A DNA stretch of 64,000 nt, taken from assembly GCF_021869535.1 (NCBI RefSeq), contig NW_026262676.1, forward strand, positions 620,001 to 684,000. The letters are read 5' to 3'. A model generated the notes under the pieces. The model was not told the origin of the DNA. It saw only the letters and a program-made list of their open reading frames with translations, and did no database searches. Positions 1-64,000 of this stretch are shown here, in pieces. The stretch's first letter is position 1. Every line of letters starts with the position of its first letter. The position numbers and the translations under genes are program-made. This DNA comes from Mytilus californianus (Eukaryota).

Positions 1-44
1 AACGCCACATCATGTATCAGGATGTTTAACCACCTCAATGTCCA

Positions 45-468
45 GATTGATTGATTGATGGTTGCTTAACGTCCAGTGACAAATATTTCATGCCAGTTCA
101 GGACGAGAACAAGTTAACAATAAATACAATAGGTAGGTCTTACAATACATGCCATCCGGGATGATGGTAGGGGAAATTTGGAATGCAACTTGAAAATGAG
201 GGTATATTGGATAGGGACAAAAATTTTGCCTTGCAACAGGCCACCTACGGACCCCTCAAAGAGTTGTTACAAGGGTTCTTAACGTGCAAAGAGCGTGGCA
301 CTCTCTCCACACGAGGTATCGGAATTTACGTCCCCATTCTGACCGGACGTGGCTGCAAACTTGATACATCCCGTACAGCCAAACGGACGCCTCACTTTGG
401 CAAGTGTTTTACTGCCCGTCGGGAGAAGACCAAGTGACCATATTTCGTTTCCCCATTCACCCTTCTGG
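45..468 (-). mobile_element. SINE-like family A, diverged copy 1
   Basis: Reverse complement of the family (GATT)n-GTTGGTTGCTTAACGTCCAGTG...CCCCAGTCACCCTTGGGG, with more substitutions than other copies. No TSD found. Confidence 0.9.
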
Positions 469-682
469 TGTCAATGTATAGGTGTTTTTTTTATAAGGAT
501 TGATAACAGACTGCAGTCTCTATAGGTTTCACCAGCGGCTACCATGGCATGAGATGCCGAATAATTGAGAGGGACTGACGTGATATTAGGATGTGATGCG
601 CAGTGAGATTTTAATGGATCTACAGACAAAGACAATCCTTGACTACCAATTGATACAGGTAAGGCCTTTTAAAAATATGCTT

Positions 683-1104
683 TGATTGATTGATTGTTGG
701 TTGCTTAACGTCCAGTGGCAAATATTTCATGCATATTCAGGACGAGAACAAGTTCACAATAAATACAATAGGTAGGTTCTGTAATAGATTAAGGGATTAA
801 GGTCGGAGAAATTTAGACTGCCACGGGAAATGAGGGTATATTGGATAGGGACAGAAATTTAGCCTTGCAACAGGTCATCTACGGACCCCTCAAAGAGTTG
901 TTGCAAGGGTTCTTAACGTGCAAAGAGCGTGGCACTCTCTTTACACGAGGCATCGGATTTAACGTCCCCATTCTGACCGGACGTGGCTGCAAATTTGTAC
1001 ATCCCGCACAGCCAAACGGACGCCATACTTTAGCACGGGTTTTACTGCCGGTCCGAGGAAGACCAATGGTGACCATACTTCTATTCCCCAGTCACCCTTG
1101 GGGG
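683..1104 (-). mobile_element. SINE-like family A, copy 2
   Basis: Full length. TSD AAATATGCTTTGAT at 673-686 and 1106-1119; the left copy overlaps the tail. Confidence 0.95.
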
Positions 1105-1163
1105 CAAATATGCTTTGATAATTAAAATGTGTACAGTATAAAAATTTACAGAAATCTAAAAAT

Positions 1164-1290
1164 AAGATGTGGAATAATTGCCAATGAGACAACTCTAAAC
1201 CATATATCAAATGACATAAGGTAAACTGATATAGGTCACTGTAGAGTCTTCAACAATGAGCAATACCAATACTGCATAGGTAACTATGAG
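1164..1290. repeat. Fragment of interspersed repeat family B (AAGATGTGG...GCCAATGAGACAACTCT)
   Basis: The same motif recurs at about 10077, 10868/15125, 17157, 28175 (reverse), 40186 and 54837. Confidence 0.7.
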
Positions 1291-1509
1291 GGGAAAATAC
1301 TATGAGAGGAAGACTTTAAAATATATACTAAAAAAACTAAATCAAATAAATTTTGATTCTATAAATTTGTAGATGCTCTTCTATTATCAAAACCTAATTA
1401 ATTGATGCCATATATTTTAAGGAGCAACCAGGTGAAGGGTTCCACTCACGTGGAACCTGAGGGTCTGAAGCGTGCTCTGTAATTTCTATAAGACTACGTG
1501 AATATTAAA

Positions 1510-1928
1510 TTGATTGATAGATTGTTGGTTGCTTAACGTCCAGTGGCAAATATTTCATGCATATTCAGGACGAGAACAAATTAACAATAAATACAATAGG
1601 TAGGTTCTGTAATAGAGGCCGTCCGGGATGAAGGTCGGGGAAATTTGGACTGCCACGGGAAAATGAAGGTATATTGGATAAGGACAGAAATTTGGCCTTG
1701 CAACAGGCCACCTACGGACCCCTAAAAGAGTTGTTGCAAGGGTTCTTAACGTGCAAAGAGCGTGGCACTCTCTTTACACGAGGCATCGGATTTAACCTCC
1801 CCATTCTGACCGGACTTGACTGCGAATTTGTACATCCCGCACGGACGCCCCACTTTAGCGAGGGTTTTACCGCCGGTCGGAGGAAGACCAATGATGACCA
1901 TACTTCTATTCCCCAGTCACCCTTGGGG
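1510..1928 (-). mobile_element. SINE-like family A, copy 3
   Basis: Full length with a small internal deletion near 1841. No clear TSD. Confidence 0.93.
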
Positions 1929-4272
1929 AACTACTGAGATGAAAGGTGATATGCCGAAAGCAAAGAAAAATTTAACATGGGGAATGTCAAATTATTCGCC
2001 AATGAGGCCCGATTTTGAAGATTTGGCTGCAGTAGGGGTACAGAAAAGTGGATCAAGATTTTAAACTAGTTGACATGAAATATATAGACATAGAAGATTT
2101 GATATCGTTAAAGATGAAAATTTCCATCTTTAACTATATCCTATGTTATTTAATAATATCCATTTCACAAGACAAACGACAGGGGTTATGCATTTTAAAA
2201 CATTATTGTAATGATCAAAACACGGAGTAAAATTCAGAAATTTTCTTCTGTTTTTTTTTAATTTCATTCAACATTTATATATATTAAAAGTTTTCAAGAC
2301 ACCTATAACTTTGACAATCATTTATGGAATTTTAAGAAATTCAAATGGACATTTCTTCATGTTCAATAGAAAGTATCCCGAGGTAAATCTTTAATTATAT
2401 TGAGCCATTTAAGAATGGGTCGAATGTCAAATTTTCCTTGAATCTTCTAGAGTTGTTTGTATGAGTTGCTGTACGCTTAAATTCCTGCATATTGGTATGA
2501 TACAATAATTTGAAACTGGTATACGATTCATGGGCTTAAGAACATCAAGCGAACCTTGGCGAGATTTTCTCATATTTCAAAGAAAAAAGAAAAAAAATCA
2601 TAGCCCAACTGTTTATGATACAGATGGGGATGAGTATTAATGCAAGTATCAAAATTCCACTTAATAAATTCGATCAGTTGTGATTTGTAAATAAATTCTC
2701 ACACAGAAATTTTTATTTTTTTTCTAATTTCTTTTTTTTTATGACATCCGATTCAAAAGAGTAACCTCTTTGAACACACGCCCTATCGCATATTGCCTAT
2801 TTGGGAACACTCATGTGTTCTTGAACAATGGGTTGTATAGCTAACAGTGAAGGAAACATATTTTGCAACAATGCAAAAGGCCACATTCTTCAAGCTGAAG
2901 TGCCATACAATACATAAGCAATGACATGGTGATAAAATGTTAAAAAAGTTAATAAACAAAACAGAAACCTTTAGACAAATCTTGATACTCTCCAAGTTTA
3001 AAAATATAAAACAAGAAAGAAATTTAAGAAAAGTTTCGGTTTTGGGATTTTAGATTTTCTATGTGTTTATGATTGTGTCACATGAACATTCACTCCATTC
3101 AATGCAGTAAGTCTAGTAAGAAAAAAACTGTCAACAATGAACTTCAAAGCAAAATTAGGACCTATTTCCTTGAAAGAAGCAATCTAAATAAAAATATTCA
3201 GTGTGCCTATTTTAAGAAAATAATTCAAACAAGGTAATCAAAATCGACCACAGTAATAACAATACCATTTCAAAACACTCTATTTAAACCAAAAGGACAA
3301 ACTATTCGCTGCACACCCAATACTGTCACTCTAGAACTTAAAAGAACTCGTCGTCTAATTCACTATCACAATATGAAATGTCTCTCTCTTCGTAAGAATT
3401 TGGCAAACCATAAGCCTTGCTGTAGGCCTGAAGTTCATCTATATAAATTTGGTGCATATCTTCACTAATGAGTGATTCCTGAACAAGGACAACATCAGTC
3501 TGACAACTAAAATCGTGAATTGTCATTTCATCTCTAACTCTTAGAAGATATTCAGTAATTTATAATTATTGTAAAAGCATTACGTTTTTTAGTGTAAGTT
3601 ATCTGTACAATAATAATCAGAAAATGAATGTAATTGGAGTATAGATTTAATGACCAAAGAAAGATAACATTATCCAATTGAGATATATTTTCTCAGCTGA
3701 TATGTCAGTACAAATTTGTCCGATGGACCGGCCTGCAACCCAACATGGCAGACATGGCTTAAAATAGAACTAATTAAGATATGCAGTTTTTGACTTGTAT
3801 CTCTGAAACTTAAGCAAAGGTATAACGGATACATTATTTCATGTACCAAATGTAAATAATAATATCAGGTGAGCAACACAGGCTCCTTGGATTCTCTAGT
3901 TATGTTTTATTAACACTTTTGTAGGTTGTGTTAAATCTAACAAAAAGAGAGTGGTTTTGGAAATTTGTGACTTTACATGGAACGATAATGAATTTTTTAG
4001 ACAGTTCAAGAATGTAAGCACAGCAGAAGACTTTGTTCTAACTTTTGAAAAACTAACACAAATAAGTTCATCAGGTATTATTATTTTCAAGGGTTTATGT
4101 ACGTTACTTTTTTTTTAATTTTGGTAAGCATTTTTAGGATAGATTTCAGACTTAATTTTAAAATTAATCAATTGTCTTACTAAAATAATTAATAAAATTT
4201 TCAATAATTATATATGAAAAGATATAAATTTGAATTTGTCTGAAGTAGCAATAAATTTCAAAGCCGAAATTA

Positions 4273-4578
4273 TTGCCCCTGGTCCGTTCTATTTTTCACG
4301 AGGACAACATTTGTCCTGTCATAACCTGTGATGGTAGAAATATTTTCCGGTTCCACCAATACATGAGACATTGGAGGAAGTCCCACACTCATACAGCATC
4401 CGTAGTGCCTTGTCCAGACTGTATACACCTTTGTCGGTCAAGAATGAAGAAACGGGAGCATCTCATTAAAACTCATAACTATACCTCCATTACCGCAAAA
4501 AGGACCGCAGAAGGTATGAACAGAAGAACCATAGTTCAATCCAGATATAAGTCACCTGGACCCAATTTACCGCCATAG
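4273..4578 (+). pseudogene. Tandem C2H2-type zinc-finger ORF remnant
   Basis: CPVITC...HWRKSH and CPDC...HLIKTH are two Cys2-His2 patterns. Confidence 0.55.
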
Positions 4579-4797
4579 AGAGGAACAAATTTTTGTTCAG
4601 GAAGAAACCATAGGATTGATAGACAGGGACACAGAAAATGAACTGTCCAAATGACAAGTGTATTTCAGCAGAAAGTTGTTGTGATGTTGATTAACATTTA
4701 AACTTTTTTCGGAATTAAATGATTCGGTACAATATCAGAAGGATTAAGAAAGGCTTAAGAAAGAAAACAGACGTACGATTGAAAATATTGGAAGACG

Positions 4798-5470
4798 TTG
4801 AAAAGTCTTTTTTCAAGTAAAATATTGTGTGTGCCACTTAGGCTAGAACCGGGATGGGTGGGGGCAGTGGGGATCCACCCCATGAGTGCCGGACAGTTTG
4901 AGGATGCCACTCAGCACCGATTTCACAAGCTGGTGTCTCACCCAAGTGTGTCTGCCCTTGGAGAGGTGGGGTGGACTTCACAGTTGAGGAGAGGTTACAT
5001 GCTCGCCAGATCTCGACCTTACGGTTGGCCCTCCAGTCGTATCGTTTCAACCAGCCTGTGGATTTGCACGCAAGAGGCGACCGACTGGACCGGGTTCACG
5101 CCCTGGCTCATCGAGAGGTCTTAAGACGGGCACGGCAATCGATTCCATGCAACTTATCCACCTTCACTGCTTCCAGGGGGAAGATAAACCAGGTGAGGGA
5201 GTGGCAGAGTTCATTCTGCAATGCCTATTTTGGTTTTGGAATGGGCATCCGAGCAGAAGGACGCCTTCAGGATGGTGCCACCGCATCGGATCCTTCTAGA
5301 GAGTGATGCACCTTACTTCCCCCCTCCTAACGCTCGGCATGGTCACCCTCATCACTTATATGATGTGGCTAAGGCAGAGGGGGGGTGAGGGCAGACTCTC
5401 CAAGGGAGATACTGCGGTTGGCACTCCTCAGTGGTGACCTCTGTCCTATGTATATAGTTAAGCAAGAAGA
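4798..5470 (+). pseudogene. Frameshifted TatD-family metal-dependent DNase
   Basis: TatD motifs appear in order across three frames: VGIHP, SALGEVG/LDF, PVDLHAR, FTASRG...YFGFG, and RILLESDAPYF (5287-5319). Confidence 0.8.
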
Positions 5471-5726
5471 GTCCGTTGGCTAACTGTTAATGAATTTAGA
5501 GCCCATTGGCTAACTGTTGATGAATTTAAATTAAATTGAGTTTTGTTTATAGTCTGCTCCATGGGAAAATGTCTAAGGAGTTCCATGGTCATTGTGTTAC
5601 CGGGGGGTTCCGCTTGTTTGTTAATTTAAGGGTCCCCATATTAATTGTACCCCACACCCTTTTTATACACACCAGTGTAATCGCCATCGGGATTGACCCC
5701 CTGATTCACTCCTCTTTTATAAGGTC

Positions 5727-5772
5727 GGGAGGGGAGTGTAGTACCTCGGGGTAGGGTCGGTGGTGCTCCACT
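5727..5772 (+). mobile_element. Putative polypurine tract and start of a 3' LTR (Gypsy-like, truncated)
   Basis: GGGAGGGGAG (5727-5736) is followed immediately by TGTAGT, at the end of a GC-richer block. No second LTR was found. Confidence 0.4.
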
Positions 5773-6368
5773 GGCATAAACAATGAAACACAATACAATA
5801 TAAATTGTGAAGGTCTTAAGAGTCAGAACACTTGATATTGAGAAAATATTTCTTCGAACTTTGCTTAGAAGCATGCACGTCATTGTAGGAATTAACTTAG
5901 TATAAGCCCATACTGATAAAATTAGAAAAAAAAAACAGCACACACCTCGATCATATTTTTCTCAAATTTCAAAGCAGAGTGATTAAAAAATTGAAAACAA
6001 CTGATTAACTGATAATCAATAGCATCTAACGTGAACTCGGTTGATAAAACATACTTATCTTTTGGTTTTCATTGAGCACTTTGTCTCTCAAGAGGTGATA
6101 AAATCAGAGAAAGAAAACTCATAACATGCATTGATTGCATTTTCTCAAATTTCAAAGCAGATCGATCTGATAATCAAATACATCCAAGTCCAAATTGGTT
6201 GACAAAATTGTATTATCTTTTGGGACAAGGCTTATATTGAAAGGAGTCCCATGCCTTATCGCTCAATCGAAAAAAATGTTCAGAGTGGAATCTTTGAATA
6301 GGTCTAGACCCAGGGCCAGCAACGTTTGCAACAACTCCTGTTCATCAGCAAGTGGTGGAAGAACAAGT

Positions 6369-6748
6369 TGATTGATTGATTGTTGTTTGCTTAACGTCCA
6401 GTGGCAAATATTTCATGCATATTCAGGACTAGAACAAATTAACAATAAATACAATTAGTAGGTTCTGTAATAAAGGCGTCCGGGAAAAAGGTCGGAGAAA
6501 TTTAGACGGCCACGGTAAATGAGGGTATACTGGATAGGGAGTTGTTGCAAGGGTTCTTAACGTGCAAAGAGCGTGGCACTCTCTCTACACGAGGCATCGG
6601 ATTTAACATCCCCATTCTGACCGGACGTGGCTGCAAACTTGATACATCCCGCACAGCCAAACGGACGCCCCACTTTGGCAAGGGATCTACTGCCGGTCGG
6701 AGGAAGACCAATGGTGACCATATTTCTAATCCCCAGTCACCCTTGGGG
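6369..6748 (-). mobile_element. SINE-like family A, copy 4 (internal deletion)
   Basis: TSD AAGAACAAGTTGA at 6359-6371 and 6751-6763. Lacks the CAGAAATTT...CCCCTCAAAG segment near 6540. Confidence 0.95.
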
Positions 6749-8359
6749 ACAAGAACAAGTTGAGGAAGTTGTGAACCGCAACAAGGGCCAGAAGTTTTAA
6801 ATGTTTTGCATAGATTAAATGTTAAGTATTGCTATCTTGATTTCAACATTTGCATTATTTTTAATGTCATATCCACAATTTTCTGTCCATATTTGGAAAA
6901 CTTGGTTATACCACACTCAACTCTTGATTAAGACAGTGTAGTGTATAGATGTCTAGGAGTAAAACATACTATGGAAGATCACTATTTTCTACATTGCAAA
7001 CCGAATAATTTGACAGTTTTATAAAAGTTCACACACAACGTTGAATGATATTTACTTAGTGTTTTTACATCACATGAGATGTTTTAAGAGCAAAATCTGG
7101 ACTTTTCTTGATTGAAGAAGAAGAGGTCGAGACAAAACCTGAAAAGTTGATGAGTTATATTGATGTATTATATGTCCTAAAACACAAGCTTCAGCAAAGA
7201 CATACTTTAGTAAAGATGCATGGCAGTTTGTTTTAAAAACCCTCAAAGTATCAGAAGGTTACCAGTCTGAATATCAACAATATGGCATTGACATCTTCCC
7301 TTGGTACTGATTTTTCAAATAATAAAAGGTTTAATCTAAATGGTTGAAAATATATGGAAAGGTAAATAAAGGCAACAGTAGTATACCGCTGTTCGAAATT
7401 CATCAATCGAATGAGAAAAAAAAAACACATCCGGGTTAAAAACTGAGGGAATATAAGTGTTTAAATGAGAAATGCAAGATATTTTATCAACATCTAATCA
7501 ATAATAATGAAATAATGAAATAATAAAAAAAAAACTCCAACAAAAAGAATCGGTTCACCTATTCTGGTTATTTGCGAATCAAATAAAAAAGTACTGAATG
7601 TTATACTCAAAACACACATTTGACTGTATTGTATTCCCTCACTGATTTGGTTTCCGATAATTTCTCTACACGTTTTACCGTTTATTCCAGTTTTTTTCCT
7701 CCTCCTTGTCCATCTAATCGTTAAGTTGACATTTTAGTTCCTGCAATAATTTATGCTGATCTTCAAAAGCTCATGACCTCTATATCACATGTTTTCTTTT
7801 TGGTTTGATTATTGCTTAGACTGACTGTAATTAGTTTTCTTTTTGAATGCGTTTTGCTTGTTGGGCTTGTAGAACATGTATAATCAGACAATTCATCACT
7901 GTTTTTCTCTACTGTTATTACTATAAAAAAAAACAGGATTAACATTTGGTCAACTTCATTTAATTCTTTAACAAAAATGCCACTCTTTCAAATCATTTCC
8001 AGATTTGGAGTTATGATCCACTGTCTCTCTAGATTTTGGTTATGTGTTTTCATTTTTACTAACACTGTATTGCAGAAAAGGAGTATCCTCAAATAGACTT
8101 TTTTTTAATTCCAACGTTGTCAAAGAAGTGGTCGCTTTCTGTGTGAAGCTTAGTCCATGTTTTATCTTTATTGGACTCTAAGGAATTTTTTTTTCTCAAT
8201 AATTTACATTATGCTTGTAACATGGCTCAATATGTGCCACTCCCTGCAGCATTTTAGTCACATAATTCCACCTTGTCAAAGAAAATAAAGACAATTGTTT
8301 AACCCGATTTCATTGAATTTATTATACTTTCTATAGGTAGTATGTTTTAACAGAACACT

Positions 8360-9797
8360 AGCGATTACATCATGATGATGAAGAAAGAAGCCGAGTGTAC
8401 AGTTGCTCCATCTTCATCTCTATCACAACCAGAGTCCCAACCTAAATCAGATTCATCATCCGAGTCGCCACCAAATTCACTTTTAAAATACGCAAAAGAT
8501 TGATTGTTGGTTGCTTAACGTCCAGTGGCAAATATTTTATGCATATTCAGGACGAGAACAAATTAACAATAAATACAATAGGTAGGTTCTTTAATAGGGG
8601 CGTCAGGGGTTAAGGTCGGAGAAATTTAGACTACCACGGGAAATGATGGAATATTGGATAGGGACAGAAATTTTGCCTTGCAATAGGTCACCTACGGACC
8701 CCTCAAAGAGTTGTTGCAAGGGTTCTTAACGTGCAAAGAGCGTGGCACTCTCTTTACACGAGGCATCGGATTTAACGTCCCCATTCTGACCGGACGTGGC
8801 TGCGTACTTGTACATCCCGCACAGCCAAACGGACGCCCCACTTTAGCAAGGGTTTTACTGCCGGTCGGAGGAAGACCAATGGTGACCATACTTCTATACC
8901 CCAGTCACCCTTGGGGGAAATACGCAAAAGAAAAAGAATAATTCGTCCCGCAACTAAAACTTAAAAGGTCAAACATCGAGCCATTAATGAGTATGTTGAG
9001 CACTGGAGAGGGTGTCAACGACACGTACTAGTATAGGGCACCGTCAGTTTGTCCTGAACTAGCACCTCATCTATCTGCTCCGACCCCACCGTCACCAATA
9101 ACTACGTCAGCAACTCCGCCACCAATGTTTGTAACAACATCAACGCAAACACCAACACACAAGGACCAGTCGGCATTTTCACTCAAACAGTCTCTACAAG
9201 CAATTGAAAAACAGCTCCTACTCAGCAACACCAGACTCGCCGAGATGGAACGCATCATGACAACGCAAGGCAATATAATAAAAGAGCTAGTTTCTCAACA
9301 GAAAAAGCACACCTTACGCCGTTACCAGTCACACTTCCCACTACGCCAGCTACATCTACAACTCCAAGAATACTTTAAATTCTTTGCGATTTACTGCTCA
9401 CTCAAACATCTACTATCCCAGACTCGCCTCAACCTTGGCCACTTGCACAACGCCGCATATTTCCTATGCGTCTATTTCATGACATTCCCTAGTCTATGCG
9501 TCTACCGGAAGATGACTTTAGCAGGTATTCTGACTGTGGCACAAACCCGGGATCGTAGGGTATTTTACTACTTCAGAATTGTTTACAAACGACCAGCTTC
9601 GTATTAATTACTCGTACAGGGGCGGTGGTAATCTCAGTAAAAGGCCGCTAGAAGACAAAAGAAAGAACGTTATAAAGAGGTATGTCACTGCACTCTTCCC
9701 ATCAGTCAACACAGAGTCAGCCTACCATGCTTATATTGTTGAGAAGTTAAACCAGTATCTTCGTCGACTAGTCCAACCAGCCACCAGGAAGTGTTAA
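8360..9797 (+). pseudogene. BEN-domain protein pseudogene interrupted by SINE copy 5
   Basis: The C-terminal segment ELFTNDQLRINYSYRGGG...LEDKRKNVIKRYVTALFP...EKLNQYLRR fits the BEN domain. It is preceded by an S/P/T-rich region and a coiled-coil-like region, with frameshifts. Confidence 0.6.
8498..8917 (-). mobile_element. SINE-like family A, copy 5
   Basis: TSD AAATACGCAAAAGA at 8486-8499 and 8918-8931. Confidence 0.95.
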
Positions 9798-10450
9798 AAA
9801 CGTTTCAGTTTGACATTATAAAAACTTTAAAACTGTGTAACATCACATCATTCTCACATGTTATCAATTTGGTTTTATCAATGAATTAAATCTGTTATAT
9901 TTACTCGTTACATTTTATTTCAATTATTTAAATGAAAGTAATTGCATATCTATACGATATTTAATTAATTAGTCATCAAACGATTGAATGTGTCTAAAAT
10001 TCAAAGTTTTATTTTATTTTATTTTTAAACAAACATAGCGTTTCATTAGTATATGTATATATAGAAATATATAAACAAGAAGATGTGGTATGATTGCCAA
10101 TGACCAATGACCCCACATCCAACCAGAGTTGATACATTTTATTTATCTTTTGTTGTGATGAGGCAAATAGCTTTCTTTTTTCTTTTCATGTTTTTAATGA
10201 ATACTGTACATTCAGAAATTATTGCGTGCATTTATTATTGCGATTTTCGAAGAATGGACAATAATGCGTGATTAATTATTGTGAAATCGGAAAAAAATAT
10301 GTGTGCATCTATGTATTAAATATCAGAATGCGAGTTCTTATTATTGCGCTACTCACACAGTCGCATTAATAAAAACCTCGCAATAATTTCTGAATTTACA
10401 GTATATATGTATATAAATACATCTTTTCTTATAATTTAATTCTATTTTAG

Positions 10451-10716
10451 GTTGGCACACAAGGATCAACTCCGACATCGGGAAAGCTAATGCCGCCTTC
10501 TACGTCTTGGTACCGGCGCTTCATCGGGAAGCAAAGCTTGTTGATCTAACTGTCCGCTTGGTTTCTGAAGAACAGGTCACCAGGAACCAACGCATCCGCT
10601 ACACGGAGCTGGAAGGTCGTCTTCATCAGTTATGGGACCAGTACACAGAAGGTGACATAACATCATCCCGTCTACTTCGCGATTGTGGCAACATCTACGG
10701 TCCGTCCAATGACTAG
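10451..10716 (+). pseudogene. Terminal exon of a MULE/Mutator-like transposase
   Basis: Acceptor TATTTTAG at 10443-10450, then GWHTRINS...FYVLVPALHREA...VSEEQVTRNQR...LWDQYTEG...LLRDC, typical of animal MULE C-termini. Confidence 0.65.
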
Positions 10717-11342
10717 CTGTTAATTACTCCTGCCTGTGTTTATGCTTGTGATTTAGCCTTGACAATATTCATTTTTGCATTTTGTCTCAGATATGACTCA
10801 GAATTATGTATGTGCTATGTATGTTTTGAATGAGGTAGCTGTGAATTAAATGTGCTATATAGATATAGGAAGATGTGGTATCCCAGCGGGCACATGACGT
10901 TGTTTCAACGTTGAAAAATCGTTGAATTTTGGTTGAGTTCGTCATCAACGTTGATTCAACGTAATTATTTTCAACGTCGAATATTCAACCACAATTCAAT
11001 GTTGATTCAACGTCTTGATTTCAATGTTGAAATTTCAACAGAAAGTTGATGTTGATTCAACGTCTTATTTTCAACGTTGAAATTTCAGCAGAAAGTTGAT
11101 GTTGATTCAACGTCTTATTTTTTAACGTTGAAATTTTAACAGAAAGTTGATGTTGATTCAACGTCACTTTTTCAACGTTGAACCAATATATATAGATATG
11201 AAACATATGATATGCATTAATCAACTATTCAAATCTGTTTTGCTAATGAATTAAGTTTGGAAATTGAAGCAGGCAGTAGGATCAAATGGAGGGGGGTTGA
11301 AGGGATGGAATTTCCCCTTTTTTGGACGATAAATGTATTTGT

Positions 11343-11515
11343 CAGTGGCGGATCCAGAAATTTCATAAGTGGGGCCCACTAACTGCCTAATAGGGGGCCC
11401 GCTCCGGTCAAGCTTCAGAGATTCCCTATATAATCAACCATTTTTTTCCAGAAAAGGTCAAACCACCAGAACCGTACCCTCCCCCTCCCCCTTTCCCCTT
11501 TTTGGTCCGCCAATG
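11343..11515. mobile_element. MITE nested in the TIR element
   Basis: Imperfect TIRs CAGTGGCGGATC and GGTCCGCCAATG. Confidence 0.65.
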
Positions 11516-11636
11516 AATCTTGCATGATTTCAGATAATCACTTTCTACAAAATAAAATATATTTCTTCCATACAAAGGGTTATAACAATATCCATACCAT
11601 TGTAACAATTTAAAACAAAACAAATTTATTGAGATA

Positions 11637-11848
11637 TATATGAGGGTGGTAAAGGGTTATTTTCGTGCAACGAGTTTTGCCATTTTTATTTCACGTGCAG
11701 CCATGAAAAAGGTTCGTTGTTCAACGTGTTTTGTGAAATCGGTAAAAAGATCAACGTGCAAGAAATGTTTAATTGTTCGTTCATCGTGAAATGGCAATTT
11801 TATTTCGCGTTCTTCCGTACAGATACCCCCCTTTACGCCCCTCATATA
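11637..11848. mobile_element. Tc1/mariner-type MITE
   Basis: TATATGAGGG(TG/GC)GTAAAGGG inverted termini in a TA context. Confidence 0.7.
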
Positions 11849-12242
11849 TATTTATTTGAAAGAATAATTTAAACTTTTCCCGCTCTTAAAACTTTGCTAC
11901 TCGGAATATCACGGAAATGTTTCCGAAAGTTCGCGCATGTCGATTGGCGCCTTATTCAAAGAAACAACATTTGTTTACTGCTCGAGAGAAACTGAAACAA
12001 GAATACAGAAGTGAACAATCTGTACGTTATTTTATTGTTACAAATTTTTAAGTACATACGCACTTGTGTTTTTATCAACAGATCGTATATGGATATAAAT
12101 CCATGCAGTGCCCACATCATGGCACATGAACACGTGGTTTACACATAAAAAAGTATTTACTCATTGATTCTGAGCACAAACCTATAGGCTATTAATAATT
12201 GACAGGTGCAGATAAAACAGTTGAAGGCCTGACAATCACTTC

Positions 12243-12359
12243 CAGTGTCGTATCCAGTATTTTTTATAAAAAGGGAGGGGGGAGGCTGCTCAACATGTAT
12301 ATAAACCAAATGTTTCCCACGAAAGGGGGGCCCTGACATCCTGGATGTACCTATGTCTG
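12243..12359. mobile_element. Short MITE
   Basis: Imperfect TIRs CAGTGTCGTATCCAG and CTGGATGTACCTATG. Confidence 0.45.
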
Positions 12360-12697
12360 CTGCACTTGATATATAATTTATGAAAGCTGAAAGGCTAAAT
12401 CCATTCACATTCCTGCCAACTTGGGCAATTAGCTGTCACTATTTGCAAGGGGATTTCCCCCACGGAGGCTCCCAATTTGAAATTTTGAAAGAGCAATTTT
12501 GTCCACAAATTAAAACAACACAATCAATTTTACCATGGGTTTATGATTGTTAAAGTATGAAGAAGCAAATAAACATTAAAATATATTTTAAGGTCTCTCT
12601 AAAGGTTTTGAGGGATTATAACATCCATTTTGCATGTTGAACCCCCATGGTAGTTTTGAAATGTTGGCAGGTATGCATTTTTTTTTTCAGGAAGCTT

Positions 12698-13050
12698 TAT
12701 TAGTCCCCTACCGATGAATTCGAAGGGGACTTTTAGGTTTGCACTCCGTCTGTCTGTCCATCCGTCAGTCCGGCAAATCAGTTTTCCACACTTTTTTTCT
12801 TCGTGCTTGACGATATTGATTTGATATCTGGTATATTGTTTCATCATGACCAGTTACAGATCAAGTTCGAATTAAATGACCCTTGGACTTACAAAAATTC
12901 ACTCAAATATTCATTTTTTCGCATTTTCTTTCATCATGCTTGAAGATATTGATTTAATAATTTGTACATTGTATTATCACAAGTTACAGATCAAGTTCAA
13001 ATTTTGTTCTGGTCTATTGATTTTGTGCAGAGTTGTGGTCCAGATTGTGT
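12698..13050 (-). mobile_element. pearl/HINE-like element fragment
   Basis: Terminal hairpin GTCCCCT...AGGGGAC next to a T-run and a (GTCT/GTCC)n microsatellite. Confidence 0.55.
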
Positions 13051-13062
13051 CTTGAAGCAACA

Positions 13063-13796
13063 GATTGATTGATTGATTGATTGATTGTTGGTTGCTTAAC
13101 GTCCAATGGCAAATATTTCATGCATATTCAGGACGAGAACAAGTTCACAATAAATACAATAGGTAGGTTCTGTAATAGGTTAAGGGATTAAGGTCGGAGA
13201 AATTTAGACTGCCACGGAAAATGAGGGTATATTGGATAGGGACAGAAATTTAGCCTTGCAACAGGTCACCTACGGACCCCTCAAAGAGTTGTTGCAAGGG
13301 TTCTTAACGTGCAAAGAGCGTGGCACTCTCTTTACACGAGGCATCGGATTTAACGTCCCCATTCTGACCGGATTGATTGATTGATTGTTGGTTGCTTAAC
13401 GTCCAGTGGCAAATATTTCATGCATATTCAGGACGAGAACAAGTTCACAATAAATACAATAGGTAGGTTCTGTAATAGATTAAGGGATTAAGGTCGGAGA
13501 AATTTAGACTGCCACGGGAAATGAGGGTATATTGGATAGAGACAGAAATTTAGCCTTGCAACAGGTCACCTACGGACCCCTCAAAGAGTTGTTGCAAGGG
13601 TTCTTAACGTGCAAAGAGCGTGGCACTCTCTTTACACGAGGCATCGGATTTAACGTCCCCATTCTGACCGGACGTGGCTGCAAATTTGTACATCCCGCAC
13701 AGCCAAACGGACGCCCCACTTTAGCACGGGTTTTACTGCCGGTCGGAGGAAGACCAATGGTGACCATACTTCTATTCCCCAGTCACCCTTGGGGGG
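13063..13796 (-). mobile_element. SINE-like family A tandem dimer (full copy 13371-13796 plus 5'-truncated copy 13063-13370)
   Basis: A single TSD, TTGAAGCAACAGA at 13052-13064 and 13797-13809, flanks both units. Confidence 0.95.
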
Positions 13797-14000
13797 TTGA
13801 AGCAACAGAAACTATGATGAAGAGTGAAATGTCCAGGTTCCTGAAATATGCCCCTGAAAGGCACGGAAATGGAGGGAGGAAAGAAAAAAGAAAGAGGCAG
13901 GATGAGGACATTTCAAATTCCGTTCCAGATGCTCAAAATAAATAAATGCTCTTTTCATCTGGTTTTTAATGACTCATACTGACTAAATAATTGTATGGCA

Positions 14001-14150
14001 GGTTAAGTCAAACCAAAGATTTTAAAATTGGTATTTGCCGCTTTTCCGCCAAACATACAGCATTTAGGAGTGGTTAGCCTTGAGTCAGAATAATGTGTCT
14101 GGATAAGGTGACATGTGTGAACTGTTAGTGAGCTAGTACATTAAAAATCA
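14001..14150 (+). mobile_element. Headless fragment of a tRNA-derived SINE (Meta/MESC-like core)
   Basis: CAAACCAAAGATTTTAAAATTGGTATTTGCCGCTTTTCCGCC is homologous to the minus-strand SINE core at about 59530-59580. Confidence 0.65.
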
Positions 14151-14446
14151 TGCTCGGCATTTCTGCACTCATGTTTGTCCTGGATATGCATTTGACTTTC
14201 ATCCTAATCAAATATTTTAATAAATGTCTTTCAATCTTTTTTCTCTAAAAAGTGTGGAGCATCCAACAAAAATGTGTTTTATTTACATATGAAAGAACTG
14301 ACCAACTTACACCAGAAGCGTTACAGTGTACTGGTTGTTAGTCTACCAAATTGCTTCGAGCTTTTTAAATAATTAGAATTTAACTGTTGAGAGTGGAGAA
14401 ATATTAATTACTTGAGTTAAAGTGTCCTAATCTGTTTCTCAAATGG

Positions 14447-14742
14447 TTTTATACCCCACTTACGATAGTAGAGGTGCATTATGTTTTCTGGTCTGTGCGT
14501 CTGTCCGTTCGTTCTTTTGTCCGTCTGTCTGTCTGTCCCGCTTCAGGTTAAAGTTTTTGGTCGAGGTTTTTTTTTTTGATGAAGTTGAAGTCCAATCAAC
14601 TTGAAACTTAGCACACATATTCCCTATGATATGATCTTTCGAATTCAAATGCCAAATGAGAGTTTATACCCCAATTTCATGGTCCACTGAACATATAAAA
14701 TGAAAGTGCGAGTGGGGCATCCGTTTACTATAGACATATTTT
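14447..14742 (-). mobile_element. pearl/HINE-like element
   Basis: T-rich end, imperfect hairpin, and (GTCC/GTCT)n microsatellite. Confidence 0.55.
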
Positions 14743-15124
14743 AGTTATCATTTCTTTTGAGGTCTTCAGGCATGGTCTCCTTTTTTCATGCCGTCACACT
14801 AGGAAAATTCAGAAGAAACCAAGAAAATTTGAGGTGATAATTAAATTTCAACCAATGAATTGCAGAGAACAGATATTTTACTTAATATTTTTCTCACACT
14901 GATCAAGAAATGTGAAAATAGCACAAACATTGGAGAAACTTATTATCAACATTCTCAACGTTGTATCAACTATGAATTTTCAACGTTGAATCAACGTTGA
15001 TATCTTAACGTTGTATTTTCAACGTTGAAATGACCTTTCATTTTCAATCTATAATTCAACGTTGATTCAACGTTTCAGCATGACGTTGTTTCAACGCTGA
15101 AGCAACGTTGATGTGCCCGCTGGA

Positions 15125-15600
15125 ATGAGTGCCAATGAAACAACTCTCCATCCAAGTTACAATTTATAAATGTAAACCATTATAGGTCAAGGTACGGCCT
15201 TCAACACGGAGCATTGTCTCACACTGAACAGCAAGCTATAAAGGGCCCAAAAAAATTACTAGTGTAAAACCATTCAAACGGGAAAACCAATGGTCTAATC
15301 TATATAAAAACGAGAAACGAGAAACACGTATGAACTACATAAACAGACGACAACTACTGTACATCACATTCCTGACTTAGGACAGGTGCAAACATTTGCA
15401 GCGGGATTAAACGTTTCAATGTTACCAAACCTTCTCCCTTTCCTGAAACAACAGTATAACATCACAACATAGGGGGACACACTATAAAATATCAATTGGA
15501 AGGCTTAACTCGATCAAAAAATGTAAATTAACACACAATGAACGAATAAATTTGACCTGTGACACCTGAATGCAAATACATAGTTAATAAAAAATTATAA
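15125..15600. repeat. Interspersed repeat family B (continuation of 10865-10881)
   Basis: Collinear with 17157-17590 and with the reverse copy at 27828-28175. Confidence 0.9.
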
Positions 15601-16344
15601 GGGATAAATAATTGAAGTTAAAAATAAATAAACAGGTTTAAACAAAGTTAAAGTATGATATCACTGTAAAATGTCAAACAATTTTAAGAAAATCATCACT
15701 TTTGACGAAACCTGCGTCATATTATAACAGGTAAATTAAATAATTTTGTTGTTAAGTGTACTTCTTCTTCAGTGTGAATAAAATCTTCCGTTTAGGAATA
15801 CCAAGAAATTTCTTTAATATCAATAAAACTAATATAACACTTGGTACATATGGGGTGAATATCAACAATAAAACTATACAATTAGTGATAGATAAAACTT
15901 CCTGTACAGGTGAAAGACCAGTATTTAAGGGGAAATGAAATAATTTTGATGTTCATAGTACGAAGAAGTGAAAATTTGTAGTAAGCTGGTATATAGACAA
16001 GACCCATGTGAACATTGAATAACAAAAAAGCATTACAAATATGTATGCTTTAAATGTGCTTTGACAATGATTATTTATATTTGCATTTTGTCTGTCTTAT
16101 AGATGATGACAAAATGCCTTGGAGTTTTAAAGGTGCTTTATGTGTTTTATATATGCTTCATATTATTCGTATGTAATTAAATATTATTGAATGACAAAAT
16201 CATTGTTATGTTTGTTGACATCTGCTGAAATAAAATTTGTAAACCTTATGTTTTCTTTATTATAAAGTATTACATTGTAGAGATAAATCACACTGACAGT
16301 CAACCACACAAAGTATGATCAGAAACATACAATTCACTGCACTG

Positions 16345-16505
16345 TCTTAGGATTTTTTGGTCCTCAATGCTCTTCAACTTCGTACTTTATTTGGCCTTTA
16401 TAATATTTTTTTGATTCGAGCGTCACTGATGAGTCTTTTGTAGACGAAACGCGCGTCTGCGTAAATATAAAATTTCAATCCTGGTATCTATGATGAGTTT
16501 ATTTA
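16345..16505 (+). mobile_element. Short Penelope-like-derived repeat carrying a hammerhead ribozyme
   Basis: Contains the minimal type-I hammerhead below. The Penelope link is inferred from the ribozyme type. Confidence 0.5.
16420..16462 (+). ncRNA. Minimal type-I hammerhead ribozyme
   Basis: GCGTCA-CTGATGA(16426-16432)-GTCT-TTTGT-AGAC-GAAA(16446-16449)-C-GCGC-G-TC-TGCGT. Complete core, 4-bp stem II, palindromic GCGC loop III. Predicted cut after C16457. Confidence 0.8.
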
Positions 16506-17034
16506 TAATCACATAAGGTTTGTAATCAAACAAAAAAAAGGAACCTGAAAACATCAGTTATTAACAAGCTGTTACTGCGAAAATCCTGGATATTGGATAT
16601 TTAGTTAATCACAATTTCATGTAATTACAGGTAGTTTTGTTCTCACTTGAGTGATTAAATAGGTGTCAATAGTACACGTGTCAGTTGTTAGTTTGAAGTA
16701 TGGTGATTAAAAAGGTGTCAACGATGCACGTGGCATGATGTCATATTTCCAGTTGAATCAATTAAGATATGCATATTATAAATTATTTTGAGAGGGACAT
16801 TATTACAAATTATAATACAGAAATACAAATCAGTGGGAGATTTTCATTATTAAATGAATGTATTCTTAATTTTCTTTTTATACATATCTTGTTAACGTAA
16901 TTTATATTACTCGCTTCTAAAATGTTCAAAATAAATTATTTAAGTAATTGTAAATCATTATTAATTTCAAATTAAGTATTGATAATTAATTTCCAATAAA
17001 AACAAAATCAAACATCATACTTATATTCTTCTAG

Positions 17035-17105
17035 TAGTCCGAGTTTGGTCTAGTCCGAGTTTGTTATAGTCCGATTTTGTTATAGGCCGAGATATCATGG
17101 ATTCG
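17035..17105. repeat. ~17-bp tandem repeat (TAGTCCGAGTTTG..) x4, probably a MITE end
   Basis: Direct inspection. Confidence 0.6.
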
Positions 17106-17156
17106 TTTGTACTATAAACGACACATTTATTTTCTATTACCTGTGAAATAGACATA

Positions 17157-17590
17157 GGAAGATGCGGTATGAGTGCCAATGAGACAACTCTCCATCCAAG
17201 CTACAATCTATGAAAGCAAACCATTATGGGTTAAGGTACGGCCTTCAACACGGAGCATTGGCTCATACCGAACAGCAAGCTTTAAAGGGCCCCAAAAAAT
17301 TACTGTGTAAAACCATTCAAACGGAAGAACCGACGGTCTAATCTATATAAAAACGAGAAACGAGAAACACGTATGAACTACATAAACAGACGACAACTAC
17401 TGTAATCAGATTCCTGACTTAGGACAGGTGCAAACATTTGCAGCGGGATTAAACGTTTTAATGGTACCAAACCTTCTCCCTTTTCTGAAACAATAGTATA
17501 ACATCACAACATAGAAAAACACACTATAAAATATCAATTGGAAGGCTTGACTCAATCAAAAAACGTAAATTAACACACAATGAAAGAATA
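17157..17590. repeat. Interspersed repeat family B
   Basis: High identity to 15125-15600. Confidence 0.9.
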
Positions 17591-18885
17591 AAATAGTCCA
17601 GTCAAACTAAGTTTAAACCTCAAACTAATTGCAACAGAAAATCTTTTAGTTCTAATCTATAGCAGAAAGCCCTACATATACACAGAAAAAAACTCCCATA
17701 AAATCTAACTTGAGGAAAATTCAAAGTCAGCATTTTTAATTTCTTATAGAAATTAACATTGGAAAGGGAGAAAACTCTGCAGTTTTTGGTTGATTTTCTT
17801 AAAATTCATGTAAAGTTGTACTTGCAGTTAAGTACCAGTCGATTTTTGTTTAGGAAATATACAAAACCGAAGTGTTATGAGTACTTTTATTTTTTTGCAC
17901 ATTTTTCATTAAAGAAATTGCAAAGGAGTAGAGCCACGAAGGGTTAAAAACGGCCCTGTCTCAGAAATTGACGTAATTACTGCAGAAGGTTCACTAACTA
18001 GTGTAGTTCATAAAACGATAACCATTAGACTTGTAACTGTGTTTGTATAAATTTCCAGGGCGTCAGAAAGGACCAAGGCACAATGGTATTTTAGCCATTT
18101 GCCCGTAACGTTAAAATTGTTTCCATTAACGTTCAACTTCTAGTAGACCTTTATAATCATTTTACCACAAGAATTGTTTTCCAAAATATTTCTTGAATCT
18201 CGTCCATATATCTTGTTTTTTGTTTCAACTCTATTCACAGAAACTTACGAATATTAAGGTTTAAGCTGTACATAAGCGCTTCAATTAAATTTTGTATAAG
18301 TGGCCCGAATACTCATTTTCTGTATTGATATTTTCGAAGTAGAAATTGCAGAGACTATGTAAACAAACATAATTCTATAGCATAGATTAAATTAAAAGTT
18401 ATGAAGGATTTTAAAACATACGCAATAAATGTCTTCTATTGGGCAGAAGGATTTAGATTGACAGCTGTAAAACATCTTGGCGAGCGAAGTACAGTCGGTA
18501 AAAAAAGTATGAGGACAGTTGATCACACCACATCATCTTATTTGTATATGGAAAGAAAACCGTGATTCACTTAAACACAAGAAAGTTTATTTTCTAGTAA
18601 AGAAGTAAAAGATGAAATCACAGATAAAGATAAACATTGTGTTTAGACAGTACATAGCATTACATGTACTTCAATAATCATAGAACACATTATAATTGTA
18701 CAGAAGTCATCAGACACCAGAACCACACGTGCGCTCATAAACATCAATCTCATTCCGGAGGATTACATGCTTATTTTCAAAGCAACATTCAGAATTAAAC
18801 ACATGAATGAACAATAGTTTCATATACTACTGCCATTCATACGTCACTGACCACATTACATAGTACTGCTATCTCTAAGTGTGCG

Positions 18886-19294
18886 CCCCCAAGGGTGACT
18901 GGGGAATAGAAGTATGGTCACCATTGGTCTTCCTCCGACCGGCAGTAAAACCCGTGCTAAAGTGGGGCGTCCGTTTGGCTGTGCGGGATTTACAAATTTG
19001 CAGCCACGTCCGGTCAGAATGGGGACGTTAAATCCGATGCCTCGTGTAATGAGAGTGCCACGCTCTTTGCACGTTAAGAACCCTTGCAACAACTCTTTGA
19101 GGGGTCTGAAGGTGACCTGTTGCAAGGGTAAATTTCTGTCCCTATCCAATATACCCTCATTTCCCGTGGCAGTCTAAATTTCTCCGACCTTAATCTATTA
19201 CAGAACCTACCTATTGTATTTATTGTGAACTTGTTCTCGTCCTGAATATGCATGAAATATTTGCCACTGGACGTTAAGCAACCAACAATCAATC
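18886..19294 (+). mobile_element. SINE-like family A, copy 8 (element sense orientation)
   Basis: Starts CCCCCAAGGGTGACTGGGG and ends GGACGTTAAGCAACCAACAATCAATC. Imperfect TSD CTAA(G/T)TGTGCG. Confidence 0.95.
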
Positions 19295-19413
19295 TAATTG
19301 TGCGCATGAAATATGTAGTCATCTGTAAAAATTAAAATATAATTCTTTCAAATGGTTCAATAAATCCTTTTTATATTTTCTCAGAACTTTTTTACTAGAC
19401 AAAGTAATAGTTT

Positions 19414-19586
19414 AAAGGCAGTTGCTATTTTGCCGTAGCCGCCAATATTGAAAATATGCTATATTGCCAACTCTCGGTAAGCGGAAGCCAGCATGTCAGT
19501 AAAAATGATTTTGTTTACAGATATGCAATCTAAAACTGACTTATTATTTCAAAACCGCCGGCGGCGGCAAAATAGCCACTGACTAG
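19414..19586. mobile_element. MITE with GC-rich TIRs and a TAG-type terminus
   Basis: Left GGCAGTTGCTATTTTGCCGTAGCCGCC; right GGCGGCGGCAAAATAGCCACTGACTA. Confidence 0.65.
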
Positions 19587-19757
19587 TTTAAAAAACTAAA
19601 AAAAATTGACAGAATACTCATTCTCAGTTGTCCATTGTGGACGATTCCATTTAGTGATTTAGCTATATTCAATTAAATCTGTCCGACTTTTGCATGTTTC
19701 TATCAATTACGTTTTAAAAGAACAAATACTTTTATTATTTTATGATTCGTATTCTCG

Positions 19758-20200
19758 TTAAAGGGGCATTAGCTACGATATATAGAAAAAAAAAGATTTT
19801 TTTTGTTCAATCATTAATGAAAGTGAAATAGTGAAATAATAATTCGCTTTTAGCAGCCAGTTTGGTTCAGTTTTGTCAAAATAAGCAAAGCAACATCCCT
19901 AATGAATTATTCACTTGCAAGTGGATAATTCGACCTCATTAAATCCGTATTCATAAGAAGTTCAATTGAACCCCTTAGCTAGAGATGGGTTACACATGAA
20001 ATAGGCGTGTCCAGGTATTAAAAGAAAAAGAATGTCAACATTGGAAGTGAAACAAGGGTAAACCATTTGGTTGACTGATTCGATCTACAAAAACTTATTC
20101 TTATACAGGTAAAAACGACTATTAACATATTCATTTAACCTATAATATCAAATCAAACAGACCTAGAAAAATCCTATTGCACGAGTTTGCTATCTATTTC
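19758..20200. mobile_element. One-ended non-autonomous DNA transposon (Kolobok-like TTAA-AGGGGCA terminus)
   Basis: TTAAAGGGGCATTAGCTACG start. No matching right end seen. Confidence 0.4.
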
Positions 20201-20922
20201 AGTGTAGGAGACAGTCAGTCGCCTGGTCGCCAAATGCGACCAAAACCTTGATTGGACGACTAGAAATTGTCAAAAGATGTATAGTTAGTGGCCCAAAAAT
20301 TAATCATTGGGAGAGTACATTTTTACACTCAAAATCGTATATTACTCCTATAAATAACGACCCCAACTTCGGAACAGTTACACGCATTTTCGGAAACCTC
20401 TGGGTCACGCCGTTAAAACGTGCAAGTGTACCCGAATTAACAGAGACTCAACATGGCGGATACAAGCAAGGGATGGGGATTTTTGAAAAGAACCCCATCA
20501 ACGGATACAAAGAAGCAGCCGTCAAAGTATGCAAAGTAAGTAACTAATGTATTTTTATAAGGTGTAAGTTTTCTTCGCTGTTTCTTACCAGTTACTATTT
20601 GGTCAGCCGTAGCTTATGTATCTGCAGTACAGCGGGTTGACGCCGAATTGATTTAGTACAATATGACAAATTATTTACGTTTGTAAATTATACTAAAATG
20701 TATTTTAATTTTGTTTTGCATTGACACTTTGGAAAATACAACCTGTTCAGTTGAAAATGACTGACAAAATTAAGTTTTAACTTGACAATACATCGACTAG
20801 AATATCGCGGAAATTCCTAGTGCTATTTTTAGATCAATTCGTAGAAACTTGTTTATTTTTAAACGCAACAACAAACCGTAAGTAACCAAGAGCAAGGTGA
20901 TTCAAATAAATATTTTTTGTAG

Positions 20923-23221
20923 GTATGAACAAAACAGATCACAAAGAAAGGTTCAAGAAGGATGGAAAACAGGAAGACCTTCAATTGACAATTTGATGAG
21001 CTGTACGTGGTGTGAACAGCCAATGGACCACTGCAAAGCTTGAGACTTTGAAATCACATGAAACCAGTAATATCCATATAAAGAACAGGGATATTATAGC
21101 TGGGAAATCAAAAGCAGCTGGTGGTTTAGAAACAGAAGCCATGAAGTGTGTTGAATCACTCAACAAAGCTGTAATGGATAAATTGTCTTTATTGTTTACA
21201 AAATGCCCATGATTTGTCTTTGGCTGGTAGACCCTTTTCTGATTTTGAGTGGATGTCTAAACTAGATCAAATGAAAGGCTTGGATGTTGGGAAAACCTAC
21301 CTGAACAGGAAACGGGCAAAAGAATTTACAGACTGCATTGCTAAAGTCCAGATGAACACCATCAAAGACAATATTCACAAGGCCAAATTTGTATCTATAC
21401 TATCAGATGGAAGCACGGATGCTAGTATAACAAAAATTGAGATGATCTATACCAGAGTCTGCGTAAATGGAATTGTTCAGGTATTATAGAATTATTCATA
21501 ATCTGTGTTGGTCTTGATCTATTAGTATTAATATACAACATGATTTATAATATAATAATTCTGTCAAAAGCCTTTTCATTTAAATGGGATAATGCTGGCA
21601 TATCTGTATAATGGCATAATGTTCATCTGTGTCTTTTTTCTCAAATTTAATAGTACATAATCAAGTTACAGGTATATTCAAACTTGCTTGGTTTACAGCT
21701 TCTAGACTAATGCATACTCCTTGTTTGAAACATGTATCTTATTTAGATCTTTCATGTGTATTCATCATTTCAACCTTGATTTCATGTTGTATCTTACAAT
21801 GTATGTCTTTTTCAGGTGTTTTTTGTTAACACAGCCTATGTAGCTAAACGTGATGCATCTGGTATCATTGAGACAATGAAACGATCCGTTGAAAAGTTGG
21901 ATGTGCCATGGAATAATTTCACCAAGAAACTTGTTGGAATGGGAAGTGATGGGGCGTCAGTCATGCTTGGCTGTAACAATGGTGTTGCTGCACACTTAAG
22001 AAGAATTCAGCCTGTTATGGTGGCAGTTCACTGCTATGCCCACAAGTTGGAGTTAGCTTTCAAAGATGCCATTAAGCATGTGCCACTGGATAGCAAGGTG
22101 ACCACTTGTCTGTTACAAGGACTGTACTACTTGTACCACAATAGTGCACTGAACAGGTAAGTCATTTATTATTTCAAAGTTTTAGCTTCATCAGCATTCA
22201 ATTCAGGATGTAACAATGAAGTGAGTTGGAGTGTATATATTCAAAACAATATTAAAACATATTTTATGATATTTATTTAAATTGGTTACATGTACATGTA
22301 GGTATTAAGTTTATTGTTGTGACAGTGCATAATTCATTTCTGAAACATTTTTTTCAGGTCCAACCTCAAAGATTCTTTCAAATCCCTTGGCATGACAGTT
22401 GTTTTGCCCACAAGAATTGGAGGCACACGATGGGTTGGTCATCTCTTGAGAGCGTTGATCAATTTTATGTCTGGCTACCAGGCCATTAAGAAGCACCTTG
22501 AGCAGGTACGTTGGTTTTCTTATCATTTACTGACAAATATGCTATTTTAATAATGTATGCATGTTCCACTTACACATTCATACTATGTTTAACATTTATT
22601 TTTAAATATTAATGTTACAGGTATGTGCATCTGCTACACATAAACAGCCCTAGTGGAAAAGCTAAAGGCCTTTTGAAATTGATAACATCCAGAGATATAA
22701 TACTATATTGCCATTTTATGGTAGGTATAGCTACCATTCTGTCCAGAGTGTCAAAGGTTTTCCAAGTTCGAGAATGTTGTGCTGCAGACATTCATGGCAT
22801 TATTGCGGAAACCAGCATGCTGATCAATGTATATGCAACAAAGTAAGTCTATTTAATTCATAAAAAATATCTAAATTTACAGTTTGAGTTAGATAAGTTG
22901 GATGTAATATATATTTTTTATAATTATTTTCTCCTTTTCTTCACTTGAATGTTCATCATGTATATCCATTATTTAACTAGATTGTGTTATATACTGCACT
23001 GTTTTAGAGTTGGACCATATCTTAGTAAGGCTAAACAGATTCTTAATCTAAATGAGGAAATATCATCTATGAGACAAAGACCTGGGGAGTCTTTTCCAGC
23101 AGCCAGAGGGAATCTTGTTGCAGGGTTGTTGGTCAGCTTGAAAAACAAATTTGAGTTGGATGACATTATACAAGCTATGGCTATAGCCAATTTTCATACA
23201 TGGCCATTACCTAATTCTGAG
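20923..23221 (+). pseudogene. Intron-containing hAT-like (ZNF862/C17orf113-type) transposase pseudogene
   Basis: GT-AG exons 20923-21480, 21816-22156, 22358-22505, 22621-22842 and 23008-~23221, with compatible phases. Motifs RPFSDF, SDGSTDAS, GSDGASVM, CYAHKLEL, GTRW. Frameshifts in exons 1 and 4. C-terminus not found. Confidence 0.8.
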
Positions 23222-23310
23222 GTGATAACACTAAAGAGATAGAAGGTTACAACAAAAAGTGCATGATGTTTGCTGTGTTTTTAAGTTTCATGCATGATCT
23301 AGATGTTTTG

Positions 23311-23411
23311 TTCCAAAAGTCATTCATGATTTCTGTCTTGTTCAAAATGTCATTCATGATTTCTGTCTTGTTCAAAATGTCATTCATGATTTCTGTCTTG
23401 TTCAAAATGTC
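23311..23411. repeat. 30-bp minisatellite, ~3.4 copies
   Basis: TTCAAAATGTCATTCATGATTTCTGTCTTG repeated. Confidence 0.95.
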
Positions 23412-24009
23412 AGATACATTTTGTCGTCTTCAAAATTTTGCAGTTCTATGTTCTTTTATTTTATTTTTATTTGTGTTTGTTTTCAATATTAAATTCTTAG
23501 ATTCCATTTCTTTTGTTTTGCTCTTCATAATAGTCTTATTTGATGTAAAACTTTTCATTCAAGTGACTGTATTCAATTTCCGACAAATATAGAAGTATGC
23601 CAATAATGATATATATATATATATATATATAGAAAATAACAAACAAGATTGTTGACACCAATTTAATACATTCATGTTTTGACAATTTATTTTTATTAAA
23701 GAAAGCTATAAAATAAATATGTAAATCTTGATATTTATTCTATTCTTATTGTTTACAGAGTGCCCACTTTTTTTGTTATACTGATTTTAAGTGCTCTTCA
23801 TGTTTAGATATTATATGGAGAGATTTAAGATGGTGCGGAGAGCGTTTGAGGATGATATGGGTATATATCGTGGTTAAGTCCGGATTGATGTTCAAATGAA
23901 TTACATGCAGAAATTGGATGAGATCTGTACGTGCCTGCTTCCAGCAATCACTCGATCTCCATCCATATATACCCAGCTATCCGTCCTTGCAGTTCCTTTA
24001 ACTGGCCTG

Positions 24010-25359
24010 TAAACAACAATGGCGGAAACGGTTGATTATTTCAATATAATCAATGAAATATCGAAGACCCCACAAGAACAAATTACAATAGATCCTGGTG
24101 CCCGAGATAGGATGCATTTGTACAAAAGATACTAGTGCTCTAATAAGGTGGCATTTTAACTATAGATCCTGGTGGTCGAGATGAGTGGCATTGTTACAAT
24201 AGCTGTGTTTGCCGATAAGGTTCAAAACCAATATGCCAAAAGAAAATTTGAAGAACGGTGCTCCTGCTAGAGGACAGGAGATAAAAGAAGGAGAAACAAT
24301 CAATTGGTGAAGTCAATCACAGATCATCTTTTCACATATCACTGTGTGGATAATGGGATCGTCTATTCTTAAGCTTAATATGGATAATTTAGGTTCGAAA
24401 ATGATCAAAATACATCAGAAAAAATGTGTTTCTGAAGTGTTCGTTGCAATATAGTTACTCTATGAACACAAAACTCTATGAACACAAAACAATTTTGCAA
24501 CAATAAAGAAGAAAATCATTATATAGATGTTAGTACAAATACAGCCGAAATACAAGCTCCTGCTCCTGAGAGATTCTTGAACCAGGGATTAATATCATTA
24601 CAGGTTATTCTACGGTTTATTCATAATTAATTACGTTTCTCTTAAGACTTTCAATTGCCTTGTAATGTTCCCAAAAAAGGTATTTCAGCAGCCGGGTCCA
24701 GCCAAGAAACTTAGAAAGGGCAAACAGAGACCACTTAATCCGGTGCCATCAACACGAGGAGCATTTCAATCTTCCTCAGACAAGGAATGTGCAAAAATCA
24801 ACGAACACGCTAAGAACAATGTACAAGTGTCGAGAATAGTGACTCACGGAACGGTTATTAACATTGTAGAAAGATGCAACTAATCAGGGGCCCTAATATG
24901 TGCCATTCAGATTTCAGGAAGAGACACTGGAAAAAAAGTCTCCGTCGCAACGAGGAAAACATACTTGACAGCCCAAGGGAAATTTCGGAACCACGGACCT
25001 AGTTCTAGCGGGTTGCAGAGTTCATCAATCAATAAATTTGGTATGTTGAATGTCTCTAATCAATTAGTTGCACATGGGTCGAGAGCTTTTTTTCTAGTTC
25101 TCGTGATACTCGTTAGCAAGTGGACAAATCCCCTTCACTGATGTTAAGTGTTTTCTATCCTATCTCATCTCATATTCCGATGAAAATAAGGAAGAGTGAA
25201 CAAAACGACAAACATGCTACACAGAGGAACAAGTTATCGTATGCTGGAGTTTATGATTATGCATTTATTTTACATGGGAATCAAGGAACGGTCAGCAAAT
25301 TTACAATTAATATTGGAAGGATAGATGTTCCAGTAGTAATTAATTCCGGCGCATTTTAA
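24010..25359 (+). pseudogene. Degenerate gag/protease-like remnant of an LTR retrotransposon
   Basis: FTINIGRIDVPVVINSGAF resembles a retropepsin (V/L)DSGA motif with D replaced by N. Upstream frames are broken. Confidence 0.35.
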
Positions 25360-25466
25360 ACCGTATAGACACTTTGGGAACACTTTAAGAAGAATAAGAT
25401 TAAGTTCGAGTTCGCGACATTGCCCAGGCTTCTTGGTTAGACGGGTTCAAACAGAAAGATTTTGAA

Positions 25467-25888
25467 TGATTGATTGTTGATTGCTTAACGTCCAGTGGCA
25501 AATATTTCATGCATATTCAGGACGAGAACAAATTAACAAAATATACAGTAGGTAGGTTCTGTAATATAGGCCGTCCGGAAAGAAGGTCGGGGAAATTTGG
25601 ACTGCCACTGGTAAATGAGGGTGAATTGGATAGGGAAAGCAATTTAGCCTTGTAACAGGTCAGCTACGGACCCCTAAAAGATTTGTTACAAGGGTTCTTA
25701 ACGTGCAGAGAGCGTGGCACCCTTTCTACACGAGGCATCGGATTTAACGTCCCCATTCTGACCGGACGTGGCTGCGTACTTGTACATCCCGCACAGCCAA
25801 ACGGACGCCCCATTTTGGCAAGGGTTCTACTGCCGGTTGGAAGAAGACCTGTAGTGTCCATATTTCTATTCCCCAGTCACCCTTGGGG
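25467..25888 (-). mobile_element. SINE-like family A, copy 9
   Basis: TSD CAGAAAGATTTTGAA at 25452-25466 and 25891-25905. Confidence 0.95.
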
Positions 25889-27827
25889 ACCAGAAAGATT
25901 TTGAAAGCAGAGAAAACTGTGCATCTTATAATCAGCATGACTTTAACATATGGCAATACCAATACGAAATCCAGGCTAAAATTAGGCTTACACATAATTA
26001 TATACTTTAATTCAGTCATGGATCCGCTATATCGCGGGTGTGTTCTAGTCTTAATAAAAAGAATATATCTGATAACTGGATTGTGTTATTTTGTCCTGCA
26101 CCTTTCTATCCGACATTCGCATATCACTATACAAGCAACGTCAAAATTGTTTGCCTGTATGGATTCTCTGGTACCTGCAGTCCATCATACGAGAGTCTGT
26201 ACATGTAGCCCAGACTCTATCTTGATCGTTATCTACATGAAAGAGTTTGAAAAATAGAAAGAGGTCGCTTCTACTACGTGTGTGTGCATTAGTAATCGGG
26301 GTCTGGTGAGGTAACACAGGTAAATAATATTGTCGTTGCTAGTTATTCTGTTAAGGTATTTTCCTCCGTTATATATCGGAGCACTCCCACTTGGGATATA
26401 TGGTTTTAAAAAATTTACACAGACATTTACAGTGTGGTGGGGTGCTTAAGTTTAAAAAAACTTTATATACAGGTAAAACTGTGAATTTTTCAAACCAAGT
26501 GATTGAAATTAAGTGCTATCTACTAGTATGAAGAGTCGAAGAGAAGTTATCTCAAAACTGTATTTAAGATATTTGTCCAGTGAGTGACATTCTGTCTGAT
26601 ATCCACAATACACGCCCCATCACAATAGCTTTACTATCTTTACTATCAACGTCAAATGTATTTACCTGTAAGACTTCTCCAATGCCGTAAATCAAGACTT
26701 TACAACGTAGCCCTGCATCTGTTCCGGTCAATACAGTTGTTCATGCAAGAGTTGAATAAAAAGAAACACTTTTTAATCAGTGCTATTGCAGTTCGGTACC
26801 GGCGAGGTCGTACACGTCAATAATTTTGTCGTTGCTAGTTTTAAGAAATAAACATATTTGTTTAAGTATGTACCCTTATAAAACAAAAAATGTCGTGATT
26901 AAAGAAAATTCAAATACAGAAAGTTGCATTATATAAAGCTCAAGCACATGAATGGGAAACAATTTTCTTCATCCAGATTTGTCACACGCATTTCTTTAAT
27001 CTTTAATGGATCTCCATGTCAACAGCTTCTGAAATCTTACCCGATAAACTGCCTCCGAACAAAACTATCAAGCCATAGGTTGTGTGTATGCCTTCTGCCA
27101 CTCATCCTGTGTGGTGTCTCCTTCCTTTTTTCCAAGAAATGTTTAAGGAAAACTGTTAAAAGAATGACAATAGTTAAGGAATAATTTTCAAATAATTCTG
27201 ATAAAAAGGGATAGTAAAAAGGAACAAAAGGACAATTCAAAGATGGACATTATTCTGTTTTGAAGGGAAAACCAGTTAAATATGGTGAGAATTGTATTGA
27301 TTTAAAAAGAACATACGTGAAAATATATTTTAATAAGCCACTTGAAAAAGTAAAGTCCATTTCTAGAAGTATTAAACTATCCGCGGACAATGACGGCCTA
27401 GGAGACACCAGCGCTTCTACGGCCAAAAGGGATTCTTAAAATCTAGACCCTACTAATATAAAAAAAAAGTGATTATAATGCAAGATAAAACATATATTTA
27501 TAATATTTTAATCATTTAGACCATATTAAGATAGGAATGACAATGCAAAATAATGTTAAATTTGGGTATTAATGTCTCCAAAATCTTCCATATTTAAACA
27601 TGTTCCCTTCTCTCTTCTAGGGCTCTTCTTTACATCTCTATTCCAAGCTTGTACTACTTGTATGATGATCTCATGTTTTCAACAAGTTTTGAAATTGATA
27701 CCTTCATGTAAAAAATTTTTCTTGTGAAATTTAATTGCACTTTTTCAAAGGTTTTGAAGACTTTATTAAACATTTTGAACAGCATTATATGTCTCATATA
27801 GTGTGTATTTCTAAGTTGTGATGTTAT

Positions 27828-28175
27828 ACTATTGTTTTAGAAAAGGGAGAAGGTTTGGTACCATTAAAACGTTTAATCCCGCTGCAAATGTTTGCACCTG
27901 TCCTAAGTCAGGAATCTGGTGTACAGTAGTTGTCGTCTGTTTATGTAGTTCATACGTGTTTCTCGTTTTTCGTTTTTATATAGAATAGACCGTTGGTTTT
28001 CCCGTTTGAATGGTTTTACATTAGTAATTTTTGGGGCACTTTGTAGCTTGCTGTTCGGTGTGAGCCAAGGCTCCGTGTTGAAGGCCGTTCCTTGACCTAT
28101 AATGGTTTACTTTAATAAATTGTTATTTGGACGGAGAGTTGTCTCATTGGCACTCCTACCACATCTTTTTATATC
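27828..28175. repeat. Interspersed repeat family B, opposite orientation
   Basis: Reverse complement of 17157-17500. Confidence 0.9.
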
Positions 28176-29929
28176 TATATACTCAATATTGATTCTCCCA
28201 GACTTATTGTCAATGATGTCATTCATGATGTTGGAAGAAGTAGGTTCAACTTGAGGCTCATGAAAACATGACAGTAAAGACCTCACCATTTAACGAGACA
28301 CAGATATCTCTTCCTTATGTCATCCCTACCTCATCAGTGGTCAATCCTGGTGCATCTTTGAATTCAGGCAGATCATCTGTTTGATATTTTCAGATTGTCA
28401 AATCATATGTGTTAATTTCGTCCTCTGTTAACAAGATAGGGGCCAAATTTGGAAGTTTTAAGGGTTTGATTCATTTATGTTGTTCGCAGTATATTTCCCT
28501 CTAACAGGCCAGGACTGGCAATGCGATCTGTGATATCCGAGTCAGGTGAGAATATTAACTGTCCTTTTATTGAATTGTTTTTTATGTTTTATTCATACTT
28601 GTAAAATTGTTTTGTTTCTAAATAAATGCAGAATCACAAGAGAAAGTGGTAGGTAAGATGAAATTGTTCTGTGCCTACCTTCGGACAAGAAAAACTCAAA
28701 ATCAATTTGCCTTCAACATCAAAAGTTAAGGATAATGATGAGAAATAAACTGTACTCTTTATGATGATTGCAATATTTATGTCAGAACGATATTTTTCAT
28801 ATATCTATGTGTTTTGATCATTTCCACCTCAAGCTCCTGGGAGTCTTGGTCAAATGATATTGCTGTACACGTGCAGATAACAACCGGATATAATGCAGTT
28901 CAAAAATCTGAAAAATGAAATGGTCCATTTGAATTTCCATAGATAATCACTGATAAACAAAAACCGAATAAATGGATTTCTCGGTGGCGATGATACTCTG
29001 TTTGGAAGGTGGCAACAGGTGGATCAAGGTTGCCATAACCCTCCAGTGAAGAACACAGTGCTGGTGATGTTAGCCGCAGGCTGAATGCGAAACTAGGCCG
29101 AGGTAGGCCAACCCATCTCTCTGCACACACTTCTGAATACAGGTATTTCCTCCCCAAACTGGGGGTATCCACTGGGGACTCTAGATTGCTTTCTCAGAAG
29201 GCAATCAACATGCAAAATCCAAATGTAATACAAAATAAATATCTTGCTGCAACAATCAACATGCAAAATGGCTAACAAAAAAGTGTATAACTGGAATTGG
29301 AAACTTGTAAACAGTCAAGTTATAAATTGAAGTATCAAAAGAATCGAAATAATATCATTAATAACAGTTAATTGAACCCCGGTCCTTCTCAATTTTTCTT
29401 TTTAGCAGGCTTTCTTTCCTCTTATGCCTTCCTTTTCTCCCTCTCATAGATTGATTTCCTTTCTAATGGTGTTCACTTACGATAAGGTAGCGTACCATAA
29501 TCTCTCTTGTACTTTTAATTATTTACTTCAATTTTTAATGTAGTTGTCATCCTCTCCTTCCTATGAACGACGGACGCGTGTTGCATTACCCTTTCTCTAT
29601 ACGCGAACCTCTCTACATACAATACACACATATACGGTGATCTTTTCTACATGAACTTCACTCCAATGTTTCATATGATATCTTGTTTCCGGCATTTAAT
29701 CATGATTTGGTATTCATGTCCTTCAAACCTGGAACAACATCTATAATTTTATTTTCAATTTGATCCAAAGTATCGCCAGATGATCTTGCTATGTCAGATC
29801 TCCGCCGTAGCTCAGTTTAAAAAAAAAATACTCTCTTATATAACTGTCAACAGAACGTTAAATGTCAGGAGATATTGTCACTATAGAATTCGGTCCTATT
29901 TTCCTATTTGATTTGGCTAATTTATTTTC

Positions 29930-30480
29930 TAAGACACTCCTTCTGCCTTGTACCTGACCTGTAATCCTTCACTCGACAAATGCTTGAATATCAATTCCAC
30001 ATAGTTTATTTGCAAATGAAACTGTTCAAAAGTTGTTGGGGATAGATGTTCAAATTCCAAAATATCGCTCACGTGTCAACTGATCACCCCTGCAATGAAT
30101 GTGAGTATTGCTGATCTTGTCCAAACCTGCTCTCTCATAAGAGTCACTTAAGACATTCTCATGGTAATCCATTATCTTTACTGCATCACATTTTTGTTTA
30201 CTAAAATCGGTGTAGTACAGGTAAAGGAACTACCTTTTTTTTCTTCTTTAATTGCTCACTAAATGGACCAATAATCTGTTTTGTTATTACTTTTTCAAAC
30301 AGTTTAAAGTATGAAATGAGTAAGACGGCAATATAAAGGATATATTATGTATGCCATATTCCTCCGTGATATGCTTCCATTCCTCTTAACTAATGCTTCT
30401 GTTCTTGTCAAAAGATAGGGTCTGAACGATCACAGCAAATTTCAAAGCCTGGTGCATTTTTTACCCTGGTTGTCTTTCCT
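29930..30480 (-). pseudogene. Degraded DUF6589/Academ-like transposase fragment
   Basis: HIHCRGDQLTRER (GDQLT at 30074-30088), followed in another frame by EHLSPTTFEQFHLQINYVELIFKHL. Many stops. Confidence 0.5.
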
Positions 30481-31566
30481 CTCGTCATGAACATAGTCTA
30501 CCAATTAATGGTATCTTATACATAGCGAATCCGTTTCTTATCGTTCAAAGCATCAGTTACTGCAGATTTGAAATTTCCTGCAAATATTTCCAATAAGGTC
30601 AAACACGCCCATAACTCAAACAGAAACCTATGGGTTGTAAACTGTCAAATACCTGTTGATAAGAAGTTGACTTGTTAAAATTGATTTGTACCAATGAAAA
30701 CTACTTGACAACTTATTTAAGTTTTTATTTTAACCGAACCGGTTAAGTAACGCTATTTTAGCCTCAGGCGCCTGTGTAGTAGACATCACTCTTATAATTT
30801 GTTGTGTCTATAATTTTTTGATAATTTTCTTTCATATTTTAAATTATACGCATATCAATGAAACTAAATCGTATCTTTGTATGTGGCACCTCTGTCCGTA
30901 TTTTCCTTAACCTAGTTGTAATTCATGTCATCACACCGAAAAGGTTTTCACCGGCACATATTTCCGGCCTCTTTTGTGGTTTCCTGGACCGCATCTGTTT
31001 CTCATATCATTCTAAAGGTCATCTGTATCCTTTTTTATCAAGTCTATTTCATTAATTGGTCTCTTTATCTGTCTGGTGTCTCAGCAACGATTCTAGTTTT
31101 ATTCTGTCCAGATCTGACAATTCTGTGGTATCCCTGGTAGAAGCACTCTGTCTATATTTATCGGTACATTTGTCTTTAAGACTCCTAACTCTGCCATTTA
31201 AACGGACAATGCTTGACCCATTGGTTATTAAAGCTGGTGTTTGGTGCAAGTATTGCTCCACTTCTGTTGTCAGATTAAACCATGGGACCCAATGCGACAA
31301 AATGGCGGCCTCCATGTATTATGTAAGAAACTAAAATAACGGTATTCAGAAGACAATTACAGTTGATTTGGCTAAATCGTGTTTTAAAATTTTAAATTGA
31401 AACTCATATTATATAAGACTTTATTAATATATTCTTGATTCTATCCCGTATTACAGTATTATAAGAGATAATGATTAAAAATCACTTTATTCCGTCAAAG
31501 ATTAAGTTCACATTCTTAATATCATCAATGGATTAAAGCTGAATTATTGGTATATATGACTTATTA

Positions 31567-32056
31567 TATACGGTATCGATTCAAGATCAGTTTATAGAAC
31601 GATTGCATAATAAAATAGAAGACGAACCTATTAAACAGTTATACGATGGTATATATAACTATTGAAAAAAAAACCGGGACAGATTCATAATCAGTATATA
31701 CTAGTGTTATTTATGAAATATAGAAAAAAATATACAATGTTATATATTACTATTGAAAAATACGGGACAGATTCAAGATCAGAATATACTAGTGTTCTTT
31801 ATGAAACATAGAAAAATTATACAATGTTATTTATTACTATTGAAAAATACGGAACAGAATCAAGATCAGTAAATACTAGTTCTTTGTAAATGATAGAAGA
31901 AATACTTGAATTATATAATGATGTATATATAACTTTTTAAAAATACGGGACAGATTCAAGGTCAGTATAGACTAGTGTTTTTTTATGAAATATAGAAAAA
32001 TAATACAATGTTATTTATTACTATCGAAAAATACGGAACAGAATCAAGATCAGTAT
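31567..32056. repeat. Degenerate ~85-105-bp tandem repeat, ~6 units
   Basis: Recurrent ATACGG(G/A)ACAGATTCAAGATCAG near 31567, 31673, 31760, 31847, 31944 and 32031. Confidence 0.85.
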
Positions 32057-33799
32057 AACAAAAAAATTGATTTATACCCGCGAGCCCCCTTAACTGCAGA
32101 CTGTATGTAATGTTAACTATAAGAAAAACTAAGTCTATTAATAAGTAATATACAGAAAAAAAGAAGATTTTTTTTACAAAATTTACTACTATCTTATGAT
32201 CATGAACAATCTTCTGTCCAAGTTTGGTAGAATTCAGGATAGTTTAAGAAAGTTATTAAAATTTGAAAAAAACTTTAACTATAGACTGAATATTTGTAGT
32301 CAACGCCGCCTGAATGTAGGATCGCTCTGTCTCACTTTTATCTCTCGCAGGCCCAACAAAAACAATTCTTGGTTGTAGGGATTTTTTGATAGTCCCTTCC
32401 TACCCTCCCACATACATTTAAATGGAATAGCCCTTACATGTAAATGAAAATATGCTATGCTGAACAACACATTACATTTATTTACTTTTAAATTTGTAAT
32501 TAATTAATTTTTTAAAATTAATTAGATTTTTAATAACCCCAGGTCTGATAATCATTCCAAAGCCAGAGCCGGAGATGATGGACTCCATCATAACTTCCTG
32601 AATTTTGGGAATGATGTCAAAATGAGTGGAAGTTTTAGGTCAAATGTACATGCTGATACAGATGGATAGCATGTATCTTTTGTGAAGTTTAATGTAAATT
32701 TACAATAAAAACCCCCTGGGGAACAGTTGAGAACCTGTAATAAACTTCATTAAATCTCCTAAGGTGATCTTCTTTCCCAAATGCCAACATTTTCCTTCTG
32801 TAAATGTAAAAATGAAATTGTCAATATCAAAATAATACGTCCAAACGAAATACAAAGCAAAAGAAAGTAATAAAATCATCATCATAATAACCATAAAAAC
32901 ATTCATATGCACATAAACTAAGACTATTTATCAGTCAAGATATAGAAAAATAGATTTTTTTTCTTTTTCGTTATTGATACTTTCAATAGAACTTAAAGAA
33001 GCTTCTCTGCAAATCTGATAAATCTGATCTGAAAAGTCCCAAAAGTTTTATTTGAGGTCTAACATTCATTAAGTTGCACAATATTTTTACCAAAGATGCT
33101 ATATATTTATAACATGCTGGAGATACAGTTAAATAAAGATGATTCAGTCCAATGTCTCAGTCAATATTCATGCTAGTTGATCTTTCAAGTCAGTGATGAA
33201 AATAATGAGAATAAACTATGAACAAAATGAAATCTTAAGTAACACTCATCATAGACAAGCAACTTCCAAGGTAAAAAAAAAAACCAAACAACATAAATTC
33301 AACCAAAAAGGAACACATGGCAGCAGTCCAACAAAATAAAATTATAAAAATAATAATTCCAAAAAGGTACCCTTTCTGCTGGAGATTTATCTTGACATAA
33401 TAATGTGTCCTTCATATGTCCTTTTCAACCAGAAAATAGATGAATTGCTATAGCGTTTTATAATTATGTATGAATTTAAATCCAGCAACTCCCCACACTC
33501 TCATTGTTGTTTTTGCTAATCTGGGGGCTTTTCGCTTGCATGGTATGACAATGAAATCCTTATTTATCCCTGGGAACAGTATATCTATCAATATATATGT
33601 TCCTGTTTATCCTATTTTAAAACCTAGAAAACATAGAATCTTCGATTCTGCGTGCATCTTGTTATAAAATAAAATATTCTGCGATAGAATAAAGTATAAT
33701 CAAGTCTGCAAAATATTGAATAACGTATTACAAAATTATTTATAAGAAAACGAAAAACCAAAAGAAATTACATCTAAATATTTTCCCATTTCTTTTGTT

Positions 33800-36231
33800 T
33801 TGACAGATTTACAAGAAGATGAAATTGGCACTTGCACAAACAAAATGGAAATGACCTATTTTCTATTCTCTGCAATTTTCGAGAAAAATGAATGGTTGAA
33901 CTCATCACCAATCCATATTATTACTGCACTTGAGATTATTTGTCCAGATATACATGTGTCCAGAGTTAATTCTTTAAAACGGCACATATTAAACGTTGTT
34001 TCCCGATGTGATAAATCTTCTGACCTACTGAATCAGAAAGTATCCCTACTTTATACCAACTGTGATGTTAAATTTACTTTAAATGGTCGAATGACAAATA
34101 GAGATTTCTTGTCCATGTTTACTGCTATGTCCAAGCGCCATACTATAAATGAAATGTACAAGCAAATTTTACCACACTTCAAACTGGAATCTACACCATG
34201 CTCTGTTGCTGCTCTTAAACAAAAATACAAGAAACTCGTTGAACTGCGAGATAAATTACAAAAAAATCAGCAGATTGATGATTTAGAACACCTTTTAAAT
34301 TCGAATTGTATTCTCCCGACAGATATTCGCAGTAAAAGAATGCAATAACAATGATCATACAATACATTCATTAAAATCAAAGTTATTCCGAATTGAATCA
34401 AAGTACAAAACTCAAAGTGCTAAGCTGGAGGAAACTAATAAACGATTTAACTCTCATGAACTTAAAAAATTTCAAAAACGTGAAAGCTACCACAAAAAAG
34501 TAATTTGTTCACAGGAAAATAAAATAAAGAAATTAAAACTTGATACAAACAAAGTCAAAACTGTAGAAGCAGAAAAAAGGAAGACGGTAAAAAACTTAAC
34601 TTTCTATAAGAGACAAAATAATGAATTAAAACAAAACGACTCGGAACAAAAACAACTGATATCAAAACTCCAAACAGAAGTTCCGAAAGAAACAGGAACA
34701 TTGCTAGTTTGACGGAACAGGTAACTGTTCTTCTTGATGATCAAATTTCTATCAATACATTTTCCGATGGGAAGTATCTTCCAGCTGTCCGTCAAGTTGT
34801 TCAAGACTTGCATTCTTTTGGTGTAGGAGTTAAACATATCGGCCAAACTATCAACTCAGTGCTATAGAATTTATTGGGGGTAGATGAATTGAAACTTCCG
34901 TCAGAATCTTCAAATCGAAGAATGATTTTAGAATCTAACTTACTAGCAAAAATGCAAATTGGTGAAGTATTGTTACACAGTCAAAATTCAAACACATTAC
35001 ATTTTGATGGTACATCTGACGCACAGCGACACTTTTTGGGCTTTCAAATTACAACTAACCATGAAAACTTATCGTTATCTTTGAATGAAAACGTACGAGG
35101 TGACACACAGACTCCGGTCGAAACAATTAAAGACATTTTTGTAAAGATAGCGAATTTAGTTTCAAAATTAAATGAAGATATCAACGAAAATTATGCAAAA
35201 CTAATGCTCAGTATTAAAAACATGATATCTGATCAACATATTGTTAATAAAAAGTTCTATGATGAATTTGTTAAAATGAGGAGTGATCTTTTGCAAAAAT
35301 TTGAAAGTAACTATGACATAATGTCAGAAAATGAACAAGAAAAAGCGGCTGAAATACACCAATGGTTTTGTCACTTGCACCTTTTGGCGAATATGGGTGA
35401 TAGTGTTAATAAAGCTTTAAAAGAATATGAAAAAATTATAACGGATGGCACTGGTAAACTTGGAAGAAGTCCGCTTCCCACATTTTCAAGTTGGTCTGAC
35501 AAGGACAGTGTAGCTGTTAGATGCATACGTACTGTTTGCAGTGCTTTAGTGTCTGGTGGTAACGCATCGTCTTGCTGCCCAGAAGATTTTGAAACTTATT
35601 TCTTTTCGAAAGGAAAAACTTGTAGATTGAAAAGATTTGAACATACTAGATTCAATATATCATTTGAAAATGCCGGTGCTGTGGTTTATGACAGAAATGA
35701 TATTATTGAATTTTTCTCAAAATTGTCATCATCAGCCCTTAATATGCTCCAAAAATCTGTGCTATCTGATCTTCAACATGAAACAATATTTCAGGAGATT
35801 TTATCGGTGGCAACTATTGGAAAAATTATTACTACTCCATTTCTGAGGCTTATTGGTAGCAAAACTGTTGCAACACACATTTTGGATTTTAATCAACATT
35901 TTCTACAATTACAAATAAATTTAAAACAGTGGTCAAAAGATCCAAGTGACTTAATATCAGGTGAAACTATTTTGTTCCCTGAAGTTCCGCCATGCAAAGA
36001 TGACATCTTTGATGCGGTATTTTCAAACCATATGTTACCAGATACAGATGTTATATCAGAATCAGCCAGTTTAATGTCCACTCATCTTTGACTTACTGTG
36101 TCTCGTCTCTTAAAAAATCAGTTACCCGAAGGCTGTCATGGTACAGATAACGAAACAATACGCGAAGAATCGTTAACGGTTCCGAAACACAATCGTACAA
36201 GTGAAAAGAACTTTGCCGATTTCAAGCAGAT
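33800..36231 (+). pseudogene. Intronless hAT-related DDE transposase-like pseudogene, truncated by a Maverick insertion
   Basis: One protein is reconstructed across stops and frameshifts: coiled coil, TFSDGKY, LHFDGTS, WFCHLHLL (CxxH), HTRFNI, NRTSEKNF. Confidence 0.65.
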
Positions 36232-36432
36232 AGTAGTTAGATATAGAAAGCACCAATTCAGCAGCACTGCAGCAAAGGCAGTTATTTGACGTCACAACAG
36301 GTGATTTCCCTGATATAATGTTTGAAGCTTGCTGCAGGCATGATGTCACAACAGGTGTAATTGATTTTTGGACACCAGCTTGAAATTGAAAATTGCTTAC
36401 AGATTTCTAATCATATAAAACCAACACAGGTA

Positions 36433-36959
36433 ATGGGGTTGAAATATTTTTTTGGAGATTTATTATTATTAAGAGACGTAGATGCAATCGTTCACCAAGT
36501 AAACTGTCTCTGTATAAAATCACACGGTTTATCTAAACAATTAGCTGAAAAGTATCCTTGGGGTGATATTTATTCGAAACGTCGCGCAGAAGGAAACAGA
36601 AATTTAGCAATATCTGAAGATAGAGATACACCAGGTTCTATTCGTACATTTAAATCTCAAGAATTTTATACCCAGACATTGTTTGCTTTTTCATTCAGTG
36701 GGATTTTGGTTTACTAGAACATAATTTTAGACATATTCCTCCATATCACGACACAAGGAAAAATAGAGAGACCTGGTTTCAACAGTGTTTAGAAGCGTTA
36801 CAAGATACTAGTTACAAATCTATTGCTTTCCCATATCAGATCGGGTGCGGATTAGGAGGTGGAGATTGGAATAGTTATTTTAAACTTATAGAGGAATTTG
36901 CACACAAAAGTAACACAGATGTCTACATTGTCAGACCCAGCTTTGCATGGGAAAAATAA
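36433..36959 (+). pseudogene. Macro-domain (TARG1/Poa1p-like ADP-ribose hydrolase) gene with one frameshift
   Basis: GDLL...DAIVHQVNC...HGLS...KYP, then after a frameshift near 36665, WFQQCL...SIAFPYQIGCGLGGGDW...VYIV. Confidence 0.85.
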
Positions 36960-36960
36960 A

Positions 36961-37275
36961 ATGGATATAGATACAGATCTTGGGAGTCATATATTTACCT
37001 TCAACCCATATCATCCAACGAAAATGTATTACATCGATAGAGAACAATCCTTTGAAAATTGGCCACAACAAATGATACAGAAACCTAAAGATTTTATTCA
37101 GAATGGATTCTTCTACACAAACAATGGTGATCGTATCACATGCTTTTACTGTAACGATACATTAAAGCAGTGGGCTAAAACGGATTGCATTGAAACTGAA
37201 CATTTGAAATGGGAACCGAATTGTTTGTATGCCAAAATGGTTTCCAGTAAAGCTCAATTTTTTACAACCTTTTAA
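36961..37275 (+). CDS. Single-BIR-domain IAP-like protein (104 aa)
   Basis: REQSFENWP, GFFYTNNGDRITCFYC and an exact C-x2-C-x16-H-x6-C zinc motif. No RING. ORF intact. Confidence 0.9.
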   Translation: MDIDTDLGSHIFTFNPYHPTKMYYIDREQSFENWPQQMIQKPKDFIQNGFFYTNNGDRITCFYCNDTLKQWAKTDCIETEHLKWEPNCLYAKMVSSKAQFFTTF

Positions 37276-37398
37276 CAACGACTTCCCTTGAAGCAATGCG
37301 TGCACTTCTGTTATGACATTAGGTGCAGCTATTGTGGAATGATATATAAAGGACTGTTTTGACTTCAGTTCATTCATACAAACATCGTCTAACGAATT

Positions 37399-37818
37399 AT
37401 GGAATCCAACAAAAGCAGTGTAAACTTCATGCTCAGCGTGTATAACGTAAAATTAGCATATAAAATCAAGGAGGATATATTGAACTTAGCACAAAAATAT
37501 TGTTTCGGATGTGAAGTTGATCATCCGTCTCAAAATAATCACTCATGTATTTTATGGACAAACTTTGAACAATTAGAATCACACTTTGAAGAAGCACTGA
37601 TTAATGTTAATCTGAAAGAAGTTCTTTATATGTGGTACCACGAGTTGAATGGAATTAAAAAGGGATCTAAAAACTTCAAAATTGATAAAAGTGATGAACC
37701 ACGCCAGCATTTTATCAAATTACTCGAAAACGAACAGTGGTGTAGGATAAATCTACCCAAACCTGATAGACTACGAAAAGATGTAGACGATTTATTCATG
37801 CTATCAAACAGTCTCTAA
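37399..37818 (+). CDS. Maverick-associated protein with a CxxC-DHPSQ-H-C motif (139 aa)
   Basis: CFGCEVDHPSQNNHSC matches a motif I recall from Maverick accessory ORFs. Confidence 0.6.
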   Translation: MESNKSSVNFMLSVYNVKLAYKIKEDILNLAQKYCFGCEVDHPSQNNHSCILWTNFEQLESHFEEALINVNLKEVLYMWYHELNGIKKGSKNFKIDKSDEPRQHFIKLLENEQWCRINLPKPDRLRKDVDDLFMLSNSL

Positions 37819-37861
37819 AATATATTTAAAGACTATAGAGATTTCAAATAGTTGCCTCACA

Positions 37862-38182
37862 ATGAACAGACGAATCCTACAAAATTCTGTCTTTTTAAAG
37901 ACAATTTACTATGCCGAACCATTTGAAAGAAAGACAATTATTATGGAATATGCAAACCAAGACCAATTAAAGGCAATATGTGATGTTGCTAAAAAAAATC
38001 TACAGGGAAGCATCAACATTAATCAATTTCACAGAGAAAAGTTGAGACAATTCAAAGATGTTATCCGTTCACTCTCATCTCCTCAAATCAACCTAACAAG
38101 AAAGAAACGAACATTGCTAGCTTTCCATCAATTAATTCCACTACTCCTTCACCCAGTCATGCATTTGTTTAATGAAATGTGA
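37862..38182 (+). CDS. Small basic Maverick protein of the type found next to the integrase (106 aa)
   Basis: L..A.P..RK...A..DQLKAICDVA.N...G.I...L pattern. Lacks the usual GGF end. Confidence 0.6.
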   Translation: MNRRILQNSVFLKTIYYAEPFERKTIIMEYANQDQLKAICDVAKKNLQGSININQFHREKLRQFKDVIRSLSSPQINLTRKKRTLLAFHQLIPLLLHPVMHLFNEM

Positions 38183-38353
38183 CTTAGAAATATAAACTAA
38201 TACAAGACTCATTTTGTAACATTATCTGTTTTTGTTCTGAAACTGTTACTTGTAAGTAAATAAAACATTAAATTACATATACATTATTCAATTTGTTGAG
38301 TTTTCATTTCACCATATACATATTAAACTATCCATCTTTTTTCAGAGGTAAAA

Positions 38354-38560
38354 ATGGTAAAAAAGGTTAGTCAAAAGAAAGAAAGTTGATTTCATTTTGA
38401 AAAAGATTTATTATGATCTTCCCACAGCTGGTTCATATCTTGGTCCCGACAAATCGTATCACGTCTTGAAATCCAGGGGTGTCACAAACATTGGCATGCA
38501 CACGGTGAGAAAATGGTTACAGAATCAAGACGACTACAGTTTACAGAAACCAGTTCGTCA
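38354..38560 (+). pseudogene. N-terminal fragment of a Maverick retroviral-type integrase
   Basis: LKKIYYDLPTAGSYLG...VRKWLQNQDDYSLQKPVR. Frameshift after the ATG at 38354. Catalytic core absent. Confidence 0.8.
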
Positions 38561-39510
38561 AATCTTAAGAAAGCAATTCAAAATCATTTAAATCACAGGC
38601 TGTTTAGAACTTTCCACATTCTTTTACTTTTTCTGTCCTGACAAATTGAAATTTAAAAAATAAATTTAGACAAACATTTCACCTTTCTGAAAAAAGTCTT
38701 TTCAACTCTCCTCTTCTTTTAGGAACTTCTAAAGCATTAGGCGGTTCACTAGAAATACATAAAAAAATGATTATTTCAGTGTACATGCATGACAAGAACA
38801 AGATCTATTATAATTTAAAGTATTACTTTAGTTATTGTGAATATGAGCTTAGATACATAATATCTGGTTTCATCCTTTTAAATGACACATTTTGTTTATG
38901 TTTATTTTCTCTTTCTGCAATATGGGTTTCCTTTTCCACTAACATGACTAAAGTATTGTTAATGAAATGAAATGATTCACGATTGTCTTAAATCTTGACC
39001 TGACATAGATGAACTACATTGTGCAAATTTAACAGTGTTCTCTCCTGGTTTTAGATAATGTCATTAATCATGTTATGAACAAGTGTAGACACAGACCTGC
39101 ATTCATAGTATTTAACATTCTGAGAGTATTGCAAGGCAGTACATAGTCCCCTACCAGTTGGAAAACAGTGTTCAAGAACAATATTCAAACCTGATCTGTA
39201 ACTTGTCGTGTTAAATCTATATACCCTAAACCAAATCAATATCTTAAATCATGATGAAAAAAGTGTCGCAAAATGATTGCTTGAATTTTTATGTCGTGGG
39301 ATCCAAGCTATGCAAAAAAATATCAGATCAGAACATGTCATGCTAAAACTTCATACCAAATCTTCAAGCATGACAAAAAAGTGTTAAAAACTGATCTGCC
39401 AGACTGACTGATTGACGGAAGAACCTATGGACAGACAGTGTACAAATCTATAGTCCACTAGGCATTGCCAGTAGGGGAATAATAAGACTCAACTTGTTTT
39501 TTATTAGTAC

Positions 39511-40035
39511 TTACATTGAAATGTCATCCTCATTTACAGTTATATGGATATTTTCCAAATCTTTTCTTTGAGTTTCTGATATACTTTGTCCACTTCCCTG
39601 GGCAAATGAGTATGCTCCTTTTCCAGGTGTCAGGAAAGATGTTACTTTATCCTTTTTGATTACTGGCATTGTTGGTTTAACTCTATTTTCAAATGGTGGA
39701 TATGTAGTCAATTTGTCTCCTTTTATAAATTTCTTATAAAGACTTCCATATCCATAGCACTTTTGTACGTGTTCTGATCCCCTTCTACTGATTATAAAGA
39801 GTGTATCAACTGGATCAAAAATTTGTTCTCTTTCTAATTTAAGAGCAATTTGTTTCAGCTTGGATACAGCTCTTGATTTAGCTGCAGCCAATGCTGTTCT
39901 TTTGTGTTTTCTTTCATCAATTTTGTCTGTATAATTACCTTTCCCCCTGGTTTTTTCTTTTTGTATCTATATGGATGTTTTTTTGCCCGTGGAGAGCTAG
40001 GAGCCTCCACCACTCTCTGCCTCACTTCTGTAACT
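39511..40035 (-). pseudogene. Unidentified coding exon(s) downstream of the large transposase-like gene
   Basis: AG acceptor near 40036. Reading KHKRTALAAAKSRAVSKLKQ...DDISM* with one upstream frameshift. No domain recognised. Confidence 0.3.
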
Positions 40036-40754
40036 TAAAAAGAAAAAATGAAAATTATAAATATGTCATTAAGTGCAAATGCTAAAAATCTTCAATGAAT
40101 TTCTTTCCATGATATGCATTGGGTAAACTTTCTTAATATGTTCCTCAATTAACATTTAGTTGTTATACAGATGTAAATATAAAAAAGAAGATGTGGTGTA
40201 ATTTCCAATGAGACAACTCTTCACAAGGGACCAAATGACATAAGTCATCTCATGTACATTGTGAGATTCATGAATATTTGATTTCATGGTGCTAAGTAAA
40301 TTTATGAGTACTAATAAAATTCTTTAATGGGTTTGCAGTCAATAATATTCCTCAGTAGTTTAGCTTCAAGATAATGTCCTATTGTACTATATAAATCAAT
40401 GTTCAAGTCAACTCTTTGTCTATGACTTGTGCAGTCAACAAATCATTTGTGTGACATGCTGCATGCTCATATGCACAGGTAAAATATTTTCCCCAATAAA
40501 AGCGTATTTATACAGGAGCCAGTAGTTACTGGCAAATCAACCAAATTTATGTATTCTAGCAAATCCCCCAAATAAAACCTTTTATTTTGAACAACATTTT
40601 TTTTCTGAATTGGTGAAAATTTTACAATACAGTCAAACCTGCCTTAACAGTCACCTGCCATGAATGGCCACTTTCAGACCCCCCCAAACGTTTTCTCTAA
40701 ATAATTTAACTCTTTTCAGCGGCCACCTGTCCAAAGCGGCCAGTAGTCACCTTA

Positions 40755-41078
40755 TTTTCGTCAGATTATGTACTGCAAGTGTGTAAAGTTTCATCAATAC
40801 CGATCAAGCTGTTGAGAAGTTGCGCTTACGAGACTTGTTACCACATATGGCAATATTAAACTAAGGTCAATTATCTCCCTTGAAATATTTTGAACCAGGA
40901 TTATTTTCCTTCTTAGGTTGTGTTCTGCAAGTGTGTAAAGTTTCAACAACATTGATTAAGCCCTTTAGAAGGAGCTGCGCTTACGAGACTTGTTACCACA
41001 AATTGGGGTGATTCCTATATACCCCCCCCCCCCCCCCCCCCCCCCCCCCAAACTTTGTTTGTGGGGGTATAAAAAAAG
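40755..41078 (+). mobile_element. pearl/HINE-like element end
   Basis: Duplicated GTGTGTAAAGTTTCA...GCGCTTACGAGACTTGTTACCAC unit, a terminal CCCC...GGGGGTAT hairpin containing a 28-nt C run (41022-41049), and an A-run. Confidence 0.55.
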
Positions 41079-41436
41079 TGAAATGAAAAACTAATGAATA
41101 TATGAATACCTTGCATGTATTCTAATTCTTGTCTTCCTAATAAAAAAAAATCAGGAAGATTAACACACCAACAATCATTATGGCTGTACTTATGGGATAC
41201 ACTAAGATATACATGCGATCTAAAAAAGATAAAGTTATATAACAATTACAACATACATCATGCAATATTTTAAAGACTAGCATTGTAAAAAAGATCATGC
41301 TGATTCACAGTTCATTCATCATGTTCATGACTTTGTAAGAATAATCGAGTTTTGTACATTCATGACAGTCATGACAGTAGAAATTATTAATAGTTATGGG
41401 CCAAGGTATCAGAGAAATTAGGTTGAATTGACAGTG

Positions 41437-44400
41437 TCACATGCTACCAAATAGTATGTCTGACTTTATATCTTGGCATGCGTAACCATGCAAATTGTAC
41501 CTTATTTGATCTTCAAATTCTGTGTCAAGAGTTTCCATGACTCTCTTCAATTCTTCCAAGAAGTTTAGAAGTTTTGTTTTCCCCTTGGTTTTAACCTCCT
41601 GCTCATAGATATAATTGTGGTAGTCAAACTGAAAGGGGTCAGGAATTTTGTTCAACATTTTATGTATTTCTTTTTGGATTTGCTTTATAGTCATATTTCC
41701 AAAGCTTTGCAATTTCTCTCTTTCACTCGGGGTTATTGGTAATGGGTGCTTGAATGTTGATTGTTCTTCAAATATCTCTCCCAGAAATTCTGTTCTTAGC
41801 ATAACTATTCTTTTCTTTGTTGACTCTTGTACAAAGTTTACAAGTCCTTCATCAAGGGCCATTCCGGAGATGGAAGTGTGATCTTTTTCTTTATCCAAAT
41901 AATTGCTCCTACGGAGACAAGTTCTATATGCTGTTATTGCATCCTCAATACCTAGTGGTCTTGATACATATTTGGTGGACTGAATACCAAAAAGGGAAAG
42001 AGAGTGGTCTTTAATTTTTTCTAATGCACGATTGTTTCTGCAGACTGTTTGCCAAATGATATCTGTTGGCATGCCTTTTGGTATCCATGCCTTTAGCTGT
42101 TTATTTTTTTCCTCTAAAACAAAGTCTAAATCTTCACCTGCAGAGGGGTTACCACTTGTAGTAATAGATGCATAAAGGTCATTTAGTTCCCTGACATCGT
42201 CTGGCATCATTCGGTCCTGTATTGTATCGTATAGTTCAATCTTCTGGTACTTAGGGTGGTTCCTGCCATGGAATAGTTCCTTGGTCATGTATTTGGAACT
42301 TTTCATTAAATCTGCATTGTTCCTACGAGTTGCCATTCGAAAATTTACTATTCCCTGTGAGAATTTGCAAACTTGATCTAACATGTATTTGAAATTTTGA
42401 TAATTTCCATATGAGTATTTCTCTATGCTTGATGTCAAGAATCCTTTAGCTGTGGGGGGACATCTAGAAGACAAGCAATTTCTAACATATGGAAGGACAA
42501 GCTCCTGTAAAGAACTCAGATGGAATATGAGTAGCAGGCGCCAACTTTTATGATGGTCCTTACAGGATTTAGCAAACTGCTTAGAGGAATCTGTACAGAA
42601 ACCCATAATTTCACATAAAGTTTCTAAGAATGGAGTCCAGTTCAGTTCAAAAAAGGACTTAACAAGATTCATTTCGTAATGGCCAGCACCAATTCTAAGA
42701 TACATCCAGTCAAACTCATGCATAAACTGTTTCTGTGATCCTTGATGAGTTTGCTCACAATGCCTTTCATACAAATCTCTGGAAAGAAATGATTCATGGC
42801 AGCCTGTTATGGCACAAACTAATGCTTCTTCTTTCAGTTTTTTGATAATTAAGTAAGGCAAACCATCACAACAAACAAACGTTCAATGACGTTTATTCCC
42901 ACCATATCTATGAATTCCATTCTCCTCCCCAATTTTCCTCAAGACAAGTGCGACTGACTTTATACTATTTGGGTTGCAGTACACTGGGTCCGTCAAAACT
43001 AATTCATGTTTTCCTTTATGGTTTGTAGTGATATGGTCATATTGAGTAAATTCAGTTGTGACAGTGCTTACTTTGCTTTGGTCTTCATCGTGAATGAATA
43101 CTAGTTTTGGAATCTTTTCTTTTTTCTTTGGATCAGGTTTTGTGTTTTTCTGGTCAAGTTAAGCCTTTTTGATACCTTCCCTTTCATCACAGCCAGTACA
43201 TTTCTGTTTTCTTTTTGAATTGAGGGTGCCACATGAGGCACATTTGATGTAATTTTCTTCAACAATATCCTGTCTAACTTTTAAGTCAATTGGATCTTCA
43301 AAACAACCATCCATGTCTTGCTGTTCAGCAAGTACAACTTCAATAGCATGGTCTATAAAATGATAAAGCTGTTCATTATGGTCAGTTTCCATTTTAACAT
43401 ACAGTTCACTGACTTGATCAATCATACAATTTATCACAGATCTTAGCTTGACTTCCTTATCATTATGATATGAACTATTTTCTCCATTTTCACTTTTATC
43501 CTCAGATGATGATTTATTCGTCATGACATTATGGCCCTGAAGATTCAGTTTCACTTCAGGTTTAAGAGCTAGCTCATCTTGCAGTGTTTTACCAATAGAG
43601 TGCATGTTTAATTCTAAAAATCCTTTGTTGGTTATAACAGAAACGGGTACCTTATTGCCAGGTTTAATTGAATAAGTTTTGCCAACTACCTGTTCATTGT
43701 CAAATACATTCATTAAATCATTAGATGGAAGTTGTACTGGTTGACTTCCCTGATCTTTCAGCCAGTTTGTGACAGTTTTATAATGACCTGAAGGACTTGA
43801 GTTTCCAAAGATATCAACGACAACCTTGCTACCTGTCATGGCATATGATGTGAGGTTTGCTAAGAATGATACTGGGGAAATCAAATTTCTGCTGCATAAA
43901 TAATATATGTGTTCTACTGCACGTGATACTATGAGAGCATCTCTGGGATTTTTTTCAAGAGCATTGACACCACAACCAGCTAGGCCAAGTAAATATGCCG
44001 TGACACTTTGGTCTCTCTTCTTCACCCAATCAAAGATGTCAAAACTGGACATTGCTTCCATGTCTTTGTACATAAGGAAAAAAGAATCAGCATCTCTGGA
44101 AATGGATTGTTTTTGTTTCCTTCCTAAACATTCACACAAAATTGATAAACTGTTTGTTGGTAATAGATCTAAAAATTTGGAAAAGAAATCATCATGCTGT
44201 TCTTTGCTACTGCTTGATATGACATGTTGAATATGTTTTAAAAGAAGCATTATATCAGTTGTTTGGTTTGCATTCCCAAAATTTACAGTAATTACTCCAT
44301 TGTCTGTCGGACCCAAATCTTGGCTCATATTCTCAGATATATCACACCCTTGTATATAGTCAATGGAATCTTGATTTTCAATGTTGACATGTTTCAACTT

Positions 44401-44766
44401 TCTTTTCTTTGGTCTACCTTTGGCAGATGGCTCATTGATAAAACATATCACACAATCCTTACTATGAGGAAGGTAAAATTTTAATTTAATTGATTGTAAT
44501 GTTTGTAAAGATGAAATGTCTGTCCCACTTCTGTATCTGTATAAATGTCTTGAACATGTGTGGCACACATATAATGGGAAGATTTCCTTTGGTTCACCCT
44601 CAACATTTATGCCAAATAAAGCTAAAATTTCCCTTGCAAAAGATAGTTTGTTATACTGCTTCGAAATTACTTTATGACATAAGCGACAAAAGTTATTAAG
44701 TTTATCAATATGTTTTTTAAGCTCATCTGAACATTCAATTAATACAGCAGACTGCAGTCCAGCCAT
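41437..44766 (-). pseudogene. 1109-codon transposase-like gene with a RAG1-N/Chapaev-type zinc motif and an Academ/DUF6589-like core; two nonsense mutations
   Basis: Both track ORFs share one frame, interrupted only by TAA (43159-43161) and TGA (42883-42885). Motifs: H..L..FCRLC...P.YVCHTC...HSKDCVIC, GRPKKRK, VFDNEQ, CASC..CTGC, CCDGLPY, GAGHYEMN, GEDLDFVLEEKNK. Confidence 0.75.
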
Positions 44767-45267
44767 TTTAAATTTTTATTATCTGATTGTGCATATAAAT
44801 GCCATATCAGCACAACGAACAAGAAAAAATGAATGTCTATTCTGCAGGATAAAGTCAAATGAAAGTAATCTTGAGGAAAACAAAACAACTAAAACTCTCA
44901 GTGTCTGAAATGGTATTAATACTATGATTGATTTTCTTTGTGAAATCACAGAAAAAATGGTGAGGTTAATAAAGTGTTAATATTTATATATACAATGCAT
45001 ACAGAAAGTAATGAGACAAAGGAGAAGCTTCAGGACATGAATTAAAACACTTATTCATTCAATTCTATGCGTACTTTACATGTACATGTATTATGATAAA
45101 CAAATGCAATGGATCTTTAGCACTCACAGGCATGATAGACAACTGTTTGTTTTTAATGACAACAGAGACAACCCCATGATATTGCAATAATAATTACTAA
45201 GTCAATATAGACTGGCCTTAGTGGACACTGCAATCAGTCATGGATACATATGTAAGAACTAAAGAAT

Positions 45268-46215
45268 AAATTGCTTCGCTAAGCGCAGCTCGATACGCCC
45301 GCAGAGGTCCAACCATGAACAGTTGGGGCAAAAATGGAAACAATATTCAAGTTTGATACAGGTCTGAATTTGGATTGTATTAAATATTTGACATATTATA
45401 GGTTTCTGAAAAAAGTAGTCAGAGAACTTGAAATTGGTTATATGAATTGAATTTATATTCAATTAAAGACTTCTTGCTGTTGTGCAATACACTGTGCTGT
45501 TGCGCAATACTTAGTAAATCTGTTGTCAGACTATAAACAATTAAAGTTCAATCAATTCTCAATGTCATATTAGAAATTTATGAAAATGTAAAGGGAGCTT
45601 ACATCAATAGATATAAACAATTCACCAAAGTTTCATGAGAATTGCTGACAGCATTTTTGAGTTATTGTCCGAAAACTGGAAAATCCCCCCTTTTTTAATG
45701 AATAAAACCCCATAACTCAGAAATGTAAAATGTAAAATTTATAAAATTCTAAATGGAGCTTACATCAATAGATATAAACAATTCACCAAAGTTTCATAAG
45801 AACTGCTGAAGGGATTTTTGATTTTTTGTCCAAAAACTGGAAAATCCTCCTTTTTTTATGAATAAAACCCTGTAACTCGGAAACGTAAAAACTCAAATAT
45901 AAATAAATCAAAAGGGAGCCCATGTCAATAGATATAAACAATTCACCACAATTTCTTGCAAGTTGGTGAAAGCATTCTTGATTTATTGTCCGAAAACTTG
46001 AAAATCCCCCTTTTTTTAATGAATAACACCCCATAACTTGGAAACGTAAAATCTAAAATTTATAAAAACGAAAAGGAACTAAAGTCAATAGATATAAACA
46101 ATTCACCAAAGTTTTATGCAAATTGGTTAAAGCGTTTTGGGGTAAATATCCGAAATGTTGACGAGGGACGGACAACGGTATACCATAATACATCCCATAA
46201 ACAGGCGTATAAAAA
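45268..46215 (+). mobile_element. pearl/HINE (Helentron-associated) element with an internal ~160-bp tandem array
   Basis: 5' module shared with 56424. About 3.5 internal repeats from 45590. GACGGAC motif, terminal hairpin and TATAAAAA end. Confidence 0.7.
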
Positions 46216-49200
46216 CTGGACTTGTACTGTCCTTTGACAATAGGCTCCAATAAATTAACTGCCCTATACATACCAAGGTGGTCAGGTGTGTTCCTTGTCA
46301 TGTCTGTACCTTGTAATCCTGGGGAGTTCATTGTTAAACTGAAAAATTTAACATAGTGTACATTAATTTAATGCCATGAATAGTTTAGCATGACACAACA
46401 ATCCTGTAACCAAATAAAAGAAACTGCCATGATATAAAATATAAGAATGGTCAAAGTTCTTATTTCATTTACCTATTTAAGTAAAGACTTCTTTCTTTTT
46501 CAAGTAAATTTAACATGTGTTTATTTTTTCTCTCTAGTCAGTTAAAAGATATTGCAGTTTCTTCAATTTTCATACTGATATTCTTATAACACCTATATTC
46601 TTGCTACGATATCTGTTCATTTATCATGGCAAACTCTAACACAATGTCTTTCTTGATAAAGAATAAACCTAAGTGTATCATTTAATTGTACATGTACTAA
46701 ATGTATGCAGATCTGTGCAAGTTTGACACATATAAATTCATGTATGATGCTCAACCTTCATATATAAAATTTCATTAAAACCTGTTCAATGATTTAGAAT
46801 GAGTTGTGCTTACAAGGTACGTGGACATATGGACAGATTAAGTGACTTGGAAATACCTAAACATCAAGGTGTTCTCCTTTTAGAGTAAGAAATAAAGGAC
46901 GGATGTAATAAAATAGATTTTTTTTGTTGACAAACAAAATTTGTGAGAAACTGAAATATTTCATCCAAATAATTTTCAATTAAAACATCTATTTAATTTA
47001 TTTATTTCTTTACCTACACAGGTTTAGATTTTTTTACCTGTTTAGGTAAAGATTTCATACCAAATGGCTTAAATATAAGACAACAATATGGCTATGTTGC
47101 ATTTAGGTCAATTCCATATTGTTTCATCAGATGAATGGTTTTATTAAATTTTGACTGTCACAATTACAGCAGCTGAAGCAGAAAACAAATAAAATGTAAC
47201 CAAATAAAAGAATCTGCCATGATATAAAATTTAAGAATGGTGAAAGTTCTTATTTCATTTACCTATTTAAGTAAAGATTTCTTTCTTTTTCAAGTAAATT
47301 TAACATGTGTTTATTTTTTCTCTCTAGTCAGTTAAAAGATATTGCAGTTTCTTCAATTTTCATACTGATATTCTGATAACACCCATATTCTTGCTACGAT
47401 ATCTGTACATTGATCATGGCAAACTCAAACACAATGTCTTTTTTGATTAAAAATAAACCTTGTATCATTTAATTGTACATGTACTAAATGTATGCAGATC
47501 TGTGAAGTTCGACACATATAAATACATGTATGGTGCTAAACTTTCATATATAAAATTTCATTTAAACCCATTCAATGATTTAGAATGAAATGTGCATACA
47601 AGGTACATGAACATATGGACAGATTAAGTGACTTGGAATACCTATACATCAACATGATCAAGGTGTTCTCCCTTTAGAGTAAGAAATGAAGGAAGGATGT
47701 AATAAAATAGATTTTTTTTTTGACAAACAAAATTTGTGAGAAACTGAAATATTTCATCCAAATAATTTTCAATTAAAACATCTATTTAATTTATTTATTT
47801 CTTTACCTACATAGGTTTAGATTTTTTTACCTGTTTAGGTAAAGATTTCATACCAAAATGAAATGGCTTAAATATAAGACAACAATATGGCTATGTTGCA
47901 TTTAGGGCAATTCCATATTGTTTCATCAGATGAATGGTTTTAATAAAATTTGACTGTCACAATTACAGCAGCTGAAGCAGAAAACAAATAAACTGTAACC
48001 AAATAAAAGAATCTGCCATGATATAAAATATAAGAATGGTCAAAGTTCTTATTTCATTTACCTATTTAAGTAAAGACTTCTTTCTTTTTCAAGTAAATTT
48101 AACATGTGTTTATTTTTTCTCTCTAGTCAGTTAAATATATTGCAGTTTCTTCAATTTTCATACTGATATTCTGATAACACCCATATTCTTGCTACGATAT
48201 CTGTTCATTTATCATGGCAAACTCTAACACAATGTCTTTCTTGATAAAGAATAAACCTAAGTGTATCATTTAATTGTACATGTACTAAATGTATGCAGAT
48301 CTGTGAAAGTTTGACACATATAAATACATGTATGGTGCTCAACCTTCATATATAAAATTTCATTAAAACCCATTCAATGATTTAGAATGAGTTGTGCATA
48401 CAAGGTAAATGAACATATGGACAGATTAAGTGACTTGGAAATACCTATACATCAACATGATCAAGGTGTTCTCCCTTTAGAGTAAGAAATGAAGGAAGGA
48501 TGTAATAAAATAGATTTTTTTTTTGACAAACAAAATTTGTGAGAAACTGAAATATTTCATCCAAATAATTTTCAATTAAAACATCTATTTAATTTATTTA
48601 TTTCTTTACCTACACAGGTTTAGATTTTTTTACCTGTTTAGGTAAAGATTTCATACCAAATGGCTTAAGTATAAGACAACAATATGGCTATGTTGCATTT
48701 AGGGAAATTCCATATTGTTTCATCAGATGAATGGTTTTAATAAAATTTGACTGTCACAATTACAGCAGCTGAAGCAGAAAACAAATAAACTGTAACCAAA
48801 TAAAAGAATCTGCCATGATATAAAATATAAGAATGGTCAAAGTTCTTATTTCATTTACCTATTTAAGTAAAGATTTCTTTCTTTTTCAAGTAAATTTAAC
48901 ATGTGTTTATTTTTTCTCTCTAGTCAGTTAAAAGATATTGCAGTTTCTTCAATTTTCATACTGATATTCTTATAACACCTATATTCTTGCTACGATATCT
49001 GTTCATTTATCATGGCAAACTCTAACACAATGTCTTTCTTGATAAAGAATAAACCTAAGTGTATCATTTAATTGTACATGTACTAAATGTATGCAGATCT
49101 GTGCAAGTTTGACACATATAAATTCATGTATGATGCTCAACCTTCATATATAAAATTTCATTAAAACCTGTTCAATGATTTAGAATGAGTTGTGCTTACA

Positions 49201-50683
49201 AGGTACGTGGACATATGGACAGATTAAATGACTTGGAAATACCTAAACATCAAGGTGTTCTCCTTTTAGAGTAAGAGAAAATGGACGGATGTAATAAACA
49301 TGATAAAACAGATTTTTTTTTTGTTGACAAACAAAATTTGGGAGAAACTGAAATATTTCATCCAAATCATTTTCAATTAAAACATCTATTTAATTTATTT
49401 ATTTCTTTACCCACACGGGTTTAGATTTTTTTTACCTGTTTAGGTAAAGATTTCATACCAAATGGCTTAAGTATAAGACAACAATATGGATATGTTGCAT
49501 TTAGGGCAATTCCATATTGTTTCATCAGATGAATGGTTTTATTAAATTTTGACTGTCACAATTACAGCAGCTGAAGCAGAAAACAAATAAAATGTAACCA
49601 AATAAAAGAATCTGCCATGATATAAAATATAAGAATGGTCAAAGTTCTTATTTCATTTACCTATTTAAGTAAAGACTTCTTTCTTTTTCAAGTAAATTTA
49701 ACATGTGTTTATTTTTTCTCTCTAGTCAGTTAAAAGATATTGCAGTTTCTTCAATTTTCATACTGATATTCTGATAACACCCATATTCTTGCTACGATAT
49801 CTGTACATTTATCATGGCAAACTCAAACACAATGTCTTTCTTGATTAAAAATAAACCTTGTATCATTTAATTGTACATGTACTAAATGTATGCAGATCTG
49901 TGAAGTTCGACACATATAAATACATGTATGGTGCTAAACTTTCATATATAAAATTTCATTTAAACCCATTCAATAATTTAGAATGAGTTGTGCATACAAG
50001 GTACATGAACATATGGACAGATTAAGTGACTTGGAAATACCTATACATCAACATGATCAAGGTGTTCTCCCTTTAGAGTAAGAAATGAAGGAAGGATGTA
50101 ATAAAATAGATTTTTTTTTTAACAAACAAAACTTGTGAGAAACTGAAATATTTCATCCAAATAATTTTCAATTAAAACATCTATTTAATTTATTTATTTC
50201 TTTACCTACATAGGTTTAGATTTTTTTACCTGTTTAGGTAAAGATTTCATACCAAATGGCTTAAATATAAGACAACAATATGGCTATGTTGCATTTAGGG
50301 CAATTCCATATTGTTTCATCAGATGAATGGTTTTAATAAAATTTGACTGTCACAATTACAGCAGCTGAAGCAGAAAACAAATAAACTGTAACCAAATAAA
50401 AGAATCTGCCATGATATAAAATATAAGAATGGTCAAAGTTCTTATTTCATTTACCTATTTAAGTAAAGACTTCTTTCTTTTTCAAGTAAATTTAACATGT
50501 GTTTATTTTTTCTCTCTAGTCAGTTAAATATATTGCAGTTTCTTCAACTTTCATACTGATATTCTGATAACACCCATATTCTTGCTACGATATCTGTTCA
50601 TTTATCATGGCAAACTCTAACACAATGTCGTTCTTGATAAAGAATAAACCTAAGTGTATCATTTAATTGTACATGTACTAAAT

Positions 50684-50830
50684 GCCCCCCGGTGGATCGC
50701 TATCCTTGCCGTGGTCGGGGGGTTTGCGTGTCTCAGTGACCCCAAGAGCTATGCCAGCTGGAGCTTCGTCTCCTGGTAGGGTTACCCATGCTGGACAGGT
50801 CGAAGGGTAGAGACCAGACTAAAGTGATCC
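50684..50830 (+). ncRNA. Candidate HDV-like self-cleaving ribozyme at the LINE 5' end
   Basis: P1 (G)CCCCCCG with CGGGGGG(T). P2 GGATCGCT with AGTGATCC. Imperfect P3 around L3 TTGCCGT. Long P4. C50819-TAA before the P2 3' strand. Confidence 0.6.
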
Positions 50831-51443
50831 GAACATCGTACGAGTTGCCCGATGTTTTGAATAAAATAGGCTCTCCAACCCGTTTGCCGTGGGTTGCTAC
50901 CCGTGTCGGTGGTTGACGAGATCCTTGCGGATGAGGGCTGTAGCCAGACTCCTTACGGTCAGAAAATACCCGGACGGACAAGACTATAGTTCAATAAGCT
51001 GCTTTGGCTCCAATATCATCTAAACGGGAGGTCGGATGGACCCGGTTCGATCAATCGGCTGGTCATGTCGAGCCCTTTAGTTAATCCTCAACAATAAGCT
51101 TTCTTGTAACAATTTTCATGATATACACATGTGTTTTAAATAAAGCTATTTATATTTCGGATAACTGAAGAAGGCGATGGCTCATGGGTCAATCAAGTGG
51201 TACGCTTTCTATTTCGCTTGATGGATACGCTCTGCTTGAGTATACCATTCTTGGAACATCTGGTGCTTTCCGCAGTGGATCTTGGGTGCTAATTTTGGGG
51301 ACCAGCTACGTTATACATGTTATACTTGGAGCTCGTTTTCAGCATTAGCACTTGACCCCGGCTCGCCACGGAAACACAGCATCGCCCTTGTAGGCACTCC
51401 GAGGTGGGTGGATGACAAGAATGGTGAATCTTTCTCATTTCCT

Positions 51444-52973
51444 ATGGCACAACAAAACCAACCCTCTAAATCAGCTTTAATACATAAAAAAAGAAAATGT
51501 GATGATTCAGTGCCCTGTCAGGAAGATGACAGTTGGCCCAGATTTATTGTAATAAAAGGAACAGATGAAAAACCAATTTCCAAAATATCTCCCTTTGTGA
51601 TTCACAAACAAATTCAAAGCGTTGCTGGTACTGTAAAAAAAGTTTCAAAAATGAGATCAGGCAATTTGTTGGTTGAATGTTCCAACAAAAGTCAATCAAC
51701 AAATTTACTTACACTGACAACAATTACAAACTTTCCTGTTTCTGCCTCTCCTCACAACAGTTTGAACAGCTGTAAGGGGATCATTCGAGACAGAAGTCAA
51801 TACCTTGGTGACCTTACCGTGGAAGAAATCTGTGAGGAACTTTCAAGCCAAGGTGTAACTGATGTTGTTAGATTTCAAATAAAAAAGAATGGAAATATAA
51901 TCAAATTAAATACATATCTTTTGACATTTAGAAATCCAACTCCTCCTCCATCTATTACTTTAGGTTGCTTCGGAATCAGAGTTGACAGGTTTATCCCTAA
52001 CCCAATTCGATGCTTCACTTGTCAAAAGTTTGGTCATGGAAGCAAACAATGTCGTGGTACGCAGAGATGCTTCAAGTGTTCTGACGAAGGACACGAGGGA
52101 ACAACCTGTAGCTCTGAATCTTCTAAATGCGTAAACTGTGGTGAATCCCATTTTTCATCATCTAGGGACTGCCCTGTTTACCTTAAAGAAAAAAATATTA
52201 TCAAAATTAAAACAGAAAGAAACATCAGTTACCCAGAAGCTAAACAGATAGCTTCTGTTTCGAATGATCTCCTTGTTTCGAACAGACCATCGTACGCCAG
52301 CAAAGTTGTCCGCTCATTCAGTCACGAGCATACACAAACTCGCATGACCTGGCCAATTGATGCTGAGACATTTACAATGCTGCCTGTTGAAACAGAACCT
52401 AACGATAAAATATTAATTCCAAGAAAACCAACACCTTCTAAAACCAGTAATCAGTCAACTCAATCTTCCTTACAGAGCTCAATGTCATCATCTAAAAAAA
52501 ATGAAAAAAAGAAATCAAATAAAAAAGATACAGTAAAATCAGACAGTTGGGGCGGTGAATCTGTCTGGGATCTTCCCAGTGACATAGATGATTCTTCCAT
52601 CTCCAATAGTCCTCCTTCATCTGCATCTAATAAAACTAGTTTATCTTCTGCATCTAGTTCAAAGTCTTCTAAAGCCCCGTCTCCTCTTCGTTCTCCAGAA
52701 CAGAAGGATGTCCCAAAGAAGCCAGCAAATACATCCTCTCAGAAGTCTTCTGATTCGAGGTCGCGGGGTAGGGGTCGAGGCGGAGTAAAACCAGCTGCGC
52801 ATGGTCCTGGAGATCGACGACTCTCCTCACACAACAGATTTTCAACACTTAACGACGAATCAGAAATGGAAATCGAAAGTGTTCCGCCACCCGAAAGATT
52901 ACAATCTCAGGGTGAGCGAAATAAGAATGCTGGCAAACTCGATAGCATTCGCCCGTCTATTAACAAATCATGA
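51444..52973 (+). CDS. LINE ORF1 gag-like nucleic-acid-binding protein (509 aa, intact)
   Basis: PRFIVI...SPFVIHK...RSGNLLVEC N-terminal region, three zinc knuckles (CFTCQKFGHGSKQC, CFKCSDEGHEGTTC, CVNCGESHFSSSRDC) and a Ser/Lys-rich tail. The TGA overlaps the ORF2 ATG (ATGA). Confidence 0.9.
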   Translation: MAQQNQPSKSALIHKKRKCDDSVPCQEDDSWPRFIVIKGTDEKPISKISPFVIHKQIQSVAGTVKKVSKMRSGNLLVECSNKSQSTNLLTLTTITNFPVSASPHNSLNSCKGIIRDRSQYLGDLTVEEICEELSSQGVTDVVRFQIKKNGNIIKLNTYLLTFRNPTPPPSITLGCFGIRVDRFIPNPIRCFTCQKFGHGSKQCRGTQRCFKCSDEGHEGTTCSSESSKCVNCGESHFSSSRDCPVYLKEKNIIKIKTERNISYPEAKQIASVSNDLLVSNRPSYASKVVRSFSHEHTQTRMTWPIDAETFTMLPVETEPNDKILIPRKPTPSKTSNQSTQSSLQSSMSSSKKNEKKKSNKKDTVKSDSWGGESVWDLPSDIDDSSISNSPPSSASNKTSLSSASSSKSSKAPSPLRSPEQKDVPKKPANTSSQKSSDSRSRGRGRGGVKPAAHGPGDRRLSSHNRFSTLNDESEMEIESVPPPERLQSQGERNKNAGKLDSIRPSINKS

Positions 52974-53017
52974 CTAATATCATCCAATGGAATTGCCGAG
53001 GTCTTAAAATAAAATAA
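52970..53017 (+). pseudogene. ORF2 stub (start of the APE endonuclease)
   Basis: MTNIIQWNCRGLK is the canonical APE N-terminal WN(C/V)RG motif, followed at once by a stop. Confidence 0.85.
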
Positions 53018-54836
53018 ATTATTTCATGAATAAAATGCGGCGTAAAGCAAACAACAATCAATCAATCAATCTTTTAAAAAATGAAGTAGAACCACAATGT
53101 ATACCTTGTAACTGCAAGTATACTATTAAACATGTTTTAATCAATTGTATTGACTTTGCTGATATTCGGAAGAAGCATTTCAATGTCAATAATATGTATG
53201 ATTTATTTAATAATATTCCATTTACAAATATTGTTTCATTCTTAAAAGAAATTGGAATATATTATAAAATATAAAAATGTTGTTATATTTAAAACGATTT
53301 TAATTTTTATCACGTTATCTTAGTGTTGATTTTTATTTGTAAATAATCAATTTGCTTTAGTCTAGAATTTTAGTTTATTGAAAGACCTTTTGTCTGATTT
53401 TAAAAATATACCTTAAATTGTTATAATATTCGAATTAGCTCTCGCCGCGATATAGCCTTTCTGTGCTAATGCGGCGTAAAGCAAACAACAATCAATCAAT
53501 CAATCATGTACTAAATGTATGCAGATCTGTGAAAGTTTGACACATATAAATACATGTATGGTGCTCAACCTTCATATATAAAATTTCATTAACACCTGTT
53601 CAATGATTTAGAATGAGTTGTGCATACAAGGTACATGGACATATGGACAGATTAAGTGACTTGGAAATACCTATACATCAAGGTGGTCTCCCTTTAGAGT
53701 AAGAAATAAAGGACGGATGTAATAAAATAGATTTTTTTTTGTTGACAAACAAAATTTGTGAGAAACTGAAATATTTCATCCAAATAATTTTCAATTAAAA
53801 CATCTATTTAATTTATTTATTTCTTTACCTACACAGGTTTAGATTTTTTTACCTGTTTAGGTAAAGATTTCATACCAAATGGCTTAAATATAAGACAACA
53901 ATATGGCTATGTTGCATTTAGGGCAATTCCATATTGTTTCATCAGATGAATGGTTTTAATAAAATTTGACTGTCACAATTACAGCAGCTGAAGCAGAAAA
54001 CAAATAAACTGTAACCAAATAAAAGAATCTGCCATGATATAAAATATAAGAATGGTCAAAGTTCTTATTTCATTTACCTATTTAAGTAAAGACTTCTTTC
54101 TTTTTCAAGTAAATTTAACATGTGTTTATTTTTTCTCTCTAGTCAGTTAAAGATATTGCAGTTTCTTCAATTTTCATACTGATATTCTGATAACACCCAT
54201 ATTCTTGCTACGATATCTGTACATTCATCATGGCAAACTCAAACACAATGTCTTTCTTGATTAAAAATAAACCTTGTATCATTTTATTGTACATGTACTA
54301 AATGTATGCAGATCTGTGAAGTTTGACCCATATAAATACATGTATGGTGCTAAACTTTCATATATAAAATTTCATTGAAACCCATTCAATGATTTGTAAT
54401 TTTTTTTACTGATTTCTATCACTGGGATCACCTCTGGCCGCTGTAAAATGCATTTTTGATGCTATCTGTGGGAAATTTAAGTTTGCATTGTTGAAAATGT
54501 ATTTATCAAAGTTAGTCTGTATGTTAGGTGTAGATGCTCAAACATGATGTTACATCAATGTTTTTATGTCAACTTCTGCGAAAACAAAGGGATACATATA
54601 TGATTAGGGAGAGAAACAGGTACATGTAGTTTTCATTCTTTCTGTAACTGAAAATCTTCCTCATAAAAAAGAGCACCTCAAATGAAGAGTTTTATGAACC
54701 AAAGTTGATGTATCTATTACACCTATTAAAAATGTGATATTAAGATATGATATTAAAGTAGTCTTCTACCAAAACAAAATTTTATGTACTAACATAATGA
54801 AGGTACTAAAAAAAATTAGATTTTTAAATATAATTA

Positions 54837-55065
54837 AGAAGATGTGGTATGAGTACCAATGAGACAACTCTCCATTTAAGTCACAATGTATTTAAAGTTA
54901 ACAATTATAAGTCAAAGTACGGCCTTCAACACAGAGCCTTAGCTCACACTGAACAGCAAGCCATAAAGGGCCCCCAAAATGACCAGTGTAACACAATTCA
55001 AACATGAAAACCAACAGTATAATATATTTACAAAACGAGAAACGAAAAACGTCTATGAAACATAG
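54837..55065. repeat. Family B repeat cut by a hAT-like terminus
   Basis: Family B motif, then CAGTGTTCTAGC...CAGGGCGCAGCGCCC starting at 55066. Confidence 0.65.
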
Positions 55066-56423
55066 CAGTGTTCTAGCTACAAAGTTTAAACAGGGCGCAG
55101 CGCCCGCCCTTTTTTTATTGACGCCCCTGCCTTTTTTCTGCTGTTTCCGGGGCGCCCTGCCGTTTTTATCGCGAAAAAATCGGCATTTTTCTGCCTTTGA
55201 AATACATGTGTACCGGCAAATTCATAATTCTTCTATGAACAGGAAGTTAAGCTAGCTGTGAAAACTGTCAAATTAAGTGACCCATTAAGTGCATGGCTTC
55301 ACCTGACAGCTTTGGTGTCAAACACATCGTTAATTAACACCAATTACCTAAGCTTTAGGTGATAAATAATTTGTGTATTTCGAAAATGTTTGACAAAAAA
55401 AATTTAGTTACTTCCCCTGTTTTATCACCTTTCACAATATACTCCTTAAGTTTATGATCATTTAGGTAAAAAGATTTAATCTTAAACAAATTGGATGCAA
55501 ATGCATATCAGAATATTACTTTTAATTATTTTTTACCTGAACATGCTGAAAACACTATAAAAATTAATAAATGTGTATAAGTGGAAGATAAAATGAAAGT
55601 CTCGGTTCTTTACAACAGGTGTTGGCGTAAGGCAAGGGGATGTTTTGAGTCCCAATTTATTGAAGTCTATATATGGAGTATGTAGGTGAAAAATTATTGT
55701 AATATATATCTTGGATACAGATAATAAAACTGTAGTTAAGAGTTGGATTATGGAAGGGAAAGTTGGTCGTAATACTTAATACTGATCAAAGGTGGTACAA
55801 ATGTACACATTCAAAATTAGTAAGACGAGAAATTAAGATATAACAAAATATGATAACATGAAATTACAGATACTGTATATACATTACAAATTGTGTATAA
55901 AAACCAACTTAACACACAAATAAAGATTTGAGAGTACTCGCAGTTAAAAGCCAAAAACAATCAACAAAAAAAAATCATATATCAGAGACTAAAATCAATC
56001 AAAACACATCCCAGGGATTTAGTATTTTAACACCATGGACAATCAAATAAAACATGATTTGTGCAATACTACCAAAAAATGTATATTAAAGTATCAACAG
56101 GTAAAATGTAGTAAGATCTTTATGATAATTCTTTTGGTTGCTTTAATATCTCCGGTCAATAATCAAACGGTATTTAAGTGGAAATACTAACCTGTCTCGA
56201 ACCGGGAGATGTTGGCTGCAATAAGAATTTATTTACAAAAAAAAGTTCATATATCTCAGCCGTTATTGATTGTAAATTCATGATGTTTTGTTTTTGACAT
56301 TTGTCTACCGTGGAAGAAAAAAAGGAAAGGAGGGCTAATAGCTTAACTTACGACTTCGACCATGGTTCAACTGTATTACAGTATATGTTTTACCTCAATC
56401 AAACGCTCTGCCTTATTGTAATA

Positions 56424-58028
56424 AAATGCTCCGCTGGGCGCAGCTTGATACGACCGCAGAGGTTGAACCCTGAACAGTTGGGGCAAGTATGGACACAACA
56501 TTCAAGCTTGATACAGCACTGAATTTGGATTGTGATTAAATATTTGACACAGCATAGTTTTCTGACACAGAATGAATGTGGTCTAAGAACTTAAATTTTT
56601 TTAATTTACCTATTCAACCCATATCATTATTGTTTGCTTTTATATAATGATATAAATATAAATCAGAAATAACCAATTTAAAATGGAAAATTCTAAAGAA
56701 AAAAAAAAAAACCTCCGCTAAATTTTTTAAACCCCCTTATGATTCATCACCCCCAAACTCAATCCCAGCCTTCCTTTTGTGGTATGGTACCTTGCAGTAC
56801 AATTTCAGAGAGATCCATACACTTGAACACAAGTTATTGTCTGGTAACTAGAAAAATGCTTGTTTTTAGGCCCCTTTTTGGCCCCAAATTCCTAAACGTT
56901 TAGGGCAATTACCCCCAAACTCAAACCCAGCTTTCCTTTTCAGATATGGAACCTTGCAGTACAATTTCATAAAGATCCATACACTTACACACAAGTTATT
57001 GTCCTGAAACTAGAAAAATGCTTGTTTTTTGCTCTTTTTTGCCCCTAGTTCCAAAAATATTGAGGCAATTACCCCCAAAATCAATCCCAGCCTTTCCTAT
57101 GTGGTATGGTACCTTGCAGTACAATTTCAGAGAGATCCATACACTTGAACACAAGTTATTGTCTGGAAACTAGAAAAATGCTTGTTTTTAGGCCCCTTTT
57201 TGACCCCAAATTCCTAAACGTTTAGGGCAATTACCCCCAAACTCAAACCCAGCTTTCCTTTTGAGATATGGAACCTTGTAGTTCAATTTCATAAAGATCC
57301 ACACACTTACAATTAAGTTATTGTCCTGAAACTAGAAAAATGCTTGTCTTTTGCCCCTTTTTGGCCCCTTCTCCTAAAATTTTGAGGCAATTACCCCCAA
57401 AATCAATCCCAGCCTTCCCTTTGTGGTATAGTACCTTGAAGTACAATTTCAGAGAGATCCATACACTTGAACACAAGTTATTGTCTGGAAACTAGAAAAA
57501 TGCCATTTTTGGCCCCTTATTCCTAAACGTTTTGGACAATTACCCCCAAACTCAATTCCAGCTTTCCCTTTGTGATATGGAACCGTGTAGTTCAATTTCA
57601 GAAAGATCCATACACTTACACACAAGTTATTATCATGAAACTAGAAAAATGCTTGTTTTTTGCCCCTAATTCCTAAAATTTTGAGGCAATTACCCCCAAA
57701 ATCAATCCCAGCATTCCCTTTGTGATATGGAAACTTGTGGTACAATGTCAGAGAGATCCATACACTAACACACAAGTTATGTCTGGAAGTTACAAAAATG
57801 CTTATTTTTGGCCCCTAATTCCTTAACTGTTGGTACCATAACCCCAAAATCAATCCCAACCTTCCTTTTGTGGTATTATTGAACCTTATGGTAAAATTTC
57901 ATGGAGATCCATTCACTTAAACTAAAGTTAGAGTGCGAAAACCAATGTGTCTTCGGACGAAGACGACGACGCCAACGTCATACCAATATACGACCAAAAA
58001 ATTTTTAATTTTTGCAGTCGTATAAAAA
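56424..58028 (+). mobile_element. pearl/HINE element with an internal 148-161-bp tandem array (~8 units)
   Basis: Units (ACCCCCAAA(C/A)TCAA) at about 56750, 56911, 57071, 57232, 57393, 57541, 57691 and 57841. (GAC)n microsatellite. ATACGACC...GTCGTAT hairpin. A-run end. Confidence 0.8.
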
Positions 58029-58070
58029 GTGTCACTCTAAAATTGTAATCATTTGCTTCAGGTTGATCCA

Positions 58071-58111
58071 CTCGTCGTGAATATGCATGACATATTTGCC
58101 ACTGGACATTA
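58071..58111 (+). mobile_element. SINE family A 3' fragment
   Basis: CTCGTCGTGAATATGCATGACATATTTGCCACTGGAC. Confidence 0.7.
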
Positions 58112-59465
58112 ATGGAGCAACTAATTTATCAGCTTCATTTAGTGATGTATAATCATTTGTCTTCAGTTGATAATTGTCTCTAACAGTTTTCCTAATTTTA
58201 TATATTTCAATTTTATTTACATTTGCATTTTTAAGCATAAATCTTAGCATTTCTTACACCATTTTTCTCTTTGCATTTAATCTCTTTTTTAACATTAAAA
58301 AACGTTGTCGTAGTACACATCAGGGGTTACATTGTATCCTTTCCAGCAAAACTAATAGGAGAGGGGATTAGAACAGAAAAACAATCTTTATTAAGAGGCA
58401 ATAACTCTTATATTGAAGCGCACAATGACGACTGTCTCGTCTAGGTAACAACATTTGCTTTTTAAAGTTTATTTATAACTAAGACTGGTACAATGTATAA
58501 TAGTTGACATAAAAGCAAAAACGGATAAAAAAAAATGTTGACATTAATTTATATAAGGATTCAACTTATTTTGAGCGTTTCATTTATTTATTTTTTTTAG
58601 ATATTGTCTTGCTAATCGGTTTTGTTAAATTTTTTCATCTACAATTGTCCTGGCAAAAGTGGCAAAAAAATGTGTTAAAATCAGCCATGCGACTTATTTG
58701 AAAAGATTTAGCCGATCGTTCTTGTTGTTTACACATTTCACAATCATTCAACTCGTGCGTATAAACGTATAGATAGCGTGAAATTCCCACTTCACCAGTC
58801 ATCGGAAATACATTCCTATTTCGATCAGACAAAGCTGCACATTTATATATCCGATAAGCCAAACGAACGCACCCAAGGCAAGGGTATACTGTGGGACGGG
58901 AGAGGTCCAGACATGTCAATATGTCTATACCCAAGTGAAAGGATATAAAGGTATACATTAATGGGACAGCAACCCAAAGACACAGACAAATCAAAACATT
59001 AAGATTCAACATTCAGTTTTTTAGAAAGATGCGTATACAGAATAAAAAGCTCAAAACCGCCCCATGACTAAATAATAGTTATACGGAGTTAATTGAATAA
59101 TATTTACCGTCAAATATGATATATCCCAAAAGGCACATTTGATTTAATATTATTTACCATCAAAGGTATCCCAACAATCACAAGAAGTGTTTGGTTGAAA
59201 AATTTCACCTCCCCAATTTTAATTTTGATCGGTGAAAATTTAAGAAGTTGTACTATAAACCAGTAGAAGTAAAACACTTCACTGTATAATATTACGGTAA
59301 GTTAATGATGATAATGGATGACGACCAGCAGTAAATAAAATGAATATTCAGGACAATAACATGTAAATATGATATGAGTATTAACCCCGCTTTTTACTAG
59401 ACTGACACGCTGAGTCGTTTTTTTTAACGTGTAATTTTACAAGATATTAGTTCACAGTAAGAAAA

Positions 59466-59656
59466 GTCACCTGACCCGTACACATTTCCGACTCTCAGCC
59501 GACCAGTCTGTGGGCTTACTCTATGATGTCAGGTGTTTAGCGTTGAAATAGCAAATACCAATTTTAACGTCTTTGTTTGGCCCGGTCGGGATTCGAACAA
59601 ACGACCTCCGGCTCTCGAGGCGAACACCCTCACACAAGACCAACCAGGAGAGCGGT
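59466..59656 (-). mobile_element. tRNA-derived SINE (Meta/MESC-like core), 3'-truncated
   Basis: B box GTTCGAATCC (reverse at 59589-59598) in a degenerate tRNA-like head, followed by AAACAAAGACGTTAAAATTGGTATTTGCT. Confidence 0.75.
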
Positions 59657-59884
59657 AGTACAGAATATAATACCAAAACAAAATCAAGTGCAATAAACAA
59701 AAGAGTTTCACAGAATTCTGACAGTAACTAAAGCGAGTATCTAACCTAAATTGGATGCGTGAAATGATATTTCAAACTACACGTAAACATCGATGATCGA
59801 CTTCAGAGAAGATTTCATGGATCAACGCTCTCTGCAAATTAAAAACTCTTGCACCAATTTTTTGAGTGATCCGAATGTGGCCAG

Positions 59885-60077
59885 CTGTTGCAAGTCTAAA
59901 TTTTTGTCCTCATTCAATATACCCTCATTTTCTAGTGGTATTTTAAAGTTTCACGTCCAACCTCACTGTTGACCTCCCATTGCACGACCTACCCATTGTA
60001 TTTAAATCTATTTGTTATAGTGATGAACATGCATGAAATATTTGCCACAGGACGTAAAGCAAACAAAAATCAATCAA
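59885..60077 (+). mobile_element. Old diverged 3' half of SINE family A
   Basis: CTGTTGCAAGTCTAAATTTTTGTCC...GCCACAGGACGTAAAGCAAACAAAAATCAATC. Confidence 0.8.
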
Positions 60078-60221
60078 CTTCATAAATTGTTCCGATTGCT
60101 CCTCACATAAAGGGCTGTTCAAATCCCCTCGCCCTTGGGGCTCTGGGATCTGAACATCCCTTTTTGTTCGGAAGTCTTTTAATATCAATATTAACTTATC
60201 ATTGAACTTTTACTATTACCA

Positions 60222-60945
60222 ACAGGATTAGGTTTTTTACCTGTTTAGGTAAAGATTTCATACAAAATGGCAAGACAACAATATGGGTATGGGTATGTAG
60301 AATTTAGGGCAATAGACTATTTTCATATTACCGACTTTTGACTCCGGATTATATAATTTGTCGACTGGTTACCTTGGACATCATGGTGCTCGGTCAAGTA
60401 AGAGCAACCAAAATAAGTAAAATCAAACATATAATCGGTGTAATTTGAGGGGAAAGTTTACTGTTTTCCGATGATTTTGTAGTGAAAAAAAAATGTTAAG
60501 CAGGTAATTTTCCCCCAAAATTGTACCGATTGAAAGCTTGGTTTTACTTCTTCAGCTTGCTCTTACCTGACTTGGTACCATGATGTCCAAGGTAACCAGT
60601 CGACAAATTATATAATCCGGAGTCAAAAGTCAGTAATATGAAAATAGTTTATTTCATATTGTTTCATCAGATGAATGCTTTTAATAAAATTTGACTGTCA
60701 CATTAACAGCGGCTGAAGCAGAATACAAATCTAATCTGAATAAACCAAATAAATGAAACTGCAATGATATAAGATTAGAATATTTGGCAAAGTTCTTATT
60801 TCATTTACCTATTTAAGTAAAGACTTCTTCCTTTTTCAAGTAAATTTAACATGTGTTTATTTTCTTTCTCTAGTCAGGCAAAGATATTGCAGTTTCTTCA
60901 ATTTTCATACTGACACTGACTAAAACCATCCACATTCTTGCTACA
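60222..60945. repeat. Diverged dispersed partial monomer of the 795-bp repeat, split by a MITE
   Basis: TTTTTTACCTGTTTAGGTAAAGATTTCATAC...TTTAGGGCAA on one side; CATATTGTTTCATCAGATGAATG...TTTCATACTGA on the other. Confidence 0.85.
60315..60649. mobile_element. ~335-bp fold-back MITE with a TA duplication
   Basis: The first ~75 bp are a near-perfect inverted repeat of the last ~75 bp, with imperfect pairing further in. TA at 60313-60314 and 60650-60651. Confidence 0.85.
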
Positions 60946-61063
60946 TTGTAGCATACATGTATCTATGTTTTTTCCTAAAAACATATTCTGATTCCCAATT
61001 TGATGAAAAAAAATATTCTGTTCAAGCAGATGAAAAAAAAAACAAAAATATGTGGCCCCCTCC

Positions 61064-61198
61064 TAGTCCAAATAATTATGACGTCTTGAAAGGCTATTAA
61101 TTATTATATTTTTTTCTTTGACGCCTTACATCGTCGCAGGAAGGCGTCAAAGCAAAAATTTAAAATAGCCTTCCAAGACGTCATAATTATTTGGACTA
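61064..61198. mobile_element. Palindromic MITE with TAG termini
   Basis: TAGTCCAAATAATTATGACGTCTTGAAAGGCTATT and AATAGCCTTCCAAGACGTCATAATTATTTGGACTA; inner TTTGACGCCTT and AAGGCGTCAAA. Confidence 0.85.
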
Positions 61199-62265
61199 GC
61201 CCCCTCTCCCTTATTGGAAAGTAGATCTGACCATGACAAAACATTTTCAATTTGTACTTGCTCAGTTCAGTAGGCTCTATGTTTACCCATTGAAAATGTT
61301 AAGTCGAAATACGACCGCATTCTTATTAATTTATTCCTCGGGCCTCGGCTGGGATCGATTCTCCACGGAGTTTTTTTTTCATAAAATTCAATTGTATCTA
61401 CGTCTCTGAACTTAATGGTCCCAAAACCTAAATCTTATAAGACTGACAGAGTTATCTTCCACAATTCACTATTTTATTTTTGTTTACGCATACACGTAAA
61501 CTTCTTAAAATGGCTCAACTTTTGAAGCCACGTGCGCCACTTGAAATGCTTCGTGCCCCTTTCTAAAAGTTGGAAATAACAACGCAGAAAAGTTCGAAAA
61601 TCACGGTAAAAATATACCCTATCACTGGATAAATTGTGTGTGTCACAGTTGGCCAATCGTAGTTGGCTTATAATGACACTATTTTTACCTGGAAATCGAT
61701 AAATACTAAATATTCACCTGTTTTCGTTGATCTCTGACCCGCACAATCACGCGACCATCAACTGAACAATGTACAAAAGCATCATGGGATAGCGTTCTCG
61801 TGTCATACGGCGGTAAATTCAAAAATATTACCGATCTCGAAAATGCATTAAAATACAGATTACGCGTAACCGTAAATTTTCTTTACGGAAATAGGTAAAT
61901 AAAATTTACTTCTGCCAGTGAGACCCCAGACTGTCTGTGGAAAGATCTTAAGTTATTCTTCTGATGATTAACAGATTATTATATATTTATTTTGTTTTTC
62001 AAGATGTCGCTTTGGTATATGATATCGCATAGTTTATGCACTTTATCCATTTACCCTATGAAGCTGTTCTATTTTCATTGTAAGAGTAACCTCCCCAATC
62101 ACTGTTATGATTGTTTCCACATCTCCTTAAGCATAAAAGAAAGAGTGAATTTCCCCCCCCCCCCTCCCCCAAAAAAAAAATTGCTCTTTATGTCATGATG
62201 TCATGTATAATTTTGACAGAAGCTATCCGGAGACTCCATATGAGAGTTATTACCCCTTTTGTTTT

Positions 62266-62696
62266 TGATTGTTTGATTGATTGTTGGTTGCTTAATGTCC
62301 AGTGGCAAATATTTCATGCATATTCAGGACGAGAACAAATTAACAATAAATACAATAGGTAGGTTCTGTAATGTAGGCCATCTGGGAAGAAGGTCGGGGA
62401 AATTTAGACTATCGCTGGAAAATGAGGGTAAATTGGATAGGGACAGCAATTTTGCCTTGCAACAGGTCACCTACGGATCCCTCAAAGAGTTGTTGCAAGG
62501 GTTCTTAACGTGCCGAGAGCGTGGCATTCTCTCTACACGAAGCATCGGATTTAACGTCCCCCTTCTGAACGGACGTGGCTGCGTACTTGTACATCCCGCA
62601 CAGCCAAACGGACGCCCCACTTTAGCGAGGGTTTTACCGCCGGTCGGAGGAAGACCAATGGTGACCATATTTCTATTCCCCAGTCACCCTTGGGGG
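62266..62696 (-). mobile_element. SINE-like family A, copy 10
   Basis: Near-perfect TSD CTTTTGT(T/A)TTTGA at 62256-62268 and 62698-62710. Confidence 0.93.
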
Positions 62697-62839
62697 TCTT
62701 TTGTATTTGACATACAGGACATATATGTGTAACTCATCAACTAAACGAGATAGAGACTAAGGGTCTTTCGATTTGAGATCCTCCGACCCTACCATGAAAA
62801 TTGAGGCCAAGGTCATATTCTAAATTTTGCTATTTGAGT

Positions 62840-63978
62840 GATTGATTGATTGATTGGTGTTTGCTTTACGCCGCCTTAGCGCAAAAAGGCTATATCGCGG
62901 CGAGAGCTAATTCGAACATTTAACAATTTAAAGTATATTTTTAAAATGAGACAAAAGGTCCTACAATATACTACAACACAAGTCTAAAGCAAATATTTTA
63001 ATTTACAAATAAAAATCAACACTAAAATAAGGTGATACAAATTAGAATCATTTTCAATTTATACAACATTTTTATATTTTATAATATATTCCAACTTCTT
63101 TTAAGAATGAAACAATATTTGTAATTGGAACACTATCAAATAAATCATACATATTGTTGACATTGAAATGCTTCCTACGAATATCAGTAAAGTCAATACA
63201 ATTAATTAAAACATGTTTAACAGTATACTTGCAGTTGCAAGGTATACATTGTGGTTCTTCTTCATTTTTTAAAAGATACTCATGTGTTATTCTAGTATGA
63301 CCAATACGGCATCTAGAAATTACACACTGATCTTTTCTGCACGTAAAAGTATTAAAAGGTTTACCTAAATTAGGTTTAATTTCATGTAATTCATTATCAA
63401 CTTTTTCACTCCATTCATTTTCCAATATATTAAAAACATATTCTCGAATGTTAGATCTAAAATCGGTATATGGTATATCACAGTTAGATAAGGGATCATC
63501 CAGGGCATTTTTTGCTTCTTCGTCTACAACTGTATTTCCATGGATTCCAACATGACTCGGAACTCATAGAAAATAATTTCTTTATGAAGAATTTTTAAAT
63601 TCCTCATTACATATAAAATCTTGAGAATTATCAGGTTTTTAATTTTAGTATTTTGTATAGCTTGTAAGCACGAAAGTGAATCAGAAGATATTATAAATTG
63701 GGATTTGTCTGAAATAGCAATTAATTTCAAAGCTAAAATTATTGCCTTTGCTTCAGCAGTAAATATGGATGCGGCAGACGACAAACAGAGAGTCGCAGCT
63801 CTTGTCTCCAAAGACAGCAGCAGATGCAACTCTGTTACCATCCTTCGATCCATCTGTATAAACAGTTGAAAAATCTGAATAACTTGCGTTAATTTCAGCA
63901 AAATGTTGTTGAATTAAAAGAGGGTTGGTTTCTTTTTATTTTTGTATTTACGGAGGTCAAATATTATTTTCGGTTTTG
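62840..63978 (-). mobile_element. 5'-truncated I-group LINE: degenerate RNase H, C-terminal zinc motif and tail
   Basis: VYTDGSKDG, FTAEAKAI, SDSLSCL (RNase H D/E/D), RCRIGHTRITH...CIPC...HVLINC. 3' UTR and (AATC)n tail homologous to 53072-53504. Confidence 0.9.
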
Positions 63979-64000
63979 GATTGATTGATTGTTGGTTGCT
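63979..64000 (-). mobile_element. 3' tail of another SINE A copy, running off the window
   Basis: GATTGATTGATTGTTGGTTGCT. Confidence 0.75.

Follow-up and report, generated by a model that had tools for sequence, protein, structure and literature searches.

HDV-like ribozymes are carried by RTE and other LINE clades, and the L1Tc/ingi elements belong to the I group of LINEs. The HDV-like ribozymes of the trypanosomatid L1Tc/ingi elements have been tested for cleavage and cut 5′ of C1 (PMC3185411, PMC4035085). The GC pairs of their P1 are oriented opposite to those of HDV, and their P1.1 consists of one pair. A G at position −1 can extend P1, disrupting P1.1, and L1TcRz is attenuated by downstream sequence. 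In L1Tc and NARTc the first 77 nt (Pr77) serve as both promoter and ribozyme, and the authors of these studies judged the Webb descriptor too restrictive (PMC3185411, PMC4035085). HDV-like ribozymes tolerate large peripheral domains (PMC3774820, PMC4908430), and the Schistosoma element Perere-3 carries twister T-variants at its 5′ end (PMC8501958). In the literature, we found no paper that links HDV-like ribozymes to Nimb/I-type elements or to Mytilus LINEs.

We analyzed the leader of a LINE in a 64,000-nt stretch of Mytilus californianus DNA (hereafter the window, whose coordinates are used throughout). By analogy with the trypanosomatid ribozymes, we consider it somewhat probable that positions 50685–50831, with which a Mytilus I-group LINE begins, encode a self-cleaving HDV-like ribozyme of the L1Tc/ingi (Pr77/L1TcRz) type.

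Host element and its 5′ boundary

The element occupies positions 50685–53506 of the forward strand and is inserted in a satellite with a period of about 800 bp. Apart from the leader, the parts of the locus are as follows.

50672–50684, + strand: upstream target-site duplication (TSD) CATGTACTAAATG, 13 bp, lying within a monomer of the satellite; its last base, G50684, would be −1 relative to the proposed ribozyme
50832–51443, + strand: remainder, after the leader, of a 5′ UTR of 759 nt in total, including a conserved block at about 50879–51075
51444–52973, + strand: intact ORF1 of 509 aa, with CCHC knuckles visible in the translation
52972–53506, + strand: ORF2 start (about 15 codons), an internal copy of the 3′ tail (53033–53070) and the last 440 nt or so with a (CAAT)n tail

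The identity of the satellite flank to other monomers ends at 50684 and picks up again at 53505, and a second copy of the 13-mer TSD lies at 53505–53517. Other satellite monomers, for example at 48279–48291, represent the empty site. Two further full-length Mytilus copies (L001 and L004) begin at the equivalent C behind unrelated flanks. Because the empty-site monomers, the TSD with G50684 in it, and the starts of L001 and L004 agree, the first base of the element is C50685 and G50684 is target DNA. The original prediction had placed the cleavage site at the insertion boundary, and the predicted site does coincide with the boundary mapped here. It had also allowed a G·U first pair of P1 with G50684. 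That pair is really a −1 extension of P1: G50684 is flank, and its partner U50723 is private to this copy. L001 and L004 both have C at position 50723, as do 84414 of the 84503 depth units of a Mytilus DNA run.

Only about 15 codons of ORF2 precede the 3′ end, and the element is therefore internally deleted and non-autonomous. Matches to ORF1 with 75–99% identity are present in Mytilus trossulus, M. galloprovincialis, and M. edulis. The ORF2 of full-length relatives contains Exo_endo_phos, RVT_1, and RNase_H domains (APE, RT, and RNase H), and APE and RT were detected in the Mytilus copy L001. Based on the APE, RT, and RNase H of these relatives, the element belongs to the I group (RNase H-bearing LINEs), an assignment made at the group level.

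Several other features of this LINE family were observed. The element has two 3′ tails, since a copy of its final ~38 nt (53033–53070) lies between the ORF2 start and the last 440 nt. Both tails are enclosed by a single TSD pair, which is compatible with template switching in reverse transcription. A second copy of the family, with 90.7% identity across the final 440 nt, is found at 62839–64000 (− strand); its ORF2 end reaches the window edge, and its 5′ end is outside the window. The conserved block of the 5′ UTR matched the relatives L005 and L006 in nhmmer with E values of 1e-14 to 1e-18, and it is also present in L017 and L138. This block of ~200 nt has about 63% identity across these four distant relatives, opens with the hairpin GCCGUGGG-YUGCNN-CCCGUG, and closes with a stretch resembling GGUUCGAUC. 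We also considered, and rejected, the idea that the leader arose as a duplicate of this downstream block. The 9-mer UUGCCGUGG occurs in both, but their local alignment lacks significance, with 32 of 300 shuffles scoring as high.

Strand order of the leader and its predicted fold

The HDV strand order P1a-P2a-P3a-L3-P3b-P1b-(P1.1)-P4-J4/2-P2b is present in full at 50685–50831 and begins at C50685, the first base of the LINE. This is the double-pseudoknot order that had been proposed, and every strand then listed was confirmed on the sequence. The strands and predicted helices are given below.

50685–50691, + strand: P1 5′ strand CCCCCCG, pairing with 50716–50722; C50685 is the predicted +1, with cleavage 5′ of it
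C50685–G50722 through G50691–C50716, + strand: P1 helix, 7 bp
G50692 and U50693, + strand: J1/2
50694–50701, + strand: P2 5′ strand GGAUCGCU, 8 bp with 50823–50830
G50694–C50830 through U50701–A50823, + strand: P2 helix, 8 bp including one G·U, plus U50693·G50831 (8–9 bp)
50702–50715, + strand: P3 A(U)CC/GGU, with A50702–U50715, C50704–G50714, and C50705–G50713; U50703 is bulged
50706–50712, + strand: L3 UUGCCGU, enclosed by P3
50716–50723, + strand: P1 3′ strand CGGGGGG followed by 50723, the proposed one-pair P1.1 partner of G50708
50724–50729, + strand: J1.1/4 UUGCGU
within 50724–50815, + strand: enlarged, branched P4 domain (J1.1/4–P4 region of ~95 nt), closed by G50728–C50815 and GUCUC/GAGAC (50730–50734/50810–50814)
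50816–50822, + strand: J4/2 AGACUAA; C50819 is the candidate catalytic cytosine, and CUAA stands directly before the P2 3′ strand
50823–50831, + strand: P2 3′ strand AGUGAUCC(G)

An MFE fold computed without constraints also contains the P2 helix. As anticipated, P4 is enlarged: both sub-helices (CCAGC/GCUGG and GGAG/CUCC) are present in addition to the closing pairs. P1.1 lacks the canonical GG/CC, and one pair (G50708–C50723) is possible in the consensus, with G·U in its place in this copy. An alternative GUC/GAC register would pair C50819 with G50730.

Known-family models did not recognize the leader. Rfam gave no match to it at gathering score (window and 20 related loci), and at E values up to 10 no ribozyme family was found on a 601-nt slice with the leader or on L001, L004, L005, and L006. 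A published HDV-like descriptor has a purine at +1 paired to a pyrimidine and a 3-bp Watson–Crick P3, together with L3 TYYHCG*Y, ‘RN’ after P1, and CNRA before the P2 3′ strand (RNArobo supplement, PMC4870747). The leader agrees with this descriptor in strand order, P1, P2, and CNRA; in its strict form the descriptor does not match, failing at the +1 rule, L3 position 3, ‘RN’, and the clean P3. The purine:pyrimidine first pair (G1·U37 of the Webb/Luptak descriptor) is absent, the first pair here being C50685–G50722. The L3 sequence UUGCCGU fits 6 of the 7 positions of TYYHCGY and all 7 of the trypanosomatid U-Y-R-N-C-G-U. Standard descriptors and Rfam models overlook ribozymes of the L1Tc type, in which +1 is C, the polarity of P1 is reversed, and P1.1 is a single pair. 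Twister, hammerhead, and other classes were considered by eye and rejected; the twister signature motifs (loop GUCCCAAGC and others) are absent.

The core of the leader was compared part by part with the trypanosomatid ribozymes, whose P2, P3, and L3 assignments are our manual parse of supplement sequences and primers rather than the authors’ figures.

P1: CCCUGGC/GCCAGGG in L1Tco/NARTco; CCUUGAU/AUCAAGG in TvSIDER1; CCC(C/U)CCG/CGGGGGG in the Mytilus consensus
P3: ACC/GGU in L1Tco/NARTco; GCC/GGC in TvSIDER1; A(U)CC/GGU in Mytilus
L3: UCAACGU in L1Tco/NARTco; UCAUCGU in TvSIDER1; UUGCCGU in Mytilus
Base after P1: U in L1Tco/NARTco and TvSIDER1, able to pair with A at L3 position 3; C50723 in Mytilus, able to pair with G50708
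Before the P2 3′ strand: ...GGAAG-CUAA and two bases in L1Tco/NARTco; CUAA and then directly a 10-bp P2 strand in TvSIDER1; AGA-CUAA and then the P2 3′ strand in Mytilus

The putative single P1.1 pair would thus be A–U in the trypanosomatids and G–C in the mussel consensus, and it is C–G in HDV. An odd P1.1 and an imperfect P3 had been raised as caveats from the start. The one-pair P1.1, the C at +1, and the L3 U-Y-R-N-C-G-U of L1Tc/ingi explain them in part; P3 is still bulged.

From the trypanosomatid ribozymes we derived a descriptor with a 7-bp P1, a 3-bp P3 (one bulge allowed), L3 U-Y-R-N-C-G-U, one P1.1 pair, CUAA, a spacer of 0–2 nt, and a P2 that has 6 bp or more and ends at P3. On both strands of the 64-kb window it has one match, at 50685/50716/50819/50823. 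When the window was dinucleotide-shuffled 300 times, 4 of the shuffles contained a match; 3000 shuffles of the 5′ UTR contained none, and neither did about 1 Mb of other loci. The descriptor matches L001 with a Watson–Crick P1.1. It misses L004 because the P2 3′ strand of that copy has two changes, which break two P2 pairs.

These counts bear on a chance resemblance, in which G/C runs and a few complementary stretches of a GC-rich leader would imitate the HDV scheme. The folding energies, which are not better than those of shuffles (z of +1.06 for the whole segment and +0.58 for P4), are consistent with chance, and the P3 bulge was allowed in the descriptor after the mussel sequence had been seen. 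Since the energies do not exceed those of shuffles, stability alone is uninformative. The descriptor match is rare, however, and coincides exactly with the independently mapped element start, and for these reasons chance is very unlikely.

Sequence variation of the leader is low. Only three positions within 146 nt (50723, 50746, and 50758) were more than 5% variable in Mytilus DNA reads. The variant at 50758 retains a G·U pair, and so does the C50688U variant in P1. The mussel copies are 93–95% identical, and covariation among them is uninformative because they are too alike.

The 5′ module of relatives and a SINE partner

Divergent ORF1 homologues were traced to their contigs and carry a different 5′ module exactly at the first base. 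These module-bearing relatives are L005, L006, L008–L015, L017 (Haliotis rufescens), and L138 (a Tara sample). L138 is the closest non-Mytilus relative, with 54% ORF1 identity, and its module is not in HDV order. The module hairpin GUCG-UAARAGG-CGAC-UAA, used as a search pattern, was found in at least 120 JGI metagenome contigs (L018–L137), some of which we take to be from gutless-worm samples. Many LINEs and SINE-like elements, lophotrochozoan relatives included, begin with this module. Rfam did not match it, and its hairpin motif string was found in no paper. Some metagenome copies have CUGAUGA downstream, for which Rfam gave no match either.

The structure of the module was assessed in an alignment of 45 distinct instances. 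Helix H1 pairs the 5′ CCCCG with CGGGG, and B is a 7-bp pseudoknot between the H1 loop and a strand after an invariant AGAAU. H2 takes forms such as CCUGG/CCAGG, CCAGG/CCUGG, and CCUCCU/AGGAGG, and D is the stem of the hairpin. In this alignment, 93.3% of the cells are paired vs 33–55% when the strands are slid, 9 pairs are changed on both sides, and 0 of 500 shuffles reach the observed values. The D stem is invariant because the search pattern fixed it. The order is H1a-Ba-H1b-AGAAUA-Bb, followed by the separate hairpin H2/D, so that the hairpin lies 3′ of the pseudoknot; this is not the HDV topology. The module lacks P3/L3, as only about 9 nt separate the two H1 strands.

Two other folds of the module were tried and rejected. 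Forcing it into the HDV fold fails in every register, with no room for P2a and P3. A fold in which the G-run after CUAA is the partner of the 5′ C-run is ruled out by the copies with CCUGG/CCAGG, CCAGG/CCUGG, and CCUCCU/AGGAGG. These H2 variants show that the two strands flanking the hairpin, one before it and one after CUAA, pair with each other, and that the partner of the 5′ C-run is a nearby G-run.

The module and the mussel leader have several elements in common. Both stand at the first base of the element and have a 5′ C-run/G-run helix, a second strand in a pseudoknot, and an A-rich AGA(A/C)UA(G/A) just before the 3′ strand of the pseudoknot. In both, a stem GUC../..GAC is followed by UAA(A) and a helix strand. 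The small hairpin GUCG-UAARAGG-CGAC of the relatives shares its GUC/GAC stem letters and the flanking UUGCGU and CUAAA with the mussel P4. Mollusc-type modules share the blocks CUUGCGUGUC and GACUAAA with the leader, and CUUGCGUGUC is present in mollusc-type modules only. In the relatives, the C equivalent to C50819 is paired, in the last pair of GUCG/CGAC. For this reason CUAA counts as an inherited sequence block and not as independent evidence. The differences are also clear. The module has no P3/L3 and has an A in the linker where the HDV C would be, whereas the leader lacks the invariant AGAAU linker and helix H2.

The leader may instead be a 5′ element that is structured without being catalytic; the pseudoknot module would have been re-wired in this lineage, with the HDV order as a by-product. 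Such an element could be bound by the LINE’s own proteins, protect the 5′ end, act in translation, or be the RNA counterpart of an internal promoter. This is the main rival explanation, and we regard it as possible but doubtful. The module helices H1, B, H2, and D have covariation support, and the missing P3/L3 and the hairpin outside the pseudoknot mean that the 5′ function of the lineage needs no HDV fold. The 5′ C-run helix and the shared mollusc-type blocks in the leader fit such an origin as well. On the other hand, the AGAAU linker and H2 of the relatives are missing from the leader, which has gained exactly the missing HDV parts (P3, L3, the P1.1 partner, and the P2 3′ strand after CUAA) with letters as in the tested ribozymes. 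To our knowledge, no non-catalytic RNA function has been described for a module exactly at a LINE 5′ end, and this also counts against a non-catalytic role.

A covariance model of the module, built from metagenome and mollusc copies, was run on the window and gave seven matches with E values of 0.001–0.23. They are the heads of a SINE of ~420 nt, at the following positions.

18887–18969, + strand: SINE head
8834–8916, 13712–13794, 62613–62695, 1846–1928, 6666–6748, and 1021–1104, all − strand: SINE heads

In 5 of the 7, the 3′ tail of the LINE (GCGGCGTAAAGCAAACAACAATCAATC...) lies 380–430 nt downstream on the same strand. Since these five copies share their 3′ tail with the LINE, they probably represent a SINE partner of the mussel LINE. 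The SINE partner and the nearest relatives thus use the non-HDV module, and the mussel LINE carries the HDV-order leader. The leader may have been derived from the module by the loss of AGAAUA-Bb-H2a, the gain of P3/L3, and a switch of the second strand to a new partner, the strand that follows CUAA, as the shared blocks suggest. An RTE-type leader exchanged between LINE clades, as first suggested, is not supported, because the nearest tested analogue is on the I-group L1Tc/ingi elements and the leader shares blocks with the module of its own lineage.

It is also conceivable, although we think it unlikely, that the module itself is a 5′-processing ribozyme, either a permuted or reduced relative of HDV or a new class, which the Mytilus LINE converted into, or back into, HDV order. 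The mussel leader would then be one face of a larger, undescribed family of 5′-terminal pseudoknots on LINEs and SINEs, many of them from molluscs. The widespread non-HDV module is the more novel lead.

Module copies occur in some further arrangements. In one subfamily (L035, L089, L105, and L110) a tRNA-like stretch (...GGTAGTCTAGTGGTAA...) is directly 3′ of the module, which is then upstream of a tRNA-derived SINE body and outside a polymerase III start. L006 contains two 5′ UTR monomers of ~440 nt at 1891–2770, each headed by the module, and also two short SINE-like copies. Two modules are back to back at 1370–1520 of L055. The tandem modules of L006 and L055 are reminiscent of the tandem Pr77 signatures of trypanosomatid SIDER2.

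Transcripts, proposed mechanism and known systems

RNA across the boundary was inspected in one raw-read run of the species, with 38 reads in all. About 10 reads cover 50685–50744, and 8 of them run on upstream, by a median of 89 nt, into heterogeneous flanks. Read starts do not accumulate at 50685 among the 38 reads. The boundary is also bridged by contigs of two runs labelled as RNA, one of them only by a guess. Although the numbers are small, the reads count against fast and complete cleavage in that sample, and their mostly uncut state at the boundary is in line with a structured element without catalysis. One RNA-run contig begins at 50687, but contigs cannot show RNA ends. This start is of interest for a dual element like Pr77 of L1Tc, with an internal RNA polymerase II promoter in the DNA and a ribozyme in the RNA, for which the first 77 nt of L1Tc/NARTc are the precedent. 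With no read-start pile-up at 50685, we hold such a dual function to be quite unlikely here; it would extend the ribozyme reading and is not a true alternative to it.

For the L1Tc-type ribozyme, which we prefer, we infer the fold, catalysis, and biological role as follows. Transcription from outside, here from the satellite, would yield an RNA that folds into the nested double pseudoknot. P1 would stack on the one-pair P1.1 and the large P4, and P2 on P3. C50819 in J4/2 would act as the general acid, and the chain would be cut 5′ of C50685. The released element RNA would still hold the whole ribozyme, and each new copy would begin at the same C. The window copy is probably a weakened example, because pairing of its −1 G with U50723 can lengthen P1 and its P1.1 would be G·U and not G–C.

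If the leader cleaves, L1Tc-type HDV-like ribozymes extend from the LINEs of kinetoplastids to an abundant metazoan I-group LINE. Cleavage would also explain the precise 5′ end of the mussel elements from read-through transcription. With its HDV order, the LINE leader would then form a natural pair with the module of the SINE and the closest relatives, which is wired differently and shares sequence blocks with it. Such a pair could show the gain, loss, or permutation of a double-pseudoknot ribozyme.

Among described ribozymes, HDV genomic and antigenomic RNA and CPEB3 share with the leader the nested double-pseudoknot order, a P1 of 7 bp, a P2 of ~7 bp, a J4/2 CNRA abutting the P2 3′ strand, and an L3 ending in CG(N)Y. 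They differ in the first pair, as the mussel +1 is a C paired with G rather than a purine paired with a pyrimidine (there is no G·U), and in L3 position 3, which is G and not Y. The mussel bases after P1 are C/U and then U instead of ‘RN’, and its P3 is not three clean Watson–Crick pairs. R2, other LINE-borne HDV-like ribozymes, and drz-Agam-2 (PMC3774820, PMC4908430) resemble the leader in large insertions outside the core, and they trim a co-transcript precisely at the 5′ boundary of the element, as is predicted for the mussel. The large domain studied in them is mostly in J1/2, whereas in the mussel it is P4 that is expanded, J1/2 having 2 nt. The Perere-3 twister (PMC8501958) has a different fold but likewise stands at the 5′ end of a non-LTR element whose TSDs directly adjoin the cleavage site, which here is a predicted one.

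The closest system is L1TcRz/Pr77. The putative mussel ribozyme differs from it in its mollusc rather than kinetoplastid host, the separate zinc-knuckle ORF1 of its LINE, a branched P4 of ~85 nt instead of a hairpin of ~17 nt, a bulged U in P3, and a J1.1/4 of 6 nt, and sequence homology does not go beyond short core motifs. Both are placed at the +1 of a LINE, and +1 is C. Both have a 7-bp GC-rich P1 with GC orientation opposite to HDV, P3 ACC/GGU (with the bulge in the mussel), the 7-nt L3 U-Y-R-N-C-G-U, a one-pair P1.1 (a possible one in the mussel) between L3 position 3 and the pyrimidine after P1, and CUAA before the P2 3′ strand, and in both a G at −1 is able to extend P1 at the cost of P1.1. 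The short derivatives NARTc and SIDER keep a 5′ module, and so does the mussel SINE, in its non-HDV form.
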